From the NCBI GenBank assembly GCA_964474085.1, contig CAYYRJ010000015.1, forward strand, positions 1-60,353: DNA of 60,353 nt. The letters run 5' to 3'. Under the pieces are notes generated by a model that saw only the letters and a program-made list of their open reading frames with translations, did not search any database and was not told the origin of the DNA. The translations under genes and the position numbers were made by a program. This DNA comes from an uncultured Planctomycetales bacterium. Lineage in GTDB: Bacteria > Omnitrophota > Gorgyraeia > Zapsychrales > JANLHA01. Positions 1-60,353 of the stretch are shown one piece after another (within the stretch, counting starts at the first letter, position 1; the number at the start of each line of letters is the position of its first letter).

Positions 1-16
1 AGGTTTTGCCGAAGTG
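1..16 (+). repeat. Partial duplicate of the tRNA-Leu 5' junction (AGGTTTTGCCGAAGTG, identical to 65-80)
   Basis: 16/16 nt identity to the 7 nt upstream plus the first 9 nt of the tRNA at 72-153. The sequence that follows (17-64) does not fold as a tRNA. Confidence 0.6.
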
Positions 17-71
17 CGACTTCCCTAGGAGTACTGAGGCAAAACACATACATTTTGTTCTTTCAGGTTTT

Positions 72-153
72 GCCGAAGTGGTGAAATTGGGATACACGCT
101 GCGTTCAGGGCGCAGTTCCGCAAGGATTGGGGGTTCGACTCCCCCCTTCGGCA
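72..153 (+). tRNA. tRNA-Leu (anticodon CAG)
   Basis: Cloverleaf read by eye: acceptor GCCGAAG/CTTCGGC plus discriminator A, anticodon stem CTGCG/CGCAG with loop TTCAGGG, long variable arm, T-arm GGGGG-TTCGACT-CCCCC. CCA is not encoded. Confidence 0.9.
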
Positions 154-170
154 TTAAATTTCCTAATTCC

Positions 171-248
171 TACCAAATAATCCTCCAGAGAAATTTAATG
201 CCAGTACTGCTTTCCTCAAGTTTTTCTCCAGCAAAAGCACGTACGGCA
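171..248 (+). repeat. Copy A of a ~78-nt imperfect direct repeat downstream of the tRNA
   Basis: Aligns by eye at roughly 75% identity with 349-424 (shared blocks ..CCAAA..TCC.C.A.AGAAAT...GCCAGTAC.GCTTTCCT.AA..TTT.TCC..CAAAA.CACG..GCA). Confidence 0.6.
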
Positions 249-348
249 CAACCTATCAACCTTAAGAAAATTGGTGCCGATGCCGATTTCCAAATCTTAA
301 TCTAGAAAAATCAGCGCGGCATGCATCAATCTAAAACTGTCCCCATAA

Positions 349-424
349 ATCCAAACAACATCCCTCAAAGAAATCCAGCGCCAGTACAGCTTTCCTTAAA
401 CTTTTATCCCCCAAAAACACGGCA
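349..424 (+). repeat. Copy B of the ~78-nt imperfect direct repeat
   Basis: See copy A. The two copies are about 180 nt apart, start to start. Confidence 0.6.
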
Positions 425-475
425 TTTGACAGTTCTTTGGGCTTATGATATTTTTTAACAAAAGGAGATTATTAC

Positions 476-688
476 ATGACAGCCAAAAGCATCGAACGCA
501 GTGCTGTAAAACTTCCCCCTATCAAACGTCTGCGCTTGATCGAAAGCCTGATCGAAAGTCTGAATAAACCAGACCCCACTATTGAACGCGCTTGGGCCGC
601 AGAATCCGATAAACGCCTTACGGCCTATAAAAAGGGCTCACTTAAAGCCGTTTCTCTTGACAGCGTAAAAAGACGTTTTAGTAAATGA
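476..688 (+). CDS. Putative addiction-module antitoxin component (small helical antitoxin that partners RelE/ParE-type toxins)
   Basis: 70 aa. The pattern L..I..L.ESL...D......W..E...R...Y..G is typical of the 'putative addiction module component' family. An AGGAG Shine-Dalgarno sequence lies 7 nt upstream. The stop overlaps the next ATG (ATGA). Confidence 0.7.
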   Translation: MTAKSIERSAVKLPPIKRLRLIESLIESLNKPDPTIERAWAAESDKRLTAYKKGSLKAVSLDSVKRRFSK

Positions 689-770
689 AGATTATTTTTT
701 TATTGATGACGTGATTGTTATCTCTTCCATCGCCCATCAGCACCGGCATCCCAATTCTTACCTAAACTAA
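685..770 (+). pseudogene. Decayed RelE/ParE-family toxin remnant
   Basis: An ATG coupled to the antitoxin stop opens only a 9-codon frame. A second frame (705-770) reads DDVIVISSIAHQHRHPNSYLN*, matching the conserved C-terminus of RelE/ParE toxins. The N-terminal ~60 codons are missing. Confidence 0.6.
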
Positions 771-830
771 TGCTCTTACAGAATAAACTGCGATTTTATA
801 AACGAAAAATCACCATAATCCCGTGAACAA

Positions 831-1367
831 TCACCGAATTTTTTGATTCAGCAAGACCCCAATCTTATCCAAAGAGTCAGGAAAATAGATCACAATAGCA
901 ACCAAAGCCACAGAAGCTATAACCATACTTATAAAAAACAGCAGGAACATTCTTTTCCCTTCATTATTGGTAACAGCATAGCAATCCCGACAATAATATC
1001 CACTGTCAATGCCACGCACCACAAAAAATAGTTTTCCCACTTTTTTACATTTCAAACATTCGCCCGTAATTTTTTCGGTATCGTCTTTTTTAATCAATCG
1101 TATAAAAACTACTAACAAGAGGAACGCAATTATAATATACGGATTCGCTGTCAGTTCTTTCTTATATATGTCCTTTAAAAAATACAACAAAACAACAACT
1201 GCGGCAACGATGACAAAAGCAATTGGGTTTAATTTTTTATCCTTGATTCCATTTCTCCATATACCTGATTGCCTCTTAATTAAATCTGACTTTTTGAGAA
1301 CAAAAAGAATAACGCACACGATAACAATCGCAAAAATCAGAAATTTCACTAAAAGGAATTCATTCAT
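831..1367 (-). CDS. Hypothetical polytopic membrane protein with a cytoplasmic CxxC...CxxC zinc-ribbon
   Basis: 178 aa with several hydrophobic segments, and the motif CLKCKKVGKLFFVVRGIDSGYYCRDC between them. Last gene of a 4-gene minus-strand operon. Visibly AT-rich. Confidence 0.65.
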   Translation of the reverse strand: MNEFLLVKFLIFAIVIVCVILFVLKKSDLIKRQSGIWRNGIKDKKLNPIAFVIVAAVVVLLYFLKDIYKKELTANPYIIIAFLLLVVFIRLIKKDDTEKITGECLKCKKVGKLFFVVRGIDSGYYCRDCYAVTNNEGKRMFLLFFISMVIASVALVAIVIYFPDSLDKIGVLLNQKIR

Positions 1368-1374
1368 ATAAAGC

Positions 1375-1467
1375 CTAGTCCTTTTTCAAATTTTTCAATA
1401 CAAAAATAACAACCAAAATCATGACTACTGTAAGAACAACCACCTTCACAAGAACTAAATTACTCAT
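1375..1467 (-). CDS. 30-aa single-pass membrane microprotein (MSNLVLVKVVVLTVVMILVVIFVLKNLKKD)
   Basis: Not in the ORF track because it is under 60 aa. A strong GGAGGG Shine-Dalgarno sequence lies 7-8 nt upstream of the ATG and overlaps the stop of the upstream Arc-like gene. The ORF fits exactly between neighbouring genes. Confidence 0.5.
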   Translation of the reverse strand: MSNLVLVKVVVLTVVMILVVIFVLKNLKKD

Positions 1468-1470
1468 ATT

Positions 1471-1644
1471 TTATCCCTCCTGCTCTTTATTGTCCTTCGG
1501 CGCTCTGCCTTCTTTTTTAAGAGCTTGTGCTAAAATATACTCAATCTGGGCATTGACGCTTCTAAAATTATCGGCTGCCCACTTTTCCAAAACCTCGAAG
1601 ACAGGCTCATCAATCCTTAAAAGGAATTTCTTTTTTTCACTCAT
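1471..1644 (-). CDS. Arc/MetJ-type ribbon-helix-helix DNA-binding protein (57 aa)
   Basis: Not in the ORF track. The translation MSEKKKFLLRIDEPVFEVLEKWAADNFRSVNAQIEYILAQALKKEGR.. fits the Arc-like pattern (beta-strand FLLRI, then two helices with SVNAQIEYIL). A GAGGG Shine-Dalgarno sequence lies 8 nt upstream. Confidence 0.65.
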   Translation of the reverse strand: MSEKKKFLLRIDEPVFEVLEKWAADNFRSVNAQIEYILAQALKKEGRAPKDNKEQEG

Positions 1645-1669
1645 AGAACAACCCTCAAAAAATTATTGC

Positions 1670-2533
1670 TTACGAATACAAAGTCCCCGTATTCAAAACG
1701 GGTGTGACTTCATGTTCAGAAATCAGTGCGACCAAAAGATTATTGGTCATCTGCGCTTTCTTATCTGAATCTAAATCAAGCAATTTCTTCTCACTTAGCA
1801 GTTGAATGGCATGCTCAACCATCCCGACTGCCCCCTCGACAATTCTTGCCCGTGCCGCAATAATGGCATCTGCTTGTTGACGACGCAACATAACCTGAGC
1901 TATTTCTGGCGCATAAGCTAAATGACTGATCCGACTTTCTAAAACTTCAATCCCTGAGATCTCCAAACGAGCTTGAACTTCTTTACGCAGCTTCTCTGAA
2001 ACCTCTGCCTGATTGCCTCTCAAAGATTCTTTTTTTTCTTCTGTGGAATCATAAGAATATTGCGAAGCTAAGGCCCGAATGGCTGTCTCACATTGAATCT
2101 TTACAAACTCCTGATAATCCTCAACGTCAAAAAGGGCTTTGGCGCTATCAATAACTCTCCAAACAACAACAGCGGCAATTTCGATGGGACTACCCTTTAA
2201 GTCATTGACTTTCAGCGTTTCACTATTTAAGTTATGAATCCGCAATGAAACGCTTTTTCTTAAAGTCAACGGGTTTACCCACCATAATCCTGAGGCATTG
2301 ACAGTCCCGACATAATTACCAAAAAAAACAAGCACTTTTGCCTCATTCGGCTGCACAACAATAAGCCCTCCAACAATGCCTAAAAAAACCACCATAGAGA
2401 AAATTAGGAATAGTGGATTAACATCCCTGTAAACTATACCTCCTATAAAAAAGAGACATCCAACTAACAACAAAATACCTATCATTATATAACCACTTAT
2501 TTTCCAAGCCTTTCCCTCTTGAATCTTTTCCAT
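1670..2533 (-). CDS. SPFH/band-7 domain membrane protein
   Basis: Two N-terminal TM helices followed by a band-7-like core and a coiled-coil-like region ([25 protein letters not shown]). I chose the start at MEKIQEG because of the AGGAGAA Shine-Dalgarno sequence; the track ORF extends to 2602. Confidence 0.8.
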
Positions 2534-2690
2534 ATCCGTTCTCCTTTTTTGAATTTTATAATATATTGATTTAAAGCTTAAAGAGCGTTCGTTAATATTC
2601 AAATGATATCATAACAATATCGCACTGTCAAGGGCGGCATCTGAGGATCAACAGACATCCAACAACTCTTAACACGCGTGCGATACCAAA

Positions 2691-2717
2691 GTAAAATTTT
2701 CTCTGTAAAATTTTCTC
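2691..2717 (+). promoter_or_regulatory. Tandem direct repeat GTAAAATTTTCTC x2 (2691-2703, 2705-2717) abutting the pdh -35
   Basis: Two identical 13-mers with a 14-nt period, immediately upstream of the candidate promoter. Possible regulator binding site. Confidence 0.3.
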
Positions 2718-2718
2718 C

Positions 2719-2747
2719 TTGCCTATAAAAACAATCCATACTAGAAT
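2719..2747 (+). promoter_or_regulatory. Candidate sigma70-type promoter of the pdh operon (TTGCCT-17 nt-TAGAAT)
   Basis: Hexamers read directly from the sequence, with 17-nt spacing, about 60 nt upstream of the aceE ATG. Confidence 0.4.
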
Positions 2748-2806
2748 AACGTCTTCTTTAAGTAAAACTACTTACAAGTCTGGCCCATTCAAAAGGAAAT
2801 AGATTT

Positions 2807-5482
2807 ATGCCCAACAGTGCTCAAAAAAATACCGCAGTCGAGGAAATCGAGATACAAGAATGGCTTACGTCGCTGGAATATGTCCTTAAACACGGCTCTA
2901 AAGAGCAGGCGCAACGGATTTTGCAGCAGCTGCAGATTAAGGCCCAAGAAGCTGGCGTCACCCTCCCTTTTGCTGTTAACACACCCTATGTCAATACGAT
3001 AACCCCTGAAAAACAACCGCCCTATCCGGGCAATCGCGAAATCGAACGGCGCATCAAAAGTTTGATCCGCTGGAACGCGATGGCCATGGTCATACGCGGC
3101 AATCAGGCCGAAAACGGCATCGGTGGGCATATTTCAACTTTTGCCTCGTCGGCTACTTTGCTCGAGGTTGGATTTAACCATTTCTTTCGTGGCCAGACCA
3201 AAGATTTTTGCGGCGACTTTGTTTACTTCCAAGGCCACGGTTCGCCGGGCGTTTATAGCCGCGCTTTCGTCGAAGGCCGTTTGACCGAAGAGCATCTGAT
3301 TAATTTCCGACGCGAACTGGCAACAGGCGGCGGACTTTCGTCTTATCCGCATCCATGGCTTATGCCGAATTTCTGGCAATTTCCGACCGTCTCGATGGGT
3401 CTGGGACCTATCATGTCAATTTATCACGCCCGCTTTAACCGCTATCTTGAAGACCGTGGGCTTAAAGCCAAAGACGATCACAAAATTTGGGTTTTTATCG
3501 GCGACGGCGAATGCGACGAACCGGAAACCTTAGGCGCCATCACCATGGCTTCGCGCGAAAAGCTGGACAATCTTATTTTTGTTATCAACTGCAATCTTCA
3601 GCGCTTAGACGGTCCGGTGCGGGGCAACGGCAAAATGATTCAAGAGCTTGAAGCGATTTTTCGCGGTGCACAATGGAACGTGATTAAGGTCATCTGGGGC
3701 AACGATTGGGACCCGCTTTTAAACAAAGATACCGAAGGCCTTTTAGTCAAACGTATGGGCGAAGTTGTCGACGGACAATACCAAAAATATTCGGTTGAAA
3801 GCGGTGAATATATCCGCAAAGATTTTTTTGGCAAAAACCCAAAACTTTTGGATATGGTCAAGCCGCTGTCGGACGAAACCCTGCGCAAAATGAAACGCGG
3901 CGGGCACGATCCCGAAAAAGTCTATGCCGCCTACAAGGCTGCTGTGGATTTTAAAGGAGCCCCGAGTGTTGTCATCGCCAAAACAATCAAAGGCTACGGT
4001 TTAGGCGAAAGCGGTGAGGGCAAAAACATTTCACATCAGCAAAAGAAACTCAACGAAGATGAGCTCAAAGAATTTCGTTCGCGCTTTAATATCCAGATTT
4101 CGGATGAAGATGTCGCTAAAACGCCATTCTTTCGCCCGCCGGAAGATTCGCAAGAGATGAAATATTTGCGTGAACGCCGTCAGGCTTTAGGCGGGAATGT
4201 TCCTTCCCGACGGGCAACCAACACCGCTTTACAAACGCCCTCTGAAGAACTCTTTGAAGAATTTTATAAAGGCACCGAAGGCCGCGAAGTTTCAACGACG
4301 ATGGCCTATGTGCGGATTTTGACCAAACTTTTAAAAGATGAATCTTTAGGCAAACTGATTGTCCCCATTATTCCCGACGAAGCGCGCACGTTTGGAATGG
4401 AAGCGCTGTTTCGCCAATGCGGGATCTATTCGCACGTCGGCCAACTGTATGAACCGGTAGACAAAGACAGCTTGCTTTACTACAAGGAAGCGACAGACGG
4501 ACAAATCCTCGAAGAAGGCATTAACGAAGCCGGCGCCGTTTCCTCTTTCATCGCCGCCGGGACCGCTTACTCAACACAGGGAATAAACACCATTCCTTTC
4601 TATACGTATTACTCGATGTTTGGACCGCAACGCATTGGGGACTTAATCTGGGCAGCCGCCGACATGCGTTGCCGCGGATTTCTCGTGGGGGCCACTTCCG
4701 GTCGTACGACGTTAAACGGCGAAGGCTTGCAACATCAAGACGGGCACAGTCCGCTTATCCTTTCTTCGGTTCCGACGTGTTTGGCGTATGACCCGGCTTT
4801 TGCGTATGAATTAGCGGTTATTATTCGTCACGGGATTTATCGGATGTACGAAAAGCAGGACAGCGTTTTTTATTATCTTTCGATCGGCAATGAAAACTAT
4901 TCGATGCCGCCTATGCCCGCCGGCGTTAAAGACGGCATCATTAAGGGCATGTATAAATTTAAAGCGACGGCCAAAAAGGGAGCGACTTTACGCGCCCAGC
5001 TCTTTGGCAGCGGGGCGATCATGAACCAAGTCTTAGACGCCCAAAAGATCCTCGAAGAAAAATACAATGTCGGCACCGACGTTTGGAGCGTGACTAGCTA
5101 TAACGAAATCCGCCGCGAAGCGCTCGAAGCCGAACGATGGAATACGCTTCATCCTTTAGAAACGCCGAAAGTGCCCTACGTGACTAGTTTACTCGAAAAA
5201 GAAGACGGTGTTTTTGTCGCCGCCTCTGATTATATGAAAGCAATGCCCGACTCGGTCAGCCGCTGGTTTCCACGCAAGCTTGTTTCGCTTGGCACCGACG
5301 GATTTGGACGCAGCGAAAGCCGGCGTGCCTTGCGCGACTTTTTTGAAGTCGACAGCCGCCATATTGTTTATGCGACTTTAGGCAGTTTGTATAAAGAAAA
5401 AAAGATTGGCGCCGACGTCCTTAAAGCCGCGGCCAAAGACTTGAGCATCAATCCGGATAAACTCAATCCGATGATCAGCTGA
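2807..5482 (+). CDS. aceE: Pyruvate dehydrogenase E1 component, homodimeric (AceE) type
   Basis: 891 aa, which is the AceE-type length. Thiamine-diphosphate motif region (GDGECDEPE..NCNLQRLDG) and an AceE-like N-terminus. Confidence 0.93.
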   Translation: MPNSAQKNTAVEEIEIQEWLTSLEYVLKHGSKEQAQRILQQLQIKAQEAGVTLPFAVNTPYVNTITPEKQPPYPGNREIERRIKSLIRWNAMAMVIRGNQAENGIGGHISTFASSATLLEVGFNHFFRGQTKDFCGDFVYFQGHGSPGVYSRAFVEGRLTEEHLINFRRELATGGGLSSYPHPWLMPNFWQFPTVSMGLGPIMSIYHARFNRYLEDRGLKAKDDHKIWVFIGDGECDEPETLGAITMASREKLDNLIFVINCNLQRLDGPVRGNGKMIQELEAIFRGAQWNVIKVIWGNDWDPLLNKDTEGLLVKRMGEVVDGQYQKYSVESGEYIRKDFFGKNPKLLDMVKPLSDETLRKMKRGGHDPEKVYAAYKAAVDFKGAPSVVIAKTIKGYGLGESGEGKNISHQQKKLNEDELKEFRSRFNIQISDEDVAKTPFFRPPEDSQEMKYLRERRQALGGNVPSRRATNTALQTPSEELFEEFYKGTEGREVSTTMAYVRILTKLLKDESLGKLIVPIIPDEARTFGMEALFRQCGIYSHVGQLYEPVDKDSLLYYKEATDGQILEEGINEAGAVSSFIAAGTAYSTQGINTIPFYTYYSMFGPQRIGDLIWAAADMRCRGFLVGATSGRTTLNGEGLQHQDGHSPLILSSVPTCLAYDPAFAYELAVIIRHGIYRMYEKQDSVFYYLSIGNENYSMPPMPAGVKDGIIKGMYKFKATAKKGATLRAQLFGSGAIMNQVLDAQKILEEKYNVGTDVWSVTSYNEIRREALEAERWNTLHPLETPKVPYVTSLLEKEDGVFVAASDYMKAMPDSVSRWFPRKLVSLGTDGFGRSESRRALRDFFEVDSRHIVYATLGSLYKEKKIGADVLKAAAKDLSINPDKLNPMIS

Positions 5483-5488
5483 TTTTCT

Positions 5489-5524
5489 GTAGGGAACGGT
5501 TTCAAACCGTTCCCTACCATAAAA
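5489..5524. repeat. 36-nt hairpin repeat GTAGGGAACGGTTTCAAACCGTTCCCTACCATAAAA, copy 1
   Basis: 14-bp perfect stem (GTAGGGAACGGTTT/AAACCGTTCCCTAC). Identical 36-mer at 6227-6262. Sits just after the aceE stop. Confidence 0.9.
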
Positions 5525-5529
5525 TAAAA

Positions 5530-6207
5530 ATGAATTCTAGCCGAGGGTTCACTATGTTAAAGAAATGCTGGGGCATTGTGTTGTGGGGACTAGTATTTTT
5601 ATTTTTGGGAATTCAAATATTTAGTTTACAAGTTTACTATGCACGAGGTGTTGATGGACGAGAGAAATCCTTTAGTAGTGAGATCCCACAATATTTTGCA
5701 AAACTGGAGTTAATTAAAAAAAACACTGCAAATATAGACGTTCAAAAACAGTTTCCCCAGCTTGAAAACGAATGCTCTACACGTTTAATTACTTTTCAAA
5801 ATTTATTACGCAAAGCGCATGTCTTTAAGTTTTACTTTCCCATCGTGGGAATTATCTGCATACTGGCAGGGCTAGGCTTAATTTTGCGCATCGAAATTGC
5901 TCGCAAAATAGCTGGAATCCTCCCAGTAATATTAACTGCAGGATCTCTTCTTACTATCAATATCGCACTAGATCTAAATCGCGATGGAGGACGCTTAGGT
6001 AAAATTGATAGCGCTATCAATTGTTACCTTAAAAATGAAGCTTCTGTACCGGCATGCGGCACATACCTTAACGATGAAGATTTTAAAATTCATGATTCTA
6101 AAACTTATTTAGAAGCATCTTTGCCAATTGCAGTTGCTGGAATTTTATTTTCTGGAATTGCCATCTGGTATTTTTCACGCAAAAAGATTAAGGAACAGTT
6201 TAGATAA
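5530..6207 (+). CDS. Hypothetical 4-TM membrane protein inserted between aceE and aceF
   Basis: 225 aa and AT-rich. N-terminal TM helix, a ~70-aa polar segment, two central TM helices and a C-terminal TM helix ending WYFSRKKIKEQFR. Same architecture and C-terminal motif as ORF 49025-49708. Confidence 0.65.
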   Translation: MNSSRGFTMLKKCWGIVLWGLVFLFLGIQIFSLQVYYARGVDGREKSFSSEIPQYFAKLELIKKNTANIDVQKQFPQLENECSTRLITFQNLLRKAHVFKFYFPIVGIICILAGLGLILRIEIARKIAGILPVILTAGSLLTINIALDLNRDGGRLGKIDSAINCYLKNEASVPACGTYLNDEDFKIHDSKTYLEASLPIAVAGILFSGIAIWYFSRKKIKEQFR

Positions 6208-6226
6208 AAATATTAATAGAACCTCC

Positions 6227-6262
6227 GTAGGGAACGGTTTCAAACCGTTCCCTACCATAAAA
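6227..6262. repeat. 36-nt hairpin repeat, copy 2
   Basis: Identical to 5489-5524. Sits just after the stop of the inserted membrane gene. Confidence 0.9.
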
Positions 6263-6279
6263 CAACAAAGGATTTTTTT

Positions 6280-7569
6280 ATGCTGACTGAATTTAAAATC
6301 CCGGAAGTCGGGGAAAACATCACCTCCGGCACGGCGGTGCGGATCAATGTTACCGTCGGACAAACGGTCAAAAAAGACCAGCCGCTGTTAGAACTTGAAA
6401 CCGACAAAGCCACCATTGAAGTCCCTTCTTCGGTCGCCGGTGTTATTAAAGAAATCCTCATCAAGGAAGGGACCAAGGTCAAAGTCGGTGAAATTGTTAT
6501 GCGCATTGAATCCGGCGCAAGCGCAGTATCAACGACCCCTGCAGCCCCGGCAGTTTCACCAAGCGTTCAGACGAGTATTTCTGCCCCTGCTACTGTTTCT
6601 CAACCGGCAGAAAAAACGATTGCAGCGCCCCAACCGCCAGTAGCCTCGGTCCAAACGGCCGCTGTGAGTGTTGATGTCCCCGCCGCGCCTTCCGTGCGTC
6701 GGCTTGCCCGTGAATTAGGCGTCAATGTCGCCGAAGTCTCCGGGAGCGGTCCGGGCGGGCGCATTTCCAAAGAAGACGTCAAAGCGCATGCGAAACGTTT
6801 GATTACCGCAGGCCCCACGACGGGCGGCACAAGCGCAACCGTAAATATTGCGCTTCCCGACTTTAGCAAATACGGAATCGTCGAACGAAAACCGATGAAC
6901 AATATCCGCCGAAAAACCGCGGAACATCTTTCCTTTGCGTGGAACACGATCCCGCACGTGACCCAATTTGACAAAGCAGACATTACCGAATTAGAAAAAT
7001 TACGCAAAAAGTTTTCCAAGCCGGACCGCAAACTTTCGATCACACCTTTCCTCATGAAAGTCACCGCCGCCGCACTTAAACTTTTTCCGCAGTTTAACAG
7101 CAGTGTGGACATGGCAACGGGCGAAATCATTTACAAAAATTATTTTAATATCGGCGTTGCCGTCGATACGCCTAATGGGCTTTTGGTGCCGGTCATCCGC
7201 GATGTGGACCAAAAAACAATCCTGCAGCTTTCGGCGGAATTAACCCAAATCGCTGAGCGTGCACGTGAGAAGAAAATTACTATCGACGACATGCGTGGCG
7301 GGACGTTTACAATTTCTAACTTAGGCGGCATTGGCGGGACGGGATTTACACCGATTGTCAATTGGCCGGAAGTCGCGATTTTGGGCGTTGCCCGCGGGCG
7401 GATGGAACCTAATTATGACAAAACCAACCATTGCATGCCGGCCTTAATGTTGCCTTTGTCGCTTTCCTACGATCATCGGGTTATCGATGGAGCAGATGGC
7501 GCTAGATTTTTGCGCTGGATCGCTGAAGCGATTGAACAGCCGTTTTTGATGGAGTTGGACGGAAAATAA
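6280..7569 (+). CDS. aceF: Dihydrolipoamide acetyltransferase (E2) of the pyruvate dehydrogenase complex
   Basis: Single lipoyl domain (LELETDKATIEVPS), Ala/Pro linker, E3-binding domain (PSVRRLARELGVNV..GSGPGGRISKEDV) and catalytic motif SLSYDHRVIDGA. Confidence 0.92.
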   Translation: MLTEFKIPEVGENITSGTAVRINVTVGQTVKKDQPLLELETDKATIEVPSSVAGVIKEILIKEGTKVKVGEIVMRIESGASAVSTTPAAPAVSPSVQTSISAPATVSQPAEKTIAAPQPPVASVQTAAVSVDVPAAPSVRRLARELGVNVAEVSGSGPGGRISKEDVKAHAKRLITAGPTTGGTSATVNIALPDFSKYGIVERKPMNNIRRKTAEHLSFAWNTIPHVTQFDKADITELEKLRKKFSKPDRKLSITPFLMKVTAAALKLFPQFNSSVDMATGEIIYKNYFNIGVAVDTPNGLLVPVIRDVDQKTILQLSAELTQIAERAREKKITIDDMRGGTFTISNLGGIGGTGFTPIVNWPEVAILGVARGRMEPNYDKTNHCMPALMLPLSLSYDHRVIDGADGARFLRWIAEAIEQPFLMELDGK

Positions 7570-7587
7570 ATTATCACTATTGTATAA

Positions 7588-7680
7588 TTCTAGCCGATGA
7601 GGGAAGTTCTTTTTACGGCGAATAGCGCCATAGAGGCGCAAAACAAATGAGCCTAAAAAGGACTTCCCGATTCGGCAGAA
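7588..7680 (+). repeat. E-family structured palindromic element, short form (E1)
   Basis: TTCTAGCCGATGAGGGAAGTTCTTTTTACGGCGAAT-AGCGCC-ATAGA-GGCGC-AAAACAAA-TGAGCCTAAAAAGGACTTCCCGATTCGGCAGAA. Nested complementary arms and the shared GGCGAAT...TGAGCC core. Lies between aceF and lpd. Confidence 0.75.
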
Positions 7681-7727
7681 CCAATGTATTCACAAGTTAA
7701 AAGCTCACAAAAAGAAAGAAATAACAC

Positions 7728-9149
7728 ATGACTTCACCTGAAAAAACACAACTTGTCGTCATAGGCGGCGGACCGGGCGGTTATGCGGCCGCTTTTTTAG
7801 CCGCAGATTTAGGTATCGAAACAACTTTAGTCGACTTGGATGTCAATCCCGGCGGCGTCTGCCTTTACCGAGGCTGTATTCCCTCTAAAGCGCTTTTACA
7901 TGTGGCTAAAATCCTCTCCGAATCACGCGAAGCCAAAGACATCGGCATCGAATTTGCAAATCCGACAATCCATTTAGATAAAGTCCGCGCGTGGAAAAAC
8001 AAAGTCATTTCTCAATTAACCGGCGGGCTGGGCCAGCTTTGCAAACAGCGCAAAATCAAATTCATTCAAGGACGCGCGACCTTTTTAAATTCGGATTCTC
8101 TTAATATTCAAAAATCCGACGGCAGCACAATGCGATTGGCCTTTGACCATGCGATTTTGGCAACCGGCTCAACGCCGGTGACGCTTCCCTTTGCGCCAGT
8201 CTCGCCACGGATTTTAGATTCGACGACGGCACTTAATCTTGAAGATGTCCCCCAAAAACTGCTCGTTGTCGGCGGCGGATATATCGGTTTGGAACTCGGT
8301 ACGGTTTACTGCGAGCTAGGCAGTCAAGTCACAATCGTCGAGACGATGCCTTATCTTTTGCCCGGCTGTGACCGCGACTTAGGCGTTATTCTCGAAAACC
8401 GGATGAAAAAACATTTTTCCAGCCTCAAACTCGAAACTAAAGTCACTCAAATAAACGACATGCCCGACGGGGTTAAGGTCAGCTTTCAGGACAAAGCAGG
8501 CAATGTCACAAGCGAAAGCTTTGACAAAATCTTGGTTTCTATCGGCCGCAAGCCCAATTCCAAAAATTTAGGATTAGAAAATACAAAAGTCACTTTGACT
8601 GCCCGCGGCTTTGTGCAAGTCAATGCGCAGCGCCAGACAACAGACCCTAAAATTTATGCCATTGGCGATATTGCCGGCGACCCGATGCTCGCACACAAAG
8701 CCTCCCACGAAGGGCGCGTAGCCGCCGAGGCGATTGCCGGACACAAAGTGGCTTTTGAACCGATGGCGATTCCCGCTGTTGTTTTTACCGACCCAGAAAT
8801 TGCCTGGTGCGGGATTACCGAACCTGAAGCTTTGGCACAAGGCAAAGCGATCAAGGTCGTCAAATTTCCATGGGGCGCCTCAGGACGCGCGGTCACTTTA
8901 AACCGCACCGACGGGCTGACCAAACTGATCATTGATCCGCAAACCGAGCGGATTTTAGGCGTTTCGATTTGCGGAGTTGGCGCCGGAGAGATGATCGCCG
9001 AAGGCGTTTTGGCCGTCGAGATGGGGACACTCGCCACAGACTTAAAAATGTCGATTCATCCTCATCCGACACTTTCGGAAACGATGATGGAAACCGCTGA
9101 GAGCTTTTTTGGCCAAAGCACGCACATCTACCGGCCCAAGAAAGCGTAA
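7728..9149 (+). CDS. lpd: Dihydrolipoyl dehydrogenase (E3)
   Basis: FAD motif GGGPGGY, redox-active disulfide GGVCLYRGCIPSK, NAD motif GGGYIGLE, and C-terminal interface His-Pro-His-Pro-Thr-Leu-Ser-Glu. Confidence 0.93.
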   Translation: MTSPEKTQLVVIGGGPGGYAAAFLAADLGIETTLVDLDVNPGGVCLYRGCIPSKALLHVAKILSESREAKDIGIEFANPTIHLDKVRAWKNKVISQLTGGLGQLCKQRKIKFIQGRATFLNSDSLNIQKSDGSTMRLAFDHAILATGSTPVTLPFAPVSPRILDSTTALNLEDVPQKLLVVGGGYIGLELGTVYCELGSQVTIVETMPYLLPGCDRDLGVILENRMKKHFSSLKLETKVTQINDMPDGVKVSFQDKAGNVTSESFDKILVSIGRKPNSKNLGLENTKVTLTARGFVQVNAQRQTTDPKIYAIGDIAGDPMLAHKASHEGRVAAEAIAGHKVAFEPMAIPAVVFTDPEIAWCGITEPEALAQGKAIKVVKFPWGASGRAVTLNRTDGLTKLIIDPQTERILGVSICGVGAGEMIAEGVLAVEMGTLATDLKMSIHPHPTLSETMMETAESFFGQSTHIYRPKKA

Positions 9150-9172
9150 ACTTCTTCTTTTTTCGCTCTAAG

Positions 9173-9838
9173 ATGTATTTCGGCAATTTCAAAAAAATAT
9201 TTCTTGGCATAGCCTTATGCGGGCTTGTGCTTATCGGGATTAAACAGCCGATGGCGCTTGTTTTTGCAACAGCTGTTGCGGCCTTGCTCTTTGCAAAACC
9301 GATCAAGGAGCGGGCAAAACATTTTCAAACATCCTGGGATTTCGTAAGCATCGGAATTTTGTTGGGGATGCTGACGGAAATAGCGGCGATTTCTGACAAC
9401 ATCCACAAGCCGGCTCAAGAGCGAATTCTTCTGCATCCTGATCCGCTGGCTGATCTTTTTTTGGGTTTCTTTTTTTATACGCTTTTGATCGGCTGCTGGT
9501 ATGGCTTGCTGCGCTGTTGGGCGTTTTCGGTTACGCAGGTCTTTCTCTTGTCAGGAATTCTGGGCATATTGACCGAACAATTTAATCCGGCCCAAGGCGG
9601 TCCGGTTATCTTTCTTAATGCGATTTCAAATCCGATAGCGGGAATTCCGATGGCACTGCTTGTTGCCTGCGTCTACGGAATTTTTCCGGCACTTGCCTAT
9701 TTTCTTACTCAGCACACTTTTGACCATCGAAAATCAGTTTCTCTTAGAGCTTTTGCTACTAGTGCTGTGGCACTTTTTCTTCAATGGGTGATTTATAGAA
9801 TTCTCATCCTGCCATCACTTAAAAAATACCTTGGCTAA
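9173..9838 (+). CDS. Hypothetical polytopic membrane protein
   Basis: 221 aa with about 6 hydrophobic segments. No recognisable motif. Start uncertain. Confidence 0.55.
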   Translation: MYFGNFKKIFLGIALCGLVLIGIKQPMALVFATAVAALLFAKPIKERAKHFQTSWDFVSIGILLGMLTEIAAISDNIHKPAQERILLHPDPLADLFLGFFFYTLLIGCWYGLLRCWAFSVTQVFLLSGILGILTEQFNPAQGGPVIFLNAISNPIAGIPMALLVACVYGIFPALAYFLTQHTFDHRKSVSLRAFATSAVALFLQWVIYRILILPSLKKYLG

Positions 9839-10630
9839 AGACAAGACCGTCAACACTCCGCCAAACGTTGTAACAACACAAGCACCCGTTGGTAAATCAA
9901 GAAAATACGATAATATTATCCCTAGCACACTGACGACAAACCCAACGGCCCAACCAAAAATAAGCCGGGCTCTAGGATTGTCCATAAAAAGCATCGCGCA
10001 TACCGACGGCACGACTAGAAATGAGAAAACCAGAAGAACACCAGCAATTTTGACCGAGCTTGTCACAACAAAACCAAACGTGACATAAAAAAGAAAATCC
10101 CAAAACTTTACATTCAATCCTTGCTTAAAAGCCTGTTGAGGATTTCTCGAAATCAGAAGAAATTGCCGTCTAAAAATAAAGTGCACAACCCCAACCAAAG
10201 TATAAATCATCGCAATTTTAATCACTTGTGGCAAACCTACCAAGAGAATATTTCCGACGAGTGCCTGTTTGATCCTTTCGTCACCTTCTGCAGACTGGCT
10301 TAAGACTAAAATCAATAAAGCCGATGATACAGCATAGGCAATACCAATGATCGCTTCCTGTGGTATTTTTTCCTTTTTAAAACGAGTCATAGAAAAGATT
10401 GCTGCACCGATAATCGTAAATCCCAGCGAAAGCCAATAGGCGCTTACGCTGTCTAAATCCTGCCCCATAATCAAAGCAAAGCTCGCACCTAAGACCGAAA
10501 TCTGGGCGAGCGCCAGGTCCACAAAAATGACCTGACGCTCAATAACATGAAAACCCAGATAGGCATGAATCCCTGCAAGAACAAGGCAAGCGAAAAACGG
10601 CAAAACCATAATGTGCAGGAATTCCATCAT
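9815..10630 (-). CDS. Metal (Zn/Mn-type) ABC transporter permease, ABC-3 family
   Basis: 271 aa with about 8 TM helices. ZnuB/MntB-like sequence pattern. Adjacent to a cluster-9 substrate-binding protein. Confidence 0.8.
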   Translation of the reverse strand: MMEFLHIMVLPFFACLVLAGIHAYLGFHVIERQVIFVDLALAQISVLGASFALIMGQDLDSVSAYWLSLGFTIIGAAIFSMTRFKKEKIPQEAIIGIAYAVSSALLILVLSQSAEGDERIKQALVGNILLVGLPQVIKIAMIYTLVGVVHFIFRRQFLLISRNPQQAFKQGLNVKFWDFLFYVTFGFVVTSSVKIAGVLLVFSFLVVPSVCAMLFMDNPRARLIFGWAVGFVVSVLGIILSYFLDLPTGACVVTTFGGVLTVLSLAKVFFK

Positions 10631-10631
10631 T

Positions 10632-11549
10632 TTATTTCAATGCCTCACTAATCTGCCGAAAATTATAATCAAAAAAACCAAAGAAACTTTCGGTTCCTTT
10701 AACTTCCCCTGCACTTTGGCAGATCGTAACAACCTTCGCACCGACACGTTGCGATAATTTATCAGCTTCTGCCGGCGAATAATACGTCGGAAGAACAATC
10801 GCTTTTATTTTATGAACTTTCACATAATCCTCGAGAAATTGCAAATGCTTTGCAGTCGGCGGGATTCCAGGTTTCGGTTCAAAAAACTGCTCAGCTTTTA
10901 ACCCTAGGAAATCTGCAAAATATGCGATATCAGCATGATAAGAAATAATTTCCTCTCCGCGACAATGCCGACTAAGATCTTCCCATTCGTCGATCTTCTT
11001 ATCAAGTTCTCCAAGAAAACTCTTGGCATTATCTTCATAAAACGCAGAATTCTTCGGATCTTTTTCTTTCAATCTTTCACAGATCGTGCGAGCCATTATT
11101 TTGGCATTCTCCGGATTCATTTGAAAATGCGGATTACCAAAAACATGAATGTCCCCTTCGGCACGCGTCGGCGGATGATCTGGCACATCGAGCAAAAATA
11201 TCCCCGACGAAAGGTCAACATTACCGCTACCATTACGGAATAAAACAGGTTTTCCAGCGGCTTCCAATAATGGATCTGACCACGCTTCCAAATCCAAACC
11301 GGCGTTAACATACAAATCAGCTTGACTGACCTTACGCACATCGCTTGGTTTAGGTTGAATAAAATGAATATTGAATTTTGGCGAAGCAATTGTACTTACG
11401 TTAACCTTATCTTTACCGATCTGACGAACCAAATCCGCAAAGATCGCCTGAGTCGCAACAATGTTTATCGGTTTATCGGCAGCCATCAAAACAGCGGCGT
11501 GGCTGACAAAAAACAGAAACATCAGTATTAGTATTTTTTTCATCTTCAA
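10632..11549 (-). CDS. Metal ABC transporter substrate-binding protein (ZnuA/TroA family)
   Basis: Signal peptide plus a TroA-like fold pattern (..DLYVNAGLDLE.W.., DIHVFGNPHFQMNP, ISYHADIAYFADFLGL). Confidence 0.85.
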   Translation of the reverse strand: MKMKKILILMFLFFVSHAAVLMAADKPINIVATQAIFADLVRQIGKDKVNVSTIASPKFNIHFIQPKPSDVRKVSQADLYVNAGLDLEAWSDPLLEAAGKPVLFRNGSGNVDLSSGIFLLDVPDHPPTRAEGDIHVFGNPHFQMNPENAKIMARTICERLKEKDPKNSAFYEDNAKSFLGELDKKIDEWEDLSRHCRGEEIISYHADIAYFADFLGLKAEQFFEPKPGIPPTAKHLQFLEDYVKVHKIKAIVLPTYYSPAEADKLSQRVGAKVVTICQSAGEVKGTESFFGFFDYNFRQISEALK

Positions 11550-11561
11550 CTCCTTGGAATT

Positions 11562-12812
11562 TTATTGAATCTTATGTTTATGCTCCCCGATAGCAAAGGT
11601 GCCCTGAATATAAACAGCATTGTCGTCTTTTCCGGTAGCCAAATCCTTGTGCGTAAATTGTGTTCGCCAACGAGCAAACTCGCTTTGATAAAATGTTAAA
11701 TAACCTGTATACCCAATGTCCGCCTTATTGGGATTGTCTAGATTATCGACGAGTTGAACATTGTCATAACGAAAACCCGTTGCCCATTGCGGCGCAAAAC
11801 GAAAATCAACTAAGCCATACGAACCCCAAAGATTTCCGTCAACTCTATGGCGAACAGTCACCGTTGAGCCTAAGCCATCATCCTCGTCGACATCAAGAAA
11901 AGATTCCTTGCGATTAAGATTAAAAACTTCGCCCTGAAGCTTTAACGTTTGATTGGCGTTGAGGTTATGAACTAACGTCGCATCCGCACCAAAAACCTGC
12001 ACTTCAAAACTGGAATCAGCATCCCGAGAACCGATCATATGCGAAAATCCCAATTCAAAGCCGGTCGTGTCGTTGATGTCCAAATAATTCTTAAGATGAC
12101 TATAAATCGTCGGGCGACGATGAATATCATCACCAAAAGCCGTACCGCCTTCGCCATTACCCCCTTCCAAAACACCGATCGACACCTGCTGAGTCACCGG
12201 AATCGGGAAATTAAGCGTCTTGGTTAAATCAAGTCCATTTTTATTAAAACCCTCAGCACCAAAATACCTTTGAATAACCAACGGTTCGTCGACCGTATCT
12301 AAACTATCGCGATGAACCACAATCGCTTTCCCGACTTTGGGCTTAAACTTACCGAAGCGCCCTGTCGTTTCAAATGGTAAAGCAAACCGAGTCAGGTATG
12401 CTTCTTCCAAAGCGGCACCTTCCTCTTCTGAAAACGCAACTGTGACATCTAAACGCGAAAATGGATCCACGTTGCTTCCTAAAACAAGTTCAACTTCTCT
12501 AACATTGATCCGATCAGAACCTTCGGTATCCGTTTTAGTGCTGTCTAGTGTTCCAACGATATCCGCAACAACACCGATTTCGGGCAACCACTTTGGCGCG
12601 GAAACACGCGAGGCGGAAGATACAACAGCTGATGGACCTTGTTTCTGCTCTAATTGTTTCTCCATAACTTTTAGCTGGTCTTGCAACATTTGGATTTGTG
12701 TTTTCATTGTCGCAACATCCACAGCCAAATCATCACTCGCGTGTAACGGAAGAACTGGAATACAAAATAAAGAAATAAACAGAAATGCCTTTAAAAATAA
12801 AGACGTACGCAT
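11562..12812 (-). CDS. Putative outer-membrane beta-barrel porin with an N-terminal coiled-coil
   Basis: Signal peptide, coiled segment (MKTQIQMLQDQLKVMEKQLEQ), then alternating-hydrophobicity strands with an aromatic-rich C-terminus. First large gene of the metal-uptake operon. Confidence 0.6.
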   Translation of the reverse strand: MRTSLFLKAFLFISLFCIPVLPLHASDDLAVDVATMKTQIQMLQDQLKVMEKQLEQKQGPSAVVSSASRVSAPKWLPEIGVVADIVGTLDSTKTDTEGSDRINVREVELVLGSNVDPFSRLDVTVAFSEEEGAALEEAYLTRFALPFETTGRFGKFKPKVGKAIVVHRDSLDTVDEPLVIQRYFGAEGFNKNGLDLTKTLNFPIPVTQQVSIGVLEGGNGEGGTAFGDDIHRRPTIYSHLKNYLDINDTTGFELGFSHMIGSRDADSSFEVQVFGADATLVHNLNANQTLKLQGEVFNLNRKESFLDVDEDDGLGSTVTVRHRVDGNLWGSYGLVDFRFAPQWATGFRYDNVQLVDNLDNPNKADIGYTGYLTFYQSEFARWRTQFTHKDLATGKDDNAVYIQGTFAIGEHKHKIQ

Positions 12813-12859
12813 TATTTTCTCCTTTGAAAATCAAAAGTATTTAATTTAAAGAAAAAAAA

Positions 12860-13195
12860 CTAAGAGTAAGAGAAAGCCACTGGGGGTCCGCGAGAAAATC
12901 GCGTTAAAACGAATTGCAGTTTAAAGAAAGCCTGTCCGGCAAAATAAACCGAACCAACTAAAAACAAAACAAAAGAACTAAATTCAACGAGAGATACGAT
13001 ACTAAACGGTGTATGCGCCCAAACAGAGACAGGGCAATCGTTGTGCTCTTTAGTGTGAAAAGGATCGTCCGTGTGATTGTGAAAGAAGCCGGCAGAAAGA
13101 GCAGTCGCAAGAAAGAAAAAACAAAAAATAGTAAGCCTAAGCTTGTTCTTTAGAATATTCTGACGAAAATTTCTCAGTGATTGCATAGTACGCAT
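12860..13195 (-). CDS. Small membrane protein with a His-rich motif (HNHTDDPFHTKEHNDCP)
   Basis: 111 aa with two hydrophobic segments. The His/Cys-rich loop suggests metal binding. The function is an inference only. Confidence 0.5.
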   Translation of the reverse strand: MRTMQSLRNFRQNILKNKLRLTIFCFFFLATALSAGFFHNHTDDPFHTKEHNDCPVSVWAHTPFSIVSLVEFSSFVLFLVGSVYFAGQAFFKLQFVLTRFSRGPPVAFSYS

Positions 13196-13240
13196 TATAA
13201 AAATCTAACCCTACATGTCAAATTGTTTAAAAATATACTC

Positions 13241-13768
13241 TTAAAATTTATCCTGTGGAATACGAATATCTATCCGATCCCCGACGCGCATGTCGTGCTC
13301 GGCGGCCTGGGCGGCATTGATTTCCAATACATAGGACGCCCGGGCATTAGGGCCAAACATAGGGCAAGGATCTTTTTCGCAGGGAGAAGCGGCATGCTCG
13401 ATATACACAATCTTTCCGTCATAATCAAGCCACAACATATCCAGCGGGATTACGGTGTCTTTCATCCAAAACTTTTGTGACGAGCGCCCGTCAAAAACAA
13501 ATAACATCCCCTTGTCTTTGTCGAGCGTCTCTCTTTTTTTCAGGCCGTTTGTTTTTTCTTCCTCAGAAATCGCAAGTTCAACGATATAACATGTATTTTT
13601 AAAACAGGCTTTATTTTGTTTAGGTTGCGCGTTACAGCCAGTGAGCAAATGAACACATACTATTGCAGCGAGTCCCTGTGGGACGAGCAAAGCGAAGTAA
13701 TTTCTTAAAGATTGCTTCGTCGCCTTAAAAATCTGAACAGCTCCTCGCGATGACACAATCTTTTTCAT
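13241..13768 (-). CDS. DUF192 domain-containing protein (lipoprotein-like signal)
   Basis: Pattern GMLFVF......FWMKDT.IPLDMLW.D..G.IV.I....PC.......Y....A.YVLE...G is characteristic of DUF192. Confidence 0.8.
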   Translation of the reverse strand: MKKIVSSRGAVQIFKATKQSLRNYFALLVPQGLAAIVCVHLLTGCNAQPKQNKACFKNTCYIVELAISEEEKTNGLKKRETLDKDKGMLFVFDGRSSQKFWMKDTVIPLDMLWLDYDGKIVYIEHAASPCEKDPCPMFGPNARASYVLEINAAQAAEHDMRVGDRIDIRIPQDKF

Positions 13769-14553
13769 TGTTTGTCACTCCCAATCAAATTCAAATAATC
13801 GCGAAAGCTTAAGCTTCCGCTGATCGTCTTGTTGACCACCGCGATACGTTCCTTTGGGTATGGATGGGTCCGAAAATAATTAGCCTCCCCCAGCTGCCTT
13901 TTTTCTTCTTCTTTCATCAACACTTCAAGAACATAAATCATCCGTGCAGGATTAAACCCGGCTTTTTTCATATATTTCACAGCTAGCTCGTCGGCCTGAT
14001 ACTCATCTTCACGCGAATAGGCAAAATACAACGAAGTAATGATCGCATTAACCCCTTGCGCTAACTGCGCATCGCCCGAACCGATGGCGGCCACTTGCAC
14101 CAAAAGCGAACCATAAGAATTTTGAATACGCTTTAACCCGTGCTTGGCTGTAATATGCGCAATTTCATGGGCAAGGACACCGGCAATCTGATCATCCTCG
14201 GGAAGTTTGTCTAAAAGACCTTTGTGGATGTAAACAAAACCGCCGGGGATACTAAAGGCGTTGACTGTATCATCGTCGATAATATTAATCGAAAAAACCA
14301 AATCTTGGCGGTCGCTGACGTCGACTAAGCGTTTAAAAATTCTCTGGACCTTCGCATTAATATCCAACTCGGTAACAAATTTAATTTCTTTAGCGATTTC
14401 GGCGGCAACGGCATTGCCCAAATTGATTTCCTTTTCACTGCCATAAAGCAGGCTCTCTTCTTTTCCCGTCGCCAAATTGTATTCGTTGGTGCAGCCGGAT
14501 GAAAAAAGAAAAATGAAAAAAATAAAACAAAAATTATTAATAATCTTAAACAT
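13765..14553 (-). CDS. M48-family zinc metalloprotease (lipoprotein)
   Basis: HEIAH zinc motif (LAHEIAHITAKH), a downstream E (EDEYQADE), and a lipobox-like signal ending SSGC. Confidence 0.85.
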   Translation of the reverse strand: MFKIINNFCFIFFIFLFSSGCTNEYNLATGKEESLLYGSEKEINLGNAVAAEIAKEIKFVTELDINAKVQRIFKRLVDVSDRQDLVFSINIIDDDTVNAFSIPGGFVYIHKGLLDKLPEDDQIAGVLAHEIAHITAKHGLKRIQNSYGSLLVQVAAIGSGDAQLAQGVNAIITSLYFAYSREDEYQADELAVKYMKKAGFNPARMIYVLEVLMKEEEKRQLGEANYFRTHPYPKERIAVVNKTISGSLSFRDYLNLIGSDKQ

Positions 14554-14566
14554 TTTGTTTTTCCTT

Positions 14567-14608
14567 AACTGCCCCCCCTCTTTAAAAAAGAGGGGATTAA
14601 GAGGAGTT
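14567..14608 (+). repeat. R-family hairpin-plus-tail repeat (R1): CCCCTCTTT-AAAAAA-GAGGGG + ATTAAGAGGAGTT
   Basis: Same unit recurs at 15839-15874, 31683-31717 (inverted), 31762-31796 and 42948-42982 (inverted, inside lolD). Variants occur at 48966-49009 and 49734-49765. Confidence 0.85.
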
Positions 14609-14609
14609 C

Positions 14610-15188
14610 TTACAATATACTCACTCCAAAACTTTTAAGCATCACGCGCAACTTAGGCAAGGGCAAACCGATCACATTGCTATAACAGCCCTCTACCCGA
14701 CGGATAAAAAGCCCGCCGCGGCCTTCGATATCAAAGCCGCCCGCCTTATCCAAAGGATTGGTATGCTTGTGGTATTCGGCAATTTCCTCATCCGAAAGCT
14801 TGTGCATATACAGCTTTGTCTTTTCATAATCAATGAGCGTCTGCCCACTCTTCGCGTCAATGATCGCTACCCCCGTATAAACCCAGTGCGGACCCGAACA
14901 TAAAAGCCGCAAAATCCGTTTGGCATCCGCCAAATCCTTGGGCTTGCCAATCACCCGACGGTGCCCGGCATACACCAGCGTGTCAGCACCAATCACAAGG
15001 TCCTGTTGACAACGATTTGCAACATCACGGGCTTTTAAAAGCGCATTATGCTTGACGAGCCCGGAGCAATTAGCCGTGATCTTATGCAATTCCTGCGCAC
15101 GGCTGGGCACGACGCTAAATTTTACGCCCGCCATTTCCAAAAGTTTTTTGCGCTGTGCCGAAGCTGAAGCCAAAATAATTTTTTGCAT
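14610..15188 (-). CDS. maf: Maf-like nucleoside triphosphate pyrophosphatase (septum formation protein Maf)
   Basis: 192 aa. ILAS.S..R..LL N-terminus, GADT, and a KAGGFDIEG-type C-terminal motif. Confidence 0.88.
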   Translation of the reverse strand: MQKIILASASAQRKKLLEMAGVKFSVVPSRAQELHKITANCSGLVKHNALLKARDVANRCQQDLVIGADTLVYAGHRRVIGKPKDLADAKRILRLLCSGPHWVYTGVAIIDAKSGQTLIDYEKTKLYMHKLSDEEIAEYHKHTNPLDKAGGFDIEGRGGLFIRRVEGCYSNVIGLPLPKLRVMLKSFGVSIL

Positions 15189-15226
15189 TTTTAATGATCT
15201 GAATATATTTCAATTTGGTTTAGGTT

Positions 15227-15359
15227 GACCTTACGCCGGACCGCTCGCAAGCCCCTGCGAGGCTTGACTTCGCTCGATGTTCGGACTCGCTCTCCCGCCT
15301 TTGGCGGGATCCATGCCCGCTCGTCCTCACAACGTCCGTCTTAAAGGTCAACCTAAACC
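15227..15359 (-). repeat. F-family long imperfect palindrome (F1, 133 nt)
   Basis: 16-bp terminal arms GGTTTAGGTTGACCTT/AAGGTCAACCTAAACC. Interior carries CGAGCG-type repeats and a TCCCGCC-TTT-GGCGGGA hairpin. On the minus strand it shares GACGAGCG...TCGAGCGA..AAGTC with 41561-41688. Confidence 0.7.
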
Positions 15360-15372
15360 CAAAATAATTTCT

Positions 15373-15789
15373 TTATTCATCCCACGCAATGGATTCTGCC
15401 GGAGGCATATTCTCGACGATTGCATCATTCTGCGCAATCGGCTGTGAACCACCAGAAGAGTCGTCGCGTTTCTTAGCTAAAAAATGCACGTTATTTGCCG
15501 AAATCCGCACACGGCTTTGCGTCTTGCCGTCTTTTTCCCAACGATCCTGCTTAAGGCGGCCTTCGACAATAACGCCGCTGCCCTTGGTCAAATATTTGGC
15601 ACAATTTTCTCCCACAACACCCCAAACCTCGACGTCAAAATATGAAACTTCCGAAACCTTTTCACCGTTTTTCGTATAAATACGATTGTTAGCAATCGAC
15701 ATGCTGCAAACCGATTTACCCGCCGGCGTGTACTTTAATTCGGGATCTCTTGTTAAATTACCCATCAAATTCACACTGTTTAAACTCAT
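15373..15789 (-). CDS. ssb: Single-stranded DNA-binding protein
   Basis: OB-fold N-terminus (NLMGNLTRDPELKYTP.G..V....IA.N), a Gly/Pro-poor flexible tail and an acidic C-terminus (IAWDE). Confidence 0.88.
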   Translation of the reverse strand: MSLNSVNLMGNLTRDPELKYTPAGKSVCSMSIANNRIYTKNGEKVSEVSYFDVEVWGVVGENCAKYLTKGSGVIVEGRLKQDRWEKDGKTQSRVRISANNVHFLAKKRDDSSGGSQPIAQNDAIVENMPPAESIAWDE

Positions 15790-15838
15790 TGCTTTGCCCT
15801 TTCGTTTATATTTTAAAATTAGGGTAGTGTCATAAATT

Positions 15839-15874
15839 CCCCCTCTTTATTTAAAGAGAGGGTTAGGGGGAGTT
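15839..15874 (+). repeat. R-family repeat (R2): CCCCCTCTTTATTTAAAGAGAGGG + TTAGGGGGAGTT
   Basis: Hairpin plus tail. Directly downstream of the pyrE stop. Confidence 0.8.
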
Positions 15875-15875
15875 C

Positions 15876-16433
15876 TTATTTCAAAAATTCTTCCGCCTTA
15901 AAAATCGAAATCAATTCACAGCCGCGCGCCGCAACCGCTTGACGCGCCCCTTCATTACGGTCGATAATACAAATACATTTGTTAACCTTGATCCCGATTT
16001 TATCCAGAACATCCAGCGATTCGACAAACGCTTTTCCGGTCGTCGCCACATCATCAATCAAAATGACCGTCGCCCCGTCAGGAATAATCGGCCCTTCGAT
16101 CTGCTGCTGTTTGCCGTGCGCCTTGGGCGCTTTGCGAATAATAAACGTATTGACCGGTTTGCCCGCCTCAAATGACAAAACGCCCAATGCCCCGACCAAG
16201 GGATCCGCACCCAACGTCGGCCCGCCGATTGCAGCCAACGGCTCATCTTTAATCAAGTCCAAAATAATTTTGGCGCACAAATACGCCCCTTCGGCCTTCA
16301 AAGTGACCCGCCGGGCATCCAGATAATAATCGCTTTCTTTTCCCGACGATAGAATAATCTTTCCTAAAAAAAAGGCTTCCTGCTTTAAAATGTCAAACAG
16401 CCGTTTTCGCTCTTGCATTAAATCTTGGTTCAT
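15876..16433 (-). CDS. pyrE: Orotate phosphoribosyltransferase
   Basis: PRPP-binding motif VILIDDVATTGK. Type I PRTase of typical length (185 aa). Confidence 0.88.
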   Translation of the reverse strand: MNQDLMQERKRLFDILKQEAFFLGKIILSSGKESDYYLDARRVTLKAEGAYLCAKIILDLIKDEPLAAIGGPTLGADPLVGALGVLSFEAGKPVNTFIIRKAPKAHGKQQQIEGPIIPDGATVILIDDVATTGKAFVESLDVLDKIGIKVNKCICIIDRNEGARQAVAARGCELISIFKAEEFLK

Positions 16434-16445
16434 AAAGATCCTTTC

Positions 16446-16769
16446 TTAATTGCGCTCTTCATCGATAGAGGGGATATCCAGCTGACGATGCTGCAATTCA
16501 CTTTTGAGTTCATAGCGAAACCGCAATAAACTTTTGTATTCCTGATATTCTTTGGGGCTAAAACCGGAAGTTTTATGAAAAATCTTGATCGCTTCAATTT
16601 CGATAATGGTGTCCAGATAAACAGATGTTAAAGCGCTGTCAGATAATTTCACAATGTCTTTAGCTGACAAAACACTGACCGCACTCGGGTAGGCAAAGCT
16701 CGATGTTGGGAAAAATAACCCACAAAAAAAGTTCAATAAAAGCAACAATGAAAAAAATTTCTTTACCAT
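16446..16769 (-). CDS. Hypothetical secreted protein
   Basis: 107 aa with an N-terminal signal peptide (..FFPTSSFA). No recognisable motif. Confidence 0.5.
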   Translation of the reverse strand: MVKKFFSLLLLLNFFCGLFFPTSSFAYPSAVSVLSAKDIVKLSDSALTSVYLDTIIEIEAIKIFHKTSGFSPKEYQEYKSLLRFRYELKSELQHRQLDIPSIDEERN

Positions 16770-16798
16770 AGTCCCTCCCTTGGTTAAGCGCGACGTAT

Positions 16799-16841
16799 TA
16801 TACGCATAAAACTCTTTTGCTTCAAACGATTTATGCGTATA
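16799..16841. promoter_or_regulatory. Perfect 12-bp inverted repeat TATACGCATAAA-N19-TTTATGCGTATA in a divergent promoter region
   Basis: Read directly from the sequence. Lies between the divergently oriented genes 16446-16769 (-) and 16903-17370 (+). Could be an operator or an RNA hairpin. Confidence 0.35.
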
Positions 16842-16902
16842 TGTCCAGGAAAAGTTATATTATTACTCCTAATTTATAAAATAATGTGGTATATATTTAT
16901 CT

Positions 16903-17370
16903 ATGGATCATATCTTAGCAAGTAAAAGAAAATTAGGCGATTTTTATGGTTTTACACTCATGGAAATAGTCATAGCCTCCATTATTTTAGGAGTTATAAC
17001 GGCAATGGCATTACCCTCGTATAGAAGATTAGCTGAACAAGAGCGGTGCTATAACTCACAAATGAATTTGATTACAATACATCAGGCTTCACAGATTTTT
17101 CGAATTAAAAATAAATCCATTGCGCCCACAGGTACGGATTTGGCTGCGATTAACGATAATTTTAATATCAATATCAGTGACCCTAATTTTACATACAGAC
17201 TCTCGGGTGACTGGAATAATCCTGGTGCCAGCCAGGTCCTAGCTGTTCGAAATCCTCCTGGGCCTTCCTATACGACAAGCGTTTTACTTTTACAAAATTT
17301 AAATGCGGGCAACCCAACTATACCCGCTGGTGAATTTCCTTATTGTCGCGGAAAAAAAGTCATCAACTAA
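16903..17370 (+). CDS. Type IV pilin / type II secretion pseudopilin-like protein (prepilin N-terminal methylation domain)
   Basis: Leader ending G|FTLMEIVIASIILGVITAMALP matches the prepilin peptidase cleavage/methylation motif. No other pilus genes are nearby. Confidence 0.8.
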   Translation: MDHILASKRKLGDFYGFTLMEIVIASIILGVITAMALPSYRRLAEQERCYNSQMNLITIHQASQIFRIKNKSIAPTGTDLAAINDNFNINISDPNFTYRLSGDWNNPGASQVLAVRNPPGPSYTTSVLLLQNLNAGNPTIPAGEFPYCRGKKVIN

Positions 17371-17422
17371 AAAACATAAGTTACAAGTATCTTCTGCATA
17401 TAAATCAGGAATATACTAGAAA

Positions 17423-17452
17423 TTGACAACTCCAGTTTGCCAATGCTAAAAT
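17423..17452 (+). promoter_or_regulatory. Candidate sigma70-type promoter (TTGACA-18 nt-TAAAAT) for comF-lptFG
   Basis: Consensus -35 and near-consensus -10, ending 8 nt before the GTG start. Confidence 0.4.
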
Positions 17453-17459
17453 CACATCC

Positions 17460-18290
17460 GTGTTACGCGATTTATGTGCTGGCTTGATTGACCTTGTCTA
17501 CCCCGCCTGCTGTATTCTCTGCAAAAATTCGCTTGGAGCGCTTGAGAAAACGCCTCGGCTTTGCTTTGCCTGCCAAAGCAAACTTACAAAAAACCGGCCG
17601 CCCTTTTGCCATCGCTGTTCGCGCCCCTTAGAAAATCCCGCTCACCATTTTTGCCTTAACTGCCAAAATTTTCCCATGGCCTTTGACCGCGCGTGGGGCG
17701 TTTTTCTCTATAATCGGACGATGCAAAGGCTGTTGCACCTTTTTAAGTACGGCCACAAAACCAGCCTGCGCCACTTTTTCACAGAACAGATTTGCCGTTT
17801 TGCCAGAGATTATAACCTTAATCTCAACGCCCATGACCTGATTGTGGCCGTCCCGCTCTATCCGACACGCCAACGCCAGCGAGGATATAATCAAAGCCTT
17901 CTGATCGCACAAATACTCAGCGAAGAATTTGGCATTCCTTTGGAATCCAAAAGTCTATTGCGCAAACGCCACACACCAAATCAAGCCCGTCTTAGCCAAA
18001 AAGAACGCTGGACAAACATGGATGCCGCCTTTAAAATTAACCCGGATTTTGCATTTCCATTTTTATGCGCGACGGATCGTCGCGCACTGGATTGTAATGC
18101 AAAATTTGGGTTTAAACCTTCCAATAACTTGCGTCATAAAAATATTTTGCTTGTTGACGACCTTTTTACAACAGGGGCAACAGCGTCCCAAGCGGCCCAA
18201 GTCCTCAAGGACGCCGGCGCAAACAAAGTTAACGTGCTAACAATAGCAATCGCAACACTAGATACAACAAGCAAAAGCCCAAAATTTTAA
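17460..18290 (+). CDS. comF: ComF-family protein (amidophosphoribosyltransferase-like, ComFC/GntX type)
   Basis: N-terminal double CxxC zinc finger (CCILC..CFAC; CHRCS..CLNC) and C-terminal PRTase motif LLVDDLFTTGATA. GTG start. Contains an extra ~20-aa segment (see 18046-18105). Confidence 0.85.
   Translation: MLRDLCAGLIDLVYPACCILCKNSLGALEKTPRLCFACQSKLTKNRPPFCHRCSRPLENPAHHFCLNCQNFPMAFDRAWGVFLYNRTMQRLLHLFKYGHKTSLRHFFTEQICRFARDYNLNLNAHDLIVAVPLYPTRQRQRGYNQSLLIAQILSEEFGIPLESKSLLRKRHTPNQARLSQKERWTNMDAAFKINPDFAFPFLCATDRRALDCNAKFGFKPSNNLRHKNILLVDDLFTTGATASQAAQVLKDAGANKVNVLTIAIATLDTTSKSPKF
18046..18105. repeat. 60-nt nested palindrome inside the comF reading frame
   Basis: ATTTTGCATT...AATGCAAAAT outer arms (10 bp) enclose the GCGCGACG-GAT-CGTCGCGC hairpin (18067-18085). 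The length is exactly 20 codons. Confidence 0.8.
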
Positions 18291-18291
18291 A

Positions 18292-19389
18292 ATGCGGATC
18301 CTTCGCAACTATATCCTTTCCGAGTGTGTCCTGCCCTTTTTTCTGGCTTTGGGAGTATTGACGTGTGTTTTTTTGCTCGGCAACTTAATCCAGCTGGTAA
18401 ACCTCGTCATCAACAAAGGCGTAAGTTTGGCCGTCATCGGCAAAGTTTTTCTTTTGTCCGTTCCACTCTTGTTAGGTTACACACTGCCGTTGGCCTGCTT
18501 AGTGGGAATAACGCTCGCTTTTAGCCGTTTATCTGCGGACAATGAAATCATCGCCATTCGCGCCAGCGGGATTTATCTTCTAAAACTTCTGATGCCGCTT
18601 TTAGCTGTGGGCATCGTCTTTAGCTTTTTTCTTTTTATTTTGACCGACCGTATCATCCCTTACGCCTATCACGAACAGCGCGTCATGCTCAAAACCTTAG
18701 GCAGCCGCAACCCGACGGCGCTATTAGAACCCGGCGTTTTTATCACGTCCTTTGAAAAACAAATCCTGTTTATCCACCGCATTGACGACAACAAATTCTT
18801 TAATATCACCATTTACCAACCGCAAGCCAACGGCAAGCCGACACGGACGATCACCGCTAAACGCGGGGAATTTAGTCCTGTGCCAGGCAAAGACCAAATT
18901 ATTTTAAAGCTCATCGATGGCACATCCGATGAGCCGGACCTGCAAAACCCAAACAATTTTTATAAACTCAATTTTCAAACTTTTTTTATGACGCTTGATT
19001 TATCGGCTGAAAACAAAAAAGAAATCACCAAAAAACCCAAAGGCATGTCGCTGTCCCAAATTGTCAAAGAACGTCAACGCCTCGAAAAATTGCTTGTCAA
19101 AACATCCGCGTTTGAAACCGAATACTGGCGCAAAATAACATGGGCGTTTTCGCCGCTTATTTTTATCTTGCTCGCCTTTCCTGTTTCAATCATCACCAAC
19201 AAAAGAGACAAACGCGCCAAAAATGTTTTTATCGTGATCCTGCTGGCGGTCACCTATTACCTTTTTTCTTTAGGTTGCGAAGCGTTAAGTTTGCAGGAAG
19301 TCGCCCCGGCGGGCATCATTCTGTGGGTCCCCAACCTTATCGGTTTTATTGCGGCTATTATTTTTAATTTTCGTTTATTAAGGATGTAA
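18292..19389 (+). CDS. lptF: LPS export ABC transporter permease, LptF/LptG (YjgP/YjgQ) family
   Basis: 365 aa. 3 TM helices, a periplasmic beta-jellyroll segment, then 3 TM helices. RASG motif (IAIRASGI). Confidence 0.8.
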   Translation: MRILRNYILSECVLPFFLALGVLTCVFLLGNLIQLVNLVINKGVSLAVIGKVFLLSVPLLLGYTLPLACLVGITLAFSRLSADNEIIAIRASGIYLLKLLMPLLAVGIVFSFFLFILTDRIIPYAYHEQRVMLKTLGSRNPTALLEPGVFITSFEKQILFIHRIDDNKFFNITIYQPQANGKPTRTITAKRGEFSPVPGKDQIILKLIDGTSDEPDLQNPNNFYKLNFQTFFMTLDLSAENKKEITKKPKGMSLSQIVKERQRLEKLLVKTSAFETEYWRKITWAFSPLIFILLAFPVSIITNKRDKRAKNVFIVILLAVTYYLFSLGCEALSLQEVAPAGIILWVPNLIGFIAAIIFNFRLLRM

Positions 19390-19390
19390 G

Positions 19391-20494
19391 ATGCGCATCA
19401 TTGACCGTTATATTACCTTGTCGATCGCTTTTGTTTTTTCTGTCATTTCCTTGATGTTTTCGCTGTTGTATATCCTGATTAACACCACAAGCAATCTCGA
19501 CGAGTTTATCGCCCAAAAAGTCCCCATCCCTGTCATTATTCAATACAACCTTGCAAATTTGCCGCTTATTCTTGTCGAAACATCTTTTATCACGTGTTTG
19601 ATTGCTGTGCTTTTTTGTTATTCAGGCCTTAACAATCACAATGAGATTATCGCCCTGCGGGCTAGCGGCATGAATTTTTGGCGAATCAGCCGGCCAGCGA
19701 TCTTTTTTTCAATTTTTATCGCCGGACTGACTATGTTTGCCAATGAACAGTACGTTCCGCAAGCCCAAGAACGCGCCCAAAAAATCCGCAATGAACACAT
19801 TATTCTCGAAGTCGACCGCACAAAAAAGAAAACCGCAAAAATCAATTACTTGACGTATTACGGCTTTAAAAACCGTCTCTACTGCATCGACGTCTATGAC
19901 CCAAACACCTATGAAATGCAAGGGATCACAATCCATGAATATGACGAAAAAATGCAGTTGCGCGAAAAGACGCTTGCCCTCAAAGGCAAATGGACCGGGA
20001 TAGCGTGGAAATTTTATAATGTTTATATCAGCACGATCATTAATCCCGAAACAGGGGAAGCGACTATCAAACCCGTCGGGGAAAAGCTCATGGATATCAA
20101 GGAGTCACCGCAGGACTTTTTGCGCCAAAGCCTTAACGTCAATGCGATGAATTCCCGTCAGCTGTATCAGTACATCAGCCGTTTTTCCAAAAGCGGCGCG
20201 CTTAGGGCAATTAACAATTTGCACGTTGACCTGCACCAAAAAATCGCAAAACCTTTTTCGATTATTGTGATTGTTTTAGCCGGCCTGCCGCTGGCTTTAT
20301 TTGTCGGACGGCGCAAAGCCCAAACCTTTAGTGCGCTGGCTATTGCCATCGCACTGGCATTTCTTTATATGGTCGTTAATTCCGTCGGGATTGCTTTAGG
20401 AAAATCCGGCGTTTTGTGGCCGTTTGTATCCGCGTGGTTGGCCCCGGCAAGTTTTGCGGCGCTGGCGGGATATTTGATTAAGAAGAAGTTTTAA
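19391..20494 (+). CDS. lptG: LPS export ABC transporter permease, LptF/LptG family (second paralog)
   Basis: 367 aa with the same architecture (IALRASGM). Adjacent to its paralog with a 1-nt gap. Confidence 0.8.
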   Translation: MRIIDRYITLSIAFVFSVISLMFSLLYILINTTSNLDEFIAQKVPIPVIIQYNLANLPLILVETSFITCLIAVLFCYSGLNNHNEIIALRASGMNFWRISRPAIFFSIFIAGLTMFANEQYVPQAQERAQKIRNEHIILEVDRTKKKTAKINYLTYYGFKNRLYCIDVYDPNTYEMQGITIHEYDEKMQLREKTLALKGKWTGIAWKFYNVYISTIINPETGEATIKPVGEKLMDIKESPQDFLRQSLNVNAMNSRQLYQYISRFSKSGALRAINNLHVDLHQKIAKPFSIIVIVLAGLPLALFVGRRKAQTFSALAIAIALAFLYMVVNSVGIALGKSGVLWPFVSAWLAPASFAALAGYLIKKKF

Positions 20495-21602
20495 TATACT
20501 CGCGCTCTAGCCGGTTGCCGAGGTTGCAGACAATTTCATAGTTGATCGTGCCCGCCCAAGCGCTTAACTGCTCAGCTGTTATGCTTTGTTTCTTGTCAGT
20601 CCCCAAGACAGTGACCTGGTCCCCAATGTTAAGCGTCTTGACATGCGAAACATCGACGATAATCTGGTCCATCGTCACATTGCCCAAAACAGGACAGCGC
20701 TTGCCATGAATCAAAACGAAAGCCTTATTGGACAGACAACGAAAATACCCGTCGCTATAACCGATGGCCAACGTGGCGACTTTCATCTTCTTTTTTGCAA
20801 CATACGTATGTCCGTAACTAACCCCGCGTCCTTTTTCTAAACTTTTGACAAAAAGTACCCGAGTTTTGACACTCATCGCGGCTTTAAGTTTAATTTTTTT
20901 TCGCAAATCTTCCCGCGGATAAAGGCCATAGAGCATAAGCCCGGGACGCGCCAAATTTAAAATGGAATTCGGGTAACCGGACAAGCCCATACTGTTGGCG
21001 GCATGTACATAGCGAATCGTTTTTTTTAGCTCGCCTAAGGAATCCAGAAGTGTCGCGAAATCTTTAAGCTGCTGGCCTGTAAATTCAGGATCGCTGTCAG
21101 AAAGCGGAAAATGCGTAAAAATCCCGTCGATGACAAGATTGGGAAAACTGGCCACCAAACGGATAAATTCAAAGGCGTCCTTGTGCCAAACCCCCAGACG
21201 GCCCATCCCGGTATCGACCTTAATATGCACTTTGACTTTTTCTTTGCATTTTGCCGCTTCTTTATTAAGCGCGCGCGCCAACTCCATCGTACAGACACAA
21301 GGAATCAAATGAAACTTGACAATATCCGCCGCCAAAGCTGGCAAGGGACTTTCTAAAAGCAAAATCTCGTTTTTAAAACCATTGCCTCTCAACTCTTTGC
21401 CCTCTGTAAGGTCGGAGACGCCAAAAATTTTGACCCCCAACCGGGCAAGCTCTTCTGCAACTGCAATCATCCCATGCCCGTAGGCATCAGCCTTTATAAC
21501 CGGCAAAATCTCGACGCTGTTTTTTTTGAGAATTTTGAAATTATGCCGGATAGCGGATAAGTCAATCTGGGCCCATGTCAAAAGAGTAGAGTTGTTTTTC
21601 AT
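20478..21602 (-). CDS. alr: Alanine racemase
   Basis: PLP-lysine motif VIKADAYGHG and C-terminal YGH.Y...... pattern. 374 aa. Confidence 0.9.
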   Translation of the reverse strand: MKNNSTLLTWAQIDLSAIRHNFKILKKNSVEILPVIKADAYGHGMIAVAEELARLGVKIFGVSDLTEGKELRGNGFKNEILLLESPLPALAADIVKFHLIPCVCTMELARALNKEAAKCKEKVKVHIKVDTGMGRLGVWHKDAFEFIRLVASFPNLVIDGIFTHFPLSDSDPEFTGQQLKDFATLLDSLGELKKTIRYVHAANSMGLSGYPNSILNLARPGLMLYGLYPREDLRKKIKLKAAMSVKTRVLFVKSLEKGRGVSYGHTYVAKKKMKVATLAIGYSDGYFRCLSNKAFVLIHGKRCPVLGNVTMDQIIVDVSHVKTLNIGDQVTVLGTDKKQSITAEQLSAWAGTINYEIVCNLGNRLEREYIKTSS

Positions 21603-22291
21603 TTTTGCACCTGACAGTCTTCGGGGTATAAATACAACGGCACCAACGTATCGATATTGGCAAATTTCTTTTTTCTTAAACGCTCCTCTGCCAAGATCAT
21701 TAAATTTTTAGCGCTCGGATAGGCCTTGACCTCTGTGGCAAAACTCACCTGCAGCTTTTGGGTTTTTGCCAAAAAATATTTTTCGATATCCGTCTTATAG
21801 GCCACCAGCGCATCACCGACAAAAATCGTGTCGGCCGTTATTCTATCAAGCAAACTGACCAGCGGCGTTAATAAATATTCACTTTTTTTCTTTAATTTTC
21901 CGTTCGTATTTTCATAAAGACAGGCATAAACCATATTACGTCGCGCATCTAAAAGGACACAAATTTGTCGCTCTGTCTTGCCCACATTAAGCGCAACCGC
22001 ATCCATGCTGGGAATCCCGATAACCGGCGTGCCTAAAGCAAAACTCATCGCCTTGACCGTCGAGAGACCAACGCGCAGACTGGTAAAAGACCCCGGGCCT
22101 AAACCAACGACGAGAGCATCGAGATCCGGCAATTTCCATTTCGCAGCTTTTAAAATCCGGTCAATAGCCGGAACAATCGAGTCGGACAAAATTTTATCAA
22201 GCACCATTGTACGGCTTTTAAGAATACTTTTTCCGTCGCTTAAACCTAAGCAAAAACGCTTGGAAGATGTTTCAAGGGCAAGAATTTTCAT
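21599..22291 (-). CDS. tsaB: tRNA t6A37 biosynthesis protein TsaB
   Basis: ILALETSS N-terminus, GPGSFTSLRVG motif. 230 aa. Confidence 0.85.
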   Translation of the reverse strand: MKILALETSSKRFCLGLSDGKSILKSRTMVLDKILSDSIVPAIDRILKAAKWKLPDLDALVVGLGPGSFTSLRVGLSTVKAMSFALGTPVIGIPSMDAVALNVGKTERQICVLLDARRNMVYACLYENTNGKLKKKSEYLLTPLVSLLDRITADTIFVGDALVAYKTDIEKYFLAKTQKLQVSFATEVKAYPSAKNLMILAEERLRKKKFANIDTLVPLYLYPEDCQVQK

Positions 22292-22294
22292 AAA

Positions 22295-23143
22295 CTACTT
22301 CCCGTATAAATTTTTGTGTTGTTTTTTCTTAACAATTTTAATACTTTCATGGCTAGGAAGATGCTCCGGCATTGTCCCACCAATTTCCGCGATAGTTTTT
22401 CGCACCTTCTTGCCAACCTCAAAATGCGTTTGGTTGGCTCTTGTCTTATCTTTAACGCGATCACGACGCAACTTTTCTTCCGTTTGCGTAGCACGAAACA
22501 AATTTGCTGCCAATTCAGTGCTCCCCATATGATCCAAGATCTGCTGTCCCTTTTTTAATCCTTTGTGCAAATGGATATCTTTCGAAGCCAATCCTCCGTA
22601 AAGACCACGATAACCATGATCCTGAAAAATCGCATAATCCAATGGCGCAAGAACACCCGCATTTTTTGCAATACCTGCCAACTGCTTATTATGAACTTTA
22701 AGCTGATTTCGTAAAAACAAACGCCGTTCGTTTTCCGTCTTAAGGTTTTTATAATCAGCCTGCTGACTGAGCTCCTGTTTTCTGGTCTGAATGGCAAAAT
22801 AAGTTTGTCCGAGGGCAACAATCGGTTTTGCGGGATCAGCATTTTGAACGATCAAATAACAGGCATAGCGGGAAAGATGAATATCGTCGATCTGCCTTTG
22901 TGCGCCTGAACCTATGGGGACCATTTCGTGCATATCCACGAAATGGTCTATTGTTTTCTGACCGCTATTAGAACAAGATTCTTTAGCCTTTAAAATAACT
23001 GGAGAGAAATTTCTATACTCAAGATAACCAAGAATTCTTGCTATTTCCCTTGCCGACCAATAATCTTGCCCGTTTTCATGAACTTGTCGAGCAGCTTCAA
23101 AAGTTGGTTGGTGCTTGACTACAATTCCATTTTTGCTATTCAT
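22295..23143 (-). CDS. dinD: DNA damage-inducible protein D (DinD-like)
   Basis: Pattern G.DYWSAREIA.ILGY..YRNF..VI.KA...C..SG....DHF......V.IGSGA.R.I.D..LSRYACYLI.QN.DP.K is typical of DinD. Confidence 0.75.
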   Translation of the reverse strand: MNSKNGIVVKHQPTFEAARQVHENGQDYWSAREIARILGYLEYRNFSPVILKAKESCSNSGQKTIDHFVDMHEMVPIGSGAQRQIDDIHLSRYACYLIVQNADPAKPIVALGQTYFAIQTRKQELSQQADYKNLKTENERRLFLRNQLKVHNKQLAGIAKNAGVLAPLDYAIFQDHGYRGLYGGLASKDIHLHKGLKKGQQILDHMGSTELAANLFRATQTEEKLRRDRVKDKTRANQTHFEVGKKVRKTIAEIGGTMPEHLPSHESIKIVKKKQHKNLYGK

Positions 23144-23237
23144 GCAAACTCCTTGCCAAGGGGATATTGCGAAGGGAAAGAGGGGTTAACACTTGAAAAA
23201 ATATTAACATACACCAAACATTTACTGAAATTTATTT

Positions 23238-23708
23238 TCAATTACCACTGATTGCATTGACTAACTTTTTGTATCTTTCCCCTTGTGGGACAAAGCATAA
23301 AATACGTGTCTGTTCTCCCTGATCGCAGAGTTCAATCGACAAATGCTCCGATGGCATAAGACGCCCAAAACGCTCTGCCCACTCGATGACCGCAACCCCC
23401 TGCCCATAAATAAATTCGTCATACCCGATGCCTTCAATGTCCTTATGGCTTTCAAGCCGGTAAAAATCAAAATGATACAAAGGCAAACGGCCTTCGTATA
23501 CGTTCATAATCACAAAGGTGGGGCTGTTAACATTTTTCTCGTCGATACCAAGTCCACGGGCGATCCCTTTGACAAACGTTGTCTTGCCCGCGCCTAAGTT
23601 GCCACAGAGACAAAGAATTTCGCCGCCTTCGCACTGCTTGGCTAAACGTTCACCAATCTTTTGTGTTTCTTGTACGCTGTGAGTTGTGACATGTAATGTG
23701 TTCATCAA
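23238..23708 (-). CDS. tsaE: tRNA t6A37 biosynthesis ATPase TsaE
   Basis: P-loop GNLGAGKTTFVKG, SPTF, and the HFDFYRL motif. Confidence 0.88.
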   Translation of the reverse strand: MMNTLHVTTHSVQETQKIGERLAKQCEGGEILCLCGNLGAGKTTFVKGIARGLGIDEKNVNSPTFVIMNVYEGRLPLYHFDFYRLESHKDIEGIGYDEFIYGQGVAVIEWAERFGRLMPSEHLSIELCDQGEQTRILCFVPQGERYKKLVNAISGN

Positions 23709-24595
23709 AAATGCACAAATCCTTTTGGATCCAGCAAACTTACCTTGCCGTTTTTTTGACGGAGGAATAATTTATATTTATCGGCGGTGATTTCGCCAAT
23801 ACAATAAAAACCGCTTTTCTTAAATTGCAAAAGTTTTTTTGCCAAAGGCTTAGAAAGAGTAAATAAAAGTTCAAAATCCTCCCCGTCACAAAGACCCGCC
23901 TTCAAATCCACCCCACGATGAAGCGGGATTTTGTCCTCCTCTAAAATCGCGCCGACACCGCTTTCTTCTAAAATGTGTCCCAAATCCCCAGCCAACCCGT
24001 CGGAAATATCGATCATAGCCGTCGGGTAAAAGTTCTTGACCAAATATTGCGCTTCCGGCACACGCGGGGTAAACGTCAAATGCCGGCCAGACTTTAAAGA
24101 ACCGCCCAAAGCGCCGGTGACAAAAATCCCATCGCCGGGTTTTGCACCACGGCGCAAAACGGCTTTATTTTTGGCCACAGTTGCCAACAAAGCAATATTA
24201 ATAACAATGTGCGCACTTTTGACCGTATCCCCGCCGACAATGCTCACGTCAAACTCTTTGGCCAAACGATTGATGCCTTGATAAATCTTCTTAACGTACG
24301 CAGTCGAAGTGTTTTGAGGCAACCCTAACGACACAACCGCATACGTAGGCGTCCCGCCCATCGCCGCAATATCGCTTAAGTTGCGAGCCAAAGCTTTGCG
24401 GCCAATCAGCTCTGGCTTTGTCTGTTTTGTAAAATGCACGCCCTCAACCGACATGTCCGTCGTCAAAAGCAAATCCTGCCGCGCATTTAAGGGCAAAACA
24501 GCCGTATCATCGCCAATGCCCTGTTTAACCGAAACCGAGCAAACAGCACTTTTACGCATCCAATCGATTAAAGCCAATTCGCTAAGTTCGTCCAT
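23705..24595 (-). CDS. thiL: Thiamine-monophosphate kinase
   Basis: GIGDDTAVL N-terminal motif, AIR-synthase-like fold pattern, DISDGL motif. Confidence 0.85.
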   Translation of the reverse strand: MDELSELALIDWMRKSAVCSVSVKQGIGDDTAVLPLNARQDLLLTTDMSVEGVHFTKQTKPELIGRKALARNLSDIAAMGGTPTYAVVSLGLPQNTSTAYVKKIYQGINRLAKEFDVSIVGGDTVKSAHIVINIALLATVAKNKAVLRRGAKPGDGIFVTGALGGSLKSGRHLTFTPRVPEAQYLVKNFYPTAMIDISDGLAGDLGHILEESGVGAILEEDKIPLHRGVDLKAGLCDGEDFELLFTLSKPLAKKLLQFKKSGFYCIGEITADKYKLFLRQKNGKVSLLDPKGFVHF

Positions 24596-24602
24596 AACAA
24601 CG

Positions 24603-25106
24603 CTATTTTCTTTTCAACCTTCTAACAACAATAATCATATGAACCACTATTAATAAAAAAAACAGAACAATTAACATAATAAATGTTGAAATATGCCTAG
24701 CACTATAGCCTTGAATAATCGTCGAATACTGCGGGTTTAATGGGTTATAAAAAACAGGTATGCTTTTACCAATCACATAAAGTGGACTTATAGTATCATC
24801 AATATACTTTTGAGCCTCTAGCGTGATCGGTATTGAAAAATTCATTGTCCCCATATTGTTATATTTCTTACCGTTGACTACATAATTAAATTCAACGCTC
24901 ATAAAATAACGCGAAAAACCAGATGACCGCAACTTCTGATTAGGTCCAGAATTACTGATTTGGCCATGTGAGGACAATATTATCCCCTGCACGGAAGGCC
25001 AATTCTCGACGTCTTTGTACTGACTAAACAAATAAAAAAATACACCTCCCATAATTAGCAATACCAAAAGTCCAACCAAATGAAACCGAATTCCTTTGTA
25101 TATCAT
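24603..25106 (-). CDS. DUF3592-like membrane protein
   Basis: 167 aa. N-terminal TM helix, a beta-rich middle with Y.V.GK.Y and YNP.NP, and a C-terminal TM helix. AT-rich. Confidence 0.6.
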   Translation of the reverse strand: MIYKGIRFHLVGLLVLLIMGGVFFYLFSQYKDVENWPSVQGIILSSHGQISNSGPNQKLRSSGFSRYFMSVEFNYVVNGKKYNNMGTMNFSIPITLEAQKYIDDTISPLYVIGKSIPVFYNPLNPQYSTIIQGYSARHISTFIMLIVLFFLLIVVHMIIVVRRLKRK

Positions 25107-25110
25107 CTTT

Positions 25111-26112
25111 TCACCGTTTTAGACTTTTCTCTGTGATAATCGCCGTAATAAGCTCGTGCGGGGTCACGTCAAATGCCGGGTTAAAAACTTTAATACCCTT
25201 TGGCGCCGTCGGGACAGAGGCAAAACACGCAACTTCCTCACTCTTGCGTTCTTCGATCACAATGCCATCACCAGTTTTTGTTGTCGCATCAAACGTCGAG
25301 CGCGGCGCAACAATATAAAATGGAATCTTGTGATGCTTGGCTAAAACTGCAAGACTATACGTGCCGATCTTGTTCGCTGTGTCGCCATTTAACGCGATGC
25401 GGTCCGCACCAGCAAAAACAGCGTCGATCTTGCCCTGTTTCATCAGGGTTGCGGCCATGCTGTCGCAAATCAAGGTCGTGTCGATTTTCGCACGCAACAA
25501 TTCCCAGCACGTCAACCGCGCTCCCTGCAAAAGCGGACGCGTTTCACAACTATAAACTTTAAACGACTTGCCCGCTTCTTTGGCCGCATAAAAAACGCCT
25601 AAAGCCGTTCCGTAATCGACGGTCGCCAAAGCGCCCGCGTTGCAAATCGTTAAATACGTCCCGCCCTTTTTGATAAATTTCGCGCCATGCTTGCCCATTT
25701 GCCGGCAAACGCGCCGGTCCTGCTCATAAATTTCCAGCGCCTTTTTTTCTAAAAGTTTTTTTAACTCTCCAACCGTAGCCGACGGATGCGCGCGAGTAAC
25801 TGTTCGCATTTCTGCAAGAACATTAAAAAGGTTAACCGCCGTCGGGCGGGATGTGCCAATATAATCACAAACTTCGCTTAACTTCTGCTCAAATTGCCGA
25901 CGATCCGAACTTTTGAAATTCTTAATACCTAACAAAACGCCAAAGCCAGCGGCAACACCAAGTGCCGGCGCGCCGCGCACCTGCAAAGTTTTGATCGCCT
26001 GCCAGAGCGTTTTAACGTCGGAGCACGTAATGTATTTTAACTTCGTCGGAAGCAGCGTCTGGTCAATGAGTCTGACAACGCCTTTAGACCATGTGAGTGT
26101 TGGAGGATTCAT
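25111..26112 (-). CDS. mtnA: S-methyl-5-thioribose-1-phosphate isomerase (eIF-2B alpha/beta/delta-like family)
   Basis: LIDQT.LP, VRGAPA.GV.A, TRPTAVNL, GADRIA.NGD.ANKIGTY and PAFD.TP motifs. Confidence 0.85.
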   Translation of the reverse strand: MNPPTLTWSKGVVRLIDQTLLPTKLKYITCSDVKTLWQAIKTLQVRGAPALGVAAGFGVLLGIKNFKSSDRRQFEQKLSEVCDYIGTSRPTAVNLFNVLAEMRTVTRAHPSATVGELKKLLEKKALEIYEQDRRVCRQMGKHGAKFIKKGGTYLTICNAGALATVDYGTALGVFYAAKEAGKSFKVYSCETRPLLQGARLTCWELLRAKIDTTLICDSMAATLMKQGKIDAVFAGADRIALNGDTANKIGTYSLAVLAKHHKIPFYIVAPRSTFDATTKTGDGIVIEERKSEEVACFASVPTAPKGIKVFNPAFDVTPHELITAIITEKSLKR

Positions 26113-26128
26113 AATTTATATTTATGAA

Positions 26129-26240
26129 GGGTGGGTGAAAGTCCGAAGGCGAATCGGAACGCAGCCCCGATTTTCTCCCGCCGTAAGGCGGGACATCCAC
26201 CGGGGACCGTTTCTTGAGCCAGAGGACTTTGACCCACCCC
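26129..26240 (+). repeat. E-family structured palindromic element, long form (E4, type copy)
   Basis: GGGTGGGTGAAAGTCC-GAAGGCGAATCGGAACGCAGCCCCGATTTTCTCCCGCCGTAAGGCGGGACATCCACCGGGGACCGTTTCTTGAGCC-AGA-GGACTTTGACCCACCC. Four nested stems. The core recurs at 33336-33453 and 54948-55057. Confidence 0.8.
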
Positions 26241-26244
26241 TGAA

Positions 26245-27729
26245 TTATATTTCAAGCCGCGGGAAAAGCGGTTCACCGATTTTAATAATATCGCCGCTAA
26301 ATTGTTCCTTAATTTTTTTCGACGTCGACGGCATAAAGGGATCGATCGCATCGGCACTAAACTTAAGCACAGCCACAATAATCCCTAAAAAATTCTCAAC
26401 CTCAGCCTGTTTGCCTTCTTTTTTTAGCTGCCACGGCTTGACCTGCTCGACAAATTTATTGGCCGCACCGATCAAATCCCAAATTTCGCCTAAATATTCA
26501 TTAAACTTAAAGTTTTCGATCAAATCCAGATTTTGTTTTGGATCACTGAGGAACTTCGCTAAAATCGGGCTGTCGACCCCTTGCGGCACCTGCAAAGATG
26601 GATTCTGCGGAATCTTGCCGTCAACATATTTAAGAATCATGTTCGACGTGCGATGGACCAAATTGCCAAGATCATTGGCCAAGTCCCCGTTAAAACGTTT
26701 TTCAAAAGAATCCGTCGAAAAATTCCCGTCCGCACCAAAGGGCACATCGCGCATCAAAAAATACCGAAACGCATCAACCCCATATTTTTCGACCATCTCA
26801 ACCGGATCGACGACATTGCCCAAAGACTTAGACATCTTGACCTCGCCCATTTTCCACCAACCGTGAGCAACAATCTGTTTTGGCATAGGCAGTCCTGCAG
26901 CATGCAGCATAATCGGCCAATAAATCGCGTGCTGACGAATAATGTCCTTGGCCATCAAATGCACATCGGCCGGCCAAAAAGCGTCAAACTTCTTCTTGTC
27001 GTCGACAAAACCAATCGCGCTGATGTAATTGACCAGCGCATCAAACCACACATAAGTGACATGTTCGCGATCAAAGGGGACTTCAATGCCCCAATTAAGA
27101 CGAGACTTAGGACGAGAAACACAAAGATCCGTGAGCGTATTGTTTTCCAAAAAACCCACAACCTCGTTATACCGCGTCTGCGGAAACACAAAGTCCGGGT
27201 GGTCTTTTAAATATTGCAAAAGCCAGCCCTGGTGTTTCGATAACTTGAAAAAATAATTCTTTTCTTTAATAAACTCAACCGCCCGCCCACAGTCCGGGCA
27301 TTTTCCGTCGACAATCTGAGACTCCATCCAGAATGTTTCATCCGGCACGCAGTACCAGCCGCCGTATTCTCCTGCATAAATTTCATCATTGCTTTTAAGG
27401 ATTTCCCAAAACTTTTGTACCGCCGCAATATGCCGCGGCTCTGTAGTCCGGATAAAATCATCGTTAGAAATATTAAGCGTAGCCCAAAGATTTTGAAATT
27501 GCGGGGAAATGCGGTCGGTAAATTCTTTGGGCGTTAAATTTAGTTCACTGGAGGCTTTCTGGATTTTTTGCCCGTGCTCGTCGGTGCCGGTTAAAAAATG
27601 CACCTGCGCGTTTTGACTGCGATAAAAACGGGCTAGACAATCCGCGGCAATGGTCGTATACGCATGACCGATATGCGGCTTGGCATTGACGTAATAAATC
27701 GGCGTCGTGATATAAAATTTAGTTTTCAT
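26245..27729 (-). CDS. metG: Methionine--tRNA ligase (short form without the C-terminal tRNA-binding domain)
   Basis: HIGH (PHIGHAY), KMSKS (KMSKSLGN), and zinc knuckle C..PD....CPDCG. I chose the start at MKTKFYITTP; the track ORF extends to 27762. Confidence 0.92.
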   Translation of the reverse strand: MKTKFYITTPIYYVNAKPHIGHAYTTIAADCLARFYRSQNAQVHFLTGTDEHGQKIQKASSELNLTPKEFTDRISPQFQNLWATLNISNDDFIRTTEPRHIAAVQKFWEILKSNDEIYAGEYGGWYCVPDETFWMESQIVDGKCPDCGRAVEFIKEKNYFFKLSKHQGWLLQYLKDHPDFVFPQTRYNEVVGFLENNTLTDLCVSRPKSRLNWGIEVPFDREHVTYVWFDALVNYISAIGFVDDKKKFDAFWPADVHLMAKDIIRQHAIYWPIMLHAAGLPMPKQIVAHGWWKMGEVKMSKSLGNVVDPVEMVEKYGVDAFRYFLMRDVPFGADGNFSTDSFEKRFNGDLANDLGNLVHRTSNMILKYVDGKIPQNPSLQVPQGVDSPILAKFLSDPKQNLDLIENFKFNEYLGEIWDLIGAANKFVEQVKPWQLKKEGKQAEVENFLGIIVAVLKFSADAIDPFMPSTSKKIKEQFSGDIIKIGEPLFPRLEI

Positions 27730-28537
27730 TGATAACAGAAGCTGTGCTGTTTTTGGGAGCAAAAGAAACTTTGGTCATTTTTCCTTCGCCTAAATCAACA
27801 AAAACTAACCGTTTGAGAATATTGACATCCCGGACATTGCCCTTGCCTTCCGGGGTCGTGATCTTGTCCCCAATCGACGGCAGGTCACGGGCCAAATCGC
27901 GGTACGCCAAATATTCATAAGCCATACAGCACTTGATACGCCCGCAAACTCCCGAAATCCTCGTCGGGTTAAGCGGCAAGCCTTGTTCTTTGGCCATTTT
28001 AATCGAAAGCTGATGAAAACTTTTCAGATACGACGAACAGCAAAGTTCTCGTCCGCAAACCCCGTAACCGGTAATAATTTTGGCACGATCACGAACACCG
28101 ATTTGCTTAAGCTCAATACGAACCCTAAAAACTTTGGCGAGGTCTTTGACCAAATTGCGAAAATCCACACGCCCTTCGGCGTTAAAGAAAAAAATCACTT
28201 TGCTGCAATCAAACGTATACTCGGCTTTGACAATCTGCATATCCAATTTACGTTCGCTGATTTTGCGCACGCAGGCACTGACGGCATCCTGCGATTTAAG
28301 ACGGTTATTCTCCAACTGATTCTTGTCGCCTTGTGTCAAAAGACGGACAATTTTACCGACGGGTTGATCAGCCTTTGCACTGCAAACAGCGTTCGCGTCC
28401 GAAATAACACGCCCAAATTCCATCGAACGGTCCTGTTCAATAATCACATATTGCCCACGGTCACAGACCACATCATTCTGTTCATAAAACCCCACCCCGC
28501 GAAATTCGCCAAGCTGGACTTCAATTATCTTGCCCAT
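27719..28537 (-). CDS. yaaT: PSP1 domain protein (YaaT/RicT-like)
   Basis: PSP1 C-terminal domain with the Cys cluster (GVCGRELCC..., GVCGRIKCC). 272 aa. Lies downstream of holB, as in Bacillus. Confidence 0.85.
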   Translation of the reverse strand: MGKIIEVQLGEFRGVGFYEQNDVVCDRGQYVIIEQDRSMEFGRVISDANAVCSAKADQPVGKIVRLLTQGDKNQLENNRLKSQDAVSACVRKISERKLDMQIVKAEYTFDCSKVIFFFNAEGRVDFRNLVKDLAKVFRVRIELKQIGVRDRAKIITGYGVCGRELCCSSYLKSFHQLSIKMAKEQGLPLNPTRISGVCGRIKCCMAYEYLAYRDLARDLPSIGDKITTPEGKGNVRDVNILKRLVFVDLGEGKMTKVSFAPKNSTASVINEN

Positions 28538-29508
28538 ATTTTCTCCCGCAAAAGGATAAACGGAATTTTGATATTAAGGTTTTCGCCCAAAAGCGCCAAA
28601 GCCTCGATAATTTGGTCAATAATTCCGTTTAACCGTACAAATGAATATTTCTTCTCGAGCGTTAATAGCTCATCGTAACGATCTGGGTGCGTCAACTGCG
28701 TCTGTCTTGCGCCGGACTTTAAAATCAACAAATCGCGAAAGTACGACAACAAAACCACAAGTGCTGCTTGCGTCTGAGGCTTATCGCCTAAAATCTTTTT
28801 TAAATAGGCATCATTATTTTCCTGCAAGACCACATTGTCAATAATTTCATTTTTCCGGCGAAAAAACCCCTCGTTATTTAATTCGATCGCGCAAGCCAAA
28901 GAGCCTTCGGAAAACGCCGCTAACGATTGGGCAACCGGGGACTCAAGCTGATTGTCGGCGATCAAATGCGCCCGCAAAGCAGAAACAGACAAAGGATAAA
29001 ACTTGATCAAATGACAGCGTGAGACCACTGTGGCTAAATTCTCCTCGGGAACGGATGTCGTCAAAATAATCAGCGTATCTTTTGCCGGTTCTTCTAAAGT
29101 TTTTAAAAGCGCATTGCTACTGTCAGAGGTCATCGTTTCGATATCTTTGATGATACAAATTTTGGTCGGCGCCTCAAAAGAGCGCATTTGCAAACGGGTC
29201 ATAAGCTCTCTGATTTGCGCGATTTTAATCGACTCGCTGTCCCCGCAATCGATGAAAAAAATATCCGGATGATTGCGCGAAACAATCCGCAAACACGACG
29301 AACATTGCCCGCAAGCCTCGTGCGTGTGACCTTCGATACGTTTTTCGCAATTAACCAGCTGTGCCACACACAGGGCTGTTTGACTTTTGCCGATGCCCTT
29401 TGGTCCCGCGAATAAATAAGCGTGCGCCATGCGGCCCGACTTTAATAAGCGGCTGAAACGATTTAAAACGTCGTGATTGATATTTATACTATTCATCGCC
29501 CATCTCAT
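28525..29508 (-). CDS. holB: DNA polymerase III subunit delta'
   Basis: HAYLF.GP.GIGK, zinc module C..C..C, and SRC motif (VSRCH). 327 aa. The start may be the internal MNSININ. Confidence 0.85.
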   Translation of the reverse strand: MRWAMNSININHDVLNRFSRLLKSGRMAHAYLFAGPKGIGKSQTALCVAQLVNCEKRIEGHTHEACGQCSSCLRIVSRNHPDIFFIDCGDSESIKIAQIRELMTRLQMRSFEAPTKICIIKDIETMTSDSSNALLKTLEEPAKDTLIILTTSVPEENLATVVSRCHLIKFYPLSVSALRAHLIADNQLESPVAQSLAAFSEGSLACAIELNNEGFFRRKNEIIDNVVLQENNDAYLKKILGDKPQTQAALVVLLSYFRDLLILKSGARQTQLTHPDRYDELLTLEKKYSFVRLNGIIDQIIEALALLGENLNIKIPFILLREKIWAR

Positions 29509-29655
29509 GCAGGGATCCTATGAATACCCCGCGCTCAAACAGTGTCTCGCCCCAAGACTAACCGCTTTATACACGTGCCAAAAAATCGGGGCTCGTCCTA
29601 AAAAGGACTTCCTTACGGTCGCCAAACTCGCTCGGGATATTTATAGAATCCCTGC
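29509..29655 (-). repeat. 147-nt palindromic element (G1) filling the tmk-holB gap; a divergent, mosaic relative of the E family
   Basis: 18-nt terminal arms GCAGGGATCCTATGAATA / TATTTATAGAATCCCTGC (16/18 complementary). The interior shares AAAATCGGGGCT with the reverse complement of the E core, and the 16-mer CCTAAAAAGGACTTCC with E1. Confidence 0.65.
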
Positions 29656-30269
29656 TATCTTAAAAATGCATCTACATATTCCCGCACAATTTCAAAAATT
29701 TCTTCCTTAGTCTTATTGACTTTAATCACCCGAAAACGCTTCGGATTTTCTTTGGCCAGCTGCAAATATCCCTTTCGTACCCGACGATGATATTGGAGGG
29801 AACGCAGTTCAATGCGATCCTTGACCGCATTGGTGCGGGCAAGCCCTTTTTCGGTTTGAATATCAAACAGCAACGTCAAATCCGGACTGACGCTCTGTGT
29901 AGCAAATTCACCGATTTTTTTAATCGTCTGAATATCCACACCATTGCCAAAACCCTGATAAGCGATCGTTGAATCAAGATACCGATCAGAGAGAACGACT
30001 TTTCCCGCCTTCAAAGCCGGCTTGAGCACCTCTTCAACCATCTGGGCGCGGCTGGCCATATAAAGCAACGTCTCGCTTTCCTTGGTCATGTCCGTATTTT
30101 TGACGTCGAGCAAAAGACCCCGTATCGCCTCGCTAATCTTGACCCCGCCGGGCTCGCGCAACAAAATAACAGGCACGTTTTTTTTCTGCAAATAAGAAAA
30201 AACTAACCCCGCCTGCGTGCTTTTGCCGGAACCTTCCGAACCTTCAAACGAAATGAACTTGCCTCTCAT
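29655..30269 (-). CDS. tmk: dTMP (thymidylate) kinase
   Basis: P-loop FEGSEGSGKST and the DRY motif region (SDRYLDST). 204 aa. Confidence 0.9.
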   Translation of the reverse strand: MRGKFISFEGSEGSGKSTQAGLVFSYLQKKNVPVILLREPGGVKISEAIRGLLLDVKNTDMTKESETLLYMASRAQMVEEVLKPALKAGKVVLSDRYLDSTIAYQGFGNGVDIQTIKKIGEFATQSVSPDLTLLFDIQTEKGLARTNAVKDRIELRSLQYHRRVRKGYLQLAKENPKRFRVIKVNKTKEEIFEIVREYVDAFLR

Positions 30270-31672
30270 GCAAATCTCCAGGTCTGTCCGTCTTTGGTGT
30301 CTTCGACAACAATCCCCTTGGCCTTTAAGGCATCGCGCAGCTCGTCGGACTTTTTAAAATCTTTGGCCTTGCGCGCTTGTTGGCGCGCCTCTAACAAAGC
30401 CTGCTGATCAACAGAAAGCTTTAACTTTGGCTCGCATAAAAAAAGGCCCAAGACTTCGCGCCCTAAACTCTCGATAGTCTCAACCGCCGTAAAAACCGTG
30501 TCAGCAAACTGCGCGCTTGCCTGTTGGCTTTCAATATAACGGTTGGTTTGCGCCAAAAAATTAAACAACGCAGCCAACGCTTTGGGCGTATTAAAATCAT
30601 CGTCCAAAGCATCAATAAATTCGTCTCTGTGCTGTTTGACAAAATCCACATCAATCATTTTAGGCGACGGATGTTTTTCTAAAATATGGCTCGCCTTCCA
30701 AAACAAAATATCAAAACGCTCCATCGCCTTGTGCGCTTCGGCCATTTTTTCTTCGGTAAAATCAATCCCGCTAGCATAAGCCGACATCAAAAAGAAAACT
30801 TTTAAATCATCGACCGGATATTTTTTAAGCGCATCCTCGACGGTGATAAAATTCCCCAAAGACTTGGACATCTTCTGCCCGTTAATCGTCAAAAGCCCGT
30901 GGTGAATCCAATATTTAGCAAAAGGTTTTTTGGTATAAGCTTCTGATTGGGCGATTTCGTTTTCATGATGCGGAAAGATCAGGTCCCGCCCGCCGGCGTG
31001 AATGTCTAAGGTTTCGCAATTCAAATGTTTGAGGCTCATGCACGAGCATTCGATATGCCAACCGGGCCGGCCCGCTCCCCAGGGGCTGTCCCACGACGGC
31101 TCGCCTTCTTTGGATTTTTTCCAGAGCGCAAAATCCAGCGGATCATCTTTTTTTTCGCCTTTTTCGATACGCACAGCCTCACGCATATATTCAACACTTT
31201 GGCCTGAGAGCTTGCCATACTCGGGAAATTCGCGCACACGAAAATAAACATCGCCCTGCGACTCGTAGGCATATCCATCGTCGATTAAAGTCGAAATATA
31301 TTTGATCATCTCAGCAATGTTTTCGGTGGCGCGCGGCTCGATGTCGGCTTTTTCAACGCCCAATCGCTGCATGTCCGCATAGTAGTCTTTGATGTTTTGC
31401 GTTGAAACCTCGTCGCTGGTTTTGCCAAGTTCTTGGGCGCGCTTGATAATTTTGTCGTCGATGTCCGTGATATTGCGGACAAAGTGCACGTCAAAGCCAC
31501 GAAATTTCAAATACCGGCGAATGACGTCAAAAATATACAAACTGCGCGCATGTCCCAAATGGCATTTGTCATAAACGGTTACCCCGCACGAATACATGCG
31601 AATCGTTTTGCCGTTTAAGGGAACGAGTTCTTCAAGTTGTTTAGAAAGGGAATTGTAAATTTGTATTGGCAT
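30266..31672 (-). CDS. cysS: Cysteine--tRNA ligase
   Basis: HLGHAR (HIGH-type), KMSKSLGN, and zinc ligands in CGVTVYD../HIECS. 468 aa. Confidence 0.93.
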   Translation of the reverse strand: MPIQIYNSLSKQLEELVPLNGKTIRMYSCGVTVYDKCHLGHARSLYIFDVIRRYLKFRGFDVHFVRNITDIDDKIIKRAQELGKTSDEVSTQNIKDYYADMQRLGVEKADIEPRATENIAEMIKYISTLIDDGYAYESQGDVYFRVREFPEYGKLSGQSVEYMREAVRIEKGEKKDDPLDFALWKKSKEGEPSWDSPWGAGRPGWHIECSCMSLKHLNCETLDIHAGGRDLIFPHHENEIAQSEAYTKKPFAKYWIHHGLLTINGQKMSKSLGNFITVEDALKKYPVDDLKVFFLMSAYASGIDFTEEKMAEAHKAMERFDILFWKASHILEKHPSPKMIDVDFVKQHRDEFIDALDDDFNTPKALAALFNFLAQTNRYIESQQASAQFADTVFTAVETIESLGREVLGLFLCEPKLKLSVDQQALLEARQQARKAKDFKKSDELRDALKAKGIVVEDTKDGQTWRFA

Positions 31673-31682
31673 AAGATTCCTT

Positions 31683-31717
31683 AACTCCCCCTACCCCCCT
31701 CTTTAAAAAAGAGGGGG
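31683..31717 (-). repeat. R-family repeat (R3a, inverted orientation): AACTCCCCCTACCCCCCTCTTTAAAAAAGAGGGGG
   Basis: The tail lies left of the hairpin. Together with R3b it forms an inverted pair. Confidence 0.8.
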
Positions 31718-31761
31718 AAAAGGTTGAAGTAGACAACCATCTTGCATCTTTTAAATATTCT

Positions 31762-31796
31762 CCCCTCTTTAGTTAAAGAGGGGATTAAGGGGAGTT
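31762..31796 (+). repeat. R-family repeat (R3b): CCCCTCTTTAGTTAAAGAGGGG + ATTAAGGGGAGTT
   Basis: Hairpin plus tail, 44 nt from R3a. Lies between the cysE stop and the cysS start. Confidence 0.8.
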
Positions 31797-31820
31797 GTGC
31801 AAATTAATATTTTTATTTTT

Positions 31821-32546
31821 CTAAATCATATAATCAATATCGCTGTCTTTTTCTTCTTGAGCGCTGCGGGCGATGCCCAGCTTTTCCTCAGCCGCCTTCA
31901 TCCGCTGGACTAAATCTTTCATGTGCATCATAACCGGATCCTGCACATGCCCGTGATCCATGGCGCTATCGATCTTTTTGCCTTCCTGACGAGTGATGCG
32001 TCCCGGGACACCGACGACCGTGGTATTAGGCGGCACGTTTTTTAAAACAACCGCATTAGCGCCCACATAAGAATTGGAACCGACTGTAATATTGCCCAGC
32101 ACTTTGGCGCCTGCCCCGACGACGATATTGTCGCCTAACGTCGGATGGCGCTTGCCGGTTTCTTTACCCGTTCCGCCTAGCGTCACACCCTGAAACAAAG
32201 TGACATTATCCCCAACAATCGCCGTCTCGCCGATCACAACACCCATCCCGTGATCGATAAAAAGACCTTTGCCGATTACCGCGCCGGGGTGAATTTCAAC
32301 CCCGCTTAAAAAACGCACCGTCTGCGAAATTGCCCGAGGAAAAAACGGGATTCTTTTCGTCCACAAAAAATGCGAAATTCGATACGCAATAACCGCGTGC
32401 AAGCCCGGGTAGAGCAAAAGGACTTCCCAAACATTTTTTGCCGCCGGGTCGCGTTCTTGTGTCGCTTTGATCTCCGATGCAAAAGCAAAGGCCACAAAAA
32501 AAATAACCGCAATCACCGTCGAAACAATCATCAATAGTCCCATCAT
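31821..32546 (-). CDS. cysE: Serine O-acetyltransferase
   Basis: RDPAA....E.LL.YPG.HA...YR..H.LW N-domain plus left-handed beta-helix hexapeptide repeats. An N-terminal hydrophobic extension makes the start uncertain. Confidence 0.85.
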
Positions 32547-32565
32547 AATTTCACCTTGACACTTA

Positions 32566-32805
32566 TTATTCTAGTAATTTGTCGATAATTCTCATAAATT
32601 TTCTAATCGTAATAAAACCACCAATAAATCCAAAACAACAGCAAGCATAAAGAATAATATTGGATTTTAAACACAACTTGTTTGATAAAAAAACTATCAA
32701 AAGAAATGTTACTACTACACCAAAAATAAACGATTTTTTCGTCTGATACTTCTTTTGAACCTCAAACCATTCTAATTCTTCAGCCGTCAGCTTTTCCTTG
32801 CCCAT
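32566..32805 (-). CDS. Small 2-TM membrane protein, hypothetical
   Basis: 79 aa and AT-rich. Occupies the position where gltX sits in the Bacillus-type gene order. Confidence 0.45.
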
Positions 32806-32824
32806 ATCATCGCCCCTTTATTCA

Positions 32825-33316
32825 TCACACTTTCTTTTTCTTGCGTTTGCGAAGAAGCACCGTCGCATACGCGGCGATACCCTCTTTGCGGCCGATCGCG
32901 CCTAAGCCTTCGGTGGTGGTCGCCTTGATATTCACGCACGCCACGTCAATCTTAAGCGTCTTGGCAATACGCGCTTTCATCAGCGGCTTGTAGCTTTTTA
33001 TCTTGGGTTCTTCTGCCAAAATCACCGTATCGACATTCTCAATCACATAATCCGCTTGACTGACTAAACGATAAACGATTTCCAAAAGTTTAATGCTTTC
33101 AATATTGTGATATTTCTTGTCTGTATTGGGAAAATGCTCGCCGATGTCGCCTTGCCCTAAAGCGCCTAGAAGTGCATCACAAATCGCGTGCAAAACCACA
33201 TCCGCATCCGAATGTCCGTCGAGCCCAACGCTGTGAGGAATCTCAACGCCGCCTAAAAAAAGCTTTCGCCCGCGGGCCAATTGATGAATATCGTATCCAA
33301 TGCCGGTTTTAAACAT
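32825..33316 (-). CDS. ispF: 2-C-methyl-D-erythritol 2,4-cyclodiphosphate synthase
   Basis: GYDIH....GR.L.LGGV.I, GHSDADV..HA..DA.LGA. Lys-rich C-terminal tail. Confidence 0.92.
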   Translation of the reverse strand: MFKTGIGYDIHQLARGRKLFLGGVEIPHSVGLDGHSDADVVLHAICDALLGALGQGDIGEHFPNTDKKYHNIESIKLLEIVYRLVSQADYVIENVDTVILAEEPKIKSYKPLMKARIAKTLKIDVACVNIKATTTEGLGAIGRKEGIAAYATVLLRKRKKKKV

Positions 33317-33335
33317 ATTTTCTTTTCCTCAAAAA

Positions 33336-33453
33336 GCATTGTTAAATTAAGTCTTTAAGGCGAATTTGAACGCAGCGCCGAATCTGTCGCGCCGTTAGGC
33401 GAGAATCCATCGGCGACCGTTCTTATGAGCCGTAAGACTTAATTTAACAATGC
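33336..33453 (+). repeat. E-family structured palindromic element, long form (E3)
   Basis: Perfect 20-bp outer stem GCATTGTTAAATTAAGTCTT/AAGACTTAATTTAACAATGC around GGCGAATTTGAACGCAGCGCCGAATCTGTCGCGCCGTTAGGCGAGAATCCATCGGCGACCGTTCTTATGAGCC. The right arm overlaps the last 5 codons of ispD. Confidence 0.8.
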
Positions 33454-34119
33454 TTCCGCTATTTTCAAATCTTCCGGAGTCGTCAATTTGATATTGCGAT
33501 ACTCGCCCTCAATCATTTTGACCTTCGCCCCAAAACGTTCGACCAAAAAAGCATCGTCGGTCGCCTCAACATCCAGGCCAATTCCCTGCCGATGCGCTTG
33601 AGTCAAAAGTTCATACGCAAAAACCTGCGGCGTCTGCGCTTCCCATAGGATGCTGCGGTCAAGCGTTGTGTCGATGACTTTTGCCAAAGGATCAATGCGC
33701 TTGATCGTCGGTTTTAACGGAACACCAACGACCACAGCTTTAGCGGTGTAACAGGTTTTGATCGCTTGCTCGATCACCTCACGCGAAACCAAAGGTCGCG
33801 CCCCGTCGTGAATAAGCACAAAATCGATATTAGGATCTAACACTTTTAAACCATTGCTCACCGATTCATAGCGGCTCTTGCCGCCAGCGACAACTTTGAT
33901 CGGTTTTTTAAACACATACTTTTTGATCACGTTTTCAAAGTCAGCGACCTTAAGAGCCGGGGCGACGACGACGACACCGTCAACCAAATCGCAACTGTCA
34001 AACATCTCAAGCGAATAAATGATCACTTCCTTGCCCTTTAGCAAAAGCAAAGGTTTTGGGACATCTGCCCCAAAACGTGTCCCGGCGCCTGCGGCAGGAA
34101 TAATGACATGTGTTTTCAT
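33439..34119 (-). CDS. ispD: 2-C-methyl-D-erythritol 4-phosphate cytidylyltransferase
   Basis: IIPAAG.G.R.......PK N-terminus, HD.ARP motif. 226 aa. Confidence 0.92.
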   Translation of the reverse strand: MKTHVIIPAAGAGTRFGADVPKPLLLLKGKEVIIYSLEMFDSCDLVDGVVVVAPALKVADFENVIKKYVFKKPIKVVAGGKSRYESVSNGLKVLDPNIDFVLIHDGARPLVSREVIEQAIKTCYTAKAVVVGVPLKPTIKRIDPLAKVIDTTLDRSILWEAQTPQVFAYELLTQAHRQGIGLDVEATDDAFLVERFGAKVKMIEGEYRNIKLTTPEDLKIAEALLN

Positions 34120-34139
34120 AAAAACTTTTTTACCTTAAA

Positions 34140-35159
34140 TTAACCGACAACTTTTGCAAAAATCATCCGGCCACCTTGTGTTGCAAGAATTGACGTCACC
34201 AAAACCCGCACTTTTTTACCGACCAAACTGCGACCGCCGGCAACAACGATCATCGCCCCGTCCTCGGTATACGCAACCCCCTGGTCCTGTTCTTTGCCTT
34301 CCTTGACCAAACGGACTTCCATTTCCTCGCCGGTAAAAATCGACGGTTTGACCGCCTGCAAAAGGTCATTGATATTAAGTGCGATAACCCCCTGAATAGC
34401 GGCAATACGACTTAAATTGTAATCCGTTGTAAAAATCCGTGCTTCCATGATTTTGGCCAAACGGACAAGTTTGGTATCCACTTCCTTGATTTCGGCCATA
34501 TCGTCCTCGTGAATATGGATATCCAAAGAGGCATCTTTTTGCATATTGCGCAAAATTTCAACCCCCCGGCGTCCACGCTGGCGTTTGAGATCATCGCCAG
34601 AATCCGAAAGATTTTGCAATTCCTGCAGGACAAAACGCGGCACAACCAACCGGCCTGTAAAAAAATTGGTTTTGTAAATGTCCCAAATCCGTCCGTCGAT
34701 AATCGCACTGGTATCTAAAACAATAACCTGTTCGGAAAGGTCCTGCCGTCTAAAACGCACATACGGAATGATAATGCTAAATTCATCTTTGCCGCGCAAG
34801 GCCATGACAGCGCCCAGATACGAAAAAATTATTGTCAAAACTGCGCGCATAATCGACTGCATCGACTCGCCCAGCGGCAAAAGCGACATAATATCCGCAA
34901 TGAGTTTGGCCATGACCATCCCCAACAGAAGGCCAAAGACCATACTCGACAATCCCCGCACTGAAACCCGTCGAAGACTCAGCTCCAAGATAATCAAAAT
35001 CAAACCCGCCAGCGCCCCAAACCACGCGCCCTGCGCGGCAGCATTGACAATTGAACCAAGATAAGACCCGACGAAAGCGCTAATGAGCAAAAAAAATGTG
35101 CGGATAAATAATAATGTCATTAAATCGTTCCTTTCTTCGAGACATTTCAGGGATAGCAA
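34140..35159 (-). CDS. PIN/TRAM domain protein (YacL-like) with N-terminal TM helices
   Basis: Four N-terminal TM segments, a PIN domain (VLDTSAIIDGRI) and a C-terminal TRAM-like domain (V.V.S.L.T..GRMIFA). Confidence 0.8.
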   Translation of the reverse strand: MLSLKCLEERNDLMTLLFIRTFFLLISAFVGSYLGSIVNAAAQGAWFGALAGLILIILELSLRRVSVRGLSSMVFGLLLGMVMAKLIADIMSLLPLGESMQSIMRAVLTIIFSYLGAVMALRGKDEFSIIIPYVRFRRQDLSEQVIVLDTSAIIDGRIWDIYKTNFFTGRLVVPRFVLQELQNLSDSGDDLKRQRGRRGVEILRNMQKDASLDIHIHEDDMAEIKEVDTKLVRLAKIMEARIFTTDYNLSRIAAIQGVIALNINDLLQAVKPSIFTGEEMEVRLVKEGKEQDQGVAYTEDGAMIVVAGGRSLVGKKVRVLVTSILATQGGRMIFAKVVG

Positions 35160-35160
35160 G

Positions 35161-36549
35161 CTATCCCTGAAAATTCTCTAATGCCCCACGGACATTTTCG
35201 ACGCCAATCAAATTCAAACTCGTTTTTTCAAAACCGATTTTGGCTTTCAAATTATTTTGAGGCATGATGCACTTTTTAAAACCCAACTTTTGGGCTTCAT
35301 TGATCCGCAAACCCACTTGGCCAACACTGCGCACTTCCGCTGACAGACCCACTTCGCCAAAAACAACGCTTTGGCTGTCAACCGGCTTGTCTAACAGCGA
35401 TGATGCCACCGCCAAGACAACCGCCAAATCCGCCGCCGGGTCCATGAGCTTGACCCCGCCGACGACGTTTAAAAAAATATCCTTGTCCTGCAAATTCATC
35501 TCCAGGCGTTTTTCCAAAACCGCCACCAAAAGCGCCAAACGGTTTGGGTCAAACCCTTGCGCCTTTTGGCGAACCATGCCGAAAGTCGAACGGCTCACCA
35601 ACGCCTGTATTTCGACGAGAAAAGGACGCGTGCCTTCCAAGATCGGGACGACAACCGAGCCTGAAGTGTTCGTCGCCCGCTGCGCCAAAAAGATTTCCGA
35701 CGGATTAGTGACCTCAATTAAGCCCTCGCCGGTCATTTCAAAAACGCCTAATTCATTCGTCGAGCCAAAACGGTTTTTGATCGTGCGCAAAATCCGATGC
35801 GCATTATAACGCTCACCCTCAAAGTAAAGCACCGTGTCAACGATGTGTTCCAAAACGCGTGGGCCGGCAATCGTGCCTTCTTTCGTCACATGCCCAATAA
35901 TAAATAGCGCCATGTCCGTTGTTTTGGCCAAATGCGTCAAGATCGCCGCACACTCGCGCACCTGGGTGACACTGCCCGGAGAGGACGGGATATCGGGATG
36001 ATACACGACCTGAATCGAGTCGATGACAACAATCTGCGGCTTCATCTTGGCAAGGTATTCTTTGATGGCTGCAAGATCGACTTGATTGACAATGTACAAA
36101 CTATCAGCTGTATCCGCACCCAGTCGCTGGGCACGCATCTTGGTTTGCTGAACAGATTCCTCGCCGCTGACGTACAAAACTTTATAACCCTGACGGCTTA
36201 AAGCGCAGACCGCTTGAAGCGCGATCGTCGATTTTCCAATCCCCGGGTCTCCGCCGATCAAAGTCACCGACGAGGGAACAATGCCGCCGCCTAACACACG
36301 ATCAAATTCGCCAATACCCGTCGTAAACCGCTTCTGCTGGGTCATTGAGATTTCGCTAAACTTAACCGGCTTGTCGCTAAAAACAACTCCACCCCGGCCT
36401 TCTTTGGAAACCGGTGTTATGATTTCCTCGACGTAGGTGTTCCACCCTTCGCACGACGGGCATTTGCCAACCCAGCGGGGAGACTGCGCCCCACAGGTCT
36501 GGCAAACAAAAAGCATTTTGGTTTTGGTGGAAGACATGACTGACAACAA
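35161..36549 (-). CDS. radA: DNA repair protein RadA
   Basis: C4 zinc finger (CQTCG...CPSC), Walker A GGDPGIGKST, KNRFG motif, and a Lon-like C-terminal domain. Confidence 0.93.
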   Translation of the reverse strand: MLSVMSSTKTKMLFVCQTCGAQSPRWVGKCPSCEGWNTYVEEIITPVSKEGRGGVVFSDKPVKFSEISMTQQKRFTTGIGEFDRVLGGGIVPSSVTLIGGDPGIGKSTIALQAVCALSRQGYKVLYVSGEESVQQTKMRAQRLGADTADSLYIVNQVDLAAIKEYLAKMKPQIVVIDSIQVVYHPDIPSSPGSVTQVRECAAILTHLAKTTDMALFIIGHVTKEGTIAGPRVLEHIVDTVLYFEGERYNAHRILRTIKNRFGSTNELGVFEMTGEGLIEVTNPSEIFLAQRATNTSGSVVVPILEGTRPFLVEIQALVSRSTFGMVRQKAQGFDPNRLALLVAVLEKRLEMNLQDKDIFLNVVGGVKLMDPAADLAVVLAVASSLLDKPVDSQSVVFGEVGLSAEVRSVGQVGLRINEAQKLGFKKCIMPQNNLKAKIGFEKTSLNLIGVENVRGALENFQG

Positions 36550-36560
36550 ATTATTAAAAC

Positions 36561-37526
36561 TTAATTTCGATGAATTTCTTTTTTAAACTTTTCAAGTTGA
36601 TCTCGGTAAAATTGATATTCAGGATACCTCTTCACGACATCAGACTCGATATTGACCGCCTCTTGATACCTGCCCATCCTATACAATACTTCCGCTTTAG
36701 TATCAAAAAACTGGATTTGCGGCTTAAGGAATATCGCCTTGTCAGCCAATTTAAGTGCCTGATCAAGATTTCTATTCTCTTTAGCATATTGCCAAGCCAA
36801 TTCATTATAAGCTTGGGCAAATCTTGGACTTTGGCGAATACTTTTTAATAATAATGCCTCTCTTGCTTTTGAATCAAGATCGTTATATTGAGTTACACAA
36901 TAAAAATACGAAAAATTATTAAAAGTATTTCTAAAAGACACTCCCGTAGCGATTATACCCAAGACTATAAACGAGCCCATCAAAACATAAAAAACAGGAA
37001 TAATTTTATTAGTTTTCATGCCGCTATTTTGAAAAAAAACATTCATCTCACTTAAAATGCTATCAACTAATTGCTTATCTTCTTTTCCTTTTACTTTTAT
37101 CTGAGCAGTACCCATCCACGGTTGAATGCTAACCTGCAGCTGAGAATCATATTCCAAAAACTTAATACAAGACAAGGTTTCTTCAAATTTAATGTTCAAT
37201 TTGTTTAAGGCAACATGCAATCCTTCAATAAACGAATCTTGCGTTACTCCAATAAAAGAATACCCTTTAAAAGCGAAAGAGAACATTGAAACAATAAGAA
37301 TGTAGATAAGGAGATTAAACAGAAGAAATAAAGATTTGGGGGGTAATCCCATTTTTATTAAGAGAACAATGGAATTAATAGCCATTGGGGAAAATGCAAA
37401 GGCTGCTAGAATAAGAAGCCAACGTGTATGAATAAATATAGGTTTTTTCTTTAATAAAACCTTTAGTCCTATGCTTAACATAAAAACAGCCAAGGTAAGA
37501 AACAATACCAAATAGAATATTAACAT
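36561..37526 (-). CDS. Hypothetical membrane protein with C-terminal TPR-like repeats
   Basis: 321 aa and AT-rich. Multiple TM segments, then TPR-like helices (AYNELAWQYAKE..ALKLADKAI.., EVLYRMGRYQEAV). Confidence 0.6.
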   Translation of the reverse strand: MLIFYLVLFLTLAVFMLSIGLKVLLKKKPIFIHTRWLLILAAFAFSPMAINSIVLLIKMGLPPKSLFLLFNLLIYILIVSMFSFAFKGYSFIGVTQDSFIEGLHVALNKLNIKFEETLSCIKFLEYDSQLQVSIQPWMGTAQIKVKGKEDKQLVDSILSEMNVFFQNSGMKTNKIIPVFYVLMGSFIVLGIIATGVSFRNTFNNFSYFYCVTQYNDLDSKAREALLLKSIRQSPRFAQAYNELAWQYAKENRNLDQALKLADKAIFLKPQIQFFDTKAEVLYRMGRYQEAVNIESDVVKRYPEYQFYRDQLEKFKKEIHRN

Positions 37527-37558
37527 TTTTTATCCTTTCCAATAACCGGAAATAATAG

Positions 37559-39979
37559 TTATTCAAAATGCAACGCATCACCTTTGCGTGTGATTTTGAC
37601 CTTGCCGCCTTCTTTGTAACGGCCGGAAATAATTTCCTCAGCTAAAGGGTCTTCCAAAAAGCGCTGTATCGTCCTCTTAAGCGGCCGGGCCCCAAAGACC
37701 GGGTCAAAACCTTTTTCGACCAGAAGGTCCAACGCATCCTGGGAGACCTCAATGGCGATGTCCTTATCTTTAAGACGTTTGGTGACCTCGTCGATTTCGA
37801 GCTTAACAATCTGTGTCAGATTTTCGCGCGTCAACGACTTAAAGACAATGATGTCGTCGATACGGTTTAAAAATTCCGGTTTAAAGAATTTTTTGACCTC
37901 ATCGAGCAAGCGCGATTTCATGTCGGTATAATTAACGTCATCCTTAGGCGACACAAAACCCAGCGCACCTTTTGAACGCAGCATCTCAGCGCCGACGTTA
38001 GACGTCATAATAATAATCGTGTTGCGAAAGTCCACCTTGCGGCCCAAACTGTCGGTTAGGCGGCCTTCTTCAAAAACCTGCAAAAGCACATTAAACACAT
38101 CCGGATGCGCTTTCTCGATCTCGTCGAGCAAAACAACCGAATACGGCTTGCGACGCACTTTTTCGGTCAACTGTCCGCCTTCTTCGTAGCCGACATACCC
38201 CGGCGGGGCGCCGATCAAACGCGACACATTAAACTTGTCCATGTATTCGGACATGTCAATCTGAATAACCGAATCCGCGCTGCCGAACATAAACTCCGAA
38301 AGACTGCGCGCCAAATGCGTTTTTCCAACCCCCGTGGGCCCCAAAAAAATAAAAGACCCAATCGGCCGACGAGGATTTTTGATCCCCGCACGCGACCGGC
38401 GTACCGCGCGGGCAATGGCGGCAATCGGCTCTTCTTGGCCGATAACCATCTTTTGCAATTTGTCTTCCATCTGCAAAAGCTTGTCGCTTTCATTTTGTTC
38501 CAAACGCACCAGCGGAATACTTGTCCACTGCGAAACAACGCGCGCAATGTCCTCCTCACCAAGCGTGATCGTGATCTTGTCGCGCTCCTGGGTCCACTGG
38601 GCACGGACGCGATCAAGCTCTTCGCGAACACGACGTTCCTCGTCGCGCATATGCGCCGCTTTTTCAAAGTCCTGGCTTTTGATAAAACCTTCTTTTTCTT
38701 TTTTCAAATTCTCGATTTGTGTTTCCAAATCCTTGATCCCCTCAGGAACGGCCATCGCTTTAATCCGCGCCCGCGCTCCGGCTTCATCGAGAATATCAAC
38801 CGCCTTGTCCGGTAAAGCGCGTCCCGAAATATAACGGTCCGAAAGCGTCACCGCCGCCTGAAGAGCCTCGTCCGAATATTTGACGCGGTGATGCGCTTCG
38901 TATTTGTCGCGCAACCCCTTTAAAATCTGCACCGCTTCATCCGCCGACGGTTGGTCAACAATGATCGTCTGAAAACGCCGTTCAAGCGCGGCATCTTTTT
39001 CAATGTGCTTGCGGTATTCATCCAAGGTCGTCGCCCCAATACATTGGATTTCTCCGCGCGCCAAGGCCGGCTTTAAAATATTGGCCGCATCAATGGCCCC
39101 TTCGGCGGCACCTGCCCCTACTAGAGTGTGAAGCTCGTCGACGAAAAGAATAATTTTACCCGAACGCTTGATCTCATCCATGATCGCTTTGATGCGCTCT
39201 TCAAACTGGCCGCGGTATTTGGTCCCGGCAATCATAAGAGCCAAGTCGAGCACGATAATATTTTTTTCGCGCAAAAGCTCGGGAACATCTCCTTTAATAA
39301 TCAGCTGGGCTAATCCCTCGACGATTGCGGTTTTTCCAACCCCCGCTTCGCCCAAAAGAACCGGATTGTTTTTTGTGCGACGGCTTAAAATCTGGACAAT
39401 CCGCTCAATTTCATCCTGTCGACCGATGACCGGATCAAGCTTGCCTTCTTTGGCCAACTTATTTAAATTGCGTCCGTACGCGTCAATGGCCGGCGTCTTG
39501 CCGCTTTTGGCCGGTTCCTGCGTACCAAAGCCGGGAATCCCTGAACCTAAAAGTTCCATGACTTCATTGCGCAATTTTCCTAAATCAAGCCCCAAGTTTA
39601 ACAGAACGCGATACGCCATGCCTTCGCCTTCTTTGACCAGTCCCAAAAGCAAATGCTCGGTACCAATATAATTATGTCCCAGAGCGCGCGCTTCCTCGGC
39701 GGAAAGCTCGAGTGCTTTTTTTGAACGCGGCGTAAAAGGAATGTCGCCTAAAACTTGCGTTTGCGGACCCGGCTGAACTAATTTTTCGACTTCGATACGA
39801 ATCGTTTCCAAGTCCAACCCAAGCTTTTGTAAAACAGCCGCGGCGACCCCTTCGCCTTCGCGAATAAGTCCCATAAGCAAATGTTCCGTGCCGATATAAT
39901 CGTGATTAAAACGACGAGCTTCTTCTTTAGCGTAAACAATGACCTTGCGTGCTCTTTCCGTAAATCGATTAAACATCAA
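37559..39979 (-). CDS. clpC: ATP-dependent Clp protease ATP-binding subunit ClpC
   Basis: Double Clp_N repeat, two AAA+ modules (GEAGVGKT; GPTGVGKT), a UVR-like middle domain ([11 protein letters not shown]). 806 aa. Confidence 0.93.
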
Positions 39980-41028
39980 ACGCCTCCTAACTTTTCGCGA
40001 ATTAACGCTGCCCGACGAGTATCCCGTTGGGCGGGCGTAAGTTTTTTACCTTCAATTTTTTGCAGGTGCGCCGGCTGTATCGTAATAAAAAGCTCGTTGA
40101 TATTTGCGCGGTCAACCTGATTAATAATCCCTAAGTCCACCCCTAAACGCACCATCGACAAAAGCTCGATGGTTTCCTGGCTCGAAATAATGTGCGCGCT
40201 TTTTAGGACGCCTAAGCTGCGAAAAATTTTGTCCTCGAGCATTGAACGGTTTTGGACAAACAGCGCTTGGCGCGCCTGCTCTTCCTGCTCGATGACCTGA
40301 CGGATAAGCCCGCTGATATTTTGCAAAATATCCTCTTCGCTGTGGCCTAAGGACACCTGATTGGAAATCTGATAAATGTTTCCCCGCGCCTGCGTGCCCT
40401 CGCCATAAAAGCCGCGCGAGGCAAACGACAATTTGGCAATCGCCGCCAAAACTTTGTTGATCTGCTTGGTCATGACCAACGCCGGCAAATGCAGCATGAC
40501 CGACCCGCGCATCGCCGTTCCCGTATTTGTCGGACAAGCCGTCAAATACCCCCAGTTGCCAAGGTACGCATAATTGAGTTTTTTGGACAAACTGTCGTCG
40601 AGCATATTGATGATCCGCCAGCTTTCCATCAAATCAAGACCCGACTGCATAACCTGAATACGAAGGTGGTCTTCTTCGTTGACCATAATCGAAAGAATTT
40701 CCTCCTGAGAAACAATCAAAGCTTTTCCGTCCCCGCTGACAGCATGTTCGTGGCTCATCAAATGCCGCTCGACTAAAAACTGTTTATCGATGCTGTCTAA
40801 CTCGTTCATCTTAAGAAAAACCGAATTTTTGAAATATTCATTTTGCCCGATCGCCTTGTCAACGTCCTCGACGACATTAAGCAAATCTTTTTTTTCGGCG
40901 CGGTTTGGAAAAGGCACTTTGGCCAAATTGCGCGCCAAACGAATACGCGTTGACATCACAATATGCGAACTGGGCCCTGCCCCTTTAAGCCACTGTGCCG
41001 TATGATGGATCAAGTCGTCAATATTCAT
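39976..41028 (-). CDS. mcsB: Protein arginine kinase McsB
   Basis: ATP:guanido phosphotransferase catalytic domain ([25 protein letters not shown]). Translationally coupled to mcsA and clpC. Confidence 0.9.
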
Positions 41029-41531
41029 GGCTGACCTTCTTCTTTTTTTTCCAAAATGTGGATCTTGTCGCGCAGTTGGGCGGCTTTTTCAAAATCTTCT
41101 TTTTGTACCGCTTGCTGCAACTGGGTTTTAAGATCGCGCAAAGTTTCGATCTGGGGACCTGCGGGCGTCGGAAACGCGGCCGGCGCTTTGCCCAAATGCA
41201 AATTTGAGCCGTGGATTTTCTTAAGCAAAGAACTTAAATGCTCGCGAAACGCCGTGTAACATTCACTGCAGCCAAGCCGTCCGAATTTTTTAAAATCATC
41301 GTAGCTGACCCCGCAATGCGGGCAGTCGAGTTTGACCTTGTCAACATCTTTGACCTGCTTGCCAAAATCTGCCAAGCCCGCCAAAAGGTCCGCTAACCCA
41401 AACTGCTGTTCCATCTGCACGCTTTTTTCGCGGGCGCACTCTTCACACAAATGCAGTTCGGTGACTTGCCCGTCAACAATCTCGGTCAAATGCACCGTCG
41501 CTTTTTTTTTGGTACATATATTACATTGCAT
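41025..41531 (-). CDS. mcsA: McsA-like activator (zinc fingers plus UVR domain)
   Basis: CxxC pairs (CNIC..CEEC; CPHC..CSEC) and a C-terminal UVR motif (EDFEKAAQLRDKI). Confidence 0.85.
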   Translation of the reverse strand: MQCNICTKKKATVHLTEIVDGQVTELHLCEECAREKSVQMEQQFGLADLLAGLADFGKQVKDVDKVKLDCPHCGVSYDDFKKFGRLGCSECYTAFREHLSSLLKKIHGSNLHLGKAPAAFPTPAGPQIETLRDLKTQLQQAVQKEDFEKAAQLRDKIHILEKKEEGQP

Positions 41532-41560
41532 AATTTAACCTCACATCGTTAAATTCAAAG

Positions 41561-41688
41561 GTGTCTGTTGGGGATGACCTTCCCAAGCGAGTTCCACAGC
41601 TTCGTCGCTTACTCGTAGGTCTTTTAAATTCAGATTAAGCGACGAGCGCGAGGACTGTTCGAGCGACGAAGGTCGCCCTAACAGACAC
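41561..41688 (+). repeat. F-family long imperfect palindrome (F2, 128 nt)
   Basis: Arms GTGTCTGTT/AACAGACAC and GGGGATGACCTTC/GAAGGTCGCCC, inner stem GCTTCGTCGCTTA/TAAGCGACGAGC. Shares a CGAGCG-rich core with F1. Confidence 0.65.
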
Positions 41689-41700
41689 TCGCAAAATAAT

Positions 41701-42564
41701 TTAATACTTCACCCCATCCTTGCGCGTTACGGCATGAAAGGCGGTGATTAATTTATTTGTTATGGCCCCCGGCTGACCTGTGCCGATCGTGCGTCCGTCA
41801 ACTTTGACAATCGGAATAATTTCCGCAGCTGTGCCGGTCAAAAAACATTCATCCGCATTATACACTTCGTGACGAGTAATAAATCCTTCTTCTGCTGGGA
41901 TTTTAAACTTCTTAGCCAAATCCCAAACGGCCGCCAACGTAATTCCCTTAAGCCGTCCGTGGCTGGGCGTTAAAAGCCGTCCGCCTTTGACGATAATAAT
42001 ATTGTCGCCGGTGCATTCTCCGACGTAACCGTTTGTATCGAGCATAATCGCTTCATTGTAGCCGGAATTGTTGGCTTCAATCTTGGCCAAAATATTGTTC
42101 AGATAATTCAGCGACTTTAGCTGCGGGTTTAAAGCCTCGGGATGATTGCGCGGCGTAGGCACTGTAATAATGTCCATACCCTTTTGATAAAGTTCGGCCG
42201 GATAAAGGGTAATTTTGTCGGCAATAATAATCACCGTCGGTTTACCGTGGCACTTGCGCGGGTCAAGCCCCAAATCGCCGACGCCACGTGTCACAATCGC
42301 ACGGATATACCCGTTGTCGATTTTATTTTCCTTAAGTGTGGCAACAATCGCCTGCTGCATTTCTTTTTTGGAAAGCGGGATGGTGATCATCATCGTGTGA
42401 CAGGTTTCATAGAGCCGGTCAATATGCTCGCCGAGTCGAAACACCAGCCGGTCATACGCGCGAATCCCCTCAAAAGCGCCGTCTCCGTAGAGAAATCCGT
42501 GGTCAAACACCGACACGGTGGCGTTTTCTTTGGAATAAAATTTTCCGTTGATATAAATTTTCAT
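41701..42564 (-). CDS. ilvE: Branched-chain amino acid aminotransferase (fold type IV)
   Basis: 287 aa. GDGAFEG.R, E.N.F.V, and G.T....ELA-type class IV motifs. D-amino-acid transaminase cannot be excluded. Confidence 0.8.
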   Translation of the reverse strand: MKIYINGKFYSKENATVSVFDHGFLYGDGAFEGIRAYDRLVFRLGEHIDRLYETCHTMMITIPLSKKEMQQAIVATLKENKIDNGYIRAIVTRGVGDLGLDPRKCHGKPTVIIIADKITLYPAELYQKGMDIITVPTPRNHPEALNPQLKSLNYLNNILAKIEANNSGYNEAIMLDTNGYVGECTGDNIIIVKGGRLLTPSHGRLKGITLAAVWDLAKKFKIPAEEGFITRHEVYNADECFLTGTAAEIIPIVKVDGRTIGTGQPGAITNKLITAFHAVTRKDGVKY

Positions 42565-42614
42565 AGATGTCCTTTCAAGCTCCCCCGCCTAAGGCGGGCA
42601 AGCCTTCCCCCTCG

Positions 42615-43334
42615 TTAAACCAATCGTCCGTCGCGCATTTTGACCACACGCCCGGAACGCCTGGCGATCTGTTCGTCATGGGTCACGATCACCAAGGTCT
42701 GCTTATTCTTTTTGTTTAATTCCATCAAAAGGTCAATGACCCCCTGCCCGCTTTCAAAATCTAAATTCCCCGTCGGTTCATCGCAAAAAAGGACCTTAGG
42801 CTCATTGATCAGCGCGCGCGCAATCGCCACCCGCTGCTGTTCTCCGCCGGAAAGTTCGTGCGGCTTGTGCTCATAGCGCTGACTTAAACCCACACGGTCT
42901 AACAGCGTCATCGCCTTGGCCTTAACCACGTCCATATCAATATTCTTAACTTCCCCTAACCCCCTCTTTAAAAAAGAGGGGGAACCTTTGTCAACGATCG
43001 CCGGCAAAATCACATTTTCAAGCGCCGTAAATTCCGGCAAGAGATGATAAAACTGAAAAATAAATCCAACCTTCGCGTTTCGAAACGCCGCACGTTTTTG
43101 CGCGTTGATTTTATAAATATTTTCGCCTTCAAAAATGACATCGCCCTGCGCCGGATGGTCCAAGCCGCCCATAATATGCAAAAGTGTTGACTTGCCTGCG
43201 CCCGAAGGGCCAACAATAGCCACGACATCGCCTTGGGCGATCTTTAAATCAATCCCTTTGAGCACATGCACTTTTCCTGCGGGGTGATCATAATGTTTTT
43301 GCAGCGCAGCAACTTCGAGCATGAACGTGTCCAT
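42615..43334 (-). CDS. lolD: Lipoprotein-releasing ABC transporter ATP-binding protein (LolD-like) carrying a 15-aa repeat-derived insertion
   Basis: Walker A GPSGAGKST, signature LSGGEQQRVA, Walker B LFCDEPTGNLD. Adjacent to a LolC/E-type permease. Confidence 0.85.
   Translation of the reverse strand: MDTFMLEVAALQKHYDHPAGKVHVLKGIDLKIAQGDVVAIVGPSGAGKSTLLHIMGGLDHPAQGDVIFEGENIYKINAQKRAAFRNAKVGFIFQFYHLLPEFTALENVILPAIVDKGSPSFLKRGLGEVKNIDMDVVKAKAMTLLDRVGLSQRYEHKPHELSGGEQQRVAIARALINEPKVLFCDEPTGNLDFESGQGVIDLLMELNKKNKQTLVIVTHDEQIARRSGRVVKMRDGRLV
42948..42982 (-). repeat. R-family repeat (R4) embedded in-frame in lolD
   Basis: AACTTCCCCTAACCCCCTCTTTAAAAAAGAGGGGG on the plus strand. Translated on the minus strand as ..GSPSFLKRGLGEVK... 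Confidence 0.85.
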
Positions 43335-43382
43335 TTTACCTGTTTAAGAAACCTTTGTAAGTAAATAACAAATTTTATTTTT

Positions 43383-43483
43383 AACTTCCTCTCCCCCTGT
43401 CTAGTATTTTGGGGAGAGGATTAAGGTGAGGGGGAATCTTTTATTAACCCCTCATCCTAACCTTCTCCCCGTCGGGGAGAAGG
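43383..43483. repeat. Inverted pair of hairpin-plus-tail repeats (CCTCTCCCC..GGGGAGAGG+ATTAAGGTGAGGGG / CCCCTCATCCTAA+CCTTCTCCCCGTCGGGGAGAAGG)
   Basis: Read directly from the sequence. Lies between the lolC/E stop and the lolD start. Confidence 0.75.
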
Positions 43484-43500
43484 GATATCCTTTTTTCTCT

Positions 43501-44724
43501 CTATTCATACCTTAACGCTTCAACCGGTTGGAGCTTAGCCGCACGGGCCGCCGGATAAAGCGTCGCCAAATACGTGATCACCATCGCCGCCGAAATAATA
43601 ATCAAAATATCTGCCAGCTTGATTTCAACGGGCACATGGTCAATCGAATAAATCTGCGCCGGGACCTTCACATACGTTTTTAAAATGTAGCTGATCAAGA
43701 CCCCGCTAACCAAACCCCAAAACGTGCCAATGGCGCCAATCAAAAGCCCCTGTTTCATAAAAATCCGGCGAATCGAACTAGCCGGCACGCCAAACGACAA
43801 CAAAATCCCGATATCGTGAATTTTACTCGTCACCGTCACAACGAGCGTACTGATAATATTAAACGACGCGACCAAAACCATCAGCGTCAAAATAATAAAC
43901 AAGCCCCACTTTTCGAGAAACAGCGCTTCGAACAAATTGCTGTTAATGTCAATCCACGTCTTGACCCGGTAGCTGTAGCCTAGCTGCGAAAAGATTTCTT
44001 TTTTGACGTCCTTGGCTTTTTCGGGATTGACGAGCTTGACCCCAATGCCGCTGACGGTCGTGTTCCCCAAATCAAAAATCTTTTGCGCGTGCGTCAATGT
44101 GATAAAAGAAAGGTTCATGTCATAATCGACCATGCCACTTTTAAAAATCCCGACGATCTTTAAGGTATATCGCCAGCCGCGGCCACTGATCCCCGAACCG
44201 GGCGCAATCACGGTCACCTCATCGCCCAAACTATACCCAAAATACCGCGCCAATTCCTCGCCGACAATAATGCCGCCGTCGGCTAAGTCTTCAATTTTTC
44301 CTTCGGTCAAATACTGACTGACCTTGGTGACGTTTTTTTCGGTTTTGGGATTAATCCCACGCACAATTTGGCTGACCGCGTGGCCTTCGTTCTCTAAAAA
44401 AACATTGCCCTGCACAAAAGGCGAACTGCTGATCACACCGGGAATTTGATTAAGTGTTTTTTGCACACTGGCAAAGTCACTGATGCCTGTTTCTTTTTCG
44501 ACGACGATGTGCGGGGTGGCCCCAATAATTTTTTCGCGCAAATTATTGCCAAAACCGGTCATAACCCCGGTCACGACAATAAGCGCCATGACGCCGACGG
44601 CAACCCCGGCTATAGAAATAAAATGCAAGAAGCCCAAAAATCCGCCCTTGCTTGATGACATATACCGGTAGCTGATCCAATTTTCGTAATTCAAAGCAAT
44701 TTTCTTTCTTTTTCTCTGCCCCAC
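43501..44724 (-). CDS. Lipoprotein-releasing system permease (LolC/LolE, FtsX/MacB-type)
   Basis: 407 aa. TM1, a MacB-like periplasmic domain, then a 3-TM FtsX domain. N-terminal RY(L/M)-type motif (ISYRYMSS). Confidence 0.85.
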   Translation of the reverse strand: MGQRKRKKIALNYENWISYRYMSSSKGGFLGFLHFISIAGVAVGVMALIVVTGVMTGFGNNLREKIIGATPHIVVEKETGISDFASVQKTLNQIPGVISSSPFVQGNVFLENEGHAVSQIVRGINPKTEKNVTKVSQYLTEGKIEDLADGGIIVGEELARYFGYSLGDEVTVIAPGSGISGRGWRYTLKIVGIFKSGMVDYDMNLSFITLTHAQKIFDLGNTTVSGIGVKLVNPEKAKDVKKEIFSQLGYSYRVKTWIDINSNLFEALFLEKWGLFIILTLMVLVASFNIISTLVVTVTSKIHDIGILLSFGVPASSIRRIFMKQGLLIGAIGTFWGLVSGVLISYILKTYVKVPAQIYSIDHVPVEIKLADILIIISAAMVITYLATLYPAARAAKLQPVEALRYE

Positions 44725-44830
44725 TCAGGCTGAGTCAGATGAGGAGGAATTTAATGATATTTGTCGACGATGAATTATCGTTTTTCGTTAAGAACATGAA
44801 ATTTTTAAATCATACATCACTTAAGCCTTG

Positions 44831-44853
44831 GATCCCTGCTTTCGCAGGGATGA
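44831..44853. repeat. Hairpin GATCCCTGC-TTTC-GCAGGGATG
   Basis: 8-bp stem. Related in sequence to the hairpin at 44926-44948. Confidence 0.7.
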
Positions 44854-44868
44854 CATTATCTCTTTTGC

Positions 44869-44932
44869 CATTCCCTCATGTTTCTGTCATTCCCTCATGT
44901 TTCTGTCATTCCCTCATGTTTCTGTCATTCCC
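44869..44932 (+). repeat. Tandem repeat, 19-nt unit CATTCCCTCATGTTTCTGT x3.4
   Basis: Three perfect units (44869-44887, 44888-44906, 44907-44925) plus a partial fourth that runs into the hairpin CATTCCCGC-GAAA-GCGGGAATCC (44926-44948). Confidence 0.9.
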
Positions 44933-44953
44933 GCGAAAGCGGGAATCCACTTT

Positions 44954-46417
44954 TCAAATTGCCCTTTCATCCGACCCTGCAAGCGGCTTTAACAGCGGAA
45001 ACAAAATCACTTCCCGTATCGTCGGAGAATCGGTCAAAAGCATAATCAGCCGATCAATGCCGATGCCAAGACCTCCGGCCGGCGGCATCCCGTATTCGAG
45101 CGCGTGAATAAAATCTTCGTCAATATTACGCAACCCTGTCTCCGTGTCATCCGTCAAATCTTCGAGTAAACGTGCCTTTTGCTCCTGCGGGTCATTTAGC
45201 TCTGAATACGCATTACCGACTTCCAGGCCCGCCACAAAACATTCAAACCGCTCGGAAATAAACGGATTGTCTTTCTTAGTTTTAGCCAAAGGACAAAGAA
45301 ACGTAAAATAATCGGTAAAGAAAACAGGGTTCATCGTCGCATCTTCGTCCAAAATATCCTCAACGATTTTCATGACCGCCGAGCGGGTCAAAGTCTCGAT
45401 CTTGCCGCGTCCGCCTTTGGCCTTGACCTTGTCTAACATTGTCTTGGCATCGTCGTCGGGATTAATGTCAAATTTGTCTTTGATCATTTTGGCAAACGAG
45501 CGGCGCTCCCAGGGCGGGGTAAAATCAATTTCCTTGCCCTGATAAGCGACTTTGTAAGAGCCGGTCAAAAGCTTCGCACTCTCGCTAATCAAGCCTTCCA
45601 TCAAATCCATCATGTCGTTAAAATCCCCGTAGGACTGGTAAGCTTCAAGCATCGTAAACTCAGGGTTGTGGCGCGTCGAGATTCCTTCATTGCGAAAATT
45701 GCGGTTAATTTCATACACACGTTCAAAACCACCGACGAGAAGGCGCTTCAAATAAAGTTCGGGAGCGATACGCAAATACACGTCCATATCATACGCATTG
45801 TGCTTGGAAACAAACGGACGGCCGCGAGCCCCTCCGGCCTGCTGCTGAAGCATCGGGGTTTCGACCTCCAAAAAGCCGCGGGTGTCCAGATAGTTGCGGA
45901 TAAAAGAAATCAGCTTCGTACGTTTGAGAAAAATTTCGCGGACGTTTGCGTTGGCAATCATGTCCACATAACGCTGACGGTAGCGAACCTCGACGTCCTT
46001 TAGGCCGTGCCATTTCTCCGGCAAGGTCATCAGCGACTTGGAGAGAACCGTAATTTTGGAAACCTTCACCGTTTCCTGCCCGGTCTTGGTCTTAAACAAA
46101 ACCCCGTCGACGCCGATAATGTCTCCAATGTCTAAACTGCCCACAATAGCAACGCCTTCTTCGCCGATTGTGCCCATATTAATGTAGAGCTGGATCTTTG
46201 AGGTCTGGTCGGCAAGATCCATAAAAATCGCTTTGCCGTGAGCGCGGTTGGCCAAAATGCGGCCCGCCAGCGTGACCGGCGTCTCTTCGACAAAATTTTG
46301 CAACACTTGCGCAATCGAGTGTGTCGGCAAAAAACGCCTGCCGTAGGGCTCAAGGCCTAAGGCCAAAAGCTTGTTGAGTTTTTCAATTCTAACCTGCTTT
46401 ATTTCATCAACTTCCAT
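44954..46417 (-). CDS. lysS: Lysine--tRNA ligase (class II)
   Basis: OB anticodon-binding N-domain and class II motifs (FLEVETP; YRIAPELYLKRL; GGLGIGIDRL). 487 aa. Confidence 0.93.
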   Translation of the reverse strand: MEVDEIKQVRIEKLNKLLALGLEPYGRRFLPTHSIAQVLQNFVEETPVTLAGRILANRAHGKAIFMDLADQTSKIQLYINMGTIGEEGVAIVGSLDIGDIIGVDGVLFKTKTGQETVKVSKITVLSKSLMTLPEKWHGLKDVEVRYRQRYVDMIANANVREIFLKRTKLISFIRNYLDTRGFLEVETPMLQQQAGGARGRPFVSKHNAYDMDVYLRIAPELYLKRLLVGGFERVYEINRNFRNEGISTRHNPEFTMLEAYQSYGDFNDMMDLMEGLISESAKLLTGSYKVAYQGKEIDFTPPWERRSFAKMIKDKFDINPDDDAKTMLDKVKAKGGRGKIETLTRSAVMKIVEDILDEDATMNPVFFTDYFTFLCPLAKTKKDNPFISERFECFVAGLEVGNAYSELNDPQEQKARLLEDLTDDTETGLRNIDEDFIHALEYGMPPAGGLGIGIDRLIMLLTDSPTIREVILFPLLKPLAGSDERAI

Positions 46418-46551
46418 AGAAAATTAAGCCTCCGTTTAACTGGCGAAATCCCGCTTAAGAAGACCACTGGTCTGTATCTTTACAGATATGAACTTCTGTC
46501 GGCGGGACGTTTCCTTTTCCCGTCGAAAATGGTCTAAAAAATAATAGAGGG

Positions 46552-46580
46552 ATTATATAGAAAAGCAGTGGCAAAGTCAA
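46552..46580 (-). promoter_or_regulatory. Consensus sigma70-type promoter for lysS (TTGACT-17 nt-TATAAT on the minus strand)
   Basis: Hexamers read on the reverse complement. Predicts a 5' leader of roughly 125 nt. Confidence 0.5.
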
Positions 46581-46615
46581 ACGACGCTAAACAAACCATG
46601 GGAAATTTTTATCCC

Positions 46616-47773
46616 TTAACTGCGGTCTCTGTCTAGAACATAAAAGTTCAAAGAATATTGTCCATCTTGCCAAAGCAGCAGGGCCTCTTTTTTAAGATTC
46701 TCGAGATCCCGGCGGGAGGTCCGCTCGGAAACTCGTCGATAAATAGCGGCAAAACGATCCCTGTCATAAAGGTCGCGCAAAGTGAATTTTTCGTCCTTTT
46801 CTAAAAGCGCGACCAACAAGTCGAATTGCCGGTTAGAAATATGCCGGTTTTTTAACATCCACTGATAATAATCGCGCAAAGCAAACTTTCGGATCATCCA
46901 AAACATCCGGTCTTTAATTTGTTCGCAAGAGAATATCACGCCATTGAGAAAATACTCCAAAAATGGCGCCATATTTTCATTATCTTTTTTCCCAGACAAA
47001 GAAAAAGCCCAATAATAAGCATCGATATTTTTATAATAATAATTCGACAGCATCAAAGGAACATATTTAACTCCAGCCGCTTGCAAAATGACAGCCTCGA
47101 CAATCCGCGATGTACGGCCGTTTCCGTCACCAAAGGGGTGGATTCTTCCTAAATAATAATGCGCTAAAGGCGCTCTGACAAACGGCCCCAAAGCGACAAC
47201 CTCCGGCTCATTGATCCACTCTACATAGGCTTGCATAAGCGCCCTGATGTCCTCAATGATTTTAGGAGGAACATAAACACCGCCGTGCTCTTTATCGCCA
47301 ACATAAACCTCATGATTGCGGTAATCCCCGGGGACAACATCTTCTTTAGCGCAGTCGGCAAGAATAGTTCTGTTGATATTTTGAATGAAATCTTCACTCA
47401 ACAAAAAAGCATCTTTGTGTTCTACAATCGGCAAAATAACTTTGTAATAAACACTTTTTAAATTCTGGATTTCGATTTCGGCTTTTTTCACACCTCGTGT
47501 TTTGTCGCTCTCATTAATCAGCTTGCCGACAGCATCTTCCGATAAAGGATTGCCTTCAATTGCCGCAGTTCCAAAAATTGAACGCTTAATAATTTCTTCT
47601 TGCAACCCGCTGGCCAAACGGGGTAAAACAGGAATTTCCTTAACCGTGTAAGCCAAAATTCCTGCTTTAGAAACAAGGTTTTGAATATTTCCATTCTCAT
47701 AACTGGAGTTAAACAAAAAAGGACCGGATCGGAATGTATTGATTTTTTTCATATTGTGGTCAAAATGCCTCAA
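46616..47773 (-). CDS. Fic-family protein (AMPylase-type) with an N-terminal inhibitory-helix motif and a C-terminal wHTH-like domain
   Basis: Fic motif HPFGDGNGRTSR, upstream (S/T)xxxE(G/N) motif TAAIEGN. 385 aa. Confidence 0.85.
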   Translation of the reverse strand: MRHFDHNMKKINTFRSGPFLFNSSYENGNIQNLVSKAGILAYTVKEIPVLPRLASGLQEEIIKRSIFGTAAIEGNPLSEDAVGKLINESDKTRGVKKAEIEIQNLKSVYYKVILPIVEHKDAFLLSEDFIQNINRTILADCAKEDVVPGDYRNHEVYVGDKEHGGVYVPPKIIEDIRALMQAYVEWINEPEVVALGPFVRAPLAHYYLGRIHPFGDGNGRTSRIVEAVILQAAGVKYVPLMLSNYYYKNIDAYYWAFSLSGKKDNENMAPFLEYFLNGVIFSCEQIKDRMFWMIRKFALRDYYQWMLKNRHISNRQFDLLVALLEKDEKFTLRDLYDRDRFAAIYRRVSERTSRRDLENLKKEALLLWQDGQYSLNFYVLDRDRS

Positions 47774-47886
47774 ATATTGTCATGAATTATGTCACACTTA
47801 AGTCATTTATTATCAATATGAAAGATACTATATATCTATTAATGTGTCAATGAATAAGGTTTCACTGACGACTTGCTTTTGCCAGC

Positions 47887-48930
47887 CTACGCGGCACTCA
47901 AAAACCGTCGGCGGACTTTCCAGGCCAGAGCACCGCCCCCAATTAAAAACAAAACACTGCTAACCGGTTCAGGCGTGACAACAACATCGGGGGTCGGGTG
48001 GGAAATAAAAGCGTTGTCCTGCATCGCCAGCTTGAAAGCCGCAAAAGCTTCGGGCGATGAGTCCAGCCGCCAATCTCTTTCCTTATTGACATTAAACCAA
48101 TAAAAAGCCTGTATACGCTCATAATCCGTCTGCATTTTTGCAAAAGCATCCGCAATCCAACCAGGCTTTCCTGCAAATTCTGCGGCCGCAAACTCAGATA
48201 ACATCATCGGCTTGTTGCCAAAAATTTCCGGATGATCAGCAATATCGTGATAAATGCTATTAAAAGTAAGATCGAAAGTGCTCGCACTATTTAAGCTATA
48301 CCCGTCGATGCCCAACCAGTCGACATAAGATTTTCCTGGAAAATATTTTGCCAACAAATCCACACCGCCGGGCGCCTGATTTGGCGACCAGATAAATTCA
48401 AGATTGGGAGCCAGCGGTTTCATCACGTCGTAGACATGACGAAAAGCAGCCGTATATTCCAAAGGCTGATCCTGCCACGAATACCACCCGCCTGTTGCAG
48501 GATTATCATCATGAATCATTTCATGGCCGTAGCGCAGACGCGTCGTTGAGCCGTAACTATTAAGTTGCCCGGCCAAACTGCGAAAATAATCATCATAGCG
48601 TCCGTTAACGACATCCTGTTGGGACACCCAAGGCTCTAAAGTGAGCATCGGAATAATATTCGTTTTATACCCGTCGTGGTAATTGATCGACGAGTTCAAA
48701 TAACCTGATGGGATACCACTTTGGTAAGTGTCGCTAAACCCTAAGTACCAGTTAAACGTGCTGATATGTTTGCCTAAACTTGCTTCAAAAGACTTGATCG
48801 TTTCTGCCGTCGGGACATCGCCGACGGAATCAAAAGCGGCAATCCCGATCTCGATAGCCGCAGATACTGGCCTTACAAAAAGCAAAGCTGACAACAGAAC
48901 AAAAATAAATTTTTTCATTTTAAACTCCAT
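47887..48930 (-). CDS. Secreted glycoside-hydrolase-like protein (GH26-like TIM barrel) with a PEP-CTERM sorting signal
   Basis: Signal peptide. Candidate catalytic Glu motifs RYGHEM and MLSEFA. C-terminus VTPEPVSSVLFLIGGGALAWKVRRRF is PEP-CTERM-like (PEP motif, TM helix, Arg cluster). Confidence 0.6.
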   Translation of the reverse strand: MEFKMKKFIFVLLSALLFVRPVSAAIEIGIAAFDSVGDVPTAETIKSFEASLGKHISTFNWYLGFSDTYQSGIPSGYLNSSINYHDGYKTNIIPMLTLEPWVSQQDVVNGRYDDYFRSLAGQLNSYGSTTRLRYGHEMIHDDNPATGGWYSWQDQPLEYTAAFRHVYDVMKPLAPNLEFIWSPNQAPGGVDLLAKYFPGKSYVDWLGIDGYSLNSASTFDLTFNSIYHDIADHPEIFGNKPMMLSEFAAAEFAGKPGWIADAFAKMQTDYERIQAFYWFNVNKERDWRLDSSPEAFAAFKLAMQDNAFISHPTPDVVVTPEPVSSVLFLIGGGALAWKVRRRFLSAA

Positions 48931-48965
48931 TTCATTTTCGGCTTAGCCCTTTGACAAAAAGATTT

Positions 48966-49009
48966 AAATCCCACCAAACCCCCTTTAACAAAGGGGGGAC
49001 GGGGGATTT
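48966..49009 (+). repeat. R-family variant (R5): AAATCCCACCAAACCCCCTTTAACAAAGGGGGGACGGGGGATTT
   Basis: Hairpin CCCCCTTT-AACA-AAGGGGGG with flanking complementary tails. Downstream of gene 49025-49708. Confidence 0.75.
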
Positions 49010-49024
49010 TACAAACCGTTTACA

Positions 49025-49708
49025 CTAAACAAACCGTGCCTTAACATTCGGACGGGTCAAATACCACCAGACACCAATCACTATAAATAAACTTATCAAA
49101 ACACATGAAAGAATAACATTTCCATGCACCATCAACATCGACTCAAAAGCTGACTTCCCAGCATAAATAGACAGATCTTTATATGTCGGGTCAACCAATA
49201 AATTTAATTTATTCCCAACTGTTACATATTGCATAAGGTACTGTTCCAAATAAAATGAAAATAGTGGCAACGAAACAATATACAAACAAAAACCAACAAT
49301 GCCCCACAAAGACAGTTCTCTTCCCCATTTCGAGTGCACAATCAATCCAAATCCAGATACTAAAAGAAAAACTCCCAGGATTAAATTAATCACCACTTGA
49401 AGTTTTAGACCAATTGAACTTAATCTCTTATAAATATCAATACGGAATTTAAGATCTTGTTTAAAATTATCCACTTCTCTTTTAAATTTTTCTAAATTTC
49501 CTGACGCCTGCAACTTAATCTGCACTTCTTGACTATCAAAATATTTTAGATCTTCTAACGTCAGGACCAGAGCTTGATCAAGCCGTACAAATTTTTGTCC
49601 CAAGCCATACATATCAGAAAAAATCTCAGACATTACACTTAAAAGCCCGAATCCTAAAAAAATAAAAAAAATCCCTAGAAAAACAACCCCCTTGAACTTC
49701 TTATTCAT
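49025..49708 (-). CDS. Hypothetical 4-TM membrane protein, architecture-paralog of 5530-6207
   Basis: 227 aa and AT-rich. Same TM/polar layout as 5530-6207, central G(L/F)GLI(L/V) motif, and C-terminus WWYLTRPNVKARFV (compare WYFSRKKIKEQFR). Confidence 0.6.
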   Translation of the reverse strand: MNKKFKGVVFLGIFFIFLGFGLLSVMSEIFSDMYGLGQKFVRLDQALVLTLEDLKYFDSQEVQIKLQASGNLEKFKREVDNFKQDLKFRIDIYKRLSSIGLKLQVVINLILGVFLLVSGFGLIVHSKWGRELSLWGIVGFCLYIVSLPLFSFYLEQYLMQYVTVGNKLNLLVDPTYKDLSIYAGKSAFESMLMVHGNVILSCVLISLFIVIGVWWYLTRPNVKARFV

Positions 49709-49733
49709 AAATCAAATCCTTTCATTTTTTCTT

Positions 49734-49765
49734 AACCCCCTTTATTAAAGGGGGAATTGGGGATT
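49734..49765 (+). repeat. R-family variant (R6): AACCCCCTTTATTAAAGGGGGAATTGGGGATT
   Basis: Hairpin plus tail in the same orientation as R5. Abuts the stop codon of 49766-50785. Confidence 0.75.
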
Positions 49766-50785
49766 TTACTTTTTCCAGCCAACCGCTAGGCGATTGTCGA
49801 GCAGTTCCTGATTTAAAAAAATACCTTCGGCGGCGACTTTTTGAGCGTCTTTTTGACCGGGCAAATAAAAGACATCGACCAAATACCGGCCGTACTTGTC
49901 GTCCTTGTAGGTTTTGATCACAACAAAATCGCATTGGGCAACACGCGCTTTAACAAACGCGTCGGCTTTTTTGCCCTCCGGCGTGTCAATTTCTGGAGTG
50001 TCAATCCCCCGCAGGCGCAACTTGTGCTCTTTGGTAATCTTAAACCCCAAGTCCACCCCGGTCAAAAGCGTGTCCCCGTCGATAACTTTATAAACTTTAG
50101 CTTTAAACGTATAAATGTCCGAAACACCACCGTCTCTCGACGTATGCACGCCATAGGTTTTATCGTCTTTTTGGGTTGTGATTATTTGACCGGCGCTAAA
50201 TTTTGAAAGCTGTCCTTGCGTCGGGTTAAAAGAAACATCAAAGCCGCAATCAACGCATTTTCGAAAATCTTGTCCCAAAGGTTTCCACCCATCGATTCGA
50301 TAGTGATACAATTTCCCTCGCACCAGCTTTAATTGGGCAATTGGGCCGTCAGCTGGGACAACAACTTTTTTCTTTTGCACCAGCTCTTTAAATTCGCGGC
50401 TCGTCAACCCTTCACGACGAGCTTTGTCCATCAGTTCCTTGCGGTGCACCGGATCCGGCAAAGACAACAGCTCACGAAAGTGCGTCCAAGGCAATTGCGT
50501 CCGCGCGGACGCAATTGGAAATTGCCTATAAAATTGGACTGTCCGTTCAAGCGTCCGTTTACCTACAATGAGATCTTTCGCGAGATTTTCAAAAATATGC
50601 TCACCGTACTTGGCGCGGTCTGCTCCGCCTAAAATATATTCATCGATCGCCTTGCCGATATTCCAATATTTTTCGGCCTGCGTTTGCGAAATGATCTTTT
50701 TTCCGTCGGCAATTTCTTTTTTAATAAGGCTAATCAACTGCTGATAGGTGAGAGCAGAAAAGGCTGGGAGTTTTGTCATAGACAC
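49766..50785 (-). CDS. Fusion protein: DUF1016/YhcG-type N-terminal domain plus C-terminal staphylococcal-nuclease (SNase/thermonuclease) domain
   Basis: N-terminus: YWNIGKAI.EYIL....A.YGE.I.ENLAKDL...G....L.R.VQFYR.FP........LPWTHFRELL (YhcG N-domain pattern). C-terminus: V.KVIDGDTL.......K.RL.GIDTPE......G..A..FV......VV.....D.YGR.L..V (SNase pattern). Confidence 0.7.
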   Translation of the reverse strand: MSMTKLPAFSALTYQQLISLIKKEIADGKKIISQTQAEKYWNIGKAIDEYILGGADRAKYGEHIFENLAKDLIVGKRTLERTVQFYRQFPIASARTQLPWTHFRELLSLPDPVHRKELMDKARREGLTSREFKELVQKKKVVVPADGPIAQLKLVRGKLYHYRIDGWKPLGQDFRKCVDCGFDVSFNPTQGQLSKFSAGQIITTQKDDKTYGVHTSRDGGVSDIYTFKAKVYKVIDGDTLLTGVDLGFKITKEHKLRLRGIDTPEIDTPEGKKADAFVKARVAQCDFVVIKTYKDDKYGRYLVDVFYLPGQKDAQKVAAEGIFLNQELLDNRLAVGWKK

Positions 50786-50798
50786 TCAATATTTATTA

Positions 50799-51602
50799 TC
50801 ACACGGCAACGATACAAATGCCGGTTTTGTCGGCAAGCTTAATGCAGGCGTCGTGGTCAATCACAAGCGTCTTGCCCGCTTCAATCGCCAGACACTTGGC
50901 CTTGACCGCCGCCATATTTTGCAAAGTGCGAAGCCCGACGACAGGAATATCAAAACGCAAGTCCTGATCGGGCTTGCTCATTTTGATAACCACCGCACCC
51001 ACCCGGGCAATCGCCCCGCCCCGACGGATACAGCGGTCTGTGCCTTCCATCGCTTCGATGGCGACAATCGCTTTTTCTTTTATGACAACCGTTTGTCCGA
51101 CGTCCAACCCGCCCATCGCCTTGGCAATCGTGCGGCCAAAGTCAATGTCCTCTAGCTCGATCTTGGTGGGTGTGCGCGCTGTTAACGTGCCGGATTTGGC
51201 CAGATAACCTTTGAGCAAAAACGTCGAATCCAAAAGTTCCAATCCTTGCGCTTTGAGCTTGTCAGCGACGCCACGAAAAATCGTGTCAGCCTTGCGGTCT
51301 TCCAAAGCTTGCATCAAATCTTTATATTCGTCATTTAAGATAAGTGTTTTGTCAAAAAGATTTTTGGGATTGACCTGTCCGGCCATAATAACTTGAACAA
51401 CCCCGCGGTCTTTAAAATACGAAAAAAGTTTCTTTAGCTCGCCGACTTTAAACCAGACAATTTCGTCAACAAAGAATTTGAGAAAAACGGAAGTGTCACC
51501 GACGATGGCCGCAGCCACAACTTTAAGGTTTTGCCGCTTTGCTTCACGGGCAAAAAGAAAAGGGAATTTGCCGTTTCCGGCGATAAGGCCAATTTTTTCC
51601 AT
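50799..51602 (-). CDS. lpxI: UDP-2,3-diacylglucosamine diphosphatase LpxI (DUF1009)
   Basis: IGLIAGNG.FP......A......V.......G pattern and DVGQ/AIEA.EGTD motifs. I chose the start at MEKIGLIAG; the track ORF extends to 51653 and overlaps lpxA. Confidence 0.8.
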   Translation of the reverse strand: MEKIGLIAGNGKFPFLFAREAKRQNLKVVAAAIVGDTSVFLKFFVDEIVWFKVGELKKLFSYFKDRGVVQVIMAGQVNPKNLFDKTLILNDEYKDLMQALEDRKADTIFRGVADKLKAQGLELLDSTFLLKGYLAKSGTLTARTPTKIELEDIDFGRTIAKAMGGLDVGQTVVIKEKAIVAIEAMEGTDRCIRRGGAIARVGAVVIKMSKPDQDLRFDIPVVGLRTLQNMAAVKAKCLAIEAGKTLVIDHDACIKLADKTGICIVAV

Positions 51603-51618
51603 TAGGGTTATCCGCAAC

Positions 51619-52404
51619 TTACGCGCAAAGTCCGCGCTTACTCGTCTTGGCAAAAAATATCAAATGGTCAAGTTCGGGACACGGCGGGACATCTCTGATA
51701 ATCTGTTCAATGGCGTGCGTTTTGGTCAGCCCGCTGTGAAAAAGGATTTTAAAAGCAGTCTTCAGTGACGCAACCGATGCCACCGGCACCTTGGCCCGCT
51801 GCAAACCGATCGTATTGAGTTTATACACCTTTGCCGGATGCCCGTCGCACATCGAGTACGGCGGAATGTCCTGCACGACTTTTGAGCAGCCCCCTACAAT
51901 CGACAAGCGTCCCAAACGCACAAACTGATGCACCGCACTCAAACCCCCTAAAATCGCCCCATCTTCCAAAGTCACGTGCCCGGCGATCGTGCCGACATTC
52001 GCCAAAATGCAATTGTTGCCAACCAAACAATCGTGCGCTACGTGGGTGTTGGCCATAAAAAGATTTCCATCGCCGACAACGGTCTTGCGCCCGCCGTCGA
52101 TGGTGCCGGCGTTCATCGTGGCATACTCACGGATCACATTGTTGTCCCCGACAATAAGTTCGACATCGTCTGTCTCGCTGTATTTTTTGTCCTGCGGGCA
52201 GGAGCCGACAATCGCGCCTGTAAAAATCTGGCAATTTTTTCCGATCGTCGTCTTTCCGTCCAAAACACAATGATTGCCAATGCGGCATCCGTCGCCTACG
52301 ACAACCTTTGGCCCAATGGCCGAATAGGCACCAACGAAAACATCGTGCCCTAATTGGGCTGACGGGTCAATGACTGCTGTTTTATGTATTTTTATCGTTT
52401 CCAT
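51619..52404 (-). CDS. lpxA: Acyl-ACP--UDP-N-acetylglucosamine O-acyltransferase
   Basis: Left-handed beta-helix hexapeptide repeats plus the LpxA C-terminal helical domain (GLNT.GL.R). 261 aa. Confidence 0.9.
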   Translation of the reverse strand: METIKIHKTAVIDPSAQLGHDVFVGAYSAIGPKVVVGDGCRIGNHCVLDGKTTIGKNCQIFTGAIVGSCPQDKKYSETDDVELIVGDNNVIREYATMNAGTIDGGRKTVVGDGNLFMANTHVAHDCLVGNNCILANVGTIAGHVTLEDGAILGGLSAVHQFVRLGRLSIVGGCSKVVQDIPPYSMCDGHPAKVYKLNTIGLQRAKVPVASVASLKTAFKILFHSGLTKTHAIEQIIRDVPPCPELDHLIFFAKTSKRGLCA

Positions 52405-52405
52405 A

Positions 52406-53743
52406 TCAAACCTGTTTTAAAAAATCGGCATCCAAAAATGAAACCATAAACTCCGCCTCGACGGCAACTTCATCCCCAACCTTAGCAACCCCCTTCATCT
52501 GGGCAGTGCGCGAACGGTCGCGAATCATTTCAACCTCCAGCGTCAACTGCTCGCCGGGAACAACGAGTTTACGAAACTTGACTTTATCGACGGCCATAAA
52601 CAGCGCTACTTTACCACGGTGCTCTGGGTTGGTCAACACAAGTATCCCCCCGGTTTGCGCTAAGGCCTCGACCATAAGCACACCAGGCATGACGGGCCTT
52701 GAGGGAAAATGTCCGGTAAAAAAGTTTTCATTGGCCGTGACATTTTTTATCCCGACGGCTTTTTTGCCGCCTTCCAAATGCACGATCCGATCGACGAATA
52801 AAAAGGGGTAGCGGTGCGGCAAAATTTTCATGATCTGGGTAATATCAAGTTCTGTATTACCGCAAAAACTGTAATCGGGGACAAACGTATGCTTAGCATA
52901 ATTTTCTTTTTGGGCGTGGATCTTCAATAAAAGTTCGAGATTCATACGATGCCCGCTTTTGCTGGCTGCAATATTTCCCCGAATCGGTTTACCCAAAAGG
53001 TAAAGATCCCCAATCATATCTAAAACTTTGTGCCGGCAAAATTCGTCCGAAAATCGCAATTCATTATTAATAACTCCTTTTTCTCCGACGACAAGCGTAT
53101 TCTCGTAAGTCGCGCCTAAACCAAAATTATTTTTACGCAATTCCTGCGCTTCTTCTTCCAAACAAAAGGTGCGACAAGAAGCAATTTGTTTTTCAAAACT
53201 TTCAGCCGACAAAGTTAGCGCAAAATACTGACTGCGCAAAAATGGATGCGGATAATCCAGCAAATAAGAAAATTTATGCTCTGTGCCCGGTAAAGCCACA
53301 ATTGATGCGTCTTGGCGAGCAACAACAATCGGTTCCTTGACTTCTATCCACTCTCGCGGCGCATTCTGCTCAAGAAGCCCGACATTTTTAAAAGCCTGTA
53401 AAAATTGCAAACTACTACCATCTAAAAAAGGAACTTCCCTGGCATTGATTTCAATCAAAATGTTATCAATCGCAAGCCCGCCTAACGCACTCATCAAATG
53501 CTCGACGGTGTGAATAAAAACGTCCCCCCGGCCAATGGTCGTACACCGCGGCACCCCGGAGTCCAAACGGATCGTGTCGGCCCCGACTTTAATCGCCGGT
53601 GTCCCCGGCAAATCGGTACGGACAAACGTGATTCCAGAATTTTCTTCTGCAGGTTTTAATGTGACGCTCGCCGCAACACCCGTATGCAAGCCGCGCCCGT
53701 TTAGCGAAACGTCTTTAAGGATTGTTTTTTGTTTGTCTGACAT
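52406..53743 (-). CDS. lpxC/fabZ: Bifunctional UDP-3-O-acyl-GlcNAc deacetylase / 3-hydroxyacyl-ACP dehydratase (LpxC-FabZ fusion)
   Basis: LpxC N-terminal part (GRGLHTG, TVEHLMSAL, HKVLD.IGDL) fused to FabZ (LPHRYPFLFVDR, FFTGHFP..PVMPGVL.VEA.AQ). Confidence 0.9.
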   Translation of the reverse strand: MSDKQKTILKDVSLNGRGLHTGVAASVTLKPAEENSGITFVRTDLPGTPAIKVGADTIRLDSGVPRCTTIGRGDVFIHTVEHLMSALGGLAIDNILIEINAREVPFLDGSSLQFLQAFKNVGLLEQNAPREWIEVKEPIVVARQDASIVALPGTEHKFSYLLDYPHPFLRSQYFALTLSAESFEKQIASCRTFCLEEEAQELRKNNFGLGATYENTLVVGEKGVINNELRFSDEFCRHKVLDMIGDLYLLGKPIRGNIAASKSGHRMNLELLLKIHAQKENYAKHTFVPDYSFCGNTELDITQIMKILPHRYPFLFVDRIVHLEGGKKAVGIKNVTANENFFTGHFPSRPVMPGVLMVEALAQTGGILVLTNPEHRGKVALFMAVDKVKFRKLVVPGEQLTLEVEMIRDRSRTAQMKGVAKVGDEVAVEAEFMVSFLDADFLKQV

Positions 53744-53770
53744 AAAAGAAATCTTTCAGAGGTTCGTTGT

Positions 53771-53859
53771 GTTAACCGGGTAAGGGAATCTTTTTAAGGC
53801 GAATTACGCCTTAGAGGCGCGGAACAATTGAGCCTAAAAAGATTCCATAACCGGTTAAA
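53771..53859 (+). repeat. E-family structured palindromic element, short form (E2)
   Basis: GTTAACCGG-GTAA-GGGAATCTTTTTAAGGCGAAT-TACGCC-TTAGA-GGCGCG-GAACAAT-TGAGCCTAAAAAGATTCC-ATAA-CCGGTTAAC. Near-identical inner design to E1. Confidence 0.75.
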
Positions 53860-53886
53860 CTGAAATATCGTATCATTATAAAAATT

Positions 53887-54936
53887 TTACTTTGATATTT
53901 TTTCTTCCAGCTGTGCAATCCGTTTTTTCAAATCCAAAATAATTTCGACATAATGCGGCAAGCGCTGGACCATGGCATTAATTTTTTTAGCGTGTTCAAT
54001 GGGCTTGGCCGGAAAACCCCAATACACACTATCCGGCGGAATCGAATTGGGGACCCCTGATTTGGCCGCGACAATCGAATTTTTGCCGATCGTAATATGC
54101 CCGACTAATCCCGCTTGACCAGCCAAAGTCACATTGTCCTCTAACACCGTCGAGCCAGAAATCCCCGCCTGCGAAACAATCATACAGTTTTGACCCGTGC
54201 GGACATTGTGCGCAATCTGGACAAGGTTATCAATTTTGGTCCCGCGGCCAATGACCGTCCTGTCAAAACGCGCGCGATCAATGGCGACATTCGCGCCAAT
54301 CTCAACATCATCTTGGACCTCGACAATGCCCATCTGCGGAATTTTGACATTGACCCCTTTGACATTGGCAAAACCAAACCCGTCGCTGCCGATCACCGTC
54401 CCGCTGTGAACGATCACACGATTTCCTAAAAGAATCCGTTCCCTAATTGTGACATTCGGATAAATCAAGCAATCTTCGCCGATCTTTGTTTCGTACCCGA
54501 TAAACGCCAATGCGCAAATGACACTGTTGTCACCGACAACGACATTGTCTTCAATGACGACATACGGCCCTAAAGCAACATTTTTACCCAACGAAACATT
54601 TTTTCCGACAATCGCCGTCGGATGAATGCCCTCAAACGAAGGGGTGTCGCTTTTAAGAAAAATTTCTGCAATTTTTGAAAACGCCAGCGACGGATTCTCA
54701 ACGACTATCGCACAGAGCTTAAGCGCGTCGACGCCAGGGGCAACCAAAACCGCCGAAGCCTGTGTTTTTTCTAAAAGCGGCGCATACTTAGGGTTGGCCA
54801 AAAAAGTCAAGTCGCCAGCTTTGGCTTCCTTGATTCCGGATAAACCCGTAATCGCAAGCGAAGCGTCGCCGACGACACTGCCGCCAACCAAATCTGCAAT
54901 TTCTGATAAAGTTTTTTTCATTTTAGACATCATCAA
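53887..54936 (-). CDS. lpxD: UDP-3-O-(3-hydroxyacyl)glucosamine N-acyltransferase
   Basis: N-terminal uridine-binding domain (L.EIA...GG...GD), a long hexapeptide-repeat beta-helix and a C-terminal helix. 349 aa. Confidence 0.9.
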   Translation of the reverse strand: MMMSKMKKTLSEIADLVGGSVVGDASLAITGLSGIKEAKAGDLTFLANPKYAPLLEKTQASAVLVAPGVDALKLCAIVVENPSLAFSKIAEIFLKSDTPSFEGIHPTAIVGKNVSLGKNVALGPYVVIEDNVVVGDNSVICALAFIGYETKIGEDCLIYPNVTIRERILLGNRVIVHSGTVIGSDGFGFANVKGVNVKIPQMGIVEVQDDVEIGANVAIDRARFDRTVIGRGTKIDNLVQIAHNVRTGQNCMIVSQAGISGSTVLEDNVTLAGQAGLVGHITIGKNSIVAAKSGVPNSIPPDSVYWGFPAKPIEHAKKINAMVQRLPHYVEIILDLKKRIAQLEEKISK

Positions 54937-54947
54937 ACTTACTGTAA

Positions 54948-55057
54948 GGATTAGAAAATGTTCTTCGTCTCAAAGGAACGGTCCCCGGTAGATGTTCCGC
55001 CTGATGGCGGAAGAAAATCGGGGCTGCGTTCAATTCGCCGTCGAACATTTTCTAACC
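54948..55057 (-). repeat. E-family structured palindromic element, long form (E5, core on the minus strand)
   Basis: Reverse complement reads GGTTAGAAAATGTTC-GACGGCGAATTGAACGCAGCCCCGATTTTCTTCCGCCATCAGGCGGAACATCTACCGGGGACCGTTCCTTTGAGAC-GAA-GAACATTTTCTAATCC. Confidence 0.8.
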
Positions 55058-55073
55058 CTTTTATCATAACAAA

Positions 55074-55126
55074 CATATTGGGAAGGCTTTACCGGCTTTT
55101 GCATAAACGGCAACCTTCCCAATATG
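55074..55126 (-). terminator. Candidate terminator hairpin after skp (13-bp perfect stem CATATTGGGAAGG/CCTTCCCAATATG)
   Basis: On the minus strand the hairpin is followed by TTTGTTATG. The 27-nt loop is atypical for a canonical intrinsic terminator. Confidence 0.35.
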
Positions 55127-55146
55127 TCAAAACAATCTTTTAGAAC

Positions 55147-55686
55147 TTATTTCTTTTTGCCCGCATTAAAATTTGCATTGAGAATTTCTAAGACCTGATT
55201 GGAAACATCCATTCCCTCGGTGCCATAAACCAACACGCGATCATTGAGAATAATGTCGTACTTTTCTTTTTTCGCAAAATCGCTCGTCGTCTTTTCAATC
55301 TCAAGCAAAATTTCACGGATCTTGTCATCGCGTTGTTTCTTAAGGTCCGTCTGCTGGGCTTGGTCGAAGTTGGCCAAATCATTGCGCATCGTATCCAAGT
55401 CTTTGGTCACTTTTTCTTTTTCGTCATCTTTCAAAAGCGCCATTTTATTTTGCAATTCTTTAATTTTGTCGATCTTTTCATTGCGCGTTTTTTCGTAATC
55501 CTTGGTTTTGCCCTCGAGAACAGCGTCGTATTCTTTTGTTCTTTGATAATTGTCAAACACCTTGCTCAAATCCATAACTCCGATTTTTTTAACCCCGGCT
55601 GATGGAGCAGCACTTTCTGCCTGCGCACCAACGCACAATGTTACAGCTAAAACTGCGGTTAAAAGACCTACTTGTAAATTTTTCAC
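55147..55686 (-). CDS. skp: OmpH/Skp-family periplasmic chaperone
   Basis: Signal peptide and Lys/Glu-rich coiled arms. Lies between bamA and lpxD, as in the canonical cluster. Confidence 0.85.
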   Translation of the reverse strand: MKNLQVGLLTAVLAVTLCVGAQAESAAPSAGVKKIGVMDLSKVFDNYQRTKEYDAVLEGKTKDYEKTRNEKIDKIKELQNKMALLKDDEKEKVTKDLDTMRNDLANFDQAQQTDLKKQRDDKIREILLEIEKTTSDFAKKEKYDIILNDRVLVYGTEGMDVSNQVLEILNANFNAGKKK

Positions 55687-55747
55687 AGCGCTCCTCCTAT
55701 GATTGATTGGTGATAAATAAAAATTCTAACTTAATTTCAAAAGATGT

Positions 55748-55820
55748 CATACCGTAGCTTTTGCAAAGCTACGGTATGCTCCTTCGAAGATAGAAGCAAA
55801 ATAAAAAACGCTTCGAAGGA
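55748..55820. repeat. Two adjacent hairpins between bamA and skp (CATACCGTAGCTTT-TGC-AAAGCTACGGTATG; TCCTTCGAAG-N21-CTTCGAAGGA)
   Basis: 14-bp and 10-bp perfect stems read directly from the sequence. The second abuts the bamA stop. Confidence 0.7.
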
Positions 55821-58379
55821 TCAGAACCCTCGACTAACACTAAAATAAAACTTGCCGGTTTTCTTGTCTGAGCCCGGAACGGTGTCAAACGGTATTCCGT
55901 AATCCAAATTAACTGGCCCAATCGGTGTCTTGACACGCAACCCAAACCCCGCGCCGCTCTTAAACCCGCCGGAACCAAAATCCGACATCTTGCTCCAGAC
56001 ATTTCCGCTATCCAAAAAAGTCGCTAGTTTGACAAAATTGATAACCGGAATCGTGTACTCGATATTTCCAATCAACATGCTTTCCCCGCCGATCGGATCA
56101 TTGGTCACACGGTCAACCGGACCAACTGCCCGTTCATCATACCCACGGATCGTCCGCTCGCCGCCGGCATAAAAACGTTCAAAAATCGGCACCTTGCTCG
56201 AGTCGCCATACGCATCCTGAATCCCGGCACGGACACGAAATTCAAGCGTCGAATCAAATTTGAAGGGAATATTATAACTGTCGCGCGTTGACAAGCGCCA
56301 AAAATCTTTCGTCCCGCCTAAAACACCACCGGCAAAATCCACCCCGCCGCTTAAGTACAGCCCCTTCGTCGGAGAAATGCTGCTATCGCGCCAATCGGTA
56401 GCCCAATTAAAGCCCAAAAGGCTTAACGTATTGCTGCCTTCTTCTTCTTTGAGGTCAGCCGAAACATCCTCGTCAAAATCATCAATTTCAACATTTTCGC
56501 GGCGATACGTCACGCCCCCTGAAGCATATTCTCCAAAACGCCGTCCCAAACGGACATTGCCGCCCATGCGTTTTTCATTATAGCCGTAACCGACATTTTG
56601 CTCTTTGTCGTGTTCGGTGATGTAAAGATCAAACCCGGCCGATATCGGATAATCAAAAAGCCACGGCTCGGTAAAACTCAAACGGGTGTTTCGTCGTGTC
56701 GAACCAGCCTCCAGGCGCACCGCCAAATTTTGTCCGCCGCCGGTAAAATTCGGCCAATTGGCAAAATCAAAATTCTTCTGTTCGATTTCCGCAAAACCCA
56801 CCAGCTGATCAACCGTGCTGTAACCGGCGCCAAACGAAAACGAACCGGTCTTGGCTTCCTTGACTAGAAGCACCAAATTCTTTTTATTCGGCGTATCGGT
56901 GTCTTCGATGTCGTAATTGATGTCTTCAAAATATCCGAGATTGCGCAGGCGCTCCTTGCTGCGGCGCAACTTGCCGCCGTCAAAACGATCGCCCGGAAAA
57001 AGACGCACTTCCCGACGGATCACGATATCGCGCGTGCGGTCATTGCCCTGGATTTTGATTTGATTAATATACGCCAGTTCACCTTCGGTAATGTCGAGGC
57101 GCACATCAACTTTACCGGTCTTGGCATTAAGCGAAGTGCTTTCATGCACGTTGACAAAAATATAGCCTTCATCAAAATACAAAGAACGGATATTGGAAAT
57201 ATCCACGCTTAACTTCTCACGGCTAAAAATTCCCTTTTCTTTGATCTGATTGATCACTCCAAAAATCTTTTCGGTCGGGATAATCAAATTTCCGACGAGC
57301 GTAATCTGCTCGACATAATAGCGCTGGCCTTCATGAACGTGAAACCGTACCAAACGGCGCGAATCATCCAGCTGATCCAAATCATAAGTGACTGTTGCAT
57401 CAATAAATCCTTCTTTTTCGTAAAAAGATTTCAGCCGCTCGGTATCTTCGTCGACAACATCCGTTTTCAAAAATCCCGAATTAAACAGCCACGCATAACG
57501 GCTCTTGATAACTTTAAGCAATCGTTTGCGCGAAAACGTTGAATTGCCGTCGAAAAGAATATTTTTGATCTTGACCTGAAAGCCTTCTTTAATAATGAAA
57601 TGGACATTGACCTTGTTATTGATCTCATCCTGCTTGGTCTCAACTGTGACCTTCGCCTGCGACAAACCTTTTTTTTCGTAAAGCTCTTCGATGGTGCGGA
57701 TATCTTCGTTGAGCGTTTTATTGTCCAAGAATTTGCCCTTGACCGTTTTGATCTTGCTTAAAATCGCCCCCGGGCTTAAAAACTTTAATTTTGTAAATGT
57801 GATCTGATCAACAATCGCTTTTTCAACGACGATAAAAATGACCTTATACCCGCCGTCAAATTCCTGACGGTCAACGCTGACATCCGAAAAATAACCGGTA
57901 TTATACAAACGTTTGATATCCTCGCTGATCATCGCCTGGTTATAATCCTGCGCAACGCGGGTTTTGATTTTTGACAAAATCGTGGCCAGACCAATACTCT
58001 TATTGCCTTGGACTTCAAGGGTTTTGACTTCTCTTTTAATGATCACCGGTTCTGATAGAGCAGCAGACGGCTGGGCTACTTTTTGATCGACCGGCAAATC
58101 GGCAGAAGACGTTACATTGTTTTTGGGACTTTCCTGGGAAGATTCTGAAGGAATTTCTTGATTTGCGATAACCGGTTTATTTTCGGCAACCGTCCCCGAA
58201 GCGACAGAATCGGGGGTAACAAAAATTGCCGCTTGAGAAGCTTGCTGATTTGTGACTTGCGCCGGCGTGGTCGCCGTCTTGTCGGAATCCAAATTCTCAT
58301 AAGCCGACTGCGCCAAACTTTTCTCAACAGCAATAAAAGTACTTAAAAATAAAATAGATACAACAATGGCTTTTTGCAT
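55821..58379 (-). CDS. bamA: Outer membrane protein assembly factor BamA
   Basis: Signal peptide, a low-complexity linker, POTRA repeats, and a C-terminal Omp85 barrel ending ..FYFSVSRGF. I prefer the ATG at 58379 (MQKAIVVSILFL..); the track ORF uses an upstream TTG at 58415. Confidence 0.9.
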   Translation of the reverse strand: MQKAIVVSILFLSTFIAVEKSLAQSAYENLDSDKTATTPAQVTNQQASQAAIFVTPDSVASGTVAENKPVIANQEIPSESSQESPKNNVTSSADLPVDQKVAQPSAALSEPVIIKREVKTLEVQGNKSIGLATILSKIKTRVAQDYNQAMISEDIKRLYNTGYFSDVSVDRQEFDGGYKVIFIVVEKAIVDQITFTKLKFLSPGAILSKIKTVKGKFLDNKTLNEDIRTIEELYEKKGLSQAKVTVETKQDEINNKVNVHFIIKEGFQVKIKNILFDGNSTFSRKRLLKVIKSRYAWLFNSGFLKTDVVDEDTERLKSFYEKEGFIDATVTYDLDQLDDSRRLVRFHVHEGQRYYVEQITLVGNLIIPTEKIFGVINQIKEKGIFSREKLSVDISNIRSLYFDEGYIFVNVHESTSLNAKTGKVDVRLDITEGELAYINQIKIQGNDRTRDIVIRREVRLFPGDRFDGGKLRRSKERLRNLGYFEDINYDIEDTDTPNKKNLVLLVKEAKTGSFSFGAGYSTVDQLVGFAEIEQKNFDFANWPNFTGGGQNLAVRLEAGSTRRNTRLSFTEPWLFDYPISAGFDLYITEHDKEQNVGYGYNEKRMGGNVRLGRRFGEYASGGVTYRRENVEIDDFDEDVSADLKEEEGSNTLSLLGFNWATDWRDSSISPTKGLYLSGGVDFAGGVLGGTKDFWRLSTRDSYNIPFKFDSTLEFRVRAGIQDAYGDSSKVPIFERFYAGGERTIRGYDERAVGPVDRVTNDPIGGESMLIGNIEYTIPVINFVKLATFLDSGNVWSKMSDFGSGGFKSGAGFGLRVKTPIGPVNLDYGIPFDTVPGSDKKTGKFYFSVSRGF

Positions 58380-58411
58380 GAGGTTGATTATAGGTTGACC
58401 GCCTGGGGCTG

Positions 58412-59743
58412 TCAACTTTGATGTGCAAGATTTTCAAAGCGCATGTACTCTTTAATAAAGGCGAGCTTAACCGTCCCGACCGGACCGTTGCGCTGTTTGG
58501 CAATATTGATTTCGGCGACCCCGCGATTTTCTTCGGTTGGGTTGTAATACTCTTCGCGCATCATAAGGACGACAACATCAGCGTCCTGTTCGATTGCCCC
58601 GGATTCGCGCAAATCGGATAATTGCGGTCGATGATCCTGACGGCTTTCGACCGCGCGCGAGAGCTGGCTTAAAGCAATAATCGGAATAGAGAGCTCGCGG
58701 GCCAGCGCTTTGATCGAGCGCGAAATTTCTGAAATTTCCTGCTGACGATTATCTGTCTTGGTGTTCCCGCGCATTAACTGCAAATAGTCGAGCACGATCA
58801 ACTGTATATCATGATGCGATTTTAAACGCCGCGCCTTCGCCCGCAGTTCAAGGGCCGAAATTGCCGGAGTGTCATCAATAAAAATCGACGAGCCCGACAA
58901 GCGTCCGGCGGCGGAAGTTAATTTGGGCCAGTCGGACGGCGCCAAATAACCGCTGCGCACTTTGTGCGCGTCAACGCGCGCCTGCGAACAGAGCATACGC
59001 TGAACCAATTGCTCTTTAGACATTTCAAGACTAAAAAACGCGACCGGCTTTTTAAGTTGTATGCCGATATGCTCTAAGATCGACGCGGCCAAAGCGCTTT
59101 TTCCCATCGAAGGGCGTCCGGCGACAATGACCAGATCCGAGGGCTGTAACCCAGACGTCATCCGGTCAAATTCACTAAAGCCGGTTTCCAGGCCCGTAAC
59201 GTGTTCTTTGCGCTGATAAAGCGTGTCGATGCGTTCAATGGTTGTCTTGACTAATTCCTTGATATGAACGGAGTTCTGGCTGTGCTTAAGGTCCGAAATT
59301 TCAAAAATCAGCTTTTCGGCGCTGTCAACCACCTCGGAGACATCGCTTTTGGCCTCATAGGCTTCATGGACGATTTTGGTTGCATTGGTAATCAGCAAAC
59401 GCAAAATCCCTTTTTCCTTGACGATATTTGCGTAATGCTCGACGTTGGCGGCGGTGGGGACTAAATCAATTAACCGCGAAAGATATGTCTGCCCGCCTAC
59501 GGCTTCAAGCTGTCCGTCCTGCTTGAGCTTTTCGGACAGCGTGATCAAATCGACATTTTTGCGATTATTATAAAGGTCCAGAATTGCCGAAAAAATCCTT
59601 CGGTGGCTTTCCTGATAGAACCACGCGGCGTTGAGAATTTCCAGAGCAAAGCCGATGGCCTCCTCGTCGATGAGCATGGCGCCTAAGACGGATTTCTCCG
59701 CCTCAAGGTTCTGGGGCGGAAGTTTTATTTCTTCGCCACCCAT
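58412..59743 (-). CDS. dnaB: Replicative DNA helicase DnaB
   Basis: PQNLEAE..VLG N-domain, Walker A GRPSMGKSA, and LSQLSR/RESG motifs. 443 aa. Confidence 0.93.
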   Translation of the reverse strand: MGGEEIKLPPQNLEAEKSVLGAMLIDEEAIGFALEILNAAWFYQESHRRIFSAILDLYNNRKNVDLITLSEKLKQDGQLEAVGGQTYLSRLIDLVPTAANVEHYANIVKEKGILRLLITNATKIVHEAYEAKSDVSEVVDSAEKLIFEISDLKHSQNSVHIKELVKTTIERIDTLYQRKEHVTGLETGFSEFDRMTSGLQPSDLVIVAGRPSMGKSALAASILEHIGIQLKKPVAFFSLEMSKEQLVQRMLCSQARVDAHKVRSGYLAPSDWPKLTSAAGRLSGSSIFIDDTPAISALELRAKARRLKSHHDIQLIVLDYLQLMRGNTKTDNRQQEISEISRSIKALARELSIPIIALSQLSRAVESRQDHRPQLSDLRESGAIEQDADVVVLMMREEYYNPTEENRGVAEINIAKQRNGPVGTVKLAFIKEYMRFENLAHQS

Positions 59744-60168
59744 ACCCGGACTTTGGCAGTAACTTCTGGATGGACCTTGACACCAACTTCAAAAATCCCG
59801 AGCTCTTCAATCGGTTTTTCTAACTCAATGGTCTTGCGGTCAATCTTTAAACCTTCAAGCTCAAGTGCTTTAGCAATATCCGCCTCCGAAACCGAGCCGT
59901 AAAGTTTGTCCAGATCATTAACCTCGACGGTAACGGTGCAGGAAACTTTTGAAATTTTTTCTGCCAATTCTTCGGCAACTTTTTTGGCTGCGGCATACTC
60001 TTTGAGGCGCACGGCTTTTTCATGCTCAATGCGGCGCTTGTTTTCGGGTGTGGCTAAAGCGGCTAATTTGCGCGGCAACAAAAAGTTGCGGGCAAAACCG
60101 TCTTTGACTTTAACGACGTCCCCGATTTTTCCAACTTTGGGAACTTGCTGACAAAGGATAACTTCCAT
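59725..60168 (-). CDS. rplI: 50S ribosomal protein L9
   Basis: MEVIL...V..(L)GK.GDVV.VK.G(Y/F)ARN(F/Y)L.P N-terminus. 147 aa. Confidence 0.93.
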   Translation of the reverse strand: MEVILCQQVPKVGKIGDVVKVKDGFARNFLLPRKLAALATPENKRRIEHEKAVRLKEYAAAKKVAEELAEKISKVSCTVTVEVNDLDKLYGSVSEADIAKALELEGLKIDRKTIELEKPIEELGIFEVGVKVHPEVTAKVRVWVAKK

Positions 60169-60193
60169 AAGATAAAACCTCCAGAATAAAACG

Positions 60194-60271
60194 TTAGTGA
60201 TTAGTGGCTAGGGATTAGGGGTTAGCATTGTATATGTATTTACCAACCACTAGCCACCAGCCCCTAACCAC
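60194..60271. repeat. Inverted arrays of a heptanucleotide repeat (TTAGTGA TTAGTGG CTAGGGA TTAGGGG TTAGC ... CCAACCA CTAGCCA CCAGCCC CTAACCA)
   Basis: 7-nt periodicity read by eye on both arms. The arms are imperfectly complementary (about 70%) and form a long hairpin between rpsR and rplI. Confidence 0.65.
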
Positions 60272-60276
60272 AAAAA

Positions 60277-60353
60277 TTAGTGCTTCTTCGAACTGCCAAC
60301 CGACAAAAGCCCCAAGTAACGGGCATACTTAATCGCAATCGACATCGCGCGCT
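60277..60353 (-). CDS. rpsR: 30S ribosomal protein S18, C-terminal fragment (truncated by the window edge)
   Basis: Minus-strand frame reads ..RAMSIAIKYARYLGLLSVGSSKKH*, matching the conserved S18 C-terminus (..AIKRAR.L.LLPY). Confidence 0.75.
   Translation of the reverse strand, partial: RAMSIAIKYARYLGLLSVGSSKKH

Follow-up and report, generated by a model that had tools for sequence, protein, structure and literature searches.

The window, by which we mean the whole stretch of 60,353 nucleotides that was analysed, holds three long copies of a structured repeat, here called E, and two short relatives, S1 and S2, each lying between two genes. E4, E3 and E5 have in common a core of about 75 nt, built of four nested helices (H1 to H4) and a tandem G·A junction, and are closed by outer stems of 15-22 bp that are unrelated between copies. 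The elements and their parts are located as follows.

26129 to 26240, plus strand: complete E4, flanked on the minus strand by the metG stop (26245-26247) and the mtnA start (26110-26112); its E-sense runs antisense to these two genes
26129 to 26144, plus strand: E4 5' outer arm GGGTGGGTGAAAGTCC, pairing with 26224-26239 with one G/G mismatch
26148 to 26220, plus strand: E4 core, H1 to H4; 81.5 bits with the covariance model
26224 to 26240, plus strand: E4 3' outer arm GGACTTTGACCCACCC(C), partner of the 5' arm
33334 to 33455, plus strand: complete E3, between ispD and ispF (both minus strand)
33334 to 33355, plus strand: E3 5' arm, which repeats the ispD 3' end perfectly in inverted form
33359 to 33431, plus strand: E3 core, with CGCCGA/TCGGCG as H3; 85 bits with the covariance model
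33434 to 33455, plus strand: E3 3' arm, identical with the end of ispD on the minus strand, ancestral coding DNA
54946 to 55060, minus strand: complete E5, between skp (ompH) and lpxD; its E-sense is the strand of the genes
54967 to 55039, minus strand: E5 core, junction GGC/GAC with a G·A in H1; 79.9 bits with the covariance model
7601 to 7668, plus strand: S1, short relative, between a 2-oxoacid dehydrogenase E2 gene and lpd
53771 to 53860, plus strand: S2, short relative, between lpxD and lpxC-fabZ; junction at 53798-53834

The positions of the three long copies agree within 2 nt with those given in a preliminary description of this DNA, which had spoken of five or six copies where the window holds three long ones and the two short relatives. 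The whole repeat measures about 115 bases, some 95 nt of which form the conserved unit. From the outside inwards this unit consists of a semi-conserved inner stem (AARTCY/RGAYTT), a purine-rich internal loop of 2-3 nt, H1 with 3-5 bp, the tandem G·A/A·G junction, three further helices and a tetraloop. The copies fold into the outer stem, GGC/GCC, GAACG/CGTTC, CCCCG/CGGGG (CGCCGA/TCGGCG in E3) and an apical tetraloop hairpin; in the E4 core, H1 (GGC/GCC) is followed by the tandem G·A/A·G with an A-U pair, H2 (GGAACG/CGTTTC), H3 (CCCCG/CGGGG) and H4 (TCCCGCC-GTAA-GGCGGGA). As a whole the element is a quasi-palindrome around a perfect apical inverted repeat of 6-7 bp, and its outer arms are nearly all Watson-Crick paired with few G·T pairs, the arms of E5, AAGGGTTAGAAAATGTTC and GAACATTTTCTAATCCTT, having one. 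Free energies of the E4, E3 and E5 folds lie between -54 and -66 kcal/mol, and against dinucleotide shuffles the three long copies reach z-scores of -6.3, -9.0 and -8.0. Over a stretch of 59 nt, the cores of E4 and E5 have 90% of their positions in common.

S1 has H1 and the tandem-GA junction of E (GGCGAAT...ATGAGCC, 7617-7653), its inner part being only a small hairpin, GCGCC-ATAGA-GGCGC; S2 matches S1 at 87% of positions along 53 nt and carries an extra copy-specific outer stem, GTTAACCGG.../...CCGGTTAAAC. Both match the long copies in the junction only. The junction pattern GGCGAA...TGAGCC is matched five times, three times with short and twice with long spacing, against a chance expectation of 0.32 matches in each of the two spacing searches. 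It recurs, but it is not constant as had been proposed, since E5 reads TGAGAC, and the supposedly constant internal loop ACATC(C/T)A reads AATCCA in E3. In the same way, the distal arms are copy-specific, as first described, but their innermost 6 bp or so are semi-conserved.

Covariation was assessed in a hand-registered alignment of 12 sequences from about nine independent loci. Both-sided changes were found in 9 of 25 pairs, against 4.6 in shuffles (none of 500 reached the observed value), and the covariation score was 0.214, against at most 0.059 with the partners slid. Twelve of 13 copies have the tandem G·A; in L227 the 3' G has become A and the 3' G·A is lost. The pair flanking the tandem G·A covaries between C-G, U-A and U·G. 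Together, the fold z-scores and the covariation bear out the original proposal of a recurrent multi-stem element with covarying pairs. Nor did a search of Rfam 15 assign E or S to a described RNA family, in agreement with what had been proposed from the sequence. The whole window gave no match at the gathering threshold and nothing on any E or S copy at E-values up to 10, and a 171-nt region searched with lax filters gave at best 17 bits (E 0.9-1.6), to unrelated families. An attC site, a group II intron domain V and a self-cleaving ribozyme were rejected, there being no Rfam signal and no defining motif, and so was an intrinsic terminator: no terminator was called on E4 or E3, and TTTTT follows the hairpin in gene direction at E3 only.

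Such a fold raises the question of whether the E copies are genes for a trans-acting small structured RNA, a component of a ribonucleoprotein transcribed in E-sense whatever the direction of its neighbours, in which the closing stem would serve for processing (for example by RNase III) or end protection and the G·A junction and loops would bind protein. We consider this unlikely, even though the base-pair covariation speaks for it and in none of 12 copies did the antisense fold surpass the E-sense fold in stability, L227 being the contrary case. On the E-sense strand, in operon-antisense copies as well, G·T wobbles number about 10-12 against about 2-3 A·C mismatches, a column-wise count that is suggestive only; G·U pairs in the minimum-free-energy folds of the two strands (20 against 27) are uninformative. 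The G·T excess hints that one specific strand may be the one that folds, which would favour the rival explanations over the one we prefer. Against a small RNA, L227 does without the 3' G·A, and a consensus-only scan for sigma-70-like promoters found none in E-sense in, at or upstream of E4 or E3.

The E family is confined to a narrow Omnitrophota clade, with real copies in Omnitrophota metagenome-assembled genomes only, and occupies eight intercistronic loci, all of them between co-directional housekeeping genes. All copies were recovered by exact core patterns, which introduces an ascertainment bias. A 16-base core pattern hit 119 loci in genome contigs, all by chance and none of them real; a 22-base pattern gave six matches in JGI metagenome contigs, all by chance, and none in viral contigs; and the covariance model, to which the short S copies are invisible, yielded no additional or more distant members over 445 kb of Omnitrophota loci. 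The elements fill gaps of 120-130 nt between cistrons, and seven of the eight loci start no more than 14 nt past a stop codon. E3 overlaps such a codon, and in L214 the element supplies the C-terminus of BioDA. This tight packing also argues against a small-RNA gene. On the best reading, E has spread into gaps between co-directional housekeeping genes, usually 0-14 nt past the upstream stop.

Occupancy of these gaps changes between close species. At skp|lpxD, L226 has an empty site, with neither the core nor the arms of E5, and L225 has an unrelated hairpin element instead; the asnS-side copy of L225 has no counterpart at the orthologous site of the window; and the ispD|ispF gap contains four different elements across relatives. 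S2 has no counterpart in the orthologous gap of either L225, in which the two genes overlap, or L226, which contains another element there. In being acquired and lost among close species, E acts as a mobile intergenic palindromic repeat would, and it was an overstatement to call it the opposite of a MITE, although conserved terminal inverted repeats are indeed absent. A small-RNA gene would not be expected to come and go in this way, or to give up its gap to other hairpin families. No transposase or recombinase was found among the neighbours of the eight loci, and no RAYT gene near any E copy (within at most 10 kb around chosen proteins). Judged against the empty site of L226, E5 has imperfect direct repeats of some 16-18 nt on its flanks, and the other loci have short AT-rich matches only; a matched-versus-mismatched flank test for a target-site duplication gave a weak p of about 0.03. 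There are practical consequences for annotation: gene callers are misled by E elements, with MtnA N-termini running on through E4 besides the BioDA case, and metagenome assemblies break at them, as in the contigs of L012 and L228 that end inside an element (the end of the L012 contig carrying a partial E4 copy).

These genomes contain many unique and repeated hairpins directly past stop codons, and in one relative, L216, a second family follows the same design of a conserved junction with copy-specific stems. One might suppose, as the preliminary description did in its proposal of insertion into the loops of pre-existing hairpins, that the core is a small mobile element targeting the loops of older post-gene hairpins such as terminators. 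That the same gaps are repeatedly hit by different families would fit, and the inner E core could nest in an S-like hairpin, S copies matching E in the junction alone. We nevertheless regard this explanation as very doubtful, because the origin of the arms speaks against it. The 3' arm of E3 encodes GAA GCA TTG TTA AAT TAA, that is, E A L L N and the stop (stop codon at 33439-33441). The IspD C-terminus, ...AEALL-x-stop, is conserved in relatives at the protein and DNA level, and 17 close IspD relatives end in ...PEDLKIAE(A/V)(L/F)L plus one last residue that varies. In relatives that lack E3, the ispD|ispF gap contains no complement of the ispD end and no such hairpin. Since the ispD arm is ancestral and the hairpin is absent from E3-less relatives, the partner arm, which sits between the E3 core and the ispF ribosome-binding site, is an on-site inverted duplicate; the distal stem of E3 is an inverted copy of the adjoining ispD coding DNA, and insertion into a loop would still require this duplication. 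At the empty skp|lpxD site the E5 arms are missing together with the core, which speaks against a pre-existing hairpin there too, and these arms might have travelled with the element.

Each outer arm matches its own partner alone in 445 kb of related sequence, which excludes the arms as part of another repeat family and upholds the copy-specific distal closing helix of the original account. E3 is the one locus at which the origin of an arm by inverted duplication is directly demonstrated, one half of its stem being the exact reverse complement of pre-existing neighbouring sequence, as is typical of template-switch hairpins.

Comparison of orthologues shows that at ispD|ispF and at rny|ymdB the core has been turned round in place between its arms. 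At ispD|ispF, E-sense is antisense to the operon in the window and in L224, and sense in the orthologues L221 and L222; identical arms and E3-specific core features are kept while the orientation of the core is reversed. At rny|ymdB, L120 and L122 differ from L127 in core orientation, between arms that are homologous (12/17) with both-sided changes. Arms that hold the core either way round at these loci could be taken to favour insertion of the core into loops; the cores at the flipped loci, however, have locus-specific substitutions in common, which indicates one insertion followed by inversion and not two insertions. At both loci the loop has been inverted with the stems retained, which fits the pattern described in PMC8794818. 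Flips are rare, with about two events over about ten lineages, each some 0.4 synonymous differences per site apart. That copies occur in both orientations, as had been noted from the outset, is real, but at two loci it reflects in-place inversion of the core and need not mean independent insertions. GC skew is negative throughout the window, yet E3 and E4 lie on the plus strand and E5 on the minus strand; orientation set by the replication strand is ruled out by this one-sign skew with copies on both strands. The orientation of E is free relative to both transcription and replication. Freedom relative to the genes would suit a small RNA, except that the flanks which a promoter would need are unrelated between copies and are swapped when the core flips.

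Both orientations at two orthologous loci, and a function apparently independent of orientation with respect to transcription, would also be expected of a DNA-level site, either a cruciform or single-stranded hairpin for a structure-specific protein or a programmed inverton, with arms that aid extrusion and an enzyme-mediated inversion. Candidate binders would include a Y1/HUH transposase as in REPIN-RAYT systems, a recombinase, or a nucleoid or replication factor. The quasi-palindromic organization around the apical inverted repeat, the almost wholly Watson-Crick arms predicted by DNA-level symmetry, and the similarly designed second family in L216 all agree with such a site. Even so, we think it distinctly unlikely. 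Unrelated arms imply that a site-specific invertase does not recognize them, no recombinase or transposase adjoins any of the eight loci, scanning of E4 and E3, the two copies covered, revealed no promoter inside or next to them, and flips are too rare to resemble phase variation. Mixed orientation within one replichore speaks against a lagging-strand-specific single-stranded site, and the REP hallmarks of a 20-40 nt unit and a conserved GTAG are absent.

Resident E copies are under purifying selection. The E4 orthologue in L123 is identical at 112 of 112 positions, compared with 72-74% at the third codon positions of the flanking genes, and E3 orthologues are identical at 117-119 of 126 positions, flips included, compared with 58-61% in a synonymous-site comparison; an identity of 97% was also recorded among orthologous copies, against 58-61% for synonymous sites. 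Between E4 and its diverged orthologue in L227 the figures are 82% against 60-64%, with two compensatory changes in both arms, in which a T-A and a G-C pair have changed on both sides. The suggestion that the closing helix only needs to pair therefore holds in part: orthologous arms do show both-sided changes, but they are homologous and conserved in sequence. After a core flip the loops show 2-3 changes in about 25 loop nt, while synonymous sites have diverged by about 40%. Conservation of this degree goes beyond the usual for REP or MITE copies, which counts against the repeat reading preferred below, and a generic RNA role that any hairpin could fill fails to explain the conservation of the loops after flipping. 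A small RNA would account for it, the unpaired loops being conserved even with the core turned relative to the operon. Because the loops are conserved after flips, the core probably carries an orientation-independent, sequence-specific recognition site for an unnamed partner.

The explanation that we prefer, and hold with about even confidence, is that E is a lineage-specific intercistronic palindromic repeat of the REP/ERIC/Correia kind, retained by its host, whose arms are probably built and whose orientation is probably set by template switching. During replication the E hairpin would fold back on itself, and the polymerase would briefly copy the nascent or the opposite strand; this template-switch mutation would lengthen the stem, and the same process could invert the core between its arms. 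Such inversions would give copies facing both ways. There is documented evidence that template switching makes perfect stems, lengthens existing ones and turns loops round (Mönttinen and Löytynoja 2022, PMC8794818). It can by itself produce "compensatory" double changes without RNA-level selection (PMC8794818), which weakens the covariation as an argument for a small RNA. The weakest part of the preferred explanation, and one that we infer, is that the selected property is the very stable intercistronic hairpin itself, as an RNA processing, stability or termination barrier. A more specific possibility, which we put forward tentatively and think rather unlikely, is that E is not a decaying selfish repeat but a new class of host-maintained structured nucleic-acid module, either an RNA from one strand or a DNA hairpin or cruciform protein site, whose function depends on its sequence but not on how it is turned with respect to transcription or replication. 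If true, this module would show template switching growing a hairpin from coding DNA and flipping its interior in wild bacteria.

From a broader standpoint, E is a structured repeat family that had not been described before, and it comes from Omnitrophota, a phylum about which little is known. It offers a clean natural case of a perfect stem apparently arising from reverse-complement copying of a neighbour, here protein-coding DNA, and of a second process, the inversion of a hairpin interior with the stems retained, both of which are usually inferred only statistically. In palindromic DNA, "compensatory" changes and copy-specific helices can be mutational and need not reflect RNA-level selection, and the E example recommends caution to those who use covariation to establish RNA structure. 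At the same time, conservation of stem and loops in either orientation points to a real function, which is now testable.

Several known systems resemble E in part. A k-turn comprises a C-stem, a 3-nt bulge, tandem G·A/A·G pairs and an NC-stem. The tandem G·A of E (5'-C-GA-A / 5'-U-GA-G) is like that of tandem sheared G·A or k-turn sites of the L7Ae/YbxF type; a k-turn itself is excluded, because Watson-Crick pairs (H1 and A-U) directly flank the tandem G·A on both sides and there is no adjacent 3-nt bulge. Integron attC sites have R''/R' core sites (RYYYAAC ... GTTRRRY) at their ends and form cassette arrays of uniform orientation. In E, by comparison, GTTAGGC occurs only in the variable apical loop of E3, and the copies lie scattered, facing either way, through housekeeping operons. 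Invertons are invertible DNA switches with inverted repeats, such as fimS, hin and the Bacteroides promoters. E is similar in that its core is bounded by inverted repeats of 15-22 bp and is found in both orientations at one locus; it differs in that these repeats are not the same from locus to locus, so that no conserved recombinase site accompanies them, no invertase lies nearby, no internal promoter was found and flips are evolutionarily rare.

REPINs consist of 20-40 nt imperfect palindromes with a conserved 5' GTAG-like tetranucleotide, paired in inverted orientation. Like the REPIN-RAYT system, E is multi-copy, intergenic and maintained in a lineage, and its long imperfect hairpin is conserved on the inside; unlike that system, the E core is a single four-helix rod of 75 nt with no repeated REP unit and no GTAG. 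The wider group of REP/BIME, ERIC/IRU, BOX, Correia (CREE) and Rickettsia RPE elements has in common with E the multi-copy, hairpin-forming unit of about 100 nt, the location inside operons in either orientation, the variable presence in close relatives, the breaking of assemblies, and the overlap with or replacement of gene ends (the ispD stop carried by E3 and the BioDA C-terminus of L214). In contrast to this group, E is conserved inside and has locus-specific termini, with no clear terminal inverted repeat, target-site duplication or parent insertion sequence, and in contrast to a classical MITE its distal arms are locus-unique, only the innermost 6 bp or so being semi-conserved. E orthologues are also conserved far above synonymous sites, loops included, and in-place inversion is documented for them, which distinguishes them from REP and MITE copies. 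Bacterial intergenic palindromic repeats and MITE-like elements have been reviewed (PMC3184786, PMC2229807, PMC10969869).

The closest mechanistic parallel is with template-switch hairpins (PMC8794818, PMC5453318), in which a reverse-complement copy of neighbouring sequence yields a perfect stem, as in E3, stems are extended, loops are inverted with the stems kept, as in E3 and at rny|ymdB, and arms acquire multi-base "compensatory" changes. Most published cases concern rRNA and microRNA stems, with lengths from a few bases to some tens (PMC8794818; Löytynoja and Goldman 2017, PMC5453318), whereas the "loop" of E is a conserved, structured, multi-copy module of 80 nt in bacterial operons, to which the same mechanism would, judging from its sequence, have been applied.

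Element E, a hairpin-forming repeat of about 115 nt, is multi-copy, lineage-restricted, and gained and lost over time; the observation itself is solid. Its copies and short relatives in the window are the following.

26129-26240, plus strand: E4, long copy in the metG-mtnA gap
33334-33455, plus strand: E3, long copy in the ispD-ispF gap
54946-55060, minus strand: E5, long copy in the skp-lpxD gap
7601-7668: S1, short relative from the repeat finder
53771-53860: S2, short relative from the repeat finder

In all three long copies an outer stem of 15-22 bp is followed by a small internal loop. The core then comprises a 3-bp helix (GGC/GCC; GGC/GAC in E5), inside it a tandem G·A/A·G step with an A-U pair, inner helices GAACG/CGTTC and CCCCG/CGGGG (CGCCGA/TCGGCG in E3), and an apical tetraloop hairpin with a 6-7 bp stem. 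Free energies of the long copies are -54 to -66 kcal/mol, 6-9 SD below dinucleotide shuffles, and the repeat finder aligned the E4 and E5 cores as a 59-nt match at 90% identity. The recurrent multi-stem element of the preliminary description is thus present and folds as it proposed, with three long copies in place of the five or six claimed. What S1 and S2 have in common with these is limited to the GGCGAAT...TGAGCC junction, which encloses a small hairpin (five matches to GGCGAA...TGAGCC over two pattern searches, each with 0.32 expected by chance). Of the sequences described as constant, the ACATC(C/T)A loop does not extend to E3, whose 3' internal loop is AATCCA, nor the TGAGCC junction to E5, which has TGAGAC.

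Longer core patterns found real copies solely in Candidatus Omnitrophota MAGs, some labelled "uncultured Planctomycetales"; a 16-base core pattern gave chance matches only, and no copies were found in JGI metagenome or viral contigs. Further copies were obtained by fetching orthologous loci via IspD, LpxD and MtnA homologues, bringing the total to eight loci.

Loci carrying E, with its orientation relative to the flanking genes (L numbers, fetched loci of related Omnitrophota)
metG-mtnA: E4 in the window, L123, L227 and L012 (partial); antisense in all
ispD-ispF: E3; antisense in the window and L224, sense in L221 and L222
skp-lpxD: E5 in the window; sense
rny-ymdB: L120 and L122 antisense, L127 sense
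rodZ-like-miaB-like: L121; antisense
x-rph: L126; sense
bioDA 3' end: L214; antisense
asnS-like-x: L225; sense

Co-directional housekeeping genes flank E at all eight loci. It starts 0-14 nt past the upstream stop codon, or overlaps it, at seven of the eight, and ends 14-25 nt ahead of the next start codon at all of them. Searching 445 kb of Omnitrophota sequence with a covariance model of 12 copies brought up no others, and more distant Omnitrophota (CysS at most 66% identical) have ispD-ispF gaps of 5-50 nt or unrelated hairpins there. At L214 (7558-7680) the element is fused to the bioDA frame, arm (one half of the outer stem) and core encoding the last ~18 residues (NLGQTSRLKGTVPGGSST) and stop of the BioD-BioA fusion. 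Gene callers also extend the MtnA N-terminus of relatives by 26-29 residues through E4 (P0242, 359 aa; P0243, 362 aa; 333 aa in the window), and these longer N-termini (window region 26113-26240) are an annotation artefact.

Covariation was assessed on a hand-registered alignment of 12 sequences from ~9 independent loci, with N as padding, in which 89% of cells are paired. Both-sided changes occur in 9 of 25 pairs, against 4.6 in shuffles (none of 500 as high), and the covariation score is 0.214, falling to 0.059 or less with partners slid, so that the co-variation first noticed in a few copies is upheld with more. Numbering the core helices H1 to H4 from the outside to the apex, the H1 pair adjoining the G·A step occurs as C-G, U-A and U·G; CCCCG/CGGGG in H3 becomes CGCCG/CGGCG in E3 and CUCUG/CAGAG in L225; and H4 changes from C-G to U-A and from G-C to A-U. 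Double changes in palindromic DNA can, however, arise from template switching itself. Because copies were retrieved by exact core patterns, ascertainment accounts in part for GAACGCAGC, CCGA and GACCGTT being invariant.

The origin of the outer arms is clearest at E3. Each arm matches solely its own partner, which rules out another repeat family. The ispD-side arm of E3 consists of the last ispD codons and the stop (GAA GCA TTG TTA AAT TAA). Close IspD relatives (n = 17, 64-89% identical) likewise end ...PEDLKIAE(A/V)(L/F)L plus one final residue that varies, with GAAGCATTATTAGGATAA, GAGGCATTATTAGGGTAA or GAGGCGTTATTGGAATAA at the DNA level, so this arm is ancestral coding sequence. Relatives lacking E3 have no complement of the ispD end downstream of ispD; the second arm, which separates the core from the ispF ribosome-binding site, must therefore be an inverted duplicate made on site. 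Thus at least this one outer stem was copied, in inverted form, from neighbouring coding DNA. The copied part is the distal 11-12 bp, while the innermost ~6-10 bp (AARTCY/RGAYTT), semi-conserved among copies, probably belong to E itself.

Insertion into a pre-existing hairpin finds no support at the two testable loci, since E3-less relatives have no arm complement and the skp-lpxD site of L226 (LpxD 85%) is empty of both E5 core and arms. In L225 (89%) an unrelated hairpin family occupies the E5 spot. The two interpretations offered earlier, a structured module with any closing helix and insertion into hairpin loops, are each borne out only in part. E5 is flanked by imperfect direct repeats of ~10-18 nt over the lpxD start region (54920-55075, minus strand; GTTTATGAAAA), as is the unrelated element in L225 (4880-5020; compared with L226 3640-3665); these may reflect either a long target duplication or an ancestral duplication common to both. 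For E itself, no transposase gene turned up beside the eight loci, and its ends show neither terminal inverted repeats nor a consistent target duplication.

Both orientations were seen, as described, and cores have been inverted in place. In L221 and L222, whose IspD proteins are 87% and 85% identical to that of the window, the E3 ortholog keeps these arms and the E3-specific core features, with the between-arm segment, small TAA/GT loops included, reversed relative to the genes; the 97%-identical strain L224 is oriented as in the window. At rny-ymdB, where both flanking genes lie on one strand in L120, L122 and L127, the arms are homologous (12/17) with concerted changes in both, and the cores have lineage-specific features in common (GGT/ACC-type H1, a U-A sixth pair in H2), with L127 reversed. 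The two orientations therefore arise at least partly by flipping between E's own inverted repeats. Flips are rare (~2 events over ~10 lineages, each ~0.4 differences per synonymous site apart), which excludes rapid phase variation.

GC skew stays negative throughout the window (1-60353; -0.01 to -0.18) and nearly all genes from ~9.8 kb on are on the minus strand, placing the window within a single replichore; with E3 and E4 on plus and E5 on minus, orientation is therefore free of the replication strand. The E-sense strand, on which the core reads as described, folds at least as stably as the antisense in 12 of 12 copies; L227 does not follow this pattern. Isolated E-sense G·T wobbles number ~10-12 against 2-3 A·C (one ancestral A·C column set aside), an excess that extends to copies antisense to the operon and is a suggestive, not decisive, strand signal. 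Upstream of E4 and E3 in E-sense there is no sigma-70-like promoter, and neither copy has an intrinsic-terminator signature.

Resident copies are selectively maintained. E4 is identical at 112/112 positions between the window and L123, arms included (third codon positions 72-74%, first and second 94%), and 82% identical to L227 (third positions 60-64%), with two both-arm compensatory changes, some mismatches unrepaired and the 3' G of the G·A step lost in L227. E3 matches L221 and L222 at 119/126 and 117/126 (third positions 58-61%, first and second 91%), core differences falling at unpaired positions only, and this conservation persists across the inversion. Comparison with third codon positions therefore indicates that purifying selection acts on pairing and, to a lesser degree, on the sequence of the loops.

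Different hairpin families fill the same gaps in different relatives, which speaks for either a generic advantage of a stable hairpin just past a stop codon or a hotspot for one, and the E5, E4 and E3 gaps are insertion hotspots for several such families. Other hairpins and repeats are as follows.

Window 14559-14608, 15837-15874, 31680-31796, 42945-42984; L215-L217 10682-10830; L216 14460-14670: second abundant family of hairpin repeats, AACTCCCC...CCCCTCTTT-loop-AAAGAGGGG...GGGGAGTT, which in a relative takes up the ispD-ispF gap, the place of E3 in the window
Window 5486-5517 and 6227-6264: near-perfect 14-bp palindromes GTAGGGAACGGTTTCAAACCGTTCCCTAC on both sides of ORF 5530-6207, copies 90% identical; related hairpin at L216 7437-7465
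L225 4905-5010 (skp-lpxD gap), L216 17926-18040 (metG-mtnA gap), L219 10682-10878 (after ispD): another family, starting GTCATYGCGAG... in L225 and L216 and CCCATCGCGAG... in L219, there as repeated ~60-nt units up to the contig end
L216 3275-3400 and 8860-8965: two elements with a common conserved junction TCCCGTGCTCAAACAGTG...CAAACTCGYCCGGGA and copy-specific outer and inner stems, the design principle of E in an E-less relative
Window 44863-44932: three tandem 19-nt repeats (TTCTGTCATTCCCTCATGT) and small GC hairpins in the 44690-44965 gap past the asnS-like gene; the orthologous L225 gap has E instead
Window 55077-55123 (minus), L225 ~4838-4884, L226 ~3608-3652: conserved post-skp hairpin ATTGGGAAGG...CCTTCCCAAT, immediately upstream of where E5 inserted; stem identical in three species, loop different in L226

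A purely generic mRNA hairpin role fails to explain the conservation, because once an element has flipped, its loops appear in the mRNA as their complement. The selected role would instead combine a stable intercistronic hairpin with an orientation-independent recognition feature in the core, and E may act in trans as an RNA, serve as a site at the DNA level or be a hairpin repeat that has been domesticated. Stem growth and inversion would result from template-switch replication errors at the hairpin. Perfect stems, stem extension and loop inversion are all documented products of template switching (PMC8794818), and E displays both the pattern of template-switch-generated stems and that of loop inversion. 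The coding-derived arm, the in-place flips and the orientation-independent conservation carry the most weight.

Consistent with the earlier failure to place the core in any RNA class, Rfam 15 gave the element no match when the whole window was scanned, whether at gathering thresholds or with E relaxed to 10, nor with lax filters on the element alone, and no published description was found in the literature. E lacks the conserved termini of a classical MITE, the REP units and GTAG of a REPIN, the 3-nt bulge of a k-turn, and the common recombinase sites, invertase and promoter of a programmed inverton; it also fails the defining tests of attC sites and intrinsic terminators. The conservation of its orthologs is unusual by comparison with REP- or MITE-type repeats; in its way of working, E most resembles the intergenic palindromic repeats REP, ERIC, Correia and RPE.
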